The position numbers and the translations under genes were made by a program. Shown here piece after piece: positions 1 to 64,000 of a stretch of 64,000 bases of DNA. Positions within the stretch are counted from its first letter, which is position 1. Every line of letters begins with the position of its first letter. Under the pieces are notes generated by a model that saw nothing but the letters and a program-made list of their open reading frames with translations, was not told where the DNA came from and made no database searches. Origin of the DNA: Eledone cirrhosa (Eukaryota); contig OZ024745.1 of NCBI GenBank assembly GCA_964016885.1, forward strand, positions 37,324,001 through 37,388,000, written 5' to 3'.

Positions 1-35
1 TTTTGCTTGTCAGATTCAAACTTACAATGATTGGC

Positions 36-118
<83 letters not shown>

Positions 119-553
119 TGGAGGACTACGTTTAAAAATATTGCCGGATGAAGGGAGCCACCTACATATAGAATGCTATCATTTAATTTTTATAATGAAT
201 AAATAGCATTTTCAAAAAATACATAAGTGGAAACAAAACAGTCCAATCAAATTTTTGCGGAAAAATATCTTACCTTCTCCAATAAAAAACATTATGTATT
301 TTGCGAAATCCAGAGACTTTCAATAATGACCTTTGGTTTTTCACACTTACTCAATATATATATATATATGTATGTATATGTGTGTGTATTTATCTATCAA
401 TCTATCTATCTATTTTATTGTATTAATAGTTTTATCTTCATATACATGTATGTAAACTCCCCATTTGTATTTGTCCCCTTCTTTTGTGCCCTGTGGCTAA
501 TACAGAAATTTATCTATTTATCTATCTGTCTATCTATCGATCCATCTATCTAT

Positions 554-605
<52 letters not shown>

Positions 606-644
606 GATATTAGTAAATGGAAACTATATTTATAAAACCATATT

Positions 645-709
645 TATTTCATTATACATATTTCAGGGATACCAAATTAAATTATGGTATGCCTTCATCA
701 GACAAAATA
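645..709 (-). ncRNA. Minimal type I hammerhead ribozyme motif (PLE-type, family of 5833-6258)
   Basis: Reverse strand reads ATTTTGT-CTGATGA-AGGCATACCA..TGGTATCCCT-GAAA-TATGTA-TA-ATGAAAT; flanks homologous to 5840-5960; element lies between (TA)n tracts. Confidence 0.75.
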
Positions 710-872
710 TAATATATAACAGTTTTACAAATAAGCTTTGACGTACCCTATTAAAATGCAACCATTGTTTTTGGAAGCCATCCGTATATCTACTCCAAAT
801 ACTTGTCGAGTGCTTTATATCAGTTATAAAAATATTTACTTGTTGTATCACAAGAATTTTAAATAGAACTTT

Positions 873-954
<82 letters not shown>

Positions 955-1036
955 AATATACACACCACCTTCACCACTAATTGATTTGACAGATGTTTAA
1001 CACATTGACACCAAATATTATTTGGTCAGTAGTTCG

Positions 1037-1096
<60 letters not shown>

Positions 1097-1098
1097 CG

Positions 1099-1129
<31 letters not shown>

Positions 1130-1746
1130 CTTGTGTGTATGTGTTTATATATGTATGTTTGCATGCATGAATGAATACACTAAGCTTTAGATTTAGTAGA
1201 ATGTACAACCACTGATTCTAGTTATTTGCACTATCGTATATTTTGGTTTCTAGTAATTCCCTGGGGAATTGGTTGACCAAATGCTTTGCTTAATTGTTTT
1301 ATTTATTCAAAAAAAGATTTATTCTTTCTTTTAGATTTCAGGTATTTTTTGAAAGCAAAGCATTGGTCTCTAAAATACTACAGTGGCCCCTGCAATGCTA
1401 CTGTGGGCTCTTGCAATGCTACCGTGGGCGCCCTGGAGCCCACTTGCCATTGGACAACTTGGCAATCTGACTAGTCTGCCACTGTATGGCAATTCCTAGC
1501 CTGATTGTAGCATGGCATTAACGCTGACTTTTCTTCTATCTTTCTGTCTTGTTTTTCTCTTTGATTGGGAGGTTAGTAGCACAGTATAAGCTTTCGGCCC
1601 CTCACCAGATAGACTTAAGTAGACCGAATAGCCAGCACTTGAGGGGCAACCGGCTAAAGTGGAAGATGCTAGATGGTCGGACGTCCTCGGGTCTATGATT
1701 TTCAGCCCCATGGATTTTATCTGTTAGATTCATTTATTATATTTCG

Positions 1747-1805
1747 AATACCTGATGATATCACCGGATTCATACGGAACCCGGTCATTGAAATGATCAT
1801 AGTAT
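1747..1805 (+). ncRNA. Minimal type I hammerhead ribozyme motif
   Basis: ATAC-CTGATGA-TATCACCGG..CCGGTCATT-GAAA-TGATCA-TA-GTAT; stem III is the palindrome ATGATCAT; homologous to 28111-28172. Confidence 0.75.
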
Positions 1806-2387
1806 AATAAACCTTTCGAGGATTTACACAAGTCCAGCCTCCTGTTATTTTATTATAATAATTAACTCCGTACTCGCACCACCAACTACACAAACGAAGA
1901 CGGTTGAGCTGCATTAGGTTGAGTACTCTCCATATTATTACATCAAGATTGACCATACAGAATGAGCAACTCTATCCAGTGGTGAACCTTCAAACCTAAA
2001 TATATATGCGTATATATAGATTCTGCTGAGATCGCACGGAACTACATCGCTCCTAGTTATTGCACCACAAGACTTAAGTCTAATCGGTTCGTTGTAAATT
2101 ATTCTATTTTTTTCCTTGGTTACTCACTTGCATGTTCCATTGACTTGTCCCCCCCCCCCCTCATTCGGTTTGTTTACTTCGTTTTTTCCTCTTTCCTTTT
2201 TCCGCTTTCTTCCTCTCGCCTCACTATTTTTTCTTTTCTTTCCCTCATGGCCTTTTGATCGATAAAAGGCCTTGGGCACGCTGCTGATCGATTTCGATGT
2301 CCTGTTTTAAGCGCCGAAGCATCTATGATCAGCAGTTAACAGCTGATGAAGGGGTCCTTTTCTTGTTTCGTCCATATTATCATCTTA

Positions 2388-2437
<50 letters not shown>

Positions 2438-2483
2438 CTCTCTCTCTCACTCTCTCTCTTTTTCTCTCACTCTCTCCCCCTCT

Positions 2484-2565
<82 letters not shown>

Positions 2566-2834
2566 GTATATGTATATATATATATATGCATATATATATA
2601 TATGTATGTATATGCATATATATATATACAGCGAGAGAGAGAGAGTGAGTGAGAGAGGAAGTGAGAGAGAAAGAGAGAGGGAGAGAGGGAGAGAGAGAGA
2701 GACAAGAACACTCAGTGCATATCACTGATGAAACCTACACATTATTGGTATGGGGGCAACGGGGTCATCGGGCTATAGCCGTCGTACTACATACTATTTT
2801 CCCCTATTTCTCTCTTTCGTATGTATGTATGTAA

Positions 2835-2905
<71 letters not shown>

Positions 2906-3263
2906 AGTGTGTGTGTGTTTTAAAATATATATATACGTGCATACACACACAGAAACACACACACATATATGTACATATATACGAAAACGTCTTATAATCC
3001 TTTGTTCCTACATTTATGTTGTTTTTCTTCTCTCATCAAGCTCATTCTTTTGTACTTTCCTTCATTTCATCTTTCATTGCTAATCTTACCTTTTCATTGT
3101 TATCTTTCTTATTTCTATTCCCCCCCCCCCCTATCATCCCAACTAATCAATCAATCATTCATTGAAGCATGGGTCGGTAGATAGTGAGGAGGGAGGGTTC
3201 AACTTTGCGTGGTGAGTGTGTATATATATGCGTGTATGTATGCATGAATTCATACCTGTCTGC

Positions 3264-3342
<79 letters not shown>

Positions 3343-3369
3343 GTGTATGTATATATATATATATATATA

Positions 3370-3424
<55 letters not shown>

Positions 3425-3510
3425 ATAAAAATAAATTTGAAGACTAAAATCCATATTTGTGTGTGTGTATACATGTATATAAATATATATATATATATGT
3501 GTATGTATAT

Positions 3511-3720
3511 AACGAAGGAGGTGGGGTAAGGAACCAGATGGACCATAACACACCAGAGTACTCAATACTTAGGGTAGTAGAGTGGGTAATAGGAAAATGT
3601 TCAAGACCCCGACGGCAGAGCTCAAGCCGTTTCGACGGCTATTTCTGGGTTAAAATAGAGTCCAGAAATACACGTTGAAACGGCTTGAGCTCTGCCGTCG
3701 GGGTCTTGAACATTTTCCTA
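3511..3720 (-). mobile_element. Fold-back PLE-derived mini-element (3' half of HHR, inverted at stem II, plus tail)
   Basis: Inverted arms about 3589-3648 / 3662-3720 carrying GAAACGGCTTGAGCTCTGCCGTCGGGGTC; unpaired tail 3511-3588; (TA)n on both sides; relatives at 13727, 24272, 26309, 32691, 52661, 56461. Confidence 0.7.
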
Positions 3721-3752
3721 TATATATACATGTGTGTGTGTGTGTGTGTATG

Positions 3753-3785
<33 letters not shown>

Positions 3786-4298
3786 TCGTTTATTTAGGAA
3801 ACAGCTTTTCCTTTGGACATGTACATACATACACACACGCGCGTACAGACACACACACACACACACACAGACACATATATATATATACCTGTGTCACTGA
3901 CTCAGGTATATATAAATGGGTAGGTAGGTAGATATAAAAGTATGTAAGTTTTTATGTATTATTATAGGTGCATTTGTATGTACGTTTGTGTTTGTGTTTG
4001 CGTCTGTCTCAGTTTGGGTTTGTATGTGAGGGAGAAGGGGCGAAATGGGGAGAAAATAGGAGAGAAAGGTGTGGAGAGATATTGAGCGGGGGGTGAGAGC
4101 GAGTGGAGGCTGAGAGAGCAGGGTGCCGGGTGGTGAATACACTTTCATTGTTTCAAAGGTATGAAGTGAGATTAAGTCAAATGATTAAAACCGTTAGCAA
4201 GCTGACACGTGGCCAATTATTAGAAGATAAAAGCTAGAGTCAAAGTACACATCAACAACAACAACAACAACAACACCAACAATAATATAATGATAATA

Positions 4299-4361
<63 letters not shown>

Positions 4362-4974
4362 GTAAGGGGATAAAACAATCTCACAAAAGGAGAAAATATA
4401 TATCCTAATCAATTAATGTGCACCGCAACAACCACAAAAGAAACAACTATTGTTAATTAAATAAATATATATAAAAAGGGAGATATGTATTTACTTATTT
4501 TTTTATTTTCGGGTGGGAGGCTTTTGTTAAGTCCTTATTGTATTTGTGTAAACTTTTAAGTGGTCAAATTAAACCATTTAAAGTTACCTTCAATATGAAT
4601 GCGAGATTTCGATTTCTTGCGTTAATCTCGTCAGCTAAGTGCCTGGCTTGGGGCATTTGTTTTTAGTTTTATCTTTTCTTCTAAAATCATCGTGGGAACG
4701 AAATGTAACTTTTTGATAAACCTGCTAAAACAAAAACACCTATTCAGTACACAAAACAGAAGAATTAAACACACACACACACACACATACATAAATGTAT
4801 ATATATATATATATATATATACATCGCCTCACACAAGATATGTATATATGAATGCATATATATAGACGCATATACACACTTATAAATATACATAAGTCGA
4901 ATCATATACACAAACATACAAGCACACATATATGCATAGACGTATTCACATAAACACATGTTCAAAATGACTAC

Positions 4975-5026
<52 letters not shown>

Positions 5027-5117
5027 GTGTGTGCGTGCGCGCATAGGTCAAATTATTGATTCCACGCATGACCAGGCAATTATAAGAGATCGATTAATGT
5101 AACATGGAACAACACGG

Positions 5118-5720
5118 CTAAGAAGCGAATTTCTCAATATGACCACCCCTATATATGCTGACTGTTACTTCTAGTCTGAAGAGGGCAATCCCTTCATTAA
5201 ATATTGCACGATCAAGTGCACGCATGTGACTTTTCAAACCCGCTTTTGTCTTGCCGGTCCGTTCACAAATGTAGCACCTGAACTGTCTGTCTCCTGGCAA
5301 TACCAGCTGGGGTGCGTCTCCATGTATTCTATCATGTCTGGTCAGTCCACCACCTGACTTGAAAAACAAGCCACACTCACTGGAAATGTACCGTAGAGTG
5401 TGTGGTGGTAGAACCATCTCACAGTTTAAGGATATCATAAAAGAATAAAAGACAATCTTAAAGCTCTGAAGATTGATATGGAGAACTGGTAGAGACTGGC
5501 TGAAGGCCTTCCATCATGGAGAAAGATCATCAAGTATGGAAGTGATGTCTTTGAAAACAACCGAGTGGAGCATGCTGTTTTGAACCGTCCATTTCTTAAG
5601 CGTAAGTGAGTGCAATGCCTTCAAAGATTCAGCAGGAATTGAGATGCAATGTAGGTGGCCGGTTTCTTCTAACGAGAGCTGGATTTGTCGATCATCTGAA
5701 ATCACACGAGCCAGGGAGAA
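5118..5720. pseudogene. Rearranged 3' fragment of an RTE-clade LINE with C-terminal C2H2 zinc fingers
   Basis: Plus strand 5446-5710 reads IKDNLKALKIDMENW*RLAEGLPSWRKIIKYG.. and CNVGGRFLLTRAGFVDHLKSH; minus strand 5118-5438 reads ECGLFFKSGGGLTRHDRIH and CYICERTGKTKAGLKSHMR; resembles RTE ORF C-termini, with the two parts in opposite orientation. Confidence 0.6.
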
Positions 5721-5739
5721 ATCGAGTCACCTGTGAGAT

Positions 5740-5836
<97 letters not shown>

Positions 5837-5879
5837 CAATGATATTAATAAATGGGAGTTATCTTTATAAAACCATATT

Positions 5880-5940
5880 TATTTTATTATATATATTTCA
5901 AGGGTGCCAAAATGTTGGTACGCTCTCATCAGATAAAATA
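5880..5940 (-). ncRNA. Hammerhead ribozyme motif (inverted arm copy)
   Basis: TTTC at 5896, TCATCAG at 5926; mirror of 6064-6124. Confidence 0.7.
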
Positions 5941-6063
5941 CAAAAGTTGTTTTATAAATAGTGACATATCCAAAAACAAGAACTTATCGTTTTAACTTCA
6001 GTTTGGATATCCAAATAAGTTCTTGTCTTTTTGAATATGTCACTATTTGTAAAACAACTTTTG

Positions 6064-6124
6064 TATTTTATCTGATGAGGGCATACCAATATTTTGGTAC
6101 CCTTGAAATATATATAATAAAATA
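6064..6124 (+). ncRNA. Minimal type I hammerhead ribozyme motif
   Basis: TATTTTAT-CTGATGA-GGGCATACCAA-TATT-TTGGTACCCTT-GAAA-TATATA-TA-ATAAAATA. Confidence 0.8.
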
Positions 6125-6255
6125 AATATGGTTTTATAAAGATAGTTTCCATTTATTAATATCATTGATATTATACTCCAGAAGAAATCTGTAGAGAGCT
6201 TCGAATCTGTTATAAATAAATTTGTTGAATATCCAACAAATTAAATAACTTTTTG

Positions 6256-6300
<45 letters not shown>

Positions 6301-6439
6301 TATCGGTGTGTGATGTTTAGTTACTGATTGCTCACCAGTTTGAGCACTCAATTCTACTATTAAGGTCCGGCTACAAATGTGTGGTTCAGCGTTTGTCTCT
6401 ACTAGAAAGAATTGTTTGGATCATACTTTTATAATTGTT

Positions 6440-6708
6440 GTTTGTTGCATCTCTGTTGGTTCTGCTTGCTCGGTACATTAACGATCAAGTAACTGAGAAT
6501 TCCATAGACACGTGTATCCTTAACATATTTCTCGGAGGTTCAGCATGAAATAGTGTGCAACAAAGGTTGTCTTTGAATTTCAGCTGAGTGGACAGGCGCA
6601 ATGTGAAATAAAGTACCTTGATCAAATAACACAACACGCCACCAGGAATAAACTCACGACCTTACGATCATAAATTGAAACCCCTAACAACTAAGCCACG
6701 CGCCTTCA
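6440..6708 (-). mobile_element. tRNA-derived SINE, family B (diverged)
   Basis: Reverse strand starts GAAGGCGCGTGGCTTAGTTGTTAGGG..GTCGTGAGTTTATTCCTGG (A/B-box-like); body shared with 14700-15000, 24770-24970, 31700-31945. Confidence 0.6.
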
Positions 6709-6719
6709 CATACATACAT

Positions 6720-7231
6720 GATGGCTGCCCCCTCGTTATCGAGAATGGCCATTGCACGATATACCATTAATAATAATTATTAATTAATTCTATCGTACAA
6801 TGCCTGTGCGTGAAGATATTTTTTAAAGTGAGGAAAGACTGTGCACTGAGCCAATCCCACTCTCTGAGCAACAGTAGCTATAACCCGAAAAGAAGAAAAG
6901 ATCAACATCATCGGTAACTACTGAGCCGCAGGTTTTATATCGGAGTTATCCCAATTTCCTGAGTTGCCTTCTCCTAGAAGAATGCCCTGACAAAGGCTAG
7001 GGGTCCTTCACTCCCAGTGGTTTAACCGCGCGGTACATATGTATATACATATTTACACACTTTCGGATGGCCGTTGACCCTTATGAGTTCTTCCGCCCTT
7101 AGTCAGGTTTTGTTTTTTGTTCTGCAGGGTGTCCAAAATCACCCTCCTCACCAAGTAACCTCACCAAGTAAACCATGCGACAGGTTGTACTGGGTTACAT
7201 GTTACCAGTAGCACTCAAGAGTGACCCGACA
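6720..7231 (-). mobile_element. Non-autonomous RTE-tailed retroposon (copy of 19087-19750)
   Basis: Reverse complement matches 19087-19275 and 19440-19750; ends in (ATGT)n tail. Confidence 0.7.
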
Positions 7232-7354
7232 TACATACATACATACATACATACATATTTACATACATACACACTTACATATACATACATATTTACATAT
7301 TTACATGTATACATACTTTAACGTTAATGTGACAAGAAAAATACAGACGAAATA

Positions 7355-7547
7355 TAACTGTTTCTACGTTTGGCCCAAGGCCAGCAATTACCCCAATGTA
7401 TTACTACTGGTGCTTTATTTTATCGACCCCGTAAAGATGAAAGGCAAAGTTAACCTCGGCGGGATTTGAACTCAGATCATAAAGGGCCGTAACTCTATGC
7501 TGCAAAGCATGGCATCCGACCCTCTACCAATACTGCCAATCCACCGC
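7355..7547 (-). mobile_element. tRNA-derived SINE, family A
   Basis: Reverse of GGATTGGCAGTAT..GAGTTCAAATCCCGCCGAGGTTAACTTTGCC..TAGAAACA; about 10 similar copies in the window. Confidence 0.8.
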
Positions 7548-8149
7548 TCATCTATACACTCATACATATACGCATACATATATACATACATTCATATTTA
7601 CATATATACATACTTTATTTTGAACAAATTCCCACTTGACGTTAATGTGACAAGAAAATACAGACAGAATATAACAGCTATGGACCATTGACAATGAGTC
7701 TACAGATACAGCGGTCAAATGATTATTTCACCTTTATACTAATTGTTATTGGATCAACAGCATATGTATCAACTCTCTTGGATCAAAGCGTGAAAGATAT
7801 AGAGGAAGAATAAACCCCAGTATTGAACATGTACTTTATTTATCGACTTATTTTTATCCGACATTATAATGACTCGACCAACCTCAAAAGGATGCAAGGT
7901 TAACCTTGGCGAGATTTGAATTCAGAGCACAGAGAGTCGGAGCAAATACGACAAATCTTTCTATCAGACGTTCTTACGTTCTGAACTTCTGACGAGTCGA
8001 CCACGTCGTCGCCTTCGCTTCATGCATCAAAGTCTGACATATATGTTTGGAATAAAATAAAATTGATTTATATTTCTTATTATATGCTACACTAAATAAA
8101 CAATAAATCTATAATTTTCGAAAATTATAAAGGTTATAATGGAATGATA

Positions 8150-8600
8150 ATGTAAGATATGTAAGATAATTATTATGTCAAATCTTGATTCTGAACAATT
8201 TTTCAAAAGATAATTTCATCGCTTTTTCAATTATTTTTCTTGTTCTTTCACATTTTTGGCTATTGCATGTAACTAAAATCATAAATTGTGCACTGTTGTG
8301 GAGAGAACCAGCATCTGGGTATTTGGCACCCTTGTCTAACTCCTAAAACGAACGTTTTCTGAAGAAAAAAAGATAATTTCTACTTACAAATTGCTTCGTT
8401 AAGGAACTAAGATTTCGATGTTTTATGCTCTGATCTTATTAAGAAAATTACTAAGCCTGGATTTTCTACTATACAGTCCACACTCATCCTAATGATGAAA
8501 CAGGTCATAGCACTACACGACCTTATCGAAAACTCAACTTTGATTATTTTAAAACGCTGCTTCGTAGAAAAGATGGTTAGAGATTTATTTATTGATAATA
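8150..8600 (-). pseudogene. Possible highly decayed LINE RT relic
   Basis: Only a GVRQGC motif (reverse strand near 8325-8345) is recognisable. Confidence 0.25.
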
Positions 8601-9011
8601 TAATATTATTTAATATTTTATTTAATCATACATATTTGCATAAATCTGTGATCTTTTGATTATTCAGTAATGTGCTCCTGTGATGTCTTCAGCTTGGACA
8701 GCTACCTAATTTGCCTTAAACTATGTTCTAGTCTTAGTTGAGGAGGTGAGAATTTGCTTCAGTAAGAAGAAAATTTAGAGATAACTCCTTTGAAAACTAC
8801 AATTTTTTTAGTCAGGTTTTATATTCACAATTTTACCTATAATTATTTACTCATAGTTATGAAACTAGGCTCTGAATTGACAAAAGCCATTGGGGCAAGC
8901 TTAAAATTTATTTGCGTCTTTTTGAACTCTGAGTTTCAATACTACTGAGTGAACTTTGATTTTTCAGGTTTCCGGAGTTCAACAGATGAAGTGCCGATCA
9001 ATTTCTTCTCC

Positions 9012-9122
<111 letters not shown>

Positions 9123-9456
9123 TCTCTCTCTCCTTCTCTCCCTCTCTTGCACCTAGTTGTCTGTTGGTCTGCCTCTGACTGTCCTCCTTCTCCTGCTATC
9201 TGGGGTCCTTTCTTCAGAGAGTTGCCTTTTCATGAGGTGGAGAGAATACTTTGCTGATGTCCTAAACCCGATCAAACCACAATCTTCTGCATGTATTCTT
9301 CTATATATGTATATATGTGCGCACTATATATGTATGTATATATATATGTAAGTGTATGTATGCATGTATGTATGTACGTGTGTACGTGTGCATGTATGTA
9401 TTTATGTATGTAGGTACGTATTATGTGCAATGTATCTAAGTACGTATGTATGTATG

Positions 9457-11531
9457 TTATCTCTTTCTCTTAATTTCGAGTATATTTTTTTGACCGGTCA
9501 CCTTCCTGGTGGCAAGGTTGTAAAAGAAAAGAAATATTCATCCCTTGAATCGCAAGAATGTTTTGCAAATTTTGAAGGTGCCAGCTATCGCAGCCATTTG
9601 TAGACTATGAATTAGGGAGCTGCGCTCTTTGTCCGCAAATCCAAGTTCAGTCATACTTTGGTCCAAGCGGGTTGGTATATAACCCGTAGCTCCAATAATG
9701 ATGGGTATGAAGCTAAAGGTGTATCTTGGATACTGGATTTGTAAACTCCTTATCAATGGTTCGTAGATGTCCTCCTTCTCCTGTATTTTTCTGACAACGT
9801 TTACATCAAGTGGGCAGCTGATCCACACAACAGAACACGTTTTCAATGTGTGGTCCCAAACAACAATATCAGACCGGTTGTGCTTTAATTTGGTGGCAGT
9901 TTTTATTTTCAGGTTCCACCAGTATTCCTTAGTGCCATCTGTCTCAATATATTCTTCCTCGTTTGTTGTTAATTTTGTTTTCCGAAGTGCGTTCCAGATG
10001 GTTCTAGCTATCCCATCGTGTCTCATGGGGAGGTAGTAGCGAGATGACATTCTTTCGCAGCAGGCAACAATGTGGCTTACATCCTCGATCTTTGTTTTAC
10101 ATAGCCTACATTTATTGCCCGCTGATGGTCCTCCCCTTTTGTGCAGCAGATATTTGGTAGGGAGTTCTTGTTCCTGTATTGCATAGAGATATCCCTCAAG
10201 GTGTGATGTCATAAACTTGTCGGAACTCCATGCCAGGCTTTTTGAGTGGTTTATCCCCTCTATAGTCTGTGTTTTACGTCTCAAGTATCCATGCACAACT
10301 TTTTCTGTAAATTGTTCAATTTTTTCATCTTGTTTGAACATTGAATAGGATCTTCCGATTTCTCTGGGTGAGAGATTTATATCAGGCTTTATTCCATATC
10401 TCTCCTCCAGATCAGTGGCTATTCTAATGATATATTTTTTTTCATACTCATAAACCTGGGCAAGATGGTTACCAACCTTTTTCCTCTGTTGAAGGTGTTG
10501 CTTCAGTGTTACTATCCGGGTCTCATATGATGTTAATATGGATTTTAGACCCCGGCCACCTTCCTTGCGTGAGAAGTATAGCCTATCCACATCACCATTG
10601 ATGTTAAAGTAACACTGAGAAATTTGCGAGTTCTAACATCCATCTCACTTAGTTTTGCAATGACCAGTTCAGCAGGCCAAATGTTGGCGTTAGAATTGGC
10701 AGCATATGTATTGTGGGCAATGTATTTGTTGTACGCTGACAGTTCTGATGATCATATTTTCTTTACTCTTCTGAGGTATTCAGTTCTGGTTCTCTCCTTA
10801 TTTATGGGTCCATCATATCTGACATCCTCATCCTGTCCAAGATATCTGTAGTTGTCACCTGACTGTAGAGGTTTTATTGTCAGGCCGTTCATCTCTAGAT
10901 TTCTAGAGGAGGGCACATCTCTTCCACGTTTTACTACCAAATATGCACACTTGGACTCACCAAATTTCATTTTGATGTCTGTTGAAAATTGTGTAATGAG
11001 GCCCAATTGTTTCTTGATGTCATTGATATTTGGCCCATACAACTTCAGGTCATCAACAAAGAAAAGATTGGAGATACTTCTGGACCCACTTCTTTGTCCA
11101 CCTTGTTTCCTGGGTAGGTAAGATAGTGGATTTAGTGAGAGAACGAAGAGTAGCACTGACAAGCTATCACCCTGAAAGATGCCCTTCTGGTAATGTATCT
11201 TATCAGTCTTAACCTGCTCCTTCTCACCTCTAAGGATCAAATTGGTGTACCAGTTCTTGGTCAGACGTTCAACAGCAGCTACCAGTGGTTGTGGGACTTT
11301 GGCTAACTGTAAAGCCTTAACAATCCACCCATGAGTTACACTATCAAATGCTTTTTGATAGTCCAGCCACACCACAGTCATGTTTCTGCGATTCTTTGTT
11401 GTTTTTTCTTGAATCATTTTATTAGTTAGTAGGTGATCTATGCAACCCCACACCTCCCTCTTTCCACCAGCTTGCTCAGGTGTTATGATGTTGTTGGTAG
11501 CACAGTGATCCTGTAAGAACAGGTTAATGTA
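9457..11531 (-). mobile_element. R4/Dong-type RLE non-LTR retrotransposon, 5'-truncated and frameshifted
   Basis: ORFs 10752-11453 ([31 protein letters not shown]) and 9538-10590 (CRLC..HIVACC knuckle, decayed RLE motif RSDIV..WISCP..KEDIY); short 3' UTR; (TATG)-like tracts at both ends. Confidence 0.9.
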
Positions 11532-11839
11532 TTATGTATGTATGCATATATGTATGCATGTATGTATGTATTTATGAATGTATGTCCGTATGTGTCTATG
11601 TACGTATGTATTTGTGTATGTATGTATATATGCGATTTATATATATATTGGTTTGTGTCTATGTATGTAATACATGTATGTACATATATATTTGCGTGAT
11701 GTGTGAGAAATAAAAGATTATGTTAATCCTCTTCCAAGTGACTTGAAGTCAACATATCTTCTTAATGTGTCGTTTAAATAATAAAGTAGATAATGTTGAC
11801 ATTAGATTACTGTAGAAGAAGAAGAAGAAGAAGAAGAAG

Positions 11840-11870
<31 letters not shown>

Positions 11871-11937
11871 TAGAGAGGTGAGACGGGTGTGATGTTGGGG
11901 AGTTTACCGGTTATATTTAGGGGCATTATTAACAGAA

Positions 11938-12123
11938 GGTGGATTGGCAGTATCGGTAGAGGGTCGGAAGCCATGCTTTCCAGCATAGTTACGTCCCTTT
12001 ACGATCTGAGTTCAAATCCTGCCGAGGTTGACTTTGCCTTTCATCCTTACGGGGTCGATAAAATAAAGTACCAGTAATGCACTGGGTAATTGCTGGCCTT
12101 GTGCCTAAAGTAGAAACAATTAT
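11938..12123 (+). mobile_element. tRNA-derived SINE, family A
   Basis: GGTGGATTGGCAGTATCGGTAGA (A-box-like), GAGTTCAAATCC (B-box), 3' end TAGAAACAATTAT. Confidence 0.85.
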
Positions 12124-12539
12124 TAACAGAAGGAAATAATAGAGAATACTGTAGATGGTTGCAGCTACGCAAGATTCATTTATTTAATCAAATTAAACGT
12201 CCGTATAGAGCTAATAAGCTATGACAGATTAGTGGAAGTATCTAGTACTTCTTACAGTTGAGAATCGAAAAATAAGATATACAGAGATAAGTGAATATAA
12301 AAATCAAAATCAAAATTAAATCAAATAAATTTAAATTAAATTAAACAAATTAAATAGTGAAGTTCAACGGCAGGCAAGATAAGCATAAAAAACATAAAGA
12401 TAAAATTAGAAGCCCTGGAAGCTTTAAAGCAACTAAAAGGTTGTGTTGTTGAATCTTCTCTTAACCTCTATGTACTAAAATATTTTGTTTATATGATACA
12501 AATTGTGTACAATAGCGTCCTAATATAAATTACTACTAC

Positions 12540-12741
12540 TACAAGGGTTGGCTGAAACGGTCATAGGTAGACCAAGATACTCTCACGGCATGACCAAATG
12601 AGCTTTATTTTTCAACATAGCCCGTGGAAGAATACAATGCAGTTATAAATAAAAAGAGTTAAAATTTATGTATACATGATTTCACAGCATTAGCATCACT
12701 CCTTCATAGCCAGCCTATGAACTTTTCAGCTAACAGTCGTA
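12540..12741. mobile_element. Mariner-derived MITE
   Basis: TA-bounded imperfect TIRs TACAAGGGTTGGCTGAAACGGTCATAGG / CCTATGAACTTTTCAGCTAACAGTCGTA. Confidence 0.65.
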
Positions 12742-13050
12742 CTATCTTTAAACTCACTGTCATGACTAAAATAATTTGTAAAATAATGTGTGACATAATC
12801 CGAGGCTAAGGTGATAGAAATTTGACTATTACATAGTGGGATTGAACCCGAAACCACATAGTCATGTCTGCGCCTGATTATCAACAGGACAATGGGTGCA
12901 GGTGGTGGATACTGGTATGGTGTGATGATAATGGTGCGTGTGTGTGATGGGGAGATAGACTAATGATAAGAGGTAGTGGTGGTGCTGGTGCTGGTGGTGT
13001 TATTGGTTCTGTTGGTGTGTGTTTGTGTAGTAGTATTATTGTTGTTGGTT

Positions 13051-13095
<45 letters not shown>

Positions 13096-13438
13096 TTGAT
13101 GGTGGCTATATCTGTTATGACCGCAACGGTAGCGGTTGCAATAAGCTTATTTAGGAATAGACCCCACCACTACCACCACCATCACATACACACACTCCAC
13201 TACTGATCGACTGTCTGACAGATCGACTGACTGACAGACAGATCCCTCAATCTCCCACCTAGACCATCTGACTAATCTTCGTGGGATCAGTTTCATAAGG
13301 ATCGTAGGCGAATTGAGAAATGAGAGTACATACAGGTGGTAATTGTGTGATACAGGGTATTAACTGGGGAAAAAGGGAGACAATACAATATACAATACAT
13401 AAGGGAGGGAGGGTGTGAGTGTATGTGTGTGTGTGTGT

Positions 13439-13479
<41 letters not shown>

Positions 13480-14699
13480 GAGAAAGAGAGGGAGGAAGCA
13501 ATGAGAAGCAAGGAATTAAAATTTAGACAATAAATTTTTAATTGTATAACAAAGGGAAATGCACAAGCAGGGAAAAGACGATAATTGAGCTGACCACCAC
13601 AATCACCACCACCACCACCATCATCATCACCCCCACCGCCATCACTGCCCCCCCCCCCCCCCCCATCATCACTCCCCACCCCCCACCGACACCACCATCA
13701 CACCATCATCACCACCGATCTAGTTATTGAAACGGCCGGATCAGCCGTCGGGGTCCTGAATTTTTTCATATATATATATAACGTATGATTTATGAAGCAT
13801 AGTGAGTATTTGAATATTGAAAATGTGAGCGTCCCAAACGCAGCAAATGATTGTAATAATAATCGATCACTATGTAGAATAGTTGCAACAAGTGGGTAAA
13901 ATACACTTAGAGACTGTAAAATGTGATCAGAATCGCCTGCGGTGAGTCGAATCTCGTATCTCACATGTACATGTAAGTGTGTGTAGGTGTAAGCTTTCAG
14001 GTCAGGTCTCTGGTTTTATAATGCCTTAATCTCATTCTTCCACCAATATTGAAGGACTCTAAGAAAGGCTATGGGCACTGCTTTTCCTCCTGACTAAGTG
14101 ATAAATGAATCATATATTTCCTTTATCATTGCCAACAGAATTCTTTTATAAGAAATAGATGGTACGTTTCTAATTAAAAACACAAACAAACAATAAGCGC
14201 TAAACTTCTGATAGTGTATTTGGATCATCATTCTGACAACGTGTTTTAAACCTGACGGAGCCCATCCCTCTCCATGTCGTAACATAGCCGATTTCTTGCA
14301 GAGGAAGAATCAACCCAGTACTGAACTTGTATTTTATTTGGCGACCTGTAAAGGATGAAACGTAGCATTTAGTTTCGGCTCTTTACATTCTGAATTTAAT
14401 TCCTGCTGATCTTCAATTTCAATTTTCTGTGGTCGAGGAAATGAAGTTCCAGTCAAATAATGAGGTCAATATTGTCCGCTCCACAAAATTATTCGCCTTA
14501 TACCTAAATTAGAAATCATTATTTCTGCTCTGAGGTAGCGGGTCGTTAGAACGTCGGTTAGAACGCTTTGCAGTATTTGTTCAAATTTGCCGAGGTCTAC
14601 TTTACCTTTACCGTTTCGAAGTTGCTAAACAAAATACTGGTTCAGTAATTCGGTCAATTCTTCTGTTTCCCTTGTGCCTAAATCAAAGACCATCATTTT

Positions 14700-15000
14700 A
14701 GGCCTGTGCAGTAATGTTAGGGCGTTTGTCTTAGGATTTTGAGTTCGATTCCTGGTGACACATTGTGATCTTGAGCAAGACATTTTATTTCCCGTTGCTC
14801 CAGTCCACTCAGTTGGGGAAAATTGCACATGTAATTCAAAGGACCAATTTTGTCACACACTGTGTCATGCTGCATCCCCTCTGAGATCTACGTTAAGAGT
14901 ACACGTACCTGTGGATTGTTCAGTCACTTCCCCTTTCATTTCAGGAGCATTTTTTTGTTGCACCAACTGGAACTCTGGTCAGCGAAACCAGTGGATGTTT
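14700..15000 (+). mobile_element. tRNA-derived SINE, family B (diverged)
   Basis: GAGTTCGATTCC B-box followed by CTTGAGCAAGACATTTTATTTCCCGTTGCTCCAGTCCACTCAG core. Confidence 0.6.
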
Positions 15001-15635
15001 GACTCATATTTCAGTTTCTCCATGGTTAAGTACTGGATTTGAGGTAATCGACTTTTCCCACACATTATTTCAGCTTCTCCAGAGTAATGGATTGAGAGAT
15101 TTCTTAAAGCCAGGTTTCAATACAATTATTTCAGCTTCGCATTTTATGTTAACAGTTGTAAAGCAATGGACGTCACCTGCAGTAAAATAATCCTTTTTCC
15201 TTTCGCGGAACGTGAGAAATCTTCACTTCCTTTAACAACATTCATCAGGCCTAAAATAAAAACCTTAGACTATATAATTACATTAACTAATAATAATATT
15301 AACAATAATAATAATAGTACCTCCGAAAACCTTATTGAAAGAGAAATTTACACATAAAAATGAAATAAAATCGAAATGAAATAAACAAAATTGTATGAAA
15401 GAGATTCAAATAGAAATAGGAATTATAAATAGAAATTGTTTTTTGAATTTTATAAAATGATAAAATAAAATGAGAGGATCATTATAATTATAACAGGAAA
15501 CATGGGTTTTCTACTGCAAAATTTTGCAATTCAAGGCGAATAATTCAGTATTGTTAAAGAACCTAATGTTCATTTTTTACGAAATGGGGAATACACACAA
15601 GTACACACAGACACATTTGTATGTATATATGTATG

Positions 15636-16184
15636 TTTCTCTTTCTCTTAATTGCGAGTACATTTTTGACCGGCCACCTTCCTGGTGGCAAGGTTGTAAA
15701 AGAAAAGAAATTGCTATCTCCCGAATCGTAAGAATATTTTACAAATTTCGAAAGTGCCAGCTATCGCAACCATTTATATCCTATAAATTAGGGAACTGCG
15801 CTCTTTGTCTACAAATCCAAGTTCAGTCATACTTTGGTCCAAGCGGGTTGGTATATAACCTGTAGCTCCAATAATGATGAGTATGAAGCTGAAGTTGTAT
15901 CTTGGATACAATATCTGCAAAATCATCATCAATGGTCCGTAGATGTCCTCCTTCTCTTGTATTTTTCTTACGGTTGCGCTTTAATTTGGTGGGCGTTTTT
16001 ATTTTCAGGTTCTACCAGTATTCCTTAGTGCCATCCATCTCAACATATTCCTCCTCATTTGTTTTTAATCTTATTTTCCTAAGTGCGTTCCAGATGGTTC
16101 TAGCTATCACATCGTGTCTCATAGAGAGGTAGTAACAAGACGACATTCTTTAGCAGTTGGCAACAATGTGGCTATCATCTTCGT
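15636..16184 (-). mobile_element. Older, degenerate 3' fragment of the R4/Dong-type element
   Basis: Homologous to 16224-16845 with substitutions and an internal deletion near 15970; (TATG)n on both sides. Confidence 0.85.
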
Positions 16185-16223
16185 ATGTACGTATGTTTGT
16201 ATGTATGTATGTATGTATGTATG

Positions 16224-17965
16224 TTTTCTCTTTCTCTTAATTTCGAGTATATTTTTTTGACCGGCCACCTTCCTGGTGGCAAGGTTGTAAAAGAAAAGGA
16301 ATTGTCATCCCTTGAATTGCAAGAATGTTTTGCAAATTTTGAAGGTGCCAGCTATCGCAGACTATGAATTAGGAAGCTGCGCTTTTTGTCCGCAAATCCA
16401 AGTTCGGTCATACTTTGGTCCCAGCGGGTTGGTATATAACCCGTAGCACCAATAATGATGGGTATGAAGCTAAAGGTGTATCTTGGATACTGGATTTGTA
16501 AGCTCCTCATCAATGGTCCGTAGATGTCCTCCTTCTCCTGTATTTTTCTGACAACGTTTACATCAAGTGGGCAGCTGATCTCCACAACAGAACACGTTTT
16601 CAATGTGTGGTCCCAAACTACAATATCAGGCCGGTTGTGCTTTAATTTGGTGGCAGTTTTTATTTTCAGGTTCCACCAGTATTCCTTAGTGCCATCTGTC
16701 TCAATATATTCTTCCTCGTTTGTTGTTAATTTTGTTTTCCGAAGTGCGTTCCAGATAGTTCTAGCTATCCCATCGTGTCTCATGGGGAGGTAGTAGCGAG
16801 ATGACATTCTTTCGCAGCTGGCAACAATGTGGCTTACATCCTCGATCTTTGTTTTACATAGCCTACATTTATTGTCAGCTGCTGGCCCTCCTCTTTTGTG
16901 CAGCAGATATTTGGTAGGGAGTTCTTGTTCCTGTATTGCATAGAGATATCCCTCAAGGTGTGATGTCATAAACTTGTCGGAACTCCATGCCAGGCTTTTT
17001 GAGTGGTTTATCCCCTCTATGGTCTGTGTTTTACGCCTCAAGTATCCATGCCTAACTTTCTCTCTAAATTGGTCAATTTTTTTTTCTTGTTTGAACATTG
17101 AATAGGATCTTCCGATTTCTCTGGGTGAGAGATTTATATCAGGCTTTATTCCATATCTCTCCTCCAGATCAGTCGCTATTCTAATGATATTTCTTTTTTC
17201 ATGCTCATAAACCTGAGCAAGATGGTCGCCAACCTTTTTCCTCTGTTGAAGGTGTTGCTTCAGTGTTACTATCCGGGTCTCATATGTTGTTAATATTGAT
17301 TTTAGACCCCGGCCACCTTCCTTGCGTGAGAAGTATAGCCTATCCACATCACCATTGATGTTAAAGTTCCCAGTAACACTGAGAAGTTTTTGAGTTCTAA
17401 CATCCATCTCACTTAGTTCTTGCAATGACCAGTTCAGTAGGCCAAATGTTGGCGTTAGAATTGGCACAGCATAGGTATTGTGGGTAATGTATTTGTTGTA
17501 TGCTGACAGTTCTGATGACCATATTTTTTTTACTCTTCTGAGGTATTCAGTTCTGGTTCTCTCCTTATTTATGGGTCCATCATATCTGACATTCTCATCC
17601 TGTCCAAGATATCTGTAGTTGTCACCTGACTGCAGAGGTTGTATTGTCAGGCCGTTCATATCTAGATTTCTAGAGGAGGGCACATCTCTTCCACGTTTTA
17701 CTGCCAAATATGCACACTTGGACTCACCAAATTTCATTTTGATGTCGGTTGAAAATTGTGTAATGAGGTCCAATTGTTTCTTGATGTCATTGATATTTGG
17801 CCCATACAACTTCAGGTCATCAACAAAGAAAAGATGGGAGATACTTCTGGGCCCACTTCTTTGTCCACCATGTTTCCTGAGTAGGTAAGATAGTGGATTC
17901 AGTGAGAGAACGAAGAGTAGTACTGACAAGCTATCACCCTGAAAGATGCCCTTCTGGTAATGTAT
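16224..17965 (-). mobile_element. R4/Dong-type RLE non-LTR retrotransposon, 5'-truncated, young
   Basis: Same 3' UTR as the 9457 copy; both junctions in pure (TATG)n. Confidence 0.92.
16352..17962 (-). CDS. Partial RT / CCHC zinc knuckle / restriction-like endonuclease (PD-(D/E)xK) polyprotein
   Basis: [36 protein letters not shown]-like [48 protein letters not shown]; a 10-bp deletion near 16360 alters the C-terminus relative to the 9538 copy. Confidence 0.88.
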
Positions 17966-18042
17966 GTATGTATGTATGTATGTATGTATGTATGTATGTA
18001 TGTATGTATGTATGTATGTATCTATGTATGTATGTATGTATG

Positions 18043-18646
18043 TCAGGTCACCAGTTGGTGGTACTGGTAACATGTATCCCAGTACAACCTGCCTCATGGT
18101 CGGGTCGTTGGCGACTAAACTGGCAACCCCACCAAGGTTTCTTGGTGAGGGGGGTGACTTTGGACATCCTGTAGGACTAAAAACAAAACCTGTCAAAGGG
18201 CAAAGGACCTCTTAAGAGTCAATGGCCATCCAAAAGCAGCGGGAGAGATGACCCCTTAGCCTTTGTCAAGGCAGAATTCTAGGAGAAGGAAAACTCGGAT
18301 GAAACACCTGCAACCCTGATGGTGTCCAATGATGTTGACGTGTTCTTCTTTTGGTAAATATCATCTTGGTTAAGAGAGTGGGACTGGCTTTGTGCAGTGC
18401 CTTGTTCACTATAAAAGCTTCACGGCACAGGCATTGCTTTATATCTGGAGATCTCTCTGCACTTGTCGTCACATGGTACCATGGGCCCAGCACTATGTGT
18501 CAATAATTGTCACAGGTGTATGACTGTACCAGAGTTTTCAAGTCGCTGGCTGGACTAAAAAGTCACACTCGTTCAGCGCATCGGTAGGGGTTCTCCTACA
18601 TGGATATAAAGTAATGGCTGTACTCGAAAACGAGTTGGCAGCCACC
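18043..18646 (+). mobile_element. Non-autonomous RTE-tailed retroposon, subfamily 1
   Basis: Structured 5' end related to 19087; 3' stem-loop CTCG-AAAA-CGAG followed by (ATGT)n; no meaningful ORF. Confidence 0.65.
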
Positions 18647-18738
18647 ATGTATGTATGTATGTATGTATGTATGTATGTATGTATGTATGTATGTATGTAT
18701 GTATGTATGTATGTATGTATGTATGTATGTATGTATGT

Positions 18739-19027
18739 ATCATCTTGGTTAAGAGAGTGGGACTAGCTTTGTGCAGTGCCTTTGCTCACTATAAAAGCTT
18801 CACGGCACAGGCATTGCTTTATATCTGGAGATCTCTCTGCACTTGTCGTCACATGGTACCATGGGCCCAGCACTATGTGTCAATAATTGTCACAAGTGTA
18901 GTGTTTGTACCAGAGTTTTCAAGTCGCTGGCTGGACTAAAAAGTCACACTCGTTCAGCACATCGGTAGGGGTTCTCTTACATGGATATAAAGTAGTGGCC
19001 GTACTCGAAAACGAGTTGGTAGCCACC
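18739..19027 (+). mobile_element. 5'-truncated tandem copy of 18043-18646
   Basis: Near-identical to 18360-18646; (ATGT)n tail. Confidence 0.8.
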
Positions 19028-19086
19028 ATGTATGTACGTACGTATGTATGTATGTATGTATGTATGTATGTATATATTCTACCATT

Positions 19087-19750
19087 ATGTCGGGTCACTC
19101 TTGAGTGCAACTGGTAACATGTAACCCAGTACAACCTATCGCACGGTCGCGTCGTCGGCGACTAAACCGGCAACCCCACCAAGTTTACTTGGTGAGGAGG
19201 GTTGACCCTGCAGGACAAAAAACAAAACCTGACAAAGGGCGAAAGAACTCATAAGAGTCAACGGCCATCCAAATGTGTGTAAATATGTATATACACATGT
19301 ACATATGTATGTATATGTATGTATATGTGTATATACGTGGGTGCATGTGTATGTATATGTATGTATATGTGAATTTACATGGGTGCATGTGTATGTATAT
19401 GCGCGGGGACATAGAAATAGTCCGGCTGGACACCCGATCGCGCGATTAAACCACAGGGGTGAAGGACCCCTAGCCTTTGTCAGGGTATTCTTCTAGGAGA
19501 AGGCAACTCAGGAAACTGGAATAACTCCGATATAAAACCTGCGGCTCAGTAGTAACCGATGATGTTGATCTTTTCTTCTTTTCGGGTTATAGCTAATGTC
19601 GCTCAGAGAGTGGGATTGGCTCAGTGCACAATCTTTCCTCACTTAAAAAAATATCTTCACGCACAGGCATTGTACAATAGAATTGATTAATAATATTAAT
19701 AATGCTATATCGTGCAATGGCCATACTCGATAACGAGGGGAACAGCCATC
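19087..19750 (+). mobile_element. Non-autonomous RTE-tailed retroposon, subfamily 2
   Basis: Second copy at 6720-7231; 3' stem-loop CTCG-ATAA-CGAG followed by (ATGT)n; internal microsatellite 19275-19400. Confidence 0.7.
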
Positions 19751-20231
19751 ATGTATGTATGTATGTATCTATCTATCTATCTATCTATTTGTGTGTTTAT
19801 ACTGTAATATGGGTCAAAGTGAGTGAGGAATGAGAGAATAAACGAGTGGAAACAAAAACAATGAAAGCACTACCGTACACCATGTTCTTTAACTGTCTCC
19901 ATTGGACCAGTTTCGCATAATTCTGAACAGTACTGTGTTTTATCACGCTGGAATACGCAGTGCTAAATCTAACACTGGTCAGGTAATAGACGAACGAATA
20001 TATAACATTACCAGAACGAAAACCAATACTTGAATGATAAACTGAGTCGTGGAAACATGAGTAAATCACAAGCAGAGATACAAATATAGAATAAATAAAT
20101 CTATATTTACACCGGTCGTTAAAATGTGATCAAACACGAAAGCGTTATACTAATATACTGTTATTGCCATTTTGTTTTGTCGTATATTACACACAGACGC
20201 GTGTGCACTCATACATACATTGCATATATAA

Positions 20232-20262
<31 letters not shown>

Positions 20263-21523
20263 CGTGCGTATGTGTGCATTTGCGCGCGTGTTTATTTATG
20301 TGTGTTTCTATGATTGATCCTCTGTCGGTTTCGACGAAGAGCATTCAATCGTTTGATCAAATAATCGTTTGACTCGTGAAATACCGTGTAAATGGCTGAG
20401 TATTTCGTAGAACATATTCCAGAGGTGTGAATAAGATAGGACCCAGGCCCTTATAATAGAGAACCGAAATTCCTAACTATTCGGCCTTACTATTTCCAAA
20501 GAATCTAACACTTATACTACAGGCAGATATTTCAAACATACATTGTGTCTAATAATACATAGCCAATGGCATCGGCAAATGTTCAAATCTAGCCTTCTAC
20601 CGAATATATATACACATATATATATATATATAAGTTGACGGAACTAGCAGAGGTATCACTGCTGGGATATATATATATATAGAGAGAGAGAATGAGAATT
20701 AGAAAGATTACTGAAGAACACAACACACAACCTAGTCCATGAATCGAACCTACATTATGCTCGTAAGTCCAACACGCTTATCACTATTGTGCTGAACCTC
20801 TGAACTTATCTGACATTCTAACGACCCTGCCACTTCGTCGCCTTGTATTTTATTTAAATACAACCTATTTTGTATATCCAGTCACTGAATCCCCCTAAGA
20901 TTTACGAAACTGTTGATTCGTTAAAATGTTGAATATAAATGTTGAATATAAATCTGTGTAATACTATTTGCACTCTGAGTTCAAATCTTGTCTAGGGCAA
21001 ATTTGACTTTCATCTATTCGAAGTTGATAGGTAATGTACCAAATCAGTACAGGGGTAGATTCATCTCTTAATTTATGCCTTTCTCTCTCTCTCTCCCCCC
21101 TCTCTCTTTCTTCCCCATCCCCTCTCTCTCTCACGCACACACACATATACACATATATACATTCGTGTCTGTGAAATGCTTAGCCATTTACATTTTATGG
21201 TTTTATGGTCTTTTATCAAACAACTGGAACATTCATTGCTGAAACCGAAGAATGTACATTCATTCGTGTATACTGTATTAATATTGTGACTTTTCTCTTG
21301 CGGTTTGTGTTTGCGGGACTATTTTTCCTGGATTCTTCTGTAGAGAGACAACTATTTTCAGCACATATGCGACAGCTAGAAAATTTACCTATTTAACTCA
21401 ATGATTCTTGTTTTGTTGTAGAAACATTTGTTTATGATTATCAACAAATTTCGTTCTGTAACATATATTTTCATCACTTCGAAAATATCTCATAATTGTT
21501 TATTCTTTTAATTTATCTCTCTC

Positions 21524-21607
<84 letters not shown>

Positions 21608-21824
21608 TCTCTCTCTCTCTATCACCTGCACCACTTTCTCTACTATACGTTCCTAACATATCTTCTTTCTTTCACATTTAACTCAATATGTTTTGTTTTT
21701 CTCGTCTTTTGTGAATAAAACCTTGTTTTAATTCCCTATGTATGTTTCAGAAGAAAATTGTGTTTTAGAAGTTAACCAATCACTAAAATTATTTTTGTTT
21801 TCATATATTCAATTATTAGTTCAA

Positions 21825-21864
<40 letters not shown>

Positions 21865-22113
21865 AATGCATATATATATGCATTTATATATAAATGCATA
21901 TATATATATGCATTTATATATATATATATGTATATATATATGCATTTATATATATATATATATGTATATTTATACATATATATATATTATATATATATAT
22001 ATATATATGCATATATATATATGTATGTATATATATATACATGTATATATATACATATATATATATATATGTATATCTTCGTATATGTGTGTGTGTGTGT
22101 ATGTATCTATCTA

Positions 22114-22156
<43 letters not shown>

Positions 22157-22271
22157 ATGTGTGTATCTATATATATATACACACACACATATATATAAAT
22201 ATATATACAGACACACATATATATATAAATATATATCATTACATATATATTTATATGTATATCATTATATA

Positions 22272-22338
<67 letters not shown>

Positions 22339-22836
22339 TAATTGTATATATATATATATATATATATAATACCCAAATTACCAAAATTGTTATGTACGAT
22401 ATTGTCGACGTGCGGCTGTTCCGAGTACACGTTACTTCAAATCACTCCACTTAATGGCACCAAACAACAAATAATAAGAAATAATAAAGAATAGCTGATA
22501 GAAGACTTAAATTAACTTGAAATGATTGGAAAGACATATATTTGGAAACAGAATTGTGGTGACAGTTGCAAATATTCTCTCGGTGTATTCAAATCATTTA
22601 TTTCCCTTATTTTCGTTTCGTCGTGCTTCGTTCATGTCACATAGTTTCCATATAAAAGAGCTTATGATATATACATACGCACACACATCCACAGACATAC
22701 GTACGCGCACACATCAACAGACACACATATATACACATACACACAAACATGCATATATGCATGTATATATATATATTTATGTGTGCATACATATATATAC
22801 ATGTATATATATATATATTTATGTGTATACATATAT

Positions 22837-22907
<71 letters not shown>

Positions 22908-23072
22908 AAAAAGAAAAACGAACACAGACATATACATATATGTGTTCAAATCGCAAGGGACCAGATTCGCTAAGGTGAAAAGAATACTAACTATAGACAA
23001 TAGGGTTTGCCAGACTCAATTTAAGAATAAATCAAGAAAGTAAATACAAACTGGAATTGTGGTAACTACCAA

Positions 23073-23152
23073 TCACCCGGACAGCTTTGATAATACTGTT
23101 TCGCAATATTAATTGTGAAGAAGAATACCAATTCTTGCTCATCAGCGGGTGA
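23073..23152 (-). ncRNA. Hammerhead ribozyme motif (inverted arm copy)
   Basis: Mirror of 23473-23552. Confidence 0.8.
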
Positions 23153-23472
23153 AGAATTATTAGTATCATGGTCACTTCTAAGTATATAAAAAAACTGAAT
23201 AGTGTGCGTATATACGGCTCGAAAAAATCTCTTTCCTAGCGCTAATTTATTGTAAGAGACTATTTTGAGTTTCTAACTCAATATATACCTTTGATATATT
23301 AGGCTCCGTTAATTCGTCGAGCTAATTCAAATGTCGAGTAAACCCGGCTGCTATTTTTAGTGGTGTGAGTTTGTGAGACACTCTAAGTTCAGATACCATG
23401 TGCGTTGATATATATACGCACACTATTCAGTTTTTTAATGTACTTAGAAGTGACTAGGATACTAATAATTCT

Positions 23473-23552
23473 TCACCCGCTGATGAGCAAGAATTGGTAT
23501 TCCTCTTCACAATTAATATTGCGAAACAGTATTATCAAAGCTGTCCGGGTGA
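23473..23552 (+). ncRNA. Type I hammerhead ribozyme with GUC cleavage triplet
   Basis: TCACCCG-CTGATGA-GCAA..TTGC-GAAA-CAG..CTG-TC-CGGGTGA; all three stems pair. Confidence 0.85.
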
Positions 23553-23724
23553 TTGGTAGTTACCACAATTCCGATTTGTATTTACTTTCTTGATTTATAC
23601 ACATATATGTATGTCTGTGTTCGTTTTTTTCTTTTTTGTTGAGTGTACGGCTCGGATAAATCTCTTTCCTAGAGCTAATTTATTGTAAGAGACTATTTTG
23701 AGTTTCTAACTCAATATACACCTT

Positions 23725-23792
<68 letters not shown>

Positions 23793-24059
23793 TAAAACAT
23801 GTCTATAGAATCACAAGATAAAATATATACTATTTCCTCTCCCAATTAGCATAATTAACCATATAAAAAATCGAATAGACCATGCTATAAGAATGAGGCT
23901 TCTATGAAGAAATCGCCGACAAATAACCGAAACTAGCGCTTCGGGTCGGCCGTAGCGGAATATTTATCGAATATTTCAACAGCGTAATCGCCCAGATATA
24001 GTCAACTAAACAGAATTAGGTGTAAAATAAACTAGGAGAAAATAGAATACATTTAAATA

Positions 24060-24146
24060 CCTCTACCATGGTTTCGTCCGTATTTTGAGTTTTCAAATAA
24101 TTATGTAGTAATTATATAAACTCGAGCGCCGGATTCATCAGGAAGC
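24060..24146 (-). ncRNA. Minimal type I hammerhead ribozyme motif with long stem II
   Basis: Reverse: CTTC-CTGATGA-ATCCG..CGGAC-GAAA-CCATGG-TA-GAGG; stem III palindrome ACCATGGT. Confidence 0.75.
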
Positions 24147-24284
24147 TCGCTCTTATCTAGACACTAAATTTTCCAAAGTGATCGCGCCAAGAAATTCATT
24201 TCAAAATGGCTAAAAATCGTGACGTAGTCGCGGTCAGGTTGGAAGGGGTGTATATATATATATATATATATAGGAAAAGGGTCA

Positions 24285-24383
24285 GGACCCCGACGGCTGA
24301 GCTCCGGCCGTCTCGACAGCTAGATCTGAGCTAAACCAGTAGTATTAGAACGGTAGGGGCCTAGCTGAACTTATCAAGGGGTA
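24285..24383 (-). ncRNA. Decayed full-length hammerhead of the 3511/26309/32691 family
   Basis: Reverse: ACCCC-TTGATAA-GTTCAGCTAG..CTAGCTGTC-GAGA-CGGC..GCCG-TC-GGGGT; both core boxes mutated, stems retained. Confidence 0.6.
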
Positions 24384-24525
24384 CAGTCCATAGATGGGCA
24401 TGCAATCAAAACACAATAGATATATACATATATATATATACCTCCCCCACACACACACTCTCAAGAGCGTGAAACTAATAAACCTTTGTTTGTACTGCCT
24501 CTCTGTTTTGTTCCCGTTCCATTTT

Positions 24526-24588
<63 letters not shown>

Positions 24589-25850
24589 GATGGAAACGAT
24601 GCGGTGCTTCGTCTGAGTAACGGTTCCTGTTCAGCGCTAAGTAAGGCTAATTTCAAGAAAAGCTATTTATATAGCGATACCTCAAATAAACCGTGATTCA
24701 GATTAAAAGAGTTTATGGTTCCATACATATGTTTATGTGTAAGAAACATGTTAACAGTTAATGTGGTGGCTCGCAACTAAGTGGTTAGGCGGAGAAGTCA
24801 AGAGGTCTGCTGCTTGGGGTGTTGGAATTATGATCGAATTGTCGTGGGATTCATTCCTTTACCGAGCGGCACAGTGTGATCTTGAGCAAAACACTTTATT
24901 TCATGTTGCTCCAGTCAACTCAGTTGAATATGAATAGCAGCAGTAGCGGGCGGTTAACCCTACAATGGACTTTTTTTTGTATGTCAATAAACTCGGATTT
25001 CGTTCCGCGTTCGAGCTAGACATTTTTTTTTTTTTTTTTTTTTTTCATTTTTTTCATTTTTTTCTTTTTTTATTTCATTTTTTTTTTTTCATAATAAACA
25101 TACATTTAGTCTAGATGTGACTATTTTAAGCTGTGATCTTTTATATAGTATATGGCGGCAATTTTGCAGAGACGTTAGAAAGCTTTGTGGTATTCGTTTC
25201 GTTTCTCTGCTCTCTGAGTTCAAATCCTGCCGAGGTCAACTTTGTCTTTCATCAATTCGAGGTCGATAAAAAAGTACCAGTGAAGTACGGGCTTCGATTT
25301 TTACTCTTTATTTCTTTCTCACTTCTATTCTCTGACGTTCTATCCTTCTCTGGAATGAATCTGCTGTATTCAAATCTGGAGAAGTGATAGGCTCCGCCAT
25401 GTTTAAAAATAATCTAGAAACGACGTATGTCAATACTACGCCCCTATAACTCTCCCAGGAGTTACGGGACTATACATGCATTATATGTAGGTGTATATAC
25501 ACCCATATTATTAAGCTATAAGGAAGTTCATGTTTTGTCACAAATATTAATACCACAGATGGAAGCTATTTTAAAGAAGAATCGAAATTCAGTCCATTGG
25601 GACGTTCTTTCTTGTAACATGTTTTTTGTACGAGTTAATAGGGTAATTTGGCATGTTAAAAATAGCAGCTAAATCTCCTTTCAATTTCCCCTTACTGTCT
25701 TGAGAATGAAGTGACACACACGATGGATGAGGTAGTTCTAGATGGGCAATACATAAGAAAATGAAGGGCTGATAATCATAGATTTAACGCCACTGAGGTC
25801 TGCTTAGCCGATTCTGTCCTGGGGTTAAATAACCAGGTATCTCAGTAACA

Positions 25851-25963
25851 TTCTTCTTCTTCTTCTTCTTCTTCTTCTTCTTCTTCTTCTTCTTCTTCTT
25901 CTTCTTTTCTTCTTCTTCTTCTTCTTACTGCTGCTGCTGCTACTGCTGCTGCTGCTGCTGCTG

Positions 25964-26023
<60 letters not shown>
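25851..26023. repeat. Compound microsatellite (TTC)n(CTG)n(CTA)n
   Basis: Directly visible. Confidence 0.95.
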
Positions 26024-26024
<1 letters not shown>

Positions 26025-26058
26025 ACATAGGTATGTATGAATATTTATACATATATTA

Positions 26059-26245
26059 TGGTGGATTGGCAGTATCGGTAGAGGGTCGGACGCCATGCTT
26101 TCCAGCATAGTTACGTCCCTTTACGATCTGAGTTCAAATCCCGCCGAGGTTGACTTTGCCTTTCATCCTTACGGGGTCGATAAAATAAAGTACCAGTAAT
26201 GCACTGGGTAATTGCTGGCCTTGTGCCTAAAAGTAGAAACAATTA
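26059..26245 (+). mobile_element. tRNA-derived SINE, family A
   Basis: Near-identical to 11938-12123. Confidence 0.85.
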
Positions 26246-26308
26246 TCTATGTCTGAGAAAAGTAAACGAATAAACCATCTCTCTCTATATATATTTATAT
26301 ATATATAT

Positions 26309-26492
26309 AACGAAGGAAGTGTGGTAAGGAACCATAACGCACCAGAGTACTCAATACTTAGGGCAGTAGAGTGGGTAATAGGAAAATATTCAACCCCGAC
26401 GACAGAGCTCAAGCCGTTTCGACGGCTATTTCTGGACTCAGAAATAGCCGTCGAAACGGCTTGAGCTCTGCCGTCGAGGTTGAACATTTTCA
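26309..26492 (-). mobile_element. Fold-back PLE-derived mini-element (half-HHR family)
   Basis: Tail 26309-26378; palindrome centred on ATTTCTG-GACT-CAGAAAT; (TA)n flanks. Confidence 0.75.
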
Positions 26493-26967
26493 TATATATA
26501 TATATATATATATATATGTGAAAAAATGGGGAGAAGAATACTGCTGGTTGCACATGGATAACATGTAATAAAATAAGTCCCTCATCAGTGATTTGCCGAC
26601 GATCATAGATATTTCATTGCATTAAAAATCATATACCTCACGTCGGTGCAATAATAACTAAATTAAGTTATTAGGACAATTAAAACGCGTAAAGTGAGTG
26701 AGACAAGATAACAACAAAGAGGATAGCTAACCGTAGAACGAAGGAGACAAGCTTCATAGTTATTCTGTTAGCATAAGCTAGGTGAATATATGAGCGCTTA
26801 GAAAAAAGACCTTTCAGCAGCGAATTCAAATGTGAGAGAGAGAAAATGATTTCGTCGCGAACGGGGTGAAGTGAGAAGAGGAGAAACAGTGAGTGAGTGA
26901 GTGGAAGTGAGGAAGAGTTAACTGACATGACAGAGGGGGCGAAAGAAAGCAGGAGAAACAGAGAGAG

Positions 26968-27045
<78 letters not shown>

Positions 27046-27052
27046 GTGTGTG

Positions 27053-27090
<38 letters not shown>

Positions 27091-28110
27091 CTTCCTGAAT
27101 ATCCCGGCGTTGTCCGGGTTACTGCTGTTCTTACTCAGATTAGTAAATAATAAATATGAAAATATATTTCTTTCTCATAATTATTTCAAAATATCTATAT
27201 TTTATAAAAAAAAATGATAATAGAATTTAGAAATGAAAATCTGTCAATCTTGAAGCACCTCAGGGTAAACAGTATTCATTGTGTAATTTTTGTTGAAGTC
27301 CTAATGAATAAATTGATGCTGCTTCCAACTCGTAAGCAACCGTGGGAGAAACATGTAGTCGAGAGATCAAGTCCAACTACCTTGAGGGATTGACCCTGAG
27401 ATTTGTTAATTGAAATAATTGTTTCTACTTTTGGCACAAGTCCAGCAATTATCCCAGTGTATTACTGGTACTTTATTCAGTTGAAATAATAAAACTTAGT
27501 TTGACTGGAAACTGAAGTTTCTTAAATTCAAATGGAACAACTGTAGGTATGAGAGGAAATTTTAGAATAAAAACATTTTTTTTTTTTCACTATTGTAAAC
27601 AAATAGGTATCAACATCCGTGAGAAATATATATTGATAATTATTTTTGTATGCAGTGTAAATTAACCAAATATAAGCAAATGTATTAATTGCTAATTTAA
27701 CGGTATGAGAATATAAATATAAACGAACCGGCACACATACACTCACACAATCATACACATACACTTATAAAAAATACACACAGACATACATTCCACGAAC
27801 AGACACACATACACTCACACAAACTCATAAAAACACACACTGACATATATTCATACAAACACAGACAGTTTCAGCCCCAGCTATTACCTTGTAAAATTTG
27901 ATTTGATGTGGTCGAGCCATTTGAGAATGCATAAGGAAAAGAGAGACAGACAGAGAGAGAGACAAAGAATTATATCGAAGGTGGTCAGCCAAACTGACAA
28001 CAACTGGTCCTCTTGATCGCCTTCGTGCCAAAAACATTTTTCTCTGATTTTTTAATAGCCTCTTGGATTGTGTTTACCATTATTCCGTTATTATATAACT
28101 ATTATGCAAT

Positions 28111-28172
28111 AAACACCTGATGATGTCACCAGGATCTTCCAGAACTTGGCCACTGAAATGTACATAGTGTTT
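28111..28172 (+). ncRNA. Minimal type I hammerhead ribozyme motif
   Basis: AAACAC-CTGATGA-..-GAAA-TGTACA-TA-GTGTTT; stem III palindrome ATGTACAT; (TA)n about 65 nt downstream. Confidence 0.75.
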
Positions 28173-28232
28173 GCTATAATAAATCTTTGAAGGAATTTCA
28201 CCAGTCCGGTCTCCTGTCATATTACTCAATTA

Positions 28233-28283
<51 letters not shown>

Positions 28284-28392
28284 GCACTAACGTAGCGTGG
28301 TTCATCTATTATAAAGGTGTATATGCATAATAGACATATATAAGTCTTGATGTGACTGTTTCAAGCTAGTGGCCGTGTGAGACCGAAAGAAA

Positions 28393-28580
28393 ATAATTGT
28401 TTCTACTTTTGGCACAAGGCCAGCAATTACCCAGTGCCTCACTGGTACTTTATTTTATCGACCCCGTAAGGATGAAAGGAAAAGTTGACCTCGGCGGGAT
28501 TTGAACTCAGAATGGAAAGGGCCGTAACTCTATGCGTCAAAGCATGACGTCCGACCCTCTACCGATACTGCCAATCCACA
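28393..28580 (-). mobile_element. tRNA-derived SINE, family A
   Basis: Reverse complement of the family consensus. Confidence 0.85.
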
Positions 28581-28718
28581 TCCATCGAATATGACCTTTA
28601 CCTACTCATTACTGTGACTAGAGTAAACTATAGCTTACATACTTCATATAAACATTTACTGAAGAAGTTCATTTGCATATAGTGCTTGCTTAACTTGGTT
28701 GCCATTCAATCTCAGCCA

Positions 28719-28767
<49 letters not shown>

Positions 28768-29265
28768 AGTGTGTGTGTGGTGGGGCGGGGGTTGTGTTTG
28801 TGTATGTTTTTGTGTGTGCGTGTGTGTGTTTTATGTATATATATATAATGACGTTAATCATTTTATATTAATGTATTTTTATTAAATCCAAAAGTTAGAA
28901 ATTTATTCTACATAAATTCTCGGTTCTTTTATTTGGTGGTTTACGGTTTCATATATGATATATAGTTAGTGGCGGAAGAGAGGAAGGTAAGGGAAAGGAA
29001 GTAAAAAGGAAAGAATGGAAGAAAGACGAGTGAAAGTGTTAACGATTTAACACGTGTATTTCCAAAAGAGTATCACTTCTCTAGTGATCATTTCCATAGA
29101 TAAAACATGTTGAAATCTCTCACTAATGTACTTCAATATCCACTCTTGATCAGTACTTACATCTTATCACAAACAAACAATCGTAAACACGGCCACTATG
29201 GCACACACACATACATACACACACATATATGTATGTATATATGTATGGATGTATTTATGTATGTA

Positions 29266-29306
<41 letters not shown>

Positions 29307-29783
29307 CTAACCCGTCACGTATGCTCCAATGTCAATGCACTAAACGACGCACGTGCAACAAAGATATGATCACACATGCGCACATACGACAGCATGCGTT
29401 TCAGAACGAAAAGACACATTGCACATATATGTATATCTTGAAGGCAAACGAGTCCCTGCGGTATGTTAAAGTTGACAAGGTTAGAAATTCGAACGCATGT
29501 TAGATAAAGTAGGAAGGCGGTGATATATTGAAAAATATTTTTGTAGCTTTGTAACAAAGACAAATAAAACTAAACTCACACCACAGACACAGAAAAACAC
29601 TCATATTCACACATACACATACGTGTACACATATATATGGTTACTAATTTAGGCACAATGCTAATAGTTTGATGGGTATGGGGCAGTCGATGAAATCAAC
29701 TTCACTTTGTGACTCTTGGGTAGGTATTTTATCAGGAATGATTAAAAATAGAGTTGATCTCGATGGGATTTGAACTCAGAATT

Positions 29784-29830
<47 letters not shown>

Positions 29831-29849
29831 CTTCACTTTGATAACTTTG

Positions 29850-30260
29850 ATGCGTTTCGGCCAGTATTGGCCCAGTCCATGTCTAACGCAATAGCACCAC
29901 CTGGCGAAGTCTTTCATATCAGGATTTGGACACCATGGCCCACAGAAATAGAGAGTTGTTGTTTACGGAGACATATCCGTATGTAGGAGGTTTATTTAGG
30001 ATTTCTTGGAGGAATTTGCCCAAAGACATTTTGAATTTTACGTGATCTGTTTCTGTTTTAATGTTTTGGTGTAATGTTAAAGAAAGCGGGACCATTTAAG
30101 GTAAAATAATTGGGCCGTAACGTTGTTATGAGATACGAGTTTGATTTTTGTTGTGGGCAGATCACATGGGGCCCAAGCCTTACGTGTACTGCCAACATCA
30201 TTTGGGCAATGCTGATGGAATATTTTCCACATCATGCAGATAATGTAGTGCTTCAATTAT
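29850..30260 (-). pseudogene. Degenerate 3' end of a CR1/L2-like LINE
   Basis: Reverse reads NGPAFFNITP..FKMSLGKFLQEILNKPPTYGY..NNSL; 3' UTR homologous to 31140-31206. Confidence 0.55.
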
Positions 30261-30329
30261 TTATAATAACATCATTGACGTCATTAAATCTGCAAAGTAA
30301 TACTTTTTGTAGAGAACCCTGAGGTTCTG

Positions 30330-31210
30330 AAGGTTATCAAGGGAATGGAAGACCGGATGCATCCTCAATCGTATCATCTACTTGCTATCCAATAGTTGGA
30401 AGAAATAACCAATATGATGCCAAAGAGGGAAATATCTGAGAATACCTTTCTCTACTATATTCTCTTTCCGGGGGCATCACTTAACTCTAGAGATTTTTGT
30501 GAAACTATTGATGACAGCCAAAGCTAGAGAACCATATAACCCACAAAGTCGAAATGGCCCGAATCATGTGTTATTAGATCCGGTCTAGGGATAGGCATAC
30601 CATTATCCTGCTCTTTTCTACTTTTGCCCGGCTCCACCTAGAATACTATTTCACGCTGCGGTACACACACGCAAAAGAAAGTATTATAAAAATTGAATCA
30701 CCCCAGAAATTAATTACAAAAGAACAAAAACATAAAGAAATAAATGACATAACAGACATTGGTCAACTTGAAAAGCTAAAACTCTACCTCATTTATATGG
30801 GATGGAAAATATTCCATCAATACTAACAGATGATGCTGGCATGAACCATAAAGTTCACCCAAGTCTTCGTTCCTGTACCATCCGTCTCTTACAAAAATCG
30901 AACTGGTATCACATAGTAACATTATGACAACTAATTAACCTCAACTGACTCTGCTCTTTTTAATATCATACCACAAGGGAAGAAAAATATCCCATAACTA
31001 TTAAATGGTTCTTGGACAAATTTCCCCTAGAAATTCTAGCAAGAAATTCTAGATAAACCACCTTAACCCGGATATATATTTCCGCAAGTCCTTATTCGTG
31101 TAGGTTATGATACCCGAAGTATGACTGAAATGTGAAGCATGATTTAAAAGACTTCGTCAGATATTGGTATTTTTAGACATGGGCTGGGCTAATGCTGGCC
31201 GAAACCTATT
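30330..31210 (+). pseudogene. Degenerate 3' portion of a CR1/L2-like LINE
   Basis: Fragments HLEYY, IIKIESPQK, LEKLKLY, ALFNIIP, LDKF with many stops and frameshifts. Confidence 0.55.
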
Positions 31211-31238
31211 ACATTTATGAAACACACACACACATACA

Positions 31239-31298
<60 letters not shown>

Positions 31299-32077
31299 TG
31301 TTGGTGAATAGAAACACGAGGAAAAATATTTAATATCTAACAGTGTTATAATATATGATCAACGCTAGTCCTTCACTAGTGGAACTCAATTTTGCCTTCC
31401 CTCACGTAAGGCAGTGTTGGCATAATAATTCCTCAGAGTCACAATATATTTGAAAAGAGATGTGTATTTTGATTGTCTTTGGGTTGTCACATTTGATTGG
31501 ATATGTGGTATATCGAAACCGCATCTTGCCTTGAATTATCGGAGAACTAACCACCGCATCATTGCACGTGCCTTTGATGTTAATGATAACGATTTGTGAC
31601 TCTGGCTCAAGTGATTATGTTTTGGAGAACAGTATGGTAGAGTAAATCGACTTCATTACTGTATTATCGCAAAATGATAAATAGATCAGTGTCCAACCTG
31701 GCTTAGTGGTGTGGTGCGTACGATTCCTGGACTGGGTTACGTATTGTGTTCTTGATCAAAACACTTCATTTCCCGTTGATCCAGTATACTCAGTTAAAAA
31801 TGAGTATCAGCAATAGCTGGGGGTTTAACCCTGCGATGGACGGAAGTCCTCTCCAAGGGGGACGTCATACATTCTCACATCGCTTCACGCCAGGGAACCG
31901 GGATAAGCACTGGGCTGATGAACATCTTAGCTTGAGAGAGACTTTAGATTTAGCCCAACTTGACTCAAATAAGATTTGAACTCCGATTTTAACTAAATAC
32001 CGTAGGTCTGTGGCACTATCATTTCTGTGTCTCACTTTAAACAGCTACAAGTTTGTATTATCTACCTGGACAGAAGA

Positions 32078-32260
32078 GGATTGGCAGTATCGGTAGAGGG
32101 TCGGACGCCATGCTTTCCAGCATAGTTACGTCCCTTTACGATCTGAGTTCAAATCCCGCCGAGGTTGACTTTGCCTTTCATCCTTACGGGGTCGATAAAA
32201 TAAAGTACCAGTAATGCACTGGGTAATTGCTGGCCTTGTGCCTAAAGTAGAAACAATTAT
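32078..32260 (+). mobile_element. tRNA-derived SINE, family A
   Basis: Near-identical to 26059-26245. Confidence 0.85.
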
Positions 32261-32261
32261 T

Positions 32262-32301
32262 TCTCTGATGAAGTTACTAAGAAGACTAGAAACTAGCCAG
32301 A
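32262..32301 (+). ncRNA. Decayed minimal hammerhead motif
   Basis: TCT-CTGATGA-AGTT..GACTA-GAAA-CTAG-CC-AGA; palindromic CTAG, but U16.1 is replaced by C. Confidence 0.45.
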
Positions 32302-32523
32302 TCACCCTCTCTTTAACTGTTCAAAGAGAGATAAAACCTGTGGCGTAACCACCTTTTTCACCCCGATGCTAAAATTATGTTTATTAAAAATGGTACACCG
32401 TACACATACTAACACACACATATATACACATACACACACATCATGCGCTAAGGAAAATAACTCAAGTGCATAATGGGATAAATGAATATATATATATCTA
32501 TTATATATATTATAGATATATAT

Positions 32524-32578
<55 letters not shown>

Positions 32579-32656
32579 GTATATATATGCAGTATATATA
32601 TATATTTATATATATATATATCTATACTGTATATATATACATATATATGTATATAT

Positions 32657-32690
<34 letters not shown>

Positions 32691-32692
<2 letters not shown>

Positions 32693-32883
32693 GGAACCAG
32701 TAAGACCCCGACAGCTGAGCTCAAGCCGTTTCGACGGCTAATTCTGGACAGAATTAGCCGTCGAAACGGCTTGAGCTCAGCTGTCTGGGTCTTACTGGTT
32801 CCTATTACCCACTCTACTACCTCAAGTATTGAGTACTTTGGTGCGTTATGGTCCACCTGGTTCCTTACCACATTTCCTTCGTT
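32691..32883 (+). mobile_element. Fold-back PLE-derived mini-element (half-HHR family)
   Basis: Near-perfect palindrome 32691-32804 centred on AATTCTG-GA-CAGAATT; tail 32805-32883; (TA)n flanks. Confidence 0.8.
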
Positions 32884-32926
32884 ATATATATATATATATA
32901 TATATACATAATATATATATATATAC

Positions 32927-32958
<32 letters not shown>

Positions 32959-32975
32959 GATATATATATATAATA

Positions 32976-33120
32976 TATAATTGTTTCTACTTTTGGCACA
33001 AGGCCAGCAATTACCCAGTACATTACTGGTACTTTATTTTATCGACCCCGTAAGGATGAAAGGCAAAGTTAACCTCGGCGGGATTTGAACTCAGATCATA
33101 CTGGGAGGTAACTCTATGCT
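32976..33120 (-). mobile_element. tRNA-derived SINE, family A, lacking its 5' end
   Basis: Reverse complement of the 3' three quarters of the consensus. Confidence 0.8.
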
Positions 33121-33135
33121 TCAATAATATATATG

Positions 33136-33188
<53 letters not shown>

Positions 33189-34198
33189 TATATACACACA
33201 CATATATACACACAACATGCGCGCGCACACACATACACACACACACACACGCACAGACACACATACACATATATATAAGAACAATAAAATATGAGGATAA
33301 ACAGGTGGTGGGGAGAGTGGTGAGTGGGGTGGTGTACGTAGAGGCTGGCTTGTGTGTAAGGAAGAAGGAGGGGGGGGGGGTGAGTAAGGTGGTGTGGTGT
33401 GGTTGGGATAGGAAGAAACGGATTGAAAAACGATAATCACTGAGGTTAAACACATCAACAGCGGTCGGTGTCTCCCACGCGTATTAAAGTCGCTGTTATT
33501 ATCACCGGATCGACAGATGCTAATAAAACATTGAGCTAAAATAACCTGTCTAAGAGGTGAATAACAGTGAGAGATGATGGCTGTGTGTGTAAAGGTAGAA
33601 GGTGGTGAAGAAGTGTATAAGTGTGAGAAGGAAGAGGAAGGAGAAGTAGAAGAAGGAATAAACAGAGAGGGGGTGTTGTTGTTGTCGTTGCTGTTGTAGT
33701 TGTAGTTGTTGTTTCAGTTTGCTATTGTTCTTCTGGTTGTTATTTTAGTTGTCGTTGTTGTTATTATTGTTGTGGTTTTCGATGTGGATTTGATGTTGTG
33801 GTTATTACTGTTGTTGTTGTTGTTGTTGTGATTGTTACTGTTGTTGTTGTGGCTATTACTGTGGTTAGGTTATGAGACTTGTTTTCGTTGTGGTTCTTGT
33901 AGTTCCCGTCGTTTTTGTTATTGTTGTTATAGTTGTTGCTGTTGTTGTTGGGATTGCTATTGTTATTGTTGTTGTGGTAGCGGTGGTTGTGATACTTGTA
34001 GTTGTGGTTGGAGTTGTAGTTGTTGTTAATGTTAATAACGATAAGATATCATAATTTTATTTTAAAAAAAACAACCTTTTCTTACCTTATAATGCAAACA
34101 CTAATTATATTACTAAATTCTTCTGAGATTCTTGATTATTTTCAAAATGGAAATCATAGACAGTGCCTTCTATTAGAAATATATTAGAGAAAGGGTTA

Positions 34199-34414
34199 GT
34201 GGATTGGCAGTATCAGTAGAAAGTCGGTCGCCATGCTTTGCAGCATAGAGTTACTGCGTTTTATGATCTGAGTTCAAATACCACCGAGGTTAACTTTGCC
34301 TTTCATCCTTACGGGGTCGATCAAATAAAGTACCAGTCACGCACTGGGGTCGATTTAATCAACTTTCCCCTCCCCCAAAATTTCTGGCCTTGTGTTTATA
34401 TAAGAAACCATTAT
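34199..34414 (+). mobile_element. tRNA-derived SINE, family A, longer subfamily
   Basis: Same head and core, with an extra GGTCGATTTAATCAACTTTCCCCTCCCC segment. Confidence 0.75.
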
Positions 34415-36078
34415 ATTTTGCAGTCCTGCAGTGGACGATGTCTTTCGTCGTTCTGTGGTCGATAAATTAGTTATCGTTATTTTCATTTAAAAAATCTTTT
34501 CTTTATATATTTTACATGACATGATTTCACAAAACCTTGGTACATAAATATATGTCCATATATACACAAATGAAGAAAAAGAAGCATGCATATATGTACA
34601 CTTATACACACAATCTGAACGCACATGTTCAGAGCCACCAATCACATAACGTGGTCGCTCGCTCCGCAAGGAATAGTATCAATATTTCCCTTGAACTACA
34701 CCTTAACCTTTAAAAAATACATTTAAGTCTATATTGAGAAACAAATAAAATTACAGCTGTCTCTCGCAATCGAGTATAATTTGGTAGTAATATGTACCAT
34801 GGTTCCACTGAAGGTTTTAGGTACCCATGCAGAGACCGACAACTTCTCGTCCTTCCATCTCTTGATCTAACGACACATAAAAGATGTGACATCTTGAAAG
34901 AGAGAATGCCACACCACCCTTAAACTAGTACTTTTTGTATCGACACCAAAATGATGAAGACACCAAAACAATAAAAGCACAAAGAGCGGGTATATATACT
35001 CAGAACTTTAACGGCTCTATTAAATCGACCGTCTTTGTTGATATAGAACTGTATTAGATATACGAAACCTAGATATTACATATTTCGGTGGTCGGGATCG
35101 GAACTCTCTTTATCATAGTTTTCATCAATTATTAACGTTTAGTTACTATAGGTTCACCAGTTTAAGCACTCAATGCCAATATGGGTTCGATGTGGTATCC
35201 TACGCCTAGTATTACATAGTAGTTGGTTTAATTCTCGTCAGAGACGGCTTTCCATTTTCTGTTCACAAAGAGAGTAGTTACTTATTGCTATTCATAGTAA
35301 ATAGAAACTCAGAATTACATCAGCCTATGTTTTTCGTTTTGCTGTTTAATCAGTGAAGGAAGGGCAGTGCCCAATATCCTTTTCAGGGCTTCTGGGACAG
35401 GCGGTAGAGAAGGCGGAATTTATTCTCAAACCGATGATTTGGTCCAAACGCTTGCAACAGATTCGACTTCACGAAAGGGACCCAAGTGGCAAGTGGTGGG
35501 GCTATATCTAGTGATGGGTTAAATCTCCCACTCAAATAGGCCACGGTGGGATTTGAACTCAGGATGCAAATAATCATATCATCCCATACATAGTCATATC
35601 ATCCCATACATAATGGTGCTTGAAGGGCTGAAGCCAGGGTGCTTCCACTATATTTAAAGGACCACAAATTACTTTTTTTTCTTTTGCTACCATAAATAAT
35701 ACACATGGCCGTACCCTACTCCGGTGAACTTTTTAGCCATGGTCCCCCAATCAAACTTAACTCGTCCCTACTCTAAACAAATACTTTATTTTATTGGGCC
35801 CGAAAGGATAAAAGGCAAATTTAACCGCGGTGGTATTTGAACTTAAAACACAAATACCGCGCAAGGCATGTTATCTTACTCTTTAACCGCCTTAAATGTC
35901 TAATTAAACATCACAACGTAGGCGGTGGATTAATGTGAAGTAATTAGTTGATAGTGCACTACACAGCGGTTTTTTAAATGGATAATTTGGCATGTAAGTT
36001 AAACCTTAGTTGTATATATACGTCTTTAGTAAACCCACAATTTTAGCGTCGCTGTGAAACAAAGTGTTTATATATATA

Positions 36079-36122
<44 letters not shown>

Positions 36123-36169
36123 GTGTTTGTTCATAAACGCGGGCACGTTTAAATTCTCTATGCAGTAGC

Positions 36170-36238
<69 letters not shown>

Positions 36239-37272
36239 CGCCGATGTGCGTGAGATCCTTCATGTGTTATGCGTGGGCGCGAACATGTGTGCATTTATGA
36301 CCGAGAAGGGTTGCAAGAAAGAATGAGAGAAAGAGAGTAGTATATCTAAAGCGAGAGGGGTAACGAGAGAGTGGGGCTGAGAGAGACAAGAAGGGAGTGA
36401 GACATAGGGTAAGCGTGCGCGTGCGGTCGTGTGCAGACGTTTGTGTCTGTAAGGGTGTCTGGGTGAACACACGTGCCTTAACAACTTATTACCCCCTAAC
36501 AGTCCCTGTGTACCCGATTCAAACCGTGGAAAAGGCAGTATGGATGAAGTGTCGGCAGTTGAACGTACACGTGTTTGTTTGTGTGTGCGCGAGTGTGCGT
36601 CTGTGTGTGTGTGTCTGTGTTTGTGTGTGTGTGTGTGTGTGCGTGTGTGGGTGTCTATGAGCGTATGAGTGTGTTTGTGGTGAAGTGAGAAAGTATATTT
36701 GTGCGTATGTATGTGCTTGTGTGTATATGTGTAAATGTGTGCATGTGTATGCGTGTGTGGTAGGGTGAGAAGGTTTTTGTGTGAACCTGTGTCTGTGTAT
36801 GTGTGTGTGTGTATGTGTGAATGTCTATATGTGTGTTTGTGTGTATATGTGTGCGTGTTGTGTCGTGTGTGAATGCATGAGTGTGTTGCGTGTGAATGTG
36901 TGTCCCTGCGTTGTGAACGTGTGCGTGGTAGAATGAGAATGTTTATTTGTTTCAGTGTGTGTATGTGTGTGTATGTGTGTGTATGTGTGTGTATGTGTGT
37001 GTGTGTGTGTTTATGTGTGAATATGCACCTGTGTGTCTTTGTGATCGCGTGCGTGAGAAAGTATGTGTGTCTGTGTGTATGTGTGTGTGTGTGTGTATGT
37101 GTGTCTCTCTGTGTGTGTGTGTTTATGTGCGAGTGTGATTGCGTGTATATACGTGTGTGCGTGCATGTGCGTTTTCAACTGAGTCTGTGTCGACTGATTG
37201 GCCCTGTCCGATTCACAGCCGTTATTTCAGGCAGAGGGGTGGGTGGGAAGGGGAAAAAGATAGCTAGATATG

Positions 37273-37304
<32 letters not shown>

Positions 37305-37398
37305 AAGAGAGAGAGAGAAAGAGAGAGAATGAGAGAGGGAGAGAAGGAGAGAGAGAGTGAGTGAGAGAGAACAAGTGGGAGAGTCATTGAGAGAAACG

Positions 37399-37461
<63 letters not shown>

Positions 37462-37517
37462 GACGGGATCTATCGATAGGTAGATAGGTAGATAGAAAGG
37501 TAGTGGAGAGTGAGAGT

Positions 37518-37586
<69 letters not shown>

Positions 37587-37587
37587 G

Positions 37588-37964
37588 TACCCTCAGGTCC
37601 GAAATAATAGCGGGTGAGTTTGAATAAGCGGGGTGTGGGTGGAATAATCGGAGGCGGGATGGAAATCAGTAATTTTTCTAGCTTGTCTCCGATGATTTTT
37701 TTTAAAAACCAGAATTAGTCGTTTAGTTTACATATTGAGACCACGGCCCATCCTATTTATTTTATGACGTATGGTATTTCTAGTAATGTACTTTTTTTGT
37801 CAGGTATGTTTTTTAATATATAAAAAAAGTGAATTGCCACAGGAATGCTACTACTTAAAATAAAATGTTGCCGGAGATAGATTAGAAAAAATTAACAAGC
37901 GGGGGTTAGAAAAGAATGAGAAAAATAAATAAGCGAGGGAACGACTATTCTTGACCCGAGAATG
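37588..37964. mobile_element. Possible Tc1/pogo-type MITE
   Basis: Imperfect terminal inverted repeats TACCCTCAGGTCCGAAATAA / CTATTCTTGACCCGAGAATG; internal AATAAGCGGG repeats. Confidence 0.4.
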
Positions 37965-38109
37965 AAGAAAAGGAAAGAGAAACAGATATAGATAAGAAAG
38001 ACAGGTGAGACGAAAGAGAGAGAATGAGAGAGAGAGAGAGGTAAACGTGGTTAGAGAAGACTATAGGGGAAAAAGAGGGAAAGAAAGAGATATAAAATGT
38101 TCTAAATAA

Positions 38110-40265
38110 AGTTGTTGTTTAACCCGAGGTCACCTCTAATTAAGCAGACCTATATTCAAACAGATTTCTTTAATGACCACCCTGTTTTTTAAGAGTTAAA
38201 TACGACGAAATTATCTAATTTTTTCTCTTCTTTCCTAAAAATAGTGTGTGATTTGAAGAGCATTTAGCTGCTGTTTCTAACTGGTCGAATGACTATTATA
38301 GGCACCGTCGTTGGCTCATTTGAATACGTTGGCTCATTATTTCACGTTGCTCCAGTTTACTCAGCTGTAGAAATGAGATGATAGGACTGGGGTACCTATC
38401 ATTAAATAACCCAAGACACCTCCAAAGAGATATACCTTGGAGGCGGCCAGCTAAACCTGCATAGGTGTGAGCTGTCACACACACACACATACACATACAC
38501 ACACACACATTTGAATACAGAGTTGATGTGAGATGGAAGGGTGTGTTATTGTTCTTGTTGCTGCTGCTATTGTTGCTGTTATTATTGTTGTTTAGACTAA
38601 GGTTGGCCTTTATCCCCTATGGGCATGATTAACCGTTTTTTAACACTGACCGTCCCGTCCATTATTTCAGATATTTTCTTCAGAACTACATTATATAATA
38701 AACCTTCATTTTAAAAGACATCTGTGGATGATTTGATTCAGTTTTAGCTGCTACTTATAAGATTTCTAACAACCAAATATAACTCACAGTTGTTTAGTTC
38801 CAGTTTAGGTCTGATCGAACAATCTTACGATCAAGACGTTCCAACCAAGATCATCCCACCTGTTATTCAGATACAGAATTACATTATCCAATATTTCCTC
38901 TCATTTTAGGGTTGCAGGAAACCTGGTTGCTAGTTTCAGAAGGTCGAGAAACTGTGTAGAGGTTAGTTTGTTTGGTTCTGTTGCTAATGCTGCAGTTTGT
39001 AGTTGTTGTTGAAGGTTTTGTTTAGCCTTACCTCAACTCTGATGGAATAGACTTATCACCAAATGCATTCCAGCCGTGACAATCCCGTTTTTTTTCCAAA
39101 TGTGCAGGGAACCTACATCATCACATTATCAAAAGTGTCCCATTGTATTAACAGTTGGAAATTGGAAGAAATTTAGTAGCTATTTCTAGCAGGTCGAGCA
39201 ACCATGTAAAATTTCTCTAGTTAGCTTGTGTTGTCATTTGGGTATCGGTAAAATGCTTTGTGACATTTAATTGTGGCTCTTTATATTCTGCGTTCAAATT
39301 CCACCGAAGTCAACTATGCTTTTCATCCTCATACCTCTCATATTGCAGGCATTGTGCCGAAATTTGGAACCATAATTGGTTGTTGTTATTGTTATTGTTG
39401 ATATTGCTGCTGTCGCTGCTATTTTTATTGTTTATTTTAATACCAGTCCTGATCCAGCAGACCTATGAATAAAGACGTTTCGGCAGTGACCGTTTCACTT
39501 TAGATTTTCCAAAATAAGGCCAAACAAGACTACATTTTCCAATGTTTTCTTGGTCTTTTGATAGAGTAGGATGTAATTTGAGGGAGATTTAGCTGCTATT
39601 TTAACAAATTGATTGACCACGTAGAAACACCGCTTGTTAGTTCGAATAGCTATAAAGTGGATGTTGTTGTTGTTGTTTAGCCCCAGGTTAGCCTTCATAA
39701 AGCTGACCAATGATGAAAGGCATTCCGGCCGTGACCATGTCAACTGTATATAATATCTCGAATTACATTATGTAATGAATGCTTTCCTTATTTAAAACGA
39801 TAGGGCGTGCGATTTGAGAGAAAATTGGCTACTCTCTCTAGCAAGCTCAGCAAACATAGAAACTCCTTGAGTAAAATATTTAAAGAATAGTATGGGATGT
39901 TATTGTTTATCTTACATTTTCTTGCCACAGCTCAGCCATGATCAAGCCGACTCGTGATCAAAGTCACAGTAACAGTGATCATGCCGTATTCTTTAAATCA
40001 AACACCCTGTAATCTATGACTACAATAATGTATTTTTTGAAGACGGTGAAGGTGGGGAGTGATTTGACTGCTATTTCTAGTAAGTTGAACGACGGCATTT
40101 GGCTAGAGTAACTAGTTCTATGTACAGCGTGGTGGTGGTGGAGATGTAGAGTTTTTGTAACTGGATACAATGTATCTAAGACTACATTAACCAATGTGCC
40201 TTTTTTTAAGGACGGAAGGATGTGATATAAGAAAGATTTGGCTGCGATATCTAGCAGGTTGAGCG
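38110..40265 (+). repeat. Cluster of about 8 same-orientation degenerate ~200-bp repeat units
   Basis: Recurring TTGTTTAGCCC..GGT..CTGAT..AGACCTATGA..TTCC..TGACC..ACTACATTAT..GATTT(A/G)GCTGCTATTTCTAGCAGGTCGA; dispersed reverse copy at 25650-25830. Confidence 0.65.
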
Positions 40266-40564
40266 GCTCTCTTCGTGTCTGGGTGAGATGTGGAATGTAA
40301 GGGTGTGATACTGCTGATTGTTACTAGATACGGTTGAACTTTTCCTGTCACGCCAGGTTCAACACGTCTTTTGTCTTGACTGCCTCAAAATATGATCTAC
40401 TCATGATCGCTTTTGAAACCCAGTTTCATGGTTTGTTATATATTCACACACATGCACATGCACGCACACACGCACACATACATACAAACACTCACATAGA
40501 CATATACACAAACACATACACGCACAACAAACATATGCATACATTATATATATATATATATATT

Positions 40565-40609
<45 letters not shown>

Positions 40610-40799
40610 AAAAACGGAACGGGAACAAAACAGAGAGGCAGTACACACATATATATGTACATACATACGTATACACCGACGCTCAACAACATGCTCACAC
40701 ACTCATAGCCATACATATACACAACATAGCATGCACACGCACACACGCACACACACATATATATACACATAAATGTATACACGTATATGTATATAGATG

Positions 40800-40860
<61 letters not shown>

Positions 40861-41279
40861 CTTTGTATGTGCGTATGTGTGGCTGTATATTTATGTGTAT
40901 ACCTACATACATACACACATACTTACATACAAATATATATATGCAATGTCTGACTGACAACAGTTTAACGTACAACTAACCTTATCCCTTCTAATACCAT
41001 TTCATTCTCTCTCTCTCTCTCAACTCTTCCTCTCCCGACCCCTGTCTTCCTTTTCTTCTCTGTCCCCGAATACAGCTTTATTATTATTCATACCCTTAAT
41101 ACCCCCTAAGGGACCAGTTTCAACCGTGGGAAAAAAATATATGTTTAGATATATTTGTCATTTTAACGTAAATTTAGAGAATGATTTAAATGGCGGGCAA
41201 GTGAAATAGCCAACCCGTCCTCTCTTTATGCCTTGAATTTTAGTTTGATTGTTCGTTGAGCTGTTTTTGTTTGATGTTG

Positions 41280-41653
<374 letters not shown>

Positions 41654-42032
41654 TTACTGTTCATGATATTCTTATCGTTATTATTGCTTTTGTTGCTGTT
41701 GATGATCATGATGTTCTTGTCGTTTAAAAGTCTCAGCCTTGCCGCGCACTTAAGCAAAATTACCCAAGGATTATAAGTGAAAGTAAAACAAAAGTTGCAT
41801 TTGATATTTCCCCCTCGTTATTTAATGTATTGAAGGTCTGGTTGTATCCACTTTAGAATAGGTACACCGTATCCCTGAGTGTCTTAAGCAGTTAATAAAA
41901 GTGTTCTGTCAAGAAGGACATTCAGCTGTAAAACATTGGCTAAAAAAATGATAAGTATGTTGTCTATCATGAGGCCTGCAAGTCATATTCATGATTTAGC
42001 ATGGAGAATAGCCTTAACATGCTAGTTCTATA

Positions 42033-42150
42033 ACTTAATGTATTGAAGGGAAAATATGTTAATATAATACTTAATGTATTGAAGGGAAAATATGTTAATA
42101 TAATACTTAATGTATTGAAGGGAAAATATGTTAATATAATACTTATGTAG
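42033..42150. repeat. 36-bp minisatellite, 3 perfect copies plus a partial
   Basis: ACTTAATGTATTGAAGGGAAAATATGTTAATATAAT head-to-tail with no spacers. Confidence 0.9.
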
Positions 42151-42624
42151 TGAAGAATGGAAAACATTATCCTAATGACATTAACTTCAATCAGTTTTTT
42201 TGTTTTTTTTTCTTTTTTGCGAGTACCGGTACGAAACTCCGATAGAAAATTCTGTGCTTCGCTGAGAAAGTTTAGACGCAAACATGTCCAGAGTTGTCAC
42301 CCGTACTTTGTATATGAGATTTTCTGAGAATATTTCCTTCGAAAAGTTGTCGTACTGTCTAAATGAAATGTTATGTCCCTTCAGATTGACGTTATAGAAT
42401 TGTAAACTAAACAGCGATATTTTAGTATTCACTCATTATGGAAATTATTAAACTTATTGCGAATTTAGTACTTTATTTATCAACCCCGGAAGGATCAAAA
42501 GCAAAGTTGGCTCTGGCGTGATTTGAGCAGTACTCGTATAATAGTAATTTCGACTATGCGAAGGTCTGTTATACAAATCTCATATTTTACTTGGAAGACG
42601 TCGTACTTATTAATTAATAAGAGA

Positions 42625-42701
<77 letters not shown>

Positions 42702-43610
42702 TGCCACAGAAATACCTCTATGTACAATATGAATATTAGTGGAACATTCCAAATAACAACACATCAGCCAAATAGAGTCAAGAAATTCCAGAAAACAAAT
42801 GATATATCATATTTTTAAAATAACATATATATCATATTTTAAAAGCATTCATAACAACAACAATAACATCAGTAAACAGAACTAAGACATTCCATCAACT
42901 AAAGAAGCTACATTCAAATACGGTACACACTACAACATCTGGCCAACAGACGTGTTGTCTCCTCATTCTGCTTCTTCTGCTACTACTGCGATGACTTCTA
43001 TTGCTTAGGCATTACCAGATTCACATATTGGCCATATGTGCTACAAACCCAGGAACCACAATCTATGGAGCCCCCGTCTCGTTCAAAATATAAATATTAA
43101 AGTATATATTAAAGTATAGTGATGAAGAATTTAAATATTCTAATTGTTATCAAATACATTTTTCTTTTGGTATAACATCTGTTTAAGAAGTCCGCATGGG
43201 CCGATGCTGACACTTTAGTCTTGTTCTATTTGTAAGCCTACATTCATGTGCATACATTTAAGTTTCATTAAGTGTCTTGCACGCAGATGCTGGGGGGTCT
43301 CAAATGTTCTCTATCCCAGGACACTTAGTTGCTTTAATCTTACCCTGTGTTTGGAGCAGTTTAATTTTGATTACCGTCACTTAGGCATACCCCCTCACTC
43401 GTCTCGTTTCTTCAAATCTCGCTGTCCATATTTTGTTCTCAAACTTAGGCCATACAATAATCACTTTGTTCTGAGATTTCTCCTCAGACCGTCATTCTTC
43501 TAGAAATTTCAGACTTGACCATATTTTTGCTGCAAATGTGCAAGGTGAACATAAACCAGAATAGTTTCAGAAGAAAGCGAAATCAATAAGACAACTTCTT
43601 TCTTCACCAC

Positions 43611-43838
43611 CAGTGTTTCCCGAAGTATACTCCACGAAAAAAGGTCTGGGGTTCCGTGAGTTAAACTGACTCTTAATAAAATTCAACAAAGAAAAATCTC
43701 TATATATTTTTATTTGAATAAATTTCTCTCAAAGTCCACTATAGTATCATTAAATGCCCGTCTTATTAATATTAGCTTTGTGGTGATAGGTAAAATATAG
43801 GTATGGGTTCCGCGAACAAATAAGTTTGAGAATTATTA
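43611..43838. mobile_element. Possible hAT-type MITE
   Basis: Starts CAGTGTTTCCCGAA, ends GGGTTCCGCGAACAAATAAGTTTGAGAA; repeated GGGTTCCG subterminal motif. Confidence 0.4.
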
Positions 43839-44081
43839 CAAAGGTTTTTTTCGCGGACATGGGCCAGCGACATCTGCTGCAACAGCCACCCTACCTAGCG
43901 GAGCCTCTTCCTTAGACGGGCTGCTATCGATCTGATTTTCCACAAGAGATCAGCTGTCCGGAGTCCGAGAACATGTGATGTCTTGACGGTGACCGGTACA
44001 AAGAGGAAGCAGCCGGACAAGATCTTGTCTCACAGCATGTGTGTGTGTGTGTATATATATATACATGTATATGTGCGTATG

Positions 44082-44152
<71 letters not shown>

Positions 44153-45092
44153 GTATATATGCATGTATATAATGTATATATATATATGTATATATATATA
44201 TATAAATATTATTCTGTGGAAGAAATTCTCATGAGGTATTGAGACGTCTAACGATCCGTCACATAAATTGGGCATCACACATTCATAACAAACTAGAATG
44301 GAAGGCTACTCATCAATAGCGTTATTGTATCATTCCTTAACATATTTCTTTATCCTCGTTTTGTTTCAATTGTAGAGTAAAAAAGCCATTTCTCTTTTGT
44401 CAACCATTTGAATGATAGACTTTAATTAACTAATATTCAATGTAAAACCTAAGGTGATGTCAGTGAATTTTACGACAATATTCATCATGTATGATGGACC
44501 ACCGTTGGTTTGACAATGAATGTTCCAGTTGTTTAAACAAAGGAACAGCTTATTCCACAGACAGATATACCCTTAACGTAATTGACAGGGAGATTCAGCG
44601 CGTTACAATGTGTCACAAAGCTGGCCCTTTGGATTACAGGTACAATATATCTAACGGACCTAAAATAGGTTCCGTTTATACAATTTCCCTCACAAGGCAT
44701 GGTCCGAGCCTCCAACGCTGGTCGAAGATGCTACGTGTAATCGACTCTTAGCCATTCGGCCAATCTCATGATTTATACTAAACATTAATTAATTATCTTT
44801 AACCCTCCAGCCAACCGGGGAGCCTTTACACTGTTACTTGATCTGCTAAACATAATAACCAAATCAGTCTCAAATAAAACTACTGTATAAAGGATACACT
44901 GAACAAATTTGTCCTTAACGTACAAAAATAATAATGACATCGTCACTGGTAAAACGCCTTTGATCAGAGGTTGGCTCAATCTGGGCTGGTAAGGAACGAA
45001 ACAACAACAACAATAACAAAGTTAAAGACCCACGAAAATTAAAGACCCACGAAAATGAAAAACAAGGGAAGTAACTTTGTTAACCTGCTATA

Positions 45093-45305
45093 GAAATAAA
45101 AATAAAAATAAAAATAAAAATAAAATTAAAAATAAAAATAAAAATAAAAATAAAAATAAAAATAAAAATAAAAATAAAAATAAAAATAAAAATAAAAATA
45201 AAAATAAAAATAAAAATAAAAATAAAAATAAAAATAAAAATAAAAATAAAAATAAAAATAAAAATAAAAATAAAAATAAAAATAAAAATAAAAATAAAAA
45301 CAAAA
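45093..45305. repeat. (AAAAAT)n hexanucleotide microsatellite
   Basis: Directly visible. Confidence 0.95.
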
Positions 45306-45695
45306 TTGAATTGGCATTGTGAACGACCGATGCTGTAATAATATACATGCAACTACTTTTCATTTATTGCTCATCAGTAACCTTTGTTTCCCTACCTCGG
45401 ATGAACTCTTATTATTGATATCTTACAATATATTATGTATAGATGTATTTCTATCAACATTTAGCTTTTCTTCTTCAAAAGCTGCTTCAATTACTGGTCG
45501 CTACAGGATGTTTGCACCTGCTGCTGTTGTATAGGAGATGGTCCTTTGTTGAAGAGCTTGAGTTTTCATATTAGTAGCAGCTTCTTTCTTTCCGGCAGAG
45601 GTGACAACGTCAGCAACAAGAACGACAATAACATTTAAACTAACGTTAAAGAACCTAACTTTTATTGTATATATATATATATGTATGTATGTATG

Positions 45696-45738
<43 letters not shown>

Positions 45739-45765
45739 GCACAGCCCCACTCCACATATATTGTA

Positions 45766-45852
<87 letters not shown>

Positions 45853-46689
45853 ATGTCTGCCTCTCTGTTTTGTTCCCGTCTAAATTTGCACTATATATAT
45901 ATATATATTGCTCTCGGACTGAACGATTGAGACTTCTTCAGACTAAAACTGGTGTCTACTTCACTATTATCATCAACCCATGACCACTCTTCAACGCTCT
46001 GACAAGAATTTTCTATTTCCGTTGCGCCACGTGACTCAAGCGTATCACACCAGCAATTTGCCATTAGAGATTGTGTCATATTAAATACAACTTTTGTCTT
46101 GTCCCCCAGTAATTTGATTCACTGAAGACTTGACCATCGCCAATGTACATGACGATAGGACAAGTTACATTATTCCTTTGTAAGGACAATAGTAATAATA
46201 TAACCTAAGTAGAGAGGAGTGAGTAACTTGTACGATAAACTCGTCACCGTCCCTAATGTTTTAAAAAAGGCAAATATACTAGACTCTTTCTTCTCTTTCC
46301 CTCTCATTCCGCCGTCCCCATCTTATCTCTTTTATTGGTACTTTTGATATTTCATACTTTCCTTCCCTAAACTGACTGACTGACTGGTGCCTCTGATTAT
46401 TAATTCTAAGAAGTGCACTCAATCGTCCATTTCACTAACATTGACCTGTTTGCGAAGAGGTTTGTGTACATAAGCTAACAATCGAGCAGCACTTGGTGAA
46501 ACGATCACACTTCGAAATTTGCGGACTTCCTATTAATAGCACTCGTTACACAGACTCCCTTTTCATTGATATTACAATACGGACCTGGGGCCATACATAT
46601 ATACTAAAAAAAAAAAAATAACATCTTTTATTATTTAATTCATTTCTGAAATAAAGCAAAATTATATTGGCAATATATACATATATATA

Positions 46690-47072
46690 TAACTGTTTCT
46701 ACTTTAGGCACAAGGCCAGCAATTACCCAGTGCATTACTGGTACTTTATTTTATCGACCCCGTAAGGATGAAAGGCAAAGTCAACCTCGGCGGGATTTGA
46801 ACTCAGATCGTAAAGAGACGTAACTATGCTGGAAAGCATGGCGTCCGACCCTCCACCGATACTGCCAATCCACCGCCTTTCAGTAATTGTTTCTACTTTA
46901 GGCACAAGGCCAGCAATTATCCAGTGTATTACTGGTACTTTATTTTATCGACCCCCGTAAGGATGAAAGGCAAAGTCAACCTCGGCGGGATTTGAACTCA
47001 GATCGTAAAGGGACGTAACTATGCTGGAAAGCATGGCGTCCGACTCTCCACTGATACTGCCAATCCACCGCC
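46690..47072 (-). mobile_element. Tandem dimer of SINE family A
   Basis: Two full copies, 46690-46878 and 46884-47072. Confidence 0.85.
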
Positions 47073-47100
47073 CTTATATATATATATATAACGGCGATGA

Positions 47101-47201
47101 ATTAGTTTTGCGAGGTTTTTTATATGAAATCGTGTGTCGAAACAAATATTGTTATACTTAGGGAGGGTCATATTTGTGTAATATTCCCAGAATTAATAAC
47201 A

Positions 47202-47204
<3 letters not shown>
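47101..47204 (-). mobile_element. Isolated 3'-terminal fragment of the PLE at 50172-52581
   Basis: Reverse complement of about 52481-52581 with few mismatches; abuts (TA)n. Confidence 0.85.
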
Positions 47205-47261
<57 letters not shown>

Positions 47262-47267
<6 letters not shown>

Positions 47268-47606
47268 CTTCAAAATATTAATAAATATAGACACTCATGT
47301 GATCAAATATATTTTATTATACATATCTCAGAGGTACTGAGCTATTTCAACAGTACGTCATATATACACACATGTGTGTGTGTGTGTGTGTGACGTACTG
47401 TTGAAATAGCTCAGTACCTCTGAAATATGTATAATAAAATATATTTGATCACATGAATGTCTATATTTATTAATATTTTGAAGTAATACAATAATAATAA
47501 ACGTCGTCTCCCACCCCACACTCTCAAGCATGAAACTGATACTAATACCATTTGTACTGCCTCTTCGTTTTTCTGTTTTTTTTCTTCTCTGTTTATTTAT
47601 TAAACT
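47262..47606 (+). mobile_element. Fold-back PLE-derived mini-element with half-HHR
   Basis: Arms 47262-47360 / 47391-47488 around a CA/TG tract; GTACTG..CAGTAC-CTCT-GAAA-TATGTA-TA-ATAAAAT with no CTGATGA; tail 47489-47606; (TA)n flanks. Confidence 0.7.
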
Positions 47607-47629
47607 ATATATATATATATATATATATA

Positions 47630-47678
<49 letters not shown>

Positions 47679-47781
47679 GATAGATATGAAGTATTTCCCG
47701 TTGGAAGGGTAAAGGAAAGGAGAGTGCTCTATGTAAGATACAGAGCTATTTGATTATGTAATAAACAACATAAGACAATTA

Positions 47782-47853
47782 TTCCATTTACCAAAGGTTT
47801 CACGAAGACAGACGAGCTCAACAGAGACGTCTGAAATCGCTCATCAGAATGAA
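47782..47853 (-). ncRNA. Type I hammerhead ribozyme motif
   Basis: Reverse: TTCATT-CTGATGA-GCGA..TCGT-GAAA-CCTTTGG-TA-AATGGA. Confidence 0.72.
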
Positions 47854-48199
47854 AATATACATATACATTGGCGGGCTGGGTCTAATATATTGGTTGCCAA
47901 GAAGAGAAAATGGGACCACACACAACTATAATACTATCATTTAACTTTAATATCGAATAACTAAAATGTTTAAAACATCCTTTCTATTTTGTGGTTGCAA
48001 TTGACCGTAAAATTTGTAAAATAAAAATACGGATTATTGAATATGTTAAAACATATTTAACTTCTCGAATAAAAAAGATCTTGTGAAATATACACATCCA
48101 CAAAATAGTAGTAATGAGCATCAGTTTTCACACTCAATTTATATATATATATATATATATTGAGTGTGAAAACCAATGCTCATGTATATATATATATAT

Positions 48200-48618
48200 A
48201 ATATAAGATCAAAAGATCGTTAAAAAAGTTCCAAGTATTTTATTATGTGCATTTCAAAAACAAATATCATCATGAGATGATATCTGCGTTTTCATCAGAT
48301 GAAATAGGGATACATGATATAAATCTTAAAAAAACACTTGTGAATAGTGAAATTTTAAATCAACATGTTGATTTAAAACTTCTCTATTCACAAGTGTTTT
48401 TTAAGATTTATATCATGTATCCCTATTTTATCTGATGAAAACGCAGATATCATCTCATGATGATATTTGTTTTTGAAATGCGCATAATAAAATACTTGGA
48501 ACTCTTTTAACCATCTTTTGATCTTATATTATTTATACTCCAGTCCTACAAACTGTAGAGTGCTACTTATCCGATATTTGCATTGCTTTATTGTGCTACA
48601 ATAAAACTCACCTCCTAC

Positions 48619-48620
<2 letters not shown>
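48200..48620 (+). mobile_element. Fold-back PLE-derived mini-element with two inverted hammerheads
   Basis: Spacerless palindrome 48200-48530 centred on CAACATGTTG (48361-48370); tail 48531-48620 resembles tail 6171-6258; (TA)n flanks; minus-strand HHR at 48236-48306. Confidence 0.82.
48424..48494 (+). ncRNA. Minimal type I hammerhead ribozyme motif
   Basis: TATTTTAT-CTGATGA-AAACGCAGATATCATC-TCAT-GATGATATTTGTTTTT-GAAA-TGCGCA-TA-ATAAAATA. Confidence 0.82.
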
Positions 48621-48697
<77 letters not shown>

Positions 48698-49214
48698 ATA
48701 CTTGGGGAGGGTCATATTTGCGTAATATTGCCAGAATTAATAACAGAACACACTCACTGTTTGGTTGGTTTTCGCTTCTCGCTGTCTTTTATATCTGCGA
48801 TCTAACTTACTCGGTCCTCAATGTTGCCATTGACTGACCGACGGTCAAAAATAATACAGATACAATATAGACACAAACACATATATATAGTTTACATAAT
48901 TTACATAAATCTTTCGTTGCACATCTGCAACATCGTCAGTGGTGTTATATTTTTTTTCCTCCTGTTGTGTTGTATGTCTACGCCATTTTTTATTCAGTCT
49001 GTCTATATATTTATTTATTTATTTGCTTGTTTGTTTATTTTATTTTGTCTTCTTTGCGCATGCGTTTGAGTGTGTGTATAGTGTTATGTGTGCTGTGTGA
49101 CTAGTGTGTATAGTGTTGTGTCTGTTGGGTGACTAGTGTGTGTTTATGTGCTTGTTGTTATTGTGCTTGTGTATGTATTTATTTATCTTATTTTATTTTA
49201 TTTTATTTACTTAT

Positions 49215-50126
49215 TTATACTTCTCTTAGGTCAGTGTTGTTTGTTTGGGTGTTGTTGTTGTTCCACTCATTCTTTCTGTTTAGCTTTGGTCTTCTAATTT
49301 CTATTTCACTCGCCTCTCTGATTTGCCTATCTGCTGGGTCATTCCTATGTTTAGATATTATTCTAATTTCTATGTTGTCTATGTTACCGTCATGTTGTTG
49401 TCTAGCATGTTCGTATAGTACTGACCCGTTTTTTCGTCCTTTTAGTTCCCCCCAGTGTTGGTCTATCCTTTCACCTATGCTACGAGCTGTCTCACCTATG
49501 TATGTTGTTGTCATGTTTCTGCAAGTACCCTCTGTACATCTTATGCTATAGACTACGTTTCTAGTTTTACAGTTTATCCGGGGGTTCACCTTACATATGA
49601 TACATTTCCTATTGGTACAGTGGGTTTTCTTAAAATGGTAGGTTTTGCTGATCAGGGATTTTATGGTGGTTCCTGGCTTTTCTACCACCTTTATTTTTAA
49701 GTGGGTCTTTCTCAGGGCCTTTCTACACTGGTTAGCTAATTTCCCTCCAGGGGTGGCATCCACAAACATGACACTCTGATATCTCTGGTTGTCGTACCAT
49801 GATGTGGCCTTCCCTATCTTATGTCTAGCCCTATCTAAGCTATTCCATGATTTGCTCCTGTATAGTGGGCAAATTCCTTTCATGTCCAGTTCTATGAGGG
49901 TCTTATACTTTTCCATGGCTCCTTCGTATACTCTGACTCTGTCTCTTTGGTTGTAGCCAGAGAACTGCATGCGGTTGATGAAGTGTTGGATGTGTCTTTC
50001 CATTTCTGTTGGGTCGCACATGCTGGACACATTCTTCATCACTCGTACCAAATCTGCGATCAGAATATTAAACTTAGCACTACTGGACATTGCTGAGTTT
50101 TTGAGTATCAGGTATTTGGAGGCCAT
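49215..50126 (-). CDS. Inverted duplicate of the PLE C-terminal half (RT thumb, Zn finger, GIY-YIG endonuclease)
   Basis: 303 aa matching the C-terminus of 50145-52019 except two visible substitutions (KVV/KMV, YHF/YPF). Confidence 0.8.
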   Translation of the reverse strand: MASKYLILKNSAMSSSAKFNILIADLVRVMKNVSSMCDPTEMERHIQHFINRMQFSGYNQRDRVRVYEGAMEKYKTLIELDMKGICPLYRSKSWNSLDRARHKIGKATSWYDNQRYQSVMFVDATPGGKLANQCRKALRKTHLKIKVVEKPGTTIKSLISKTYHFKKTHCTNRKCIICKVNPRINCKTRNVVYSIRCTEGTCRNMTTTYIGETARSIGERIDQHWGELKGRKNGSVLYEHARQQHDGNIDNIEIRIISKHRNDPADRQIREASEIEIRRPKLNRKNEWNNNNTQTNNTDLREV

Positions 50127-50171
50127 GGGTTTAGCATAGTGTGAGTGGAGAATTTGGGCTCTCTCGTCTAT

Positions 50172-52019
50172 AGTGTAGTTGCTAGCTATATTAGCTCCGC
50201 ATACAGGATCTCCTACTTCCTCTCAATCGTTATACGCCCCATAATCAAGATGTCCCCAGATGTATGTGAAAGTACAGAGGACCTCCTCAGCAGAATCAGT
50301 GAGTGCAACAAAAACAGGAGCCTATCCAACTGCATAATAGGCAGCATGGATGTGGTGTCACTGTACCCATACATTAACATTGATTTTGCTGTGAAAACAT
50401 GTGTGGAGATGATCATTGAGAGTGAGGTGGAGTTCTTTGACGTCGACACAGACGAACTGGGCCTCCTACTTAGACTTACCTACGACACTGACTACCTAGA
50501 CAGCCATGACCTTAGATGTTTCTGCCCTAGTAGACCTATAAGAGGTAGACCCCCCACCATAACCTCAATGGCAAAAAAGACTCCCATAAGAAGGTGGATT
50601 GGGTGGACCAAAGCTATACGGACCCCCCAAAACACTGATCAGGTAAGAAAAATGGTCGCACATGCAATAGGGGCTAGTATCAAAACTACCCTAAAGGGCC
50701 ACATATTTAAGTTCAATGAGAAAATCTACACCCAAAATGAGGGAGCAGCCATTGGCGTCAGCATAGCTGGTGATGTTGCCAACCTTTTCATGGTATGGTG
50801 GGAAAGGAGACTTAAAGATCTCCTTAATGAAAGCTCCATAGACCTCATCATGTACTCTCGTTATGTAGACGATATCAATATAGTTATAAGAACACCCCCA
50901 CTAGAGAGCACTAACAAGTTTGATTTAGAACGTAGCACGATGGAAAGCATCCAGCAGATAGCTAATTCCATACACCAGAGTATAACTGTAACTATCGACT
51001 TCCCTTCCAAACACCCTAACAATAGACTACCTGTATTAGACACAGAACTCTGGATTAACACTATAGACGAGAGAGCCCAAATTCTCCACTCACACTATGC
51101 TAAACCCATGGCCTCCAAATACCTGATACTCAAAAACTCAGCAATGTCCAGTAGTGCTAAGTTTAATATTCTGATCGCAGATTTGGTACGAGTGATGAAG
51201 AATGTGTCCAGCATGTGCGACCCAACAGAAATGGAAAGACACATCCAACACTTCATCAACCGCATGCAGTTCTCTGGCTACAACCAAAGAGACAGAGTCA
51301 GAGTATACGAAGGAGCCATGGAAAAGTATAAGACCCTCATAGAACTGGACATGAAAGGAATTTGCCCACTATACAGGAGCAAATCATGGAATAGCTTAGA
51401 TAGGGCTAGACATAAGATAGGGAAGGCCACATCATGGTACGACAACCAGAGATATCAGAGTGTCATGTTTGTGGACGCCACCCCTGGAGGGAAATTAGCT
51501 AACCAGTGTAGAAAGGCCCTGAGAAAGACCCACTTAAAAATAAAGATGGTAGAAAAGCCAGGAACCACCATAAAATCCCTGATCAGCAAAACCTACCCTT
51601 TTAAGAAAACCCACTGTACCAATAGGAAATGTATCATATGTAAGGTGAACCCCCGGATAAACTGTAAAACTAGAAACGTAGTCTATAGCATAAGATGTAC
51701 AGAGGGTACTTGCAGAAACATGACAACAACATACATAGGTGAGACAGCTCGTAGCATAGGTGAAAGGATAGACCAACACTGGGGGGAACTAAAAGGACGA
51801 AAAAACGGGTCAGTACTATACGAACATGCTAGACAACAACATGACGGTAACATAGACAACATAGAAATTAGAATAATATCTAAACATAGGAATGACCCAG
51901 CAGATAGGCAAATCAGAGAGGCCAGTGAAATAGAAATTAGAAGACCAAAGCTAAACAGAAAGAATGAGTGGAACAACAACAACACCCAAACAAACAACAC
52001 TGACCTAAGAGAAGTATAA
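50172..52019 (+). CDS. PLE reverse transcriptase with C-terminal GIY-YIG endonuclease, N-terminally truncated
   Basis: SMDVVSLYPYI, FKFNEKIYTQNEGAAIG, RYVDD, LPVLD; CTNRKCIIC..C linker; NVVYSIRC..C..YIGETARSIGERIDQH..EH..H..REASEI..PKLN. Confidence 0.93.
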   Translation, partial: SVVASYISSAYRISYFLSIVIRPIIKMSPDVCESTEDLLSRISECNKNRSLSNCIIGSMDVVSLYPYINIDFAVKTCVEMIIESEVEFFDVDTDELGLLLRLTYDTDYLDSHDLRCFCPSRPIRGRPPTITSMAKKTPIRRWIGWTKAIRTPQNTDQVRKMVAHAIGASIKTTLKGHIFKFNEKIYTQNEGAAIGVSIAGDVANLFMVWWERRLKDLLNESSIDLIMYSRYVDDINIVIRTPPLESTNKFDLERSTMESIQQIANSIHQSITVTIDFPSKHPNNRLPVLDTELWINTIDERAQILHSHYAKPMASKYLILKNSAMSSSAKFNILIADLVRVMKNVSSMCDPTEMERHIQHFINRMQFSGYNQRDRVRVYEGAMEKYKTLIELDMKGICPLYRSKSWNSLDRARHKIGKATSWYDNQRYQSVMFVDATPGGKLANQCRKALRKTHLKIKMVEKPGTTIKSLISKTYPFKKTHCTNRKCIICKVNPRINCKTRNVVYSIRCTEGTCRNMTTTYIGETARSIGERIDQHWGELKGRKNGSVLYEHARQQHDGNIDNIEIRIISKHRNDPADRQIREASEIEIRRPKLNRKNEWNNNNTQTNNTDLREV

Positions 52020-52285
52020 ATAAGTAAATAAAATAAAATAAAATAAGATAAATAAATACATACACAAGCACAATAACAACAAGCACATAAACACACACTA
52101 GTCACCCAACAGACACAACACTATACACACTAGTCACACAGCACACATAACACTATACACACACGCAAACGCATGCGCAAAGAAGACAAAATAAAATAAA
52201 CAAACAAGCAAATAAATAAATAAATATATAGACAGACTGAATAAAAAATGGCGTAGACATACAACACAACAGGAGGAAAAAAAAT

Positions 52286-52360
52286 ATAACACCACTGACG
52301 ATGTTGCAGATGTGCAACGAAAGATTTATGTAAATTATGTAAACTATATATATGTGTTTG
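52286..52360 (+). ncRNA. Hammerhead motif in the PLE 3' UTR (mirror copy at 48875-48948, minus strand)
   Basis: CTGACGA-T-GTTGCA-GATG-TGCAAC-GAAA-GATTTATGTAA-A-TTATGTAAAC-TA; stem I (AACACCA / TGTGTT) is imperfect and offset by TATATA. Confidence 0.65.
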
Positions 52361-52577
52361 TGTCTATATTGTATCTGTATTATTTTTGACCGCCGGTCAG
52401 TCAATGGCAACATTGAGGACCGAGTAAGTTAGATCGCAGATATAAAAGACAGCGAGAAGCGAAAACCAACAGTGAGTGTGTTCTGTTATTAATTCTGGCA
52501 ATATTACGCAAATATGACCCTCCCCAAGTATAACAATATCTGTTTCGACACACGATTTCATATAAAAAACCTCGCTA

Positions 52578-52615
<38 letters not shown>

Positions 52616-52626
52616 GATGTATAAAG

Positions 52627-52660
<34 letters not shown>

Positions 52661-52661
<1 letters not shown>

Positions 52662-52783
52662 ACAAAGGAATAGTGGTAAGGAACCAGATGGACCATAACC
52701 CACCAGAGTACTCAATACTTAGGGTAGTAGAGTGGGAAATAGGAAAAAGTCTGACGGCTCTGCTGTCGGGGTCATACTTTTTC

Positions 52784-52786
<3 letters not shown>
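52661..52786 (-). mobile_element. Short fold-back mini-element (half-HHR family)
   Basis: Same tail as 3511 and 26309, with a very short hairpin TAGGAAAA..TTTTCCTA; (TA)n flanks. Confidence 0.7.
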
Positions 52787-52815
<29 letters not shown>

Positions 52816-53639
52816 GATGAGGATGACCACTGTAGCCAATGGAATCTATAGCCAGACACAATGCTAGGACTTGAGAGGCGAACAGGGGAACGGCCCAGCG
52901 AAGCCGAAGCTAGTTGTAGTCAAACACACACCGCTAGAACGAGCGATGGACGATATAGCCACACACACAGCTACAGCGTCCGAAGCGAGCGGAGCTTCGT
53001 CTACATTTTAACTTCTAGCAAAACGAGAAGCAAAATTCTTCTTCTTCTTCTTCTTCTTCTTCTTCTTCTTCCTGGTGGGGGGGGGGGGGGGGGGGTCATT
53101 GGGTCAGATACCTCAGACACGCCATCAAGAGGCTACTACCAGAAGCAACCGTCACCAAATTATCCGGTTGGATTCTCAAGCGAGAGTAACTGAAATTAAG
53201 GATGTTATCCAACCATCTTGTACGTGGTCTACCTCTGAATCTCTTGCTGGTCGGCTCTGCCCGTTAAATCTAACCACATGTCTGTTCGGAGATTTAGTGA
53301 CTTTAGCTGGAGCAACTCTCCTCTGATCTCTTCTGACTTAGTCGAGTAATGTTACCTCCAAACCACTCGAAAGAACACCATTTCGGCTGCTTGTATTAGC
53401 GATCGTAGGTAGAGGTAGGCACGAAGAAAGGATTGAAGAGAGTGAGTTTGGTTTTTACACCTATCTCCATTTTTCTAATGACCAAGTGCTGAAACTGGTG
53501 CATTACTTCATCAGCTCCTGCAATTCTTGCACTTAATTCAAAGTCCCGCATTCAATCATTCATGAATAAAAATAAAAAAAAAACTTAAATTCTCCGCCTG
53601 CTTCACTGTAATTCCATTCACATAAAATGTGCACTACTC

Positions 53640-53930
53640 AGGCTTTTTTAGTGGACGAGTGTCTTGGCTTTCACAGCACTGCTTTATTATTCCTGCCGTG
53701 CAGCACTCGACAGCAACCCTATACAGTGCATGATGGAGGTCAACTTGCGACAAGTTAAGTAGCATGATGTAGCCTGAAAACTCCAGCCTACTGACCCTAC
53801 ACCCGTCAGTTTTGATATGACTTCCAGGCCGGCTGAGAATGTCAATCCTGTTCATGAAGATTATGAAGAGGAAAGGAGATCGACACCCGCACAACTTAGC
53901 ACCATTTATCCGAACACAACTACTATGGCA
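53640..53930 (-). pseudogene. Degenerate RTE-clade RT fragment
   Basis: GAKLCGCRSPFLFIIFMNRI..RVSRLEFSGYIMLL..DLHHALYRVAVECCTAG matches the GVRQGCxLSPxLF..FADD..DLQxAL pattern. Confidence 0.55.
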
Positions 53931-54215
53931 GTGAAAGAACCAAAGCATAAAATAATAAAATAGTGTGCATGAATTATTAAAATTTCAATGAATTGAAACA
54001 AAAATGTATCCTGTAAGGTATTTCCTACCAACCGATCTGATCTAACTATTATTGACGCAATATTCAGACAAATAGATTGTCTAGAGCTGTGGGGATTTAA
54101 GGACGAATAATTTTTATAATTAATTTTACCAAATTAATAAAACACATTTTATTAATAAAACTACATTATTTCCCATAATGTTTTATAATTACAATATATA
54201 AGTATATTCGTATGC

Positions 54216-54259
<44 letters not shown>

Positions 54260-55539
54260 GCATACACACATGTGTGTGTTTGTGTGTATATTCATATATG
54301 TACGCATGTATGTGTGAGTATCTTATCGTTTCTTAATCAGAAGGAGGAGTGGTGTGCGCGCGCGTGCAAACTCCATAACTTCCTTTAATTAATATATTAA
54401 TTCTATAAAAACAAATTTATCATGTGTAAAATGTTATATGAATGTTGGGAATCTCCAGCAATCGTCTCTTTAATTCACTAGAGGTCAACAAGACCAAATA
54501 ATTATATACATATATATACTTTTAGTTTTAAGCTAAAAAACAGAAGGTTATAACAGCGCAAAGTTGAAATCTGATAAATTCTAAAGCATTTTCTCTAACT
54601 TATTCATGGTTCAGATAACACGCTATGATAATGTGAATGGATTACTGTAAAAGATAAAATAAGACGATGTAATTGATATAATTAAATTTTTTAAGATACA
54701 ATTTTTGGAAATGACTTCGCTCTCAATATGGTGTAATTTAAAACGTTGATTTTGATTTTTGTATGTGTGTAAAATTCTTCTGAAAAATACTAAAGTAAAA
54801 ACAAATAATAATAAAAGTTTTAAAAATATCTTTTGAAAATGATGTTCTAAAAATATATGCCACAATGCACATTAAAAATATGACTCTAGAAGTATATTCT
54901 TTAAAGATCATGATCGGTTCGATTTATAACGCTCATTAGAAGGCTATGATAAAAATCTAACAACTATAAAATTTGTTGTAAATGCAAAATCTATACGTAG
55001 TACTTTAGGAATAGGTTTTCTTTTCAAAGTTTTTGATTCTCCGAAAGACATATGGAAAATAAGTGAAATATAATATAGTAATCACAAAGCAATTCGAAAC
55101 CGTTTCGTTGATTTAAACTTACTTCATGGTACTTTACAGCAATATTATTTCAATTTGTTTTATTTATTTTACGAAGAAAGAATGCGCTAGGTTCATAAGG
55201 GGTGTGGTAAAATTGGGTGGCATTCATACTTTAAAGTGGCATAAATGAAAGGGAATATATAAAACCGGAAATGGTAATTGTTATGAATACACAACTGCTC
55301 CGGAATTTATTTCGAAGGAAAGCAACAATTCTTTAAAAATTAACGGCAATAATGAAGTAGAAACGCCATACAGCATAATCTTCCGACCACTTCTTTCTCC
55401 GAACTTTACGCTTTTCCTGATGAAGGTGATGGAGGACTAACGCCCGATACTTTAAAACAAGCATATTCCTTTTCGGACAAGCGTGAAACTAATAAGATTT
55501 TGTCTTATTTTATCCCCGCGTTTGTCTTGCTTAACTTGA

Positions 55540-55591
<52 letters not shown>

Positions 55592-55599
55592 TATATATA

Positions 55600-55639
<40 letters not shown>

Positions 55640-55764
55640 TCAAGTTATGCAAGACAAACGCGGGGATAAAATAAGACAAAATCTTATTAGTTTCACGCAA
55701 AAACAAGATGGCGTAGGACAGAACAAAGGAGAGGCACAAAAACAACAAAAAATAAGAATCCCCA

Positions 55765-55807
55765 GTCACTGAAGAGGTCACAGAATGTGTGACGAAAGAA
55801 CTTTGAC
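55765..55807 (+). ncRNA. Minimal type I hammerhead motif in a PLE 3'-UTR fragment (about 55698-55965)
   Basis: GTCA-CTGAAGA-G-GTCACA-GAATG-TGTGAC-GAAA-GAAC-TT-TGAC; flanks resemble the 3' UTR of the large PLE (ATGGCGTAG upstream, ACCCTCCC..ATAACAATAT terminus). Confidence 0.75.
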
Positions 55808-55959
55808 AATATATGAACAACCGTCCGGTTGTGGAGCCAACCAATCAACCAACCGGAAATTGATAAATTCTTAAATTTATAAATTTAATTTATAATAAAT
55901 TGGAGTGAAAGCAACTGGTGCGTGTGTTTCTTATTGGCAACATAACCCTCCCAAAGCAT

Positions 55960-56058
<99 letters not shown>

Positions 56059-56101
56059 AAATTAAAATACTAGAGTGTGTTGGAGTTAAACACCCTCTTC
56101 G

Positions 56102-56351
56102 TATTATGAAAATAAACCAAAGAACCCTTCAATACATCAAAAGTCTTTATTAGCCAACAATGTTTCGTCCTATTAAGGACTCATCAGGGCAATTAAAGCT
56201 ATAAGAAGCACTATCGGTCAATAGTTTTTGGCTTGTATTGACCGATAGTGCTTCTTATAGCTTTAATTGCCCTGATGAGTCCTTAATAGGACGAAACATT
56301 GTTGGCTAATAAAGACTTTTGATGTATTGAAGGCTTCTTTGGTTTATTTTC

Positions 56352-56358
<7 letters not shown>
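56102..56358. mobile_element. Fold-back mini-element with two inverted canonical hammerheads
   Basis: Arms about 56102-56223 / 56236-56358; minus-strand HHR at 56152-56192; right end abuts (TA)n. Confidence 0.82.
56269..56306 (+). ncRNA. Minimal type I hammerhead ribozyme motif
   Basis: GCC-CTGATGA-GTCC-TTAATA-GGAC-GAAA-CATTG-TT-GGC. Confidence 0.85.
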
Positions 56359-56449
<91 letters not shown>

Positions 56450-56460
56450 TATATATATAT

Positions 56461-56642
56461 AACAAACAAAGAGGGTGTGATAAGATATTAGGTGGACCAT
56501 TACACTCCAGAGTACTCGATACTTGGGGTAGTAGAGTGGGTAATATGAAAAGATTCAGGACCCTGGTGGCTGAGCTCGAGCCGTTTCGACGGCTAGATCC
56601 GAACGGAAAGAGCTCAGCCGTCGGTGTCCTGAATCTTTTCAT
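56461..56642 (-). mobile_element. Fold-back mini-element (half-HHR family, diverged subfamily)
   Basis: Family tail followed by arms ATGAAAAGATTCAGGAC..GTCCTGAATCTTTTCAT; (TA)n flanks. Confidence 0.7.
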
Positions 56643-57330
56643 ATATATATTTGCAAAAAGTAAACCGAAATAACAATGTAAATGACAGAGTACAATGAAG
56701 AAATATATAAATTTAACGCTTGATATAGTAGGAAAAGAGTCTTAACCTTTCGATACTAGTCCTTCACAGAATGAGAAATAAAAAAAATATTTGAGAGTGA
56801 GAAGAGGAATGAACGGAAATTTCTTTTTGTGAAAAAGCAAGTGTGCATTCCGTCAGTATTTGTGCGTATGTGCATGTATGTGTACAAAATTGACAACGAG
56901 TCAGGAGTCAATGTAATGTGTCTCTTGTGTTTCTTTGACACATGTATTGCAGTATTAGCCTATGGGCAAATGCAAACGCTCAGTTTTGAAAACCAGATAT
57001 GTACTCTCATATATCCAGCCGCGGCTGAGCGTTACACTCTCTTTTGTAAAACATCTTTGGAGCCAAAGTTGTCGACCTCTTGCGGTGGTTCCTGGAAACT
57101 GATCGGATCAGGTGAACGACAACAAAGTGAGACAACAACAGTATCATACATAAGAAGAACTACTACACCATTGTCAAATCTTCTTTGGCTGGATTCGATT
57201 TACAAACTGAATCTTCCCGTATTTAGCAATGTTGGCGAAACTAGTTCCATTGCCTTTAATGTGATTTACAATATTTTCACGTAGCAAAATGTGTGTGCAA
57301 GTTCTGTTGTTGTTTTCGTAGCTATGGTTG

Positions 57331-57361
<31 letters not shown>

Positions 57362-58759
57362 TGTTGTTGTTGTTGTTGTTGCTGCTGCTGTTGTTGTTGT
57401 TGTTGTTGTTGTTGTTTTTGTTTTTTTGGCATTGTAAAAATGTTGCTTGACTCGTGTCATTGTCGTTTTTTTAAAGTTATATTTTGCTATCAAATTATCT
57501 TGTTAGTTTTCTTTATAGTTGACTTCATTTCAAAAAAAAAATTTCCTAATAGGGGAGCGTTGTCTCTTCGTCTGGCAGCCATATTTGAGTGAATGTGAAT
57601 TTGAAAGAGAGAAAAACAAAAAAAAAACAAAAAAAAAATATAAAAAACTATGTTTTTTAATTTGTATTTTTTCCCCCGAACTAGAAAACGCACACACACA
57701 CACGCATGCACGCACGCACACACACACACACACACACATACACACACACACAATTACACACACACACAACAACAACCTTTCACATTTTTAAGTAGCAGGT
57801 CTAGGAGATAGACACAGAAATAAACATCCAAATTTTAGGAAATAAGAAAATAATATAAAAAATTGTTAATCCAAAACAGGCGCTCCACGAGTACTCTAGT
57901 AGTAATAGTGGTGGCGGTGGTAGTGAGAATGTTTTCTCTTCTTTCTTTTTTGTTTTTTTTGTCAGAGTGACTGGAAACGTTTGGGTTATGTTTTTGTAGG
58001 TGAGCTGTTCCATTCTTATTCCGATGTGTAACATGCATTTCTGGAAGAACAGATGGAGTAATTCTAAAGATATCCACAGAAAATCGTTTTTCTCCTCATC
58101 TACAACCATGACAACCATCATCAGCAACACTAACACAACCACCATGGTCACCACAACCATAGCTACCATCATCATTTCCAACACAAGCACCACAACTAAC
58201 AACAATAACAACAACAATACAAGCACCATTGCTAACAATAACAGCACCAATACAACGTCCTTTTCTTCCCTTTTTTCCTCCTCAACCATCTCATCATCAT
58301 CCTCATCATTACCACCACGACCACCATCATCATCATCATCGTCATCATCATCCTTATAATTGTCATCACTTTACCACCAACATCATCATCAGTATTCTCA
58401 CCCTCCTCATCATCATTAACATTATTTTTACTGTTATCATCTTTCACATCACTATTACCATATTCTCAGTATGAACATATTTTTTAGCCGATATTCGTAA
58501 GTTCGTTAGTACTTTCTCGACAGCTAAGACTATGCTGTAACACCGCTTTAAAACAATATCTGTTATATAATATAGTAACATGTTAATTATTGTTGACCAT
58601 ATATCTTAACCTGCGTAGTTATGCTCCAAGGCGCTAGCCTAAACAATTTTTATTTCTAAGGAAGACCAGAAATTAGCCATGTAACAGATATTATCTCTGC
58701 ACGTCATCGGTGTTATTTAAGGGAAAGTCATAGGTCAAAATAGTTTGGTAACAGTGTCT

Positions 58760-60065
58760 TCTTAGGCGACACCAGAGCATAAAAGCCGAATCAAACACCA
58801 GAAGGTATTTTGCCTATCTCTCTAACAATTCTGTCAGTCCAAGGTCGTAGATATACACTTTAAACTATTAACCCCAGGATGAAATTAAAGTTGACCTTGC
58901 CCGGATTTGAGCTCAGAATGAAAAGACAGTGAACGCATGGCATTTTGTCATACTATAACGATTCAACCAATCAATTACCTCGGAGGATTACATTATTTTA
59001 TCGACCCCATAAAGGAATTTTCTCTTATGCTGTAACATTTTTGCCAAATCACTTCCCTGGACTCGTACTTTATTTTCTCCACTCTGTAGGATGAAATATG
59101 AAGTTGATCTCAGAGCCGGAACACATATTGAAAGCAAGATATTCTTTTCAATGCCCTAATAATTTTTCAAATATACCTCAGCAGGATTTGAACTCAAAAC
59201 ATAAAGAGACTATAAACATACAGTAAGCAAGGTATTTTTCGCGGCTCTTACAATGTTAATAATATCTAGAACGTTGCTATATTTTATCGATCTCGAAATG
59301 ATAAAAACAAAAGATGACTTTGGCGAGATTTTAATGCCGAACATAAAGTTTCGGAACAAACATCGCAGCGCAAGGATTTTGGAAAAAAAAACCCCATTAT
59401 TTTGGAAGGATGAAAGTCAAAGTCGATATCGGCATGATTTAAACTCAAAAAGACGGAACAAGTGCATTTAAATATTTTTTCCGATACCTTAACCATTCCA
59501 CCAACTCACTAATTTTCGTTTTATGGACTATGGAAAGGTAAAAAGTTATCCTCCATAGGCATTTTCTCCAACGCTCTAATGATTTTGATAATTTACTAAC
59601 CTGGAAGACTACTGTAGTATATCCATCTCGAAATGATAAAAAGCGAAACTGACATGAGCAAGATTTGAACTCAGAAGTGTTTTTTAAAGCGCTGTAACAA
59701 TTACGCCATACACCACTCTAGGCGGTGTACAATATTTAATCAGACACGGGGAACAAAAAGCAAAATTGACCTCGGCGTGAACTGAAATTTGAGTTTAAGT
59801 ACAGGAATAAATAAAGCATTTTCTTAAACATTCTAACAATTGTGCCAACTCACTAGAGAGGGCGCGGTGGAGTTTGGATTCAAAACACAAAGATTAGGAA
59901 CTCTTACTGCAAGTAAAGCAAGGTATTATATTCGGCGCCCTGGAAGATACATCAGATTATCAACCCCGGAAGGATAAAAACAGACCTCAGCGGGATTTGA
60001 ACTCAGAACACGATAAGTCGGAACAAATACAACAAAGCTATAACAATTCTATCAATCCACCGACT
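58760..60065 (-). repeat. Array of degenerate SINE family A-like fragments
   Basis: Recurring AGGATGAAA..AAAGTTGACCT..GGATTTGAACTCAGAA..GGAACAAATAC..CTCTAACAATT units. Confidence 0.6.
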
Positions 60066-60513
60066 TTCTTAACCTTTTAAAACCCCCTTTTTATATTTTA
60101 CTTTATACATTGATTTTCTACATATTTCATTAATAACTTTATATTTATTTTCTTTCAGATTTATTTGTATTTTATATATTTTTATGACGTATGCATATCT
60201 TTTCGCATTGATGTTGATGTTGTTGTCTCCCTTCTATATTTAATGTCATATTTAATATGGTTGCATTCTTTAGCCGTATGTCTTAGATAATAACGTAATA
60301 TGTAATATGCTGTAGAGCTGAGAAGGTAATTGATGAATAAGAAGAAGGAGGTTTAAATCCACTGACCCGGACACGTTCAGAAGCAATAAATCTTTACAAA
60401 AGCCGATATTACCATATTTCTTTCGACATTAGTCAGTCTTCAACAATTCCACGCGCATGTGCACACATATATGCATATATGTTTGTAACTGTGAGTGTGT
60501 GTGTATCTATGCA

Positions 60514-60597
<84 letters not shown>

Positions 60598-60933
60598 CAT
60601 ATATATATATATATAATACAGAGACACTATATATATATATGTATGTGTGTGTGTGTGAGAGTGTGTGAGTGTGTACTATTTATGTATATATAATACATAC
60701 ATATATATATTTTAAAACATATATGAACACCAACTTACATATATAGAGAGATCTATCATAGAGCCGCATGATCGTTATATATCATATATCGATCTCTTAT
60801 GACATATATATATATATATATATATACATATTATGTTTATCTATGGAAGAGATGTTACTAGTTACGTTCCGTACAACCATTGTTCAAATACTCCATACTT
60901 AAAGAAAGTACACTGTAGATATTATTATAGGAT

Positions 60934-61120
60934 ATAATTGTTTCTACTTTTGGCACAAGTCCAGCAATTATCCCAGTGTATTGGTACTTTATTTTATCGA
61001 CCCCTTAAGGATGAAAAGCAAAGTTAACCTCGGCGGGATTTGAACTCAGACCATAAAGGGCCGTAACTCTTTGCTGCAAAGCATGGCGTCCGACCCTCTA
61101 CCGATACTGCCAATCCACCG
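60934..61120 (-). mobile_element. tRNA-derived SINE, family A
   Basis: Reverse complement of the family consensus. Confidence 0.85.
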
Positions 61121-61780
61121 ATGTCCAACGGTCGAAGTTTAAACCGGATCGAAACGATTTAATCTTGACCGTTGGACATTATATAGTATAATACATATAC
61201 TTATATATATATATATATGCGCTCGCGCGCGTGTGTGTTTACATACATATATGTATAATATGTCTCTCTCTCTATATATATATATGAGCGTGCATATGCA
61301 ATCTTTGTTACTATTCAAGATCGATTGTGTCATTGAATCTTCATAGTTTAGTGAGAGCTCAGTTTATATTTGTTGCATAATTTCTTCCCATTTTCTTATA
61401 ATTATTATTCTTACTATCATTATACTTTCATTATTCTCAATAGTAGCTGGATACAATGCAGACGATAAATATACGTTTAAGGAAAAGAAGAGTCTGGGAA
61501 AATTTATATATGGACTTGACTCTCTTTAATTTTCGTTACTGATAGCTTTCTTGCATATATAATATATGTATATTTGTATGTATGTACGTATAATGTATGT
61601 ATGTATGTTTATATGTATGTATGTTTATATGTATGTATTATGTATGTTTATATGTATGTATGTTTATGTGTATGTATGTTTATGTGTATGTATGTATTAT
61701 ATAAGTATATATGTAAATATGTATGTGTCTATACATATATATATATATATATATGCTTACATACATGCATACATACATAG

Positions 61781-61830
<50 letters not shown>

Positions 61831-62096
61831 CATAGCGTGTTGTTTCCGTCATCGTTTTGTGTATTCTTGCAACTTTCTCTTTTCTAACGTTACAGTAACT
61901 TTCAAACATTCAAATTTGACCCGCATATTCGATATTCCCATGTAGACACGTGTACATACAAATATATATGCAAACATACAAATATGTTATACATATATGT
62001 CTACATACATACGTACACACAAATATGTTGACGCTCATGCATAATAAGTTCACATGTGTCTGTGTGCGAGTGTGTGAGTGAGTATGTGTGTGCATG

Positions 62097-62152
<56 letters not shown>

Positions 62153-62159
62153 TGTATAT

Positions 62160-62222
<63 letters not shown>

Positions 62223-62229
62223 TGTATAT

Positions 62230-62330
<101 letters not shown>

Positions 62331-62339
62331 TGTATATAA

Positions 62340-62385
<46 letters not shown>

Positions 62386-62410
62386 ATGTATATATACATA
62401 TACATATAGA

Positions 62411-62491
<81 letters not shown>

Positions 62492-62771
62492 ATATATATA
62501 TATATGAAAGGGAGAAGGAGAGAGAGTCGGCCTGTTAGTCACAGTGAAATCGCTTAGAAATGTAGGCACACACACACGTGTATGGTCACGTGCCTTCACC
62601 TCTTCTGGCTGCATCGTCCACGATAAGCAAAAAAGCGAGAGAGGTTGAGCTGCACGCGTGCGCAGCGCGGCTCCTCCTTTCATTAATTATTATCTCCCCC
62701 TATAACCCTCGTCAGAAAAAAGGGTGAGAGAGAGTAAGAAAGAAAGTGAGAGAGAGTGAGAGAGAGAGAAT

Positions 62772-62843
<72 letters not shown>

Positions 62844-62986
62844 CACACAAAAGAAACATATAGTAATAGTGATAATATGAACGTCATGCACACATTTTTT
62901 TAGAAAAGGGACAAAACTCATCAAAAAGCTGTGAGGGTTGAGACAGAGGCAAGCAGACGACAACGAAAGCTGTGTCACTCCCATCA

Positions 62987-63043
<57 letters not shown>

Positions 63044-63050
63044 ACTCTCT

Positions 63051-63083
<33 letters not shown>

Positions 63084-63805
63084 AGGTCTATATCGTTCTC
63101 CCTCTTCTTACTCGTCACCCATAATATTCTAGAATGACATTTTTGTCTATGTTCCTTTTTTCATTCTCCCCCTCTTATTTCTTTTTCTTCATCTTTACAA
63201 AACCAAAATCACAAACAAACGAATATTCAAAATTAATCAAGTCAAAATGATAATTAAGGGGGCAAAAAAGAAAAACAAAAAAAACTATAAAGCAAAGAAA
63301 AAAAGAATTAAGGACCGACGGTAAAAGAAAATATGAAAAAATCCCTAACTGTGCCCCTGTCAGTGCACAACATCAGCCCACCTATCTAAGTTATAAGAAC
63401 CTCACACCACCATAGTTGTTATATTAGCAAATATTGTTAATTAGTAAAGTATTTTCTTCTTCGTTTTCTCTTGTCTCCACCTTATTTCATCTATTCGCTG
63501 GACATCAACGTCGTGTGCTCCGCCCGGTTCATACTTTAGAATATGATATTAAAAATAGCCAAACTACGTGTGTTTAAAACAAAGTGTGAAATCGCCTTCA
63601 CTGCTGTAAGTCCCAATGTGTTGTAAGGACGCGTACGGCTAGCTGTTTATATATATTCTTCCAGTAAAAGACAGTGTGCATATGTAAACGCGTGCACATG
63701 TGTACTCAAATGTATGCGGGTAATGACTAAGCTACGAGATTTAACAAAACAAGAGTAAGTATATTTACGCACGTATACACACACATATATATATATGTAT
63801 ACACG

Positions 63806-63893
<88 letters not shown>

Positions 63894-64000
63894 CACACAT
63901 ATATACATAGATATATAACAATAAATAGTTAAATACATGTTAATGTATTAAAACTATGATTTTTATCTGCAAAAAATTAAGGGTTTATAATACTTAAATA

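Follow-up and report, generated by a model that had tools for sequence, protein, structure and literature searches.

Within the window, the 64,000-nt stretch of Eledone cirrhosa DNA analyzed here, positions 48690-52581 hold a 5′-truncated PLE copy that is preceded by an inverted partial copy of itself and lies between two (TA)n arrays (Table 1). The inverted arms, 48690-50176 on the minus strand and 51058-52539 on the plus strand, align with 1,476 matches, six substitutions, and one 5-nt indel; the left arm terminates in ATAT and fuses with the (TA)36 array at 48621-48693, and the sense copy extends 42 nt beyond the arm (52540-52581) before meeting (TA)14. The first-pass annotation had described a recently inserted PLE with a ~1.5-kb near-perfect inverted arm that ends at ATAT and merges into (TA)n, together with a one-sided 42-nt tail into (TA)n, and this description stands, with RT plus GIY-YIG, pseudo-LTR, inverted arm, and one-sided tail all fitting PLE identity. 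PLEs with an endonuclease characteristically leave an inverted 5′-truncated copy and a one-sided tail of 30-40 nt (PMC8557442, PMC3846280), as found here. Read from the sequence, the arms, the 42-nt tail, and the bilateral (TA)n are thus the published PLE insertion signature, and the locus is otherwise ordinary. A (TA)5+ edge is within 2 nt of just 1.9% of window positions, but each of the three related insertions in the window adjoins one, so the (TA)n association is not chance. The ends of insertions at the locus all share 2-4 nt with TA, which chance may explain.

Table 1. Features of the PLE locus and its neighboring copies (window positions)
Position	Strand	Feature	Basis
47090-47204	-	Short 3′-end copy, same family, 95% identical, tail 12 nt longer, TA arrays on both sides	
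48621-48693	.	Left target flank, (TA)36 array	Sequence
48690-50176	-	Inverted arm that copies element 51058-52539, tail excluded: end of thumb, linker, nuclease, 3′ UTR, pseudo-LTR	Arm alignment
48912-48939	-	Hammerhead ribozyme core of left arm	Pattern scan
50172-50177	-	Deletion junction within left arm: element 50205-51057 (853 nt) gone, 3-nt microhomology	
50175-50207	-	Element sequence (33 nt, RT motif 2 region) from just upstream of the sense fragment; contains the hairpin-folding 24-nt spacer 50178-50201	tblastn of P0001 residues 272-284, fold
50202-50207	.	True head-to-head pivot, an inverted repeat of 6 nt; in the intact element it closes the spacer	
50202-52019	+	5′-truncated ORF, 605 codons: RT from just past motif 2, thumb, linker, GIY-YIG nuclease	
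50421-50633	+	Conserved insertion of ~70 residues (~74-144), located between RT motif A and motif B′ where telomerase has its insertion-in-fingers; predicted fold mostly helical	
50862-50873	+	RT motif C (YVDD)	
51615-51641	+	CX4CxxC zinc-finger-like linker motif, residues 472-480, short Nematis-type spacing to nuclease	
51672-51965	+	GIY-YIG endonuclease domain, CCHH motif	I-TevI catalytic domain Z 10.4, rmsd 2.2, 88/92 aligned
52020-52513	+	3′ UTR and pseudo-LTR, putative TATA-like box 52441-52448	Sequence
52295-52322	+	Minimal type-I hammerhead core: 6-bp helix II with 5′ bulge, weak helix I	Pattern scan
52514-52582	+	First 23 ORF codons of the element, ATG at 52514	3/3 differences to 47171 copy synonymous
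52540-52581	+	Tail of 42 nt, codons 9-23, right end only	Arm alignment, ORF-start comparison
52581-52610	.	Right target flank, (TA)14 array	Sequence
55699-55966	+	Diverged related pseudo-LTR fragment, hammerhead 55769-55797, stops in (TA)n at the short boundary, without tail	

The 0.4% divergence between the arms corresponds to ~0.56 Myr (range, 0.21-1.22) at an octopus rate from another species, quoted in PMC13282606, which would make the copy about half a million years old. The arms differ at seven places and each has derived changes of its own; the left arm agrees with the family at 51546, at 52393, and at the indel, and the right arm keeps a conserved Pro (Pro in 79/82 relatives) that is His in the left. 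A higher divergence of the spacer than of the arms was considered and set aside, since among the sites displayed only two in 856 nt are at single-locus depth (0.23%), equal to the per-arm value.

The ORF is open to the stop at 52017-52019 and retains catalytic motifs A and C as well as the nuclease residues; the RT-GIY-YIG frame is indeed uninterrupted from the truncation point, but at such divergence it would be open by chance 85% of the time. Compared with 12 long relatives the ORF is without 281-469 N-terminal residues, among them the DKG motif and motifs 1 and 2 of the RT, so that ~40% of the protein is missing. There are also private changes of Ser to Tyr in motif A (Ser in 72/76 relatives) and of Val to Met (Val in 77/84 relatives); both pseudo-LTRs face outward, and an upstream pseudo-LTR is absent. 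To judge from its sequence, the copy is likely dead. Its nearest named relative is an Octopus vulgaris protein (66%), next to which the window protein lies in a tree without outgroup. In one run of unrecorded kind (X6), the read profile is uneven and 3′-heavy.

Downstream of the ORF, the organization is that of PLEs with an endonuclease, in which a pseudo-LTR consists of 3′ UTR plus ORF start in tandem and carries a hammerhead; here there is a candidate core with helix II and a weak helix I. Its architecture matches a minimal hammerhead (PMC4209133), although the cores emerged from the pattern scan, with no hammerhead match in Rfam at gathering scores. Three further loci (L001, L005, and L003) have the 3′ UTR/ORF-start arrangement seen at 52514, and in L003 the 3′ UTR is followed by the N-terminal domain within a 936-nt direct repeat. 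An ORF start followed by (TA)n was seen at two of 19 related loci, ends being scored at those two only. The comparison with the 47171 copy indicates that the 42-nt tail encodes the ORF start of the element.

The RT departs from canonical C-terminal-endonuclease PLEs (Penelope/Poseidon, Neptune, Nematis, and Hydra), which lack a fingers insertion (PMC8557442). The window protein shares with them a single ORF with RT and CCHH-bearing GIY-YIG, a hammerhead pseudo-LTR, 5′ truncation, an inverted truncated copy, an ORF-start-overlapping tail, and microsatellite targets; it differs in a distinct motif B′ and in the ~70 extra residues that separate motif A from B′. The A-to-B′ distance is 131 residues here and at least 120 in 166 of 167 measurable relatives (303 fetched), a set biased toward carrying the insertion since it was collected using the window protein or its profile. 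These relatives are 1,000-1,200 residues long, those with names come from octopus and sea cucumber, and insertion-bearing members span 22-55% identity, a depth comparable to that of an entire clade. Published C-terminal-nuclease PLEs have ~60 residues between these motifs and telomerases have 110-152. The last PLE classification confines the insertion to PLEs with an N-terminal nuclease and some without any nuclease, and does not decide between many losses and many gains.

The likeness to telomerase is one of position and length. The RT with its insertion has a confident predicted fold whose top three structural matches are all TERTs (Z 13.8, rmsd 3.8, 211 aligned), consistent with a telomerase-like RT. 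The whole-domain TERT match aligns 207-213 of 300 modeled residues, and most of the insertion probably lies outside the superposition. The telomerase insertion-in-fingers is largely beta; here the insertion is predicted to be helical, and it has no sequence match to telomerase. Among solved structures, sequence searches found nothing beyond weak RT or chance matches, a Pfam search of the window protein did not detect the nuclease and left RVT_1 below cut-off, and RVT_1 recovers just 14 of 70 lineage members at E 0.01, which matters for annotation of a family that fills 5% of RAD reads.

The nuclease, C-terminal in 115/116 relatives, and the linker tell a different story from the Neptune-like assignment first proposed. 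The linker CxxC is followed by the next Cys after seven residues here and after 5-14 in 203/204 relatives; by hand count in the published alignment the spacing is seven in 3/3 regular Nematis rows versus 25-27 in 4/4 Neptune rows. The nuclease end resembles Nematis/Poseidon, and the Trp of the Neptune nuclease end is absent in all 100 relatives scored. Neptune elements have a Cys-rich linker between RT and nuclease, a CX2-5CxxC finger, and microsatellite targeting in common with the window copy, but have 60 residues from A to B′ and no insertion; linker and nuclease likewise speak against the assignment. Nematis agrees in its CX2-5CxxC linker, the seven residues to the next Cys, the thumb-linker stretch, and the nuclease C-terminus; however, printed Nematis RTs have 63 residues from A to B′ and a different motif B′, and printed members come from nematodes and a flatworm. 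Hydra-clade elements lack CCHH, have a CxCX5C linker, and lack the insertion. Naiad/Chlamys elements likewise have an insertion in the fingers, target (TA)n, and reach very high copy numbers, and Naiads are known from Octopus, but their nuclease is N-terminal and they have no hammerhead; their A-to-B′ distances are 84-87 (Naiad) and 105-122 (Chlamys, two rows counted).

The combination of an insertion-bearing RT with a Nematis-type nuclease probably marks a lineage not yet described, and two readings of its rank are to be weighed. There is nearly an even chance that it is an ordinary branch of a named clade, Nematis or the Neptune group (paraphyletic in PMC8557442), that gained an insertion and perhaps went unremarked in repeat libraries: linker spacing and nuclease C-terminus match Nematis, and the available text of PMC13282606 annotates 30 'Penelope' families with recent activity in O. 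vulgaris but gives them no clade names. Against this stand the short A-to-B′ distances and other motif B′ of printed Nematis and Neptune RTs and the clade-like depth of the insertion-bearing relatives. Somewhat more tentatively, it may be a deep PLE clade, distributed across marine animals and at very high copy number here, that pairs a Nematis-type C-terminal GIY-YIG with a telomerase-sized, well-folded fingers insertion, breaks the rule linking the insertion to N-terminal nucleases and telomerase, and has escaped notice because standard RT profiles fail on the insertion. Six short lineage protein motifs had no match in the printed alignments of the PMC8557442 supplement (whose family sequences are DNA), and an Atlas search returned unnamed or generic PLE clusters. 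The fingers insertion has served to connect telomerase with its sister group, the PLEs, so a large C-terminal-nuclease lineage with an insertion of telomerase length bears on the loss-versus-gain question; its enzymes would allow the insertion to be removed and assayed, and an undescribed clade would be a natural test of its role in repeat-primed synthesis.

The center of the locus also needed revision. The inversion junction had been placed at 50172-50176, but minus-strand 50175-50207 codes for 11 residues immediately N-terminal to the plus-strand homology in the O. vulgaris relative P0001 (12/13 identical), and in other copies 50178 is joined to 50202 on opposite strands and followed by upstream ORF (four contigs of X1; 172 reads with five starts in X22). 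The pivot is therefore 50202-50207, and 50172-50177 marks the 853-nt deletion. These copies thus keep the spacer in sense orientation and run on upstream, and loose ends lie behind 50204/50207. An inverted-repeat partner within 40 nt exists for only 11 of 2,287 element positions.

We favor, with a probability of about 0.75, the reading that this is a single copy, 5′-truncated and likely dead, of a (TA)n-associated PLE that is very abundant and has the conserved ~70-residue A-B′ insertion and a Nematis-type C-terminal nuclease; a full-length copy elsewhere likely produced it, with priming on both target strands and fold-back of the cDNA. The nuclease of that full-length copy would act on a (TA)n array and cut both its strands; one cut end would prime cDNA at ORF codon 9, giving the left arm, and the other at codon 23, giving the tail. 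The first cDNA would halt just beyond the natural hairpin, fold back on the 6-nt inverted repeat, and copy itself into the sense arm, which would then meet the second cDNA. The resulting palindrome, with ~2.3-kb arms and a 24-nt spacer, would be unstable and lose 853 nt beside its center; long arms with a short spacer are unstable, and long spacers are stable (PMC7999016). Self-priming has been proposed at head-to-head palindromes (PMC3846280), and the junction at 50172-50207 would be an unusually clear trace of this proposed but unproven step of the PLE cycle. In vitro, PAc (Poseidon of Anolis carolinensis) initiates at two sites and extends both strands, without any need for homology to the cut DNA (PMC11167929). 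As proposed here, the PAc tail lies between two initiation sites in the ORF start, with both strands cut and extended; PAc differs in its Poseidon-type protein without a linker finger and in initiation 111-118 nt into the ORF rather than at ~25 and 68 nt.

It is less likely, though worth weighing, that two cDNAs primed on opposite strands annealed through the self-complementary hairpin and that the 853-nt gap is a template jump during left cDNA synthesis, so that a long perfect palindrome never existed. This would derive the tail asymmetry and the gap from one event, and it accords with the 3-nt microhomology and with internal skips in other copies (3 of the 15 RAD joints shown). The gap, however, ends 3 nt from the spacer edge, within the pivot hexamer, which would be rare for a random jump over 2.3 kb and natural for a palindrome-center deletion, and the small palindromes in the window, with spacers of 0-27 nt, fit fold-back. 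The order of fold-back and deletion would have to be read from a single locus, which does not reveal it.

That the inverted arm is a fold-back chimera of assembly or amplification is very improbable. The assembly of the locus is supported only indirectly: junctions specific to it are spanned by none of the reads and contigs listed, and reads ending at 52573-52610 were excluded as repeats in read mapping. Yet a chimera would yield identical arms rather than seven differences with derived changes in each, predicts neither an internal deletion nor a biologically placed tail, and raw reads of the family contain many further inversions.

Reads of the same organism contain the family in very large numbers. 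It matches 16,088 contigs in X1 and 635,803 of 12,467,656 RAD records (5% of RAD reads in one run), and summed contig depth, which is not copy number, rises from 70 thousand at 50100 to 1.27 million at 52452-52535. Of the 15 RAD joints shown, 10 are further opposite-strand joints. Small shares of family matches occur in 14 other organisms, which the analysis leaves aside.

Scarcely credible is the first-pass suggestion that the window copy is intact enough, as a Neptune-like element, to supply RT and nuclease in trans to nearby mini-elements: it has 605 open codons with motifs A and C and the nuclease residues, but the missing ~40% of the protein, RT motifs 1-2 included, and the damaging private changes make it implausible as an enzyme source, the DKG motif and upstream pseudo-LTR are lost too, the linker is not Neptune-type, very many other copies exist, some extending further 5′, and read-through RNA would form a 1.5-kb duplex, which is likelier to be a substrate for silencing or editing. 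Nor is it a likely template for the mini-elements, as the copy at 47090-47204 has a longer 3′ end. Of the two fragments nearby that had been called related, this copy belongs to the same family and the one at 55699-55966 is only a diverged relative, with a score of 89 against 42.7 ± 6.5 for shuffled sequences (maximum 65 of 300).

The element at 48690-52581 is a real, young and probably dead Penelope-like element (PLE) copy of known architecture. When its left arm (48690-50176, minus strand) is aligned with its sense arm (51058-52539, plus strand), 1476 positions match, 6 are substituted and the two differ by a single 5-nt indel; ATAT closes the left arm and passes into (TA)36, and the sense copy runs 42 nt beyond the arm end before entering (TA)14. 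The near-perfect inverted arm and 42-nt sense tail in (TA)n described in the first-pass annotation thus stand, as does its uninterrupted RT-GIY-YIG frame, which is open on the plus strand to 52019. TA arrays adjoin all three related insertions in the window (this element, 47090-47204 and 55699-55966); there are 131 arrays of (TA)5 or longer, and 1.9% of window positions are no more than 2 nt from an array edge. The arms, tail and TA flanks all agree with the PLE signature as the available text of the sources gives it: a 5′-truncated inverted copy with a 30-40-nt tail in microsatellite targets (PMC8557442, PMC3846280), with two internal initiation sites flanking the tail and each target strand being cut and extended (PMC11167929).

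By its coding content, the 42-nt tail belongs to the start of the element ORF. A frame that begins with an ATG at 52514 runs through it, and the 47090-47204 copy, which extends 12 nt beyond the tail end, has 3 differences in the 23 ORF-start codons, all synonymous (chance ~0.015). Ends were scored in three of 19 related loci: L001 and L005 (43% and 42% protein identity) carry 7-8 codons of a similar N-terminus and then (TA)n, and L003 has a 3′ UTR followed by an N-terminal domain, in tandem arrangement. Beyond its terminal (TA)n, L005 (1771-1861) also resembles the N-terminal motif of another PLE, which suggests nesting at TA arrays. A pattern scan finds a minimal hammerhead core at 52295-52322, of the kind described in the accessible part of PMC4209133; an Rfam search did not report a hammerhead there.

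The inversion junction, previously assigned to 50172-50176, lies elsewhere. The minus-strand frame starts with 11 residues that in P0001, an Octopus vulgaris protein, directly precede the start of plus-strand homology (12/13 identical). In the intact element a 24-nt spacer, which folds into a hairpin, is enclosed by a 6-nt inverted repeat; just 11 of 2287 element positions have a 6-nt partner in inverted orientation no more than 40 nt away. Other copies join 50178 to 50202 on opposite strands in four contigs of sequencing run X1 and in 172 raw reads of run X22, which have 5 starts between them; loose read ends past 50204-50207 encode, as judged by eye, residues upstream of motif 2. Because these reads make the join and continue upstream, they confirm the intact order, and since the spacer is flipped in our copy, the pivot is 50202-50207. 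The second junction, at 50172-50177, is a deletion: 853 nt (50205-51057) are absent from the left arm, with 3-nt microhomology. Among the pieces listed from the runs compared, none spanned a locus-specific junction, and the element 3′ end was skipped as repeat.

We propose that a (TA)n array was cut on both strands, with one end priming at codon 9 to give the left arm and the other at codon 23 to give the tail. The first cDNA would halt just beyond the hairpin, fold back on the 6-nt repeat and copy itself, so that the sense arm formed and the spacer ended up antisense, as observed; the sense strand would then join the second cDNA, the source of the tail. The resulting palindrome would be of the unstable kind, its arms being 2.3 kb long and its spacer 24 nt. 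Palindromes can lose central pieces from one side, and the 853-nt gap starts 3 nt from the spacer. The portion of PMC7999016 available describes palindromes with long spacers as stable and those with long arms and a short spacer as unstable. Alternatively, two cDNAs may have annealed, the gap being a template jump; a single locus gives no choice between this and fold-back. Spacers of 0-27 nt separate the arms of three small head-to-head elements in the window that carry hammerheads.

Small head-to-head palindromes lie beside (TA)n at 5837-6167, 48201-48529 and 56105-56354, two of them with a clear hammerhead core in each arm, and probably represent truncated insertions from other PLE families; the first two have one-sided extensions of ~90 nt and then the next TA array. 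Inverted pairs with central (TA)n occur at 55481-55543/55636-55698, joining the PLE fragment at 55699, and at ~48100-48180; these could reflect target-flank copying after TA-end fold-back, a way of attaching the 5′ end.

The 605-residue protein encoded by the element is likely an undescribed variant in which a C-terminal nuclease of Nematis type accompanies a fingers insertion of telomerase length. Its motif A Asp lies 131 residues from the first Gly of motif B′, and in hand-counted rows of the published alignment (PMC8557442 supplement, seen in part) this exceeds Neptune (60, two rows), Penelope (61), Nematis (63, two rows), Naiad (84-87, two rows) and Chlamys (105 and 122), falling within the range of three telomerases (110-152). 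What is available of PMC8557442 gives the fingers insertion as absent from canonical PLEs and reported for Naiad/Chlamys and sporadically Coprina. The protein's own profile, with which the relatives were gathered, matches 2293 representatives at an E-value of 1e-30 or lower, the best 150 of which were considered. Among 303 proteins fetched, the distance is at least 120 in 166 of 167 measurable relatives (P0060 has 91); 132 cluster representatives are 22.5 to 54.7% identical to the window protein. The insertion carries invariant residues of its own. A 300-residue RT model including it is confidently folded (pLDDT 92.9), and the structures that it matches best are those of telomerases (Z 13.8, rmsd 3.8, 211 aligned; Z 12.9; Z 12.8); since the core has ~230 residues and at most 213 align, the insertion is unlikely to superpose on that of telomerase. 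The likeness is one of position and length, and we claim no homology.

The label Neptune-like does not survive, as the linker CxxC lies 7 residues from the next Cys, as in three Nematis rows, and not 25-27 as in four Neptune rows (PMC8557442, same alignment); the nuclease end, too, resembles Nematis/Poseidon. The spacing is 5-14 in 203 of 204 relatives, and the nuclease is C-terminal in 115 of 116 with a nuclease match. Neptune and Nematis were reportedly named in a 2006 paper. P0190 (1517 residues) has linker and GIY-YIG nuclease ahead of an insertion-bearing RT, either by tandem-copy read-through or by independent domain permutation as in Naiad. The RT fits no printed C-terminal-nuclease clade; eight clades are still listed in the accessible part of a 2026 preprint (10.64898/2026.07.22.740005). 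Our tree, built without outgroup from 57 of 120 rows after thinning at 50% identity, gives no lineage placement, and we put a separate clade in a proper RT tree at somewhat under even odds. The open literature, as distinct from subscription papers, Repbase and Dfam, yielded no paper on such an insertion-bearing lineage.

The full protein model (mean pLDDT 89.1) matches telomerases over its RT portion and the I-TevI GIY-YIG domain at residues 491-588 (Z 10.4, rmsd 2.2, 88/92 aligned); the closest named relative is an O. vulgaris protein (66%), which suggests an octopod as host. Recent insertion, as first suggested, is upheld by arm divergence: 6 substitutions over 1482 nt correspond to 0.56 Myr (0.21-1.22) at 0.0036 per Myr, a rate from the available part of PMC13282606, assuming separate arms, as conversion between them would make the estimate too young. 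The same source already catalogues 31 PLE families of O. vulgaris with recent activity. The trans-acting enzyme, contrary to the earlier proposal, could not plausibly come from this copy, because it is truncated (compared with 12 long relatives it has lost 281-469 N-terminal residues, among them the DKG motif and motifs 1 and 2), has private changes (Tyr in motif A, where 72 of 76 relatives have Ser, the Tyr allele reaching a depth of 12.5 of 118,912 in X1; Met where 77 of 84 have Val), has both pseudo-LTRs pointing outward, and its 605-codon frame would have an 85% chance of staying open anyway at 0.2% divergence.

Reads or contigs from four of 24 runs were compared with 50100-52610. X1 gave 16,088 matching contigs (3906 at 99% identity or above, 5356 at 95-99%, 4940 at 90-95%, 1886 below 90%), and their depth climbs from 70 thousand near the 5′ end to 1.27 million over the pseudo-LTR, the pattern of 5′ truncation; in X22, 635,803 of 12,467,656 records match. 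Among the joints listed (222 further), 11 of 15 are opposite-strand, one being the spacer joint, and inversions are therefore common in the family. Run X4, from a second organism, contains pieces that are almost the same (2 differences in 457 nt, 2 in 456, 0 in 115 and 8 in 506). These (4 differences in 1028 nt on three contigs) have depth far below that of the abundant-element organism, further organisms share sequence words with the element, and either close kinship or horizontal transfer may account for this. In run X6 the nuclease and pseudo-LTR have the greatest depth (up to 11,600) and the RT has little.

Other repeats in the window
Feature	Position	Strand	Content
Broken non-LTR retrotransposon copy	9538-11531	-	RVT_1 and zf-RVT
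Broken non-LTR retrotransposon copy	16352-18211	-	RVT_1 and zf-RVT
SINE-like repeat, ~190 nt	46690-47072 (tandem dimer), 26061-26246, 28391-28579, 32078-32262, 33014-33124

The two non-LTR copies are related to each other and have no kinship to the PLE; the SINE-like repeat presumably resembles octopus SINEs. Five O. vulgaris gene models (P0099, P0101, P0105, P0106 and P0107) join the same truncated PLE RT piece to unrelated exons, likely through annotation contamination or exonisation, and one bears the name dynein regulatory complex subunit 6-like.
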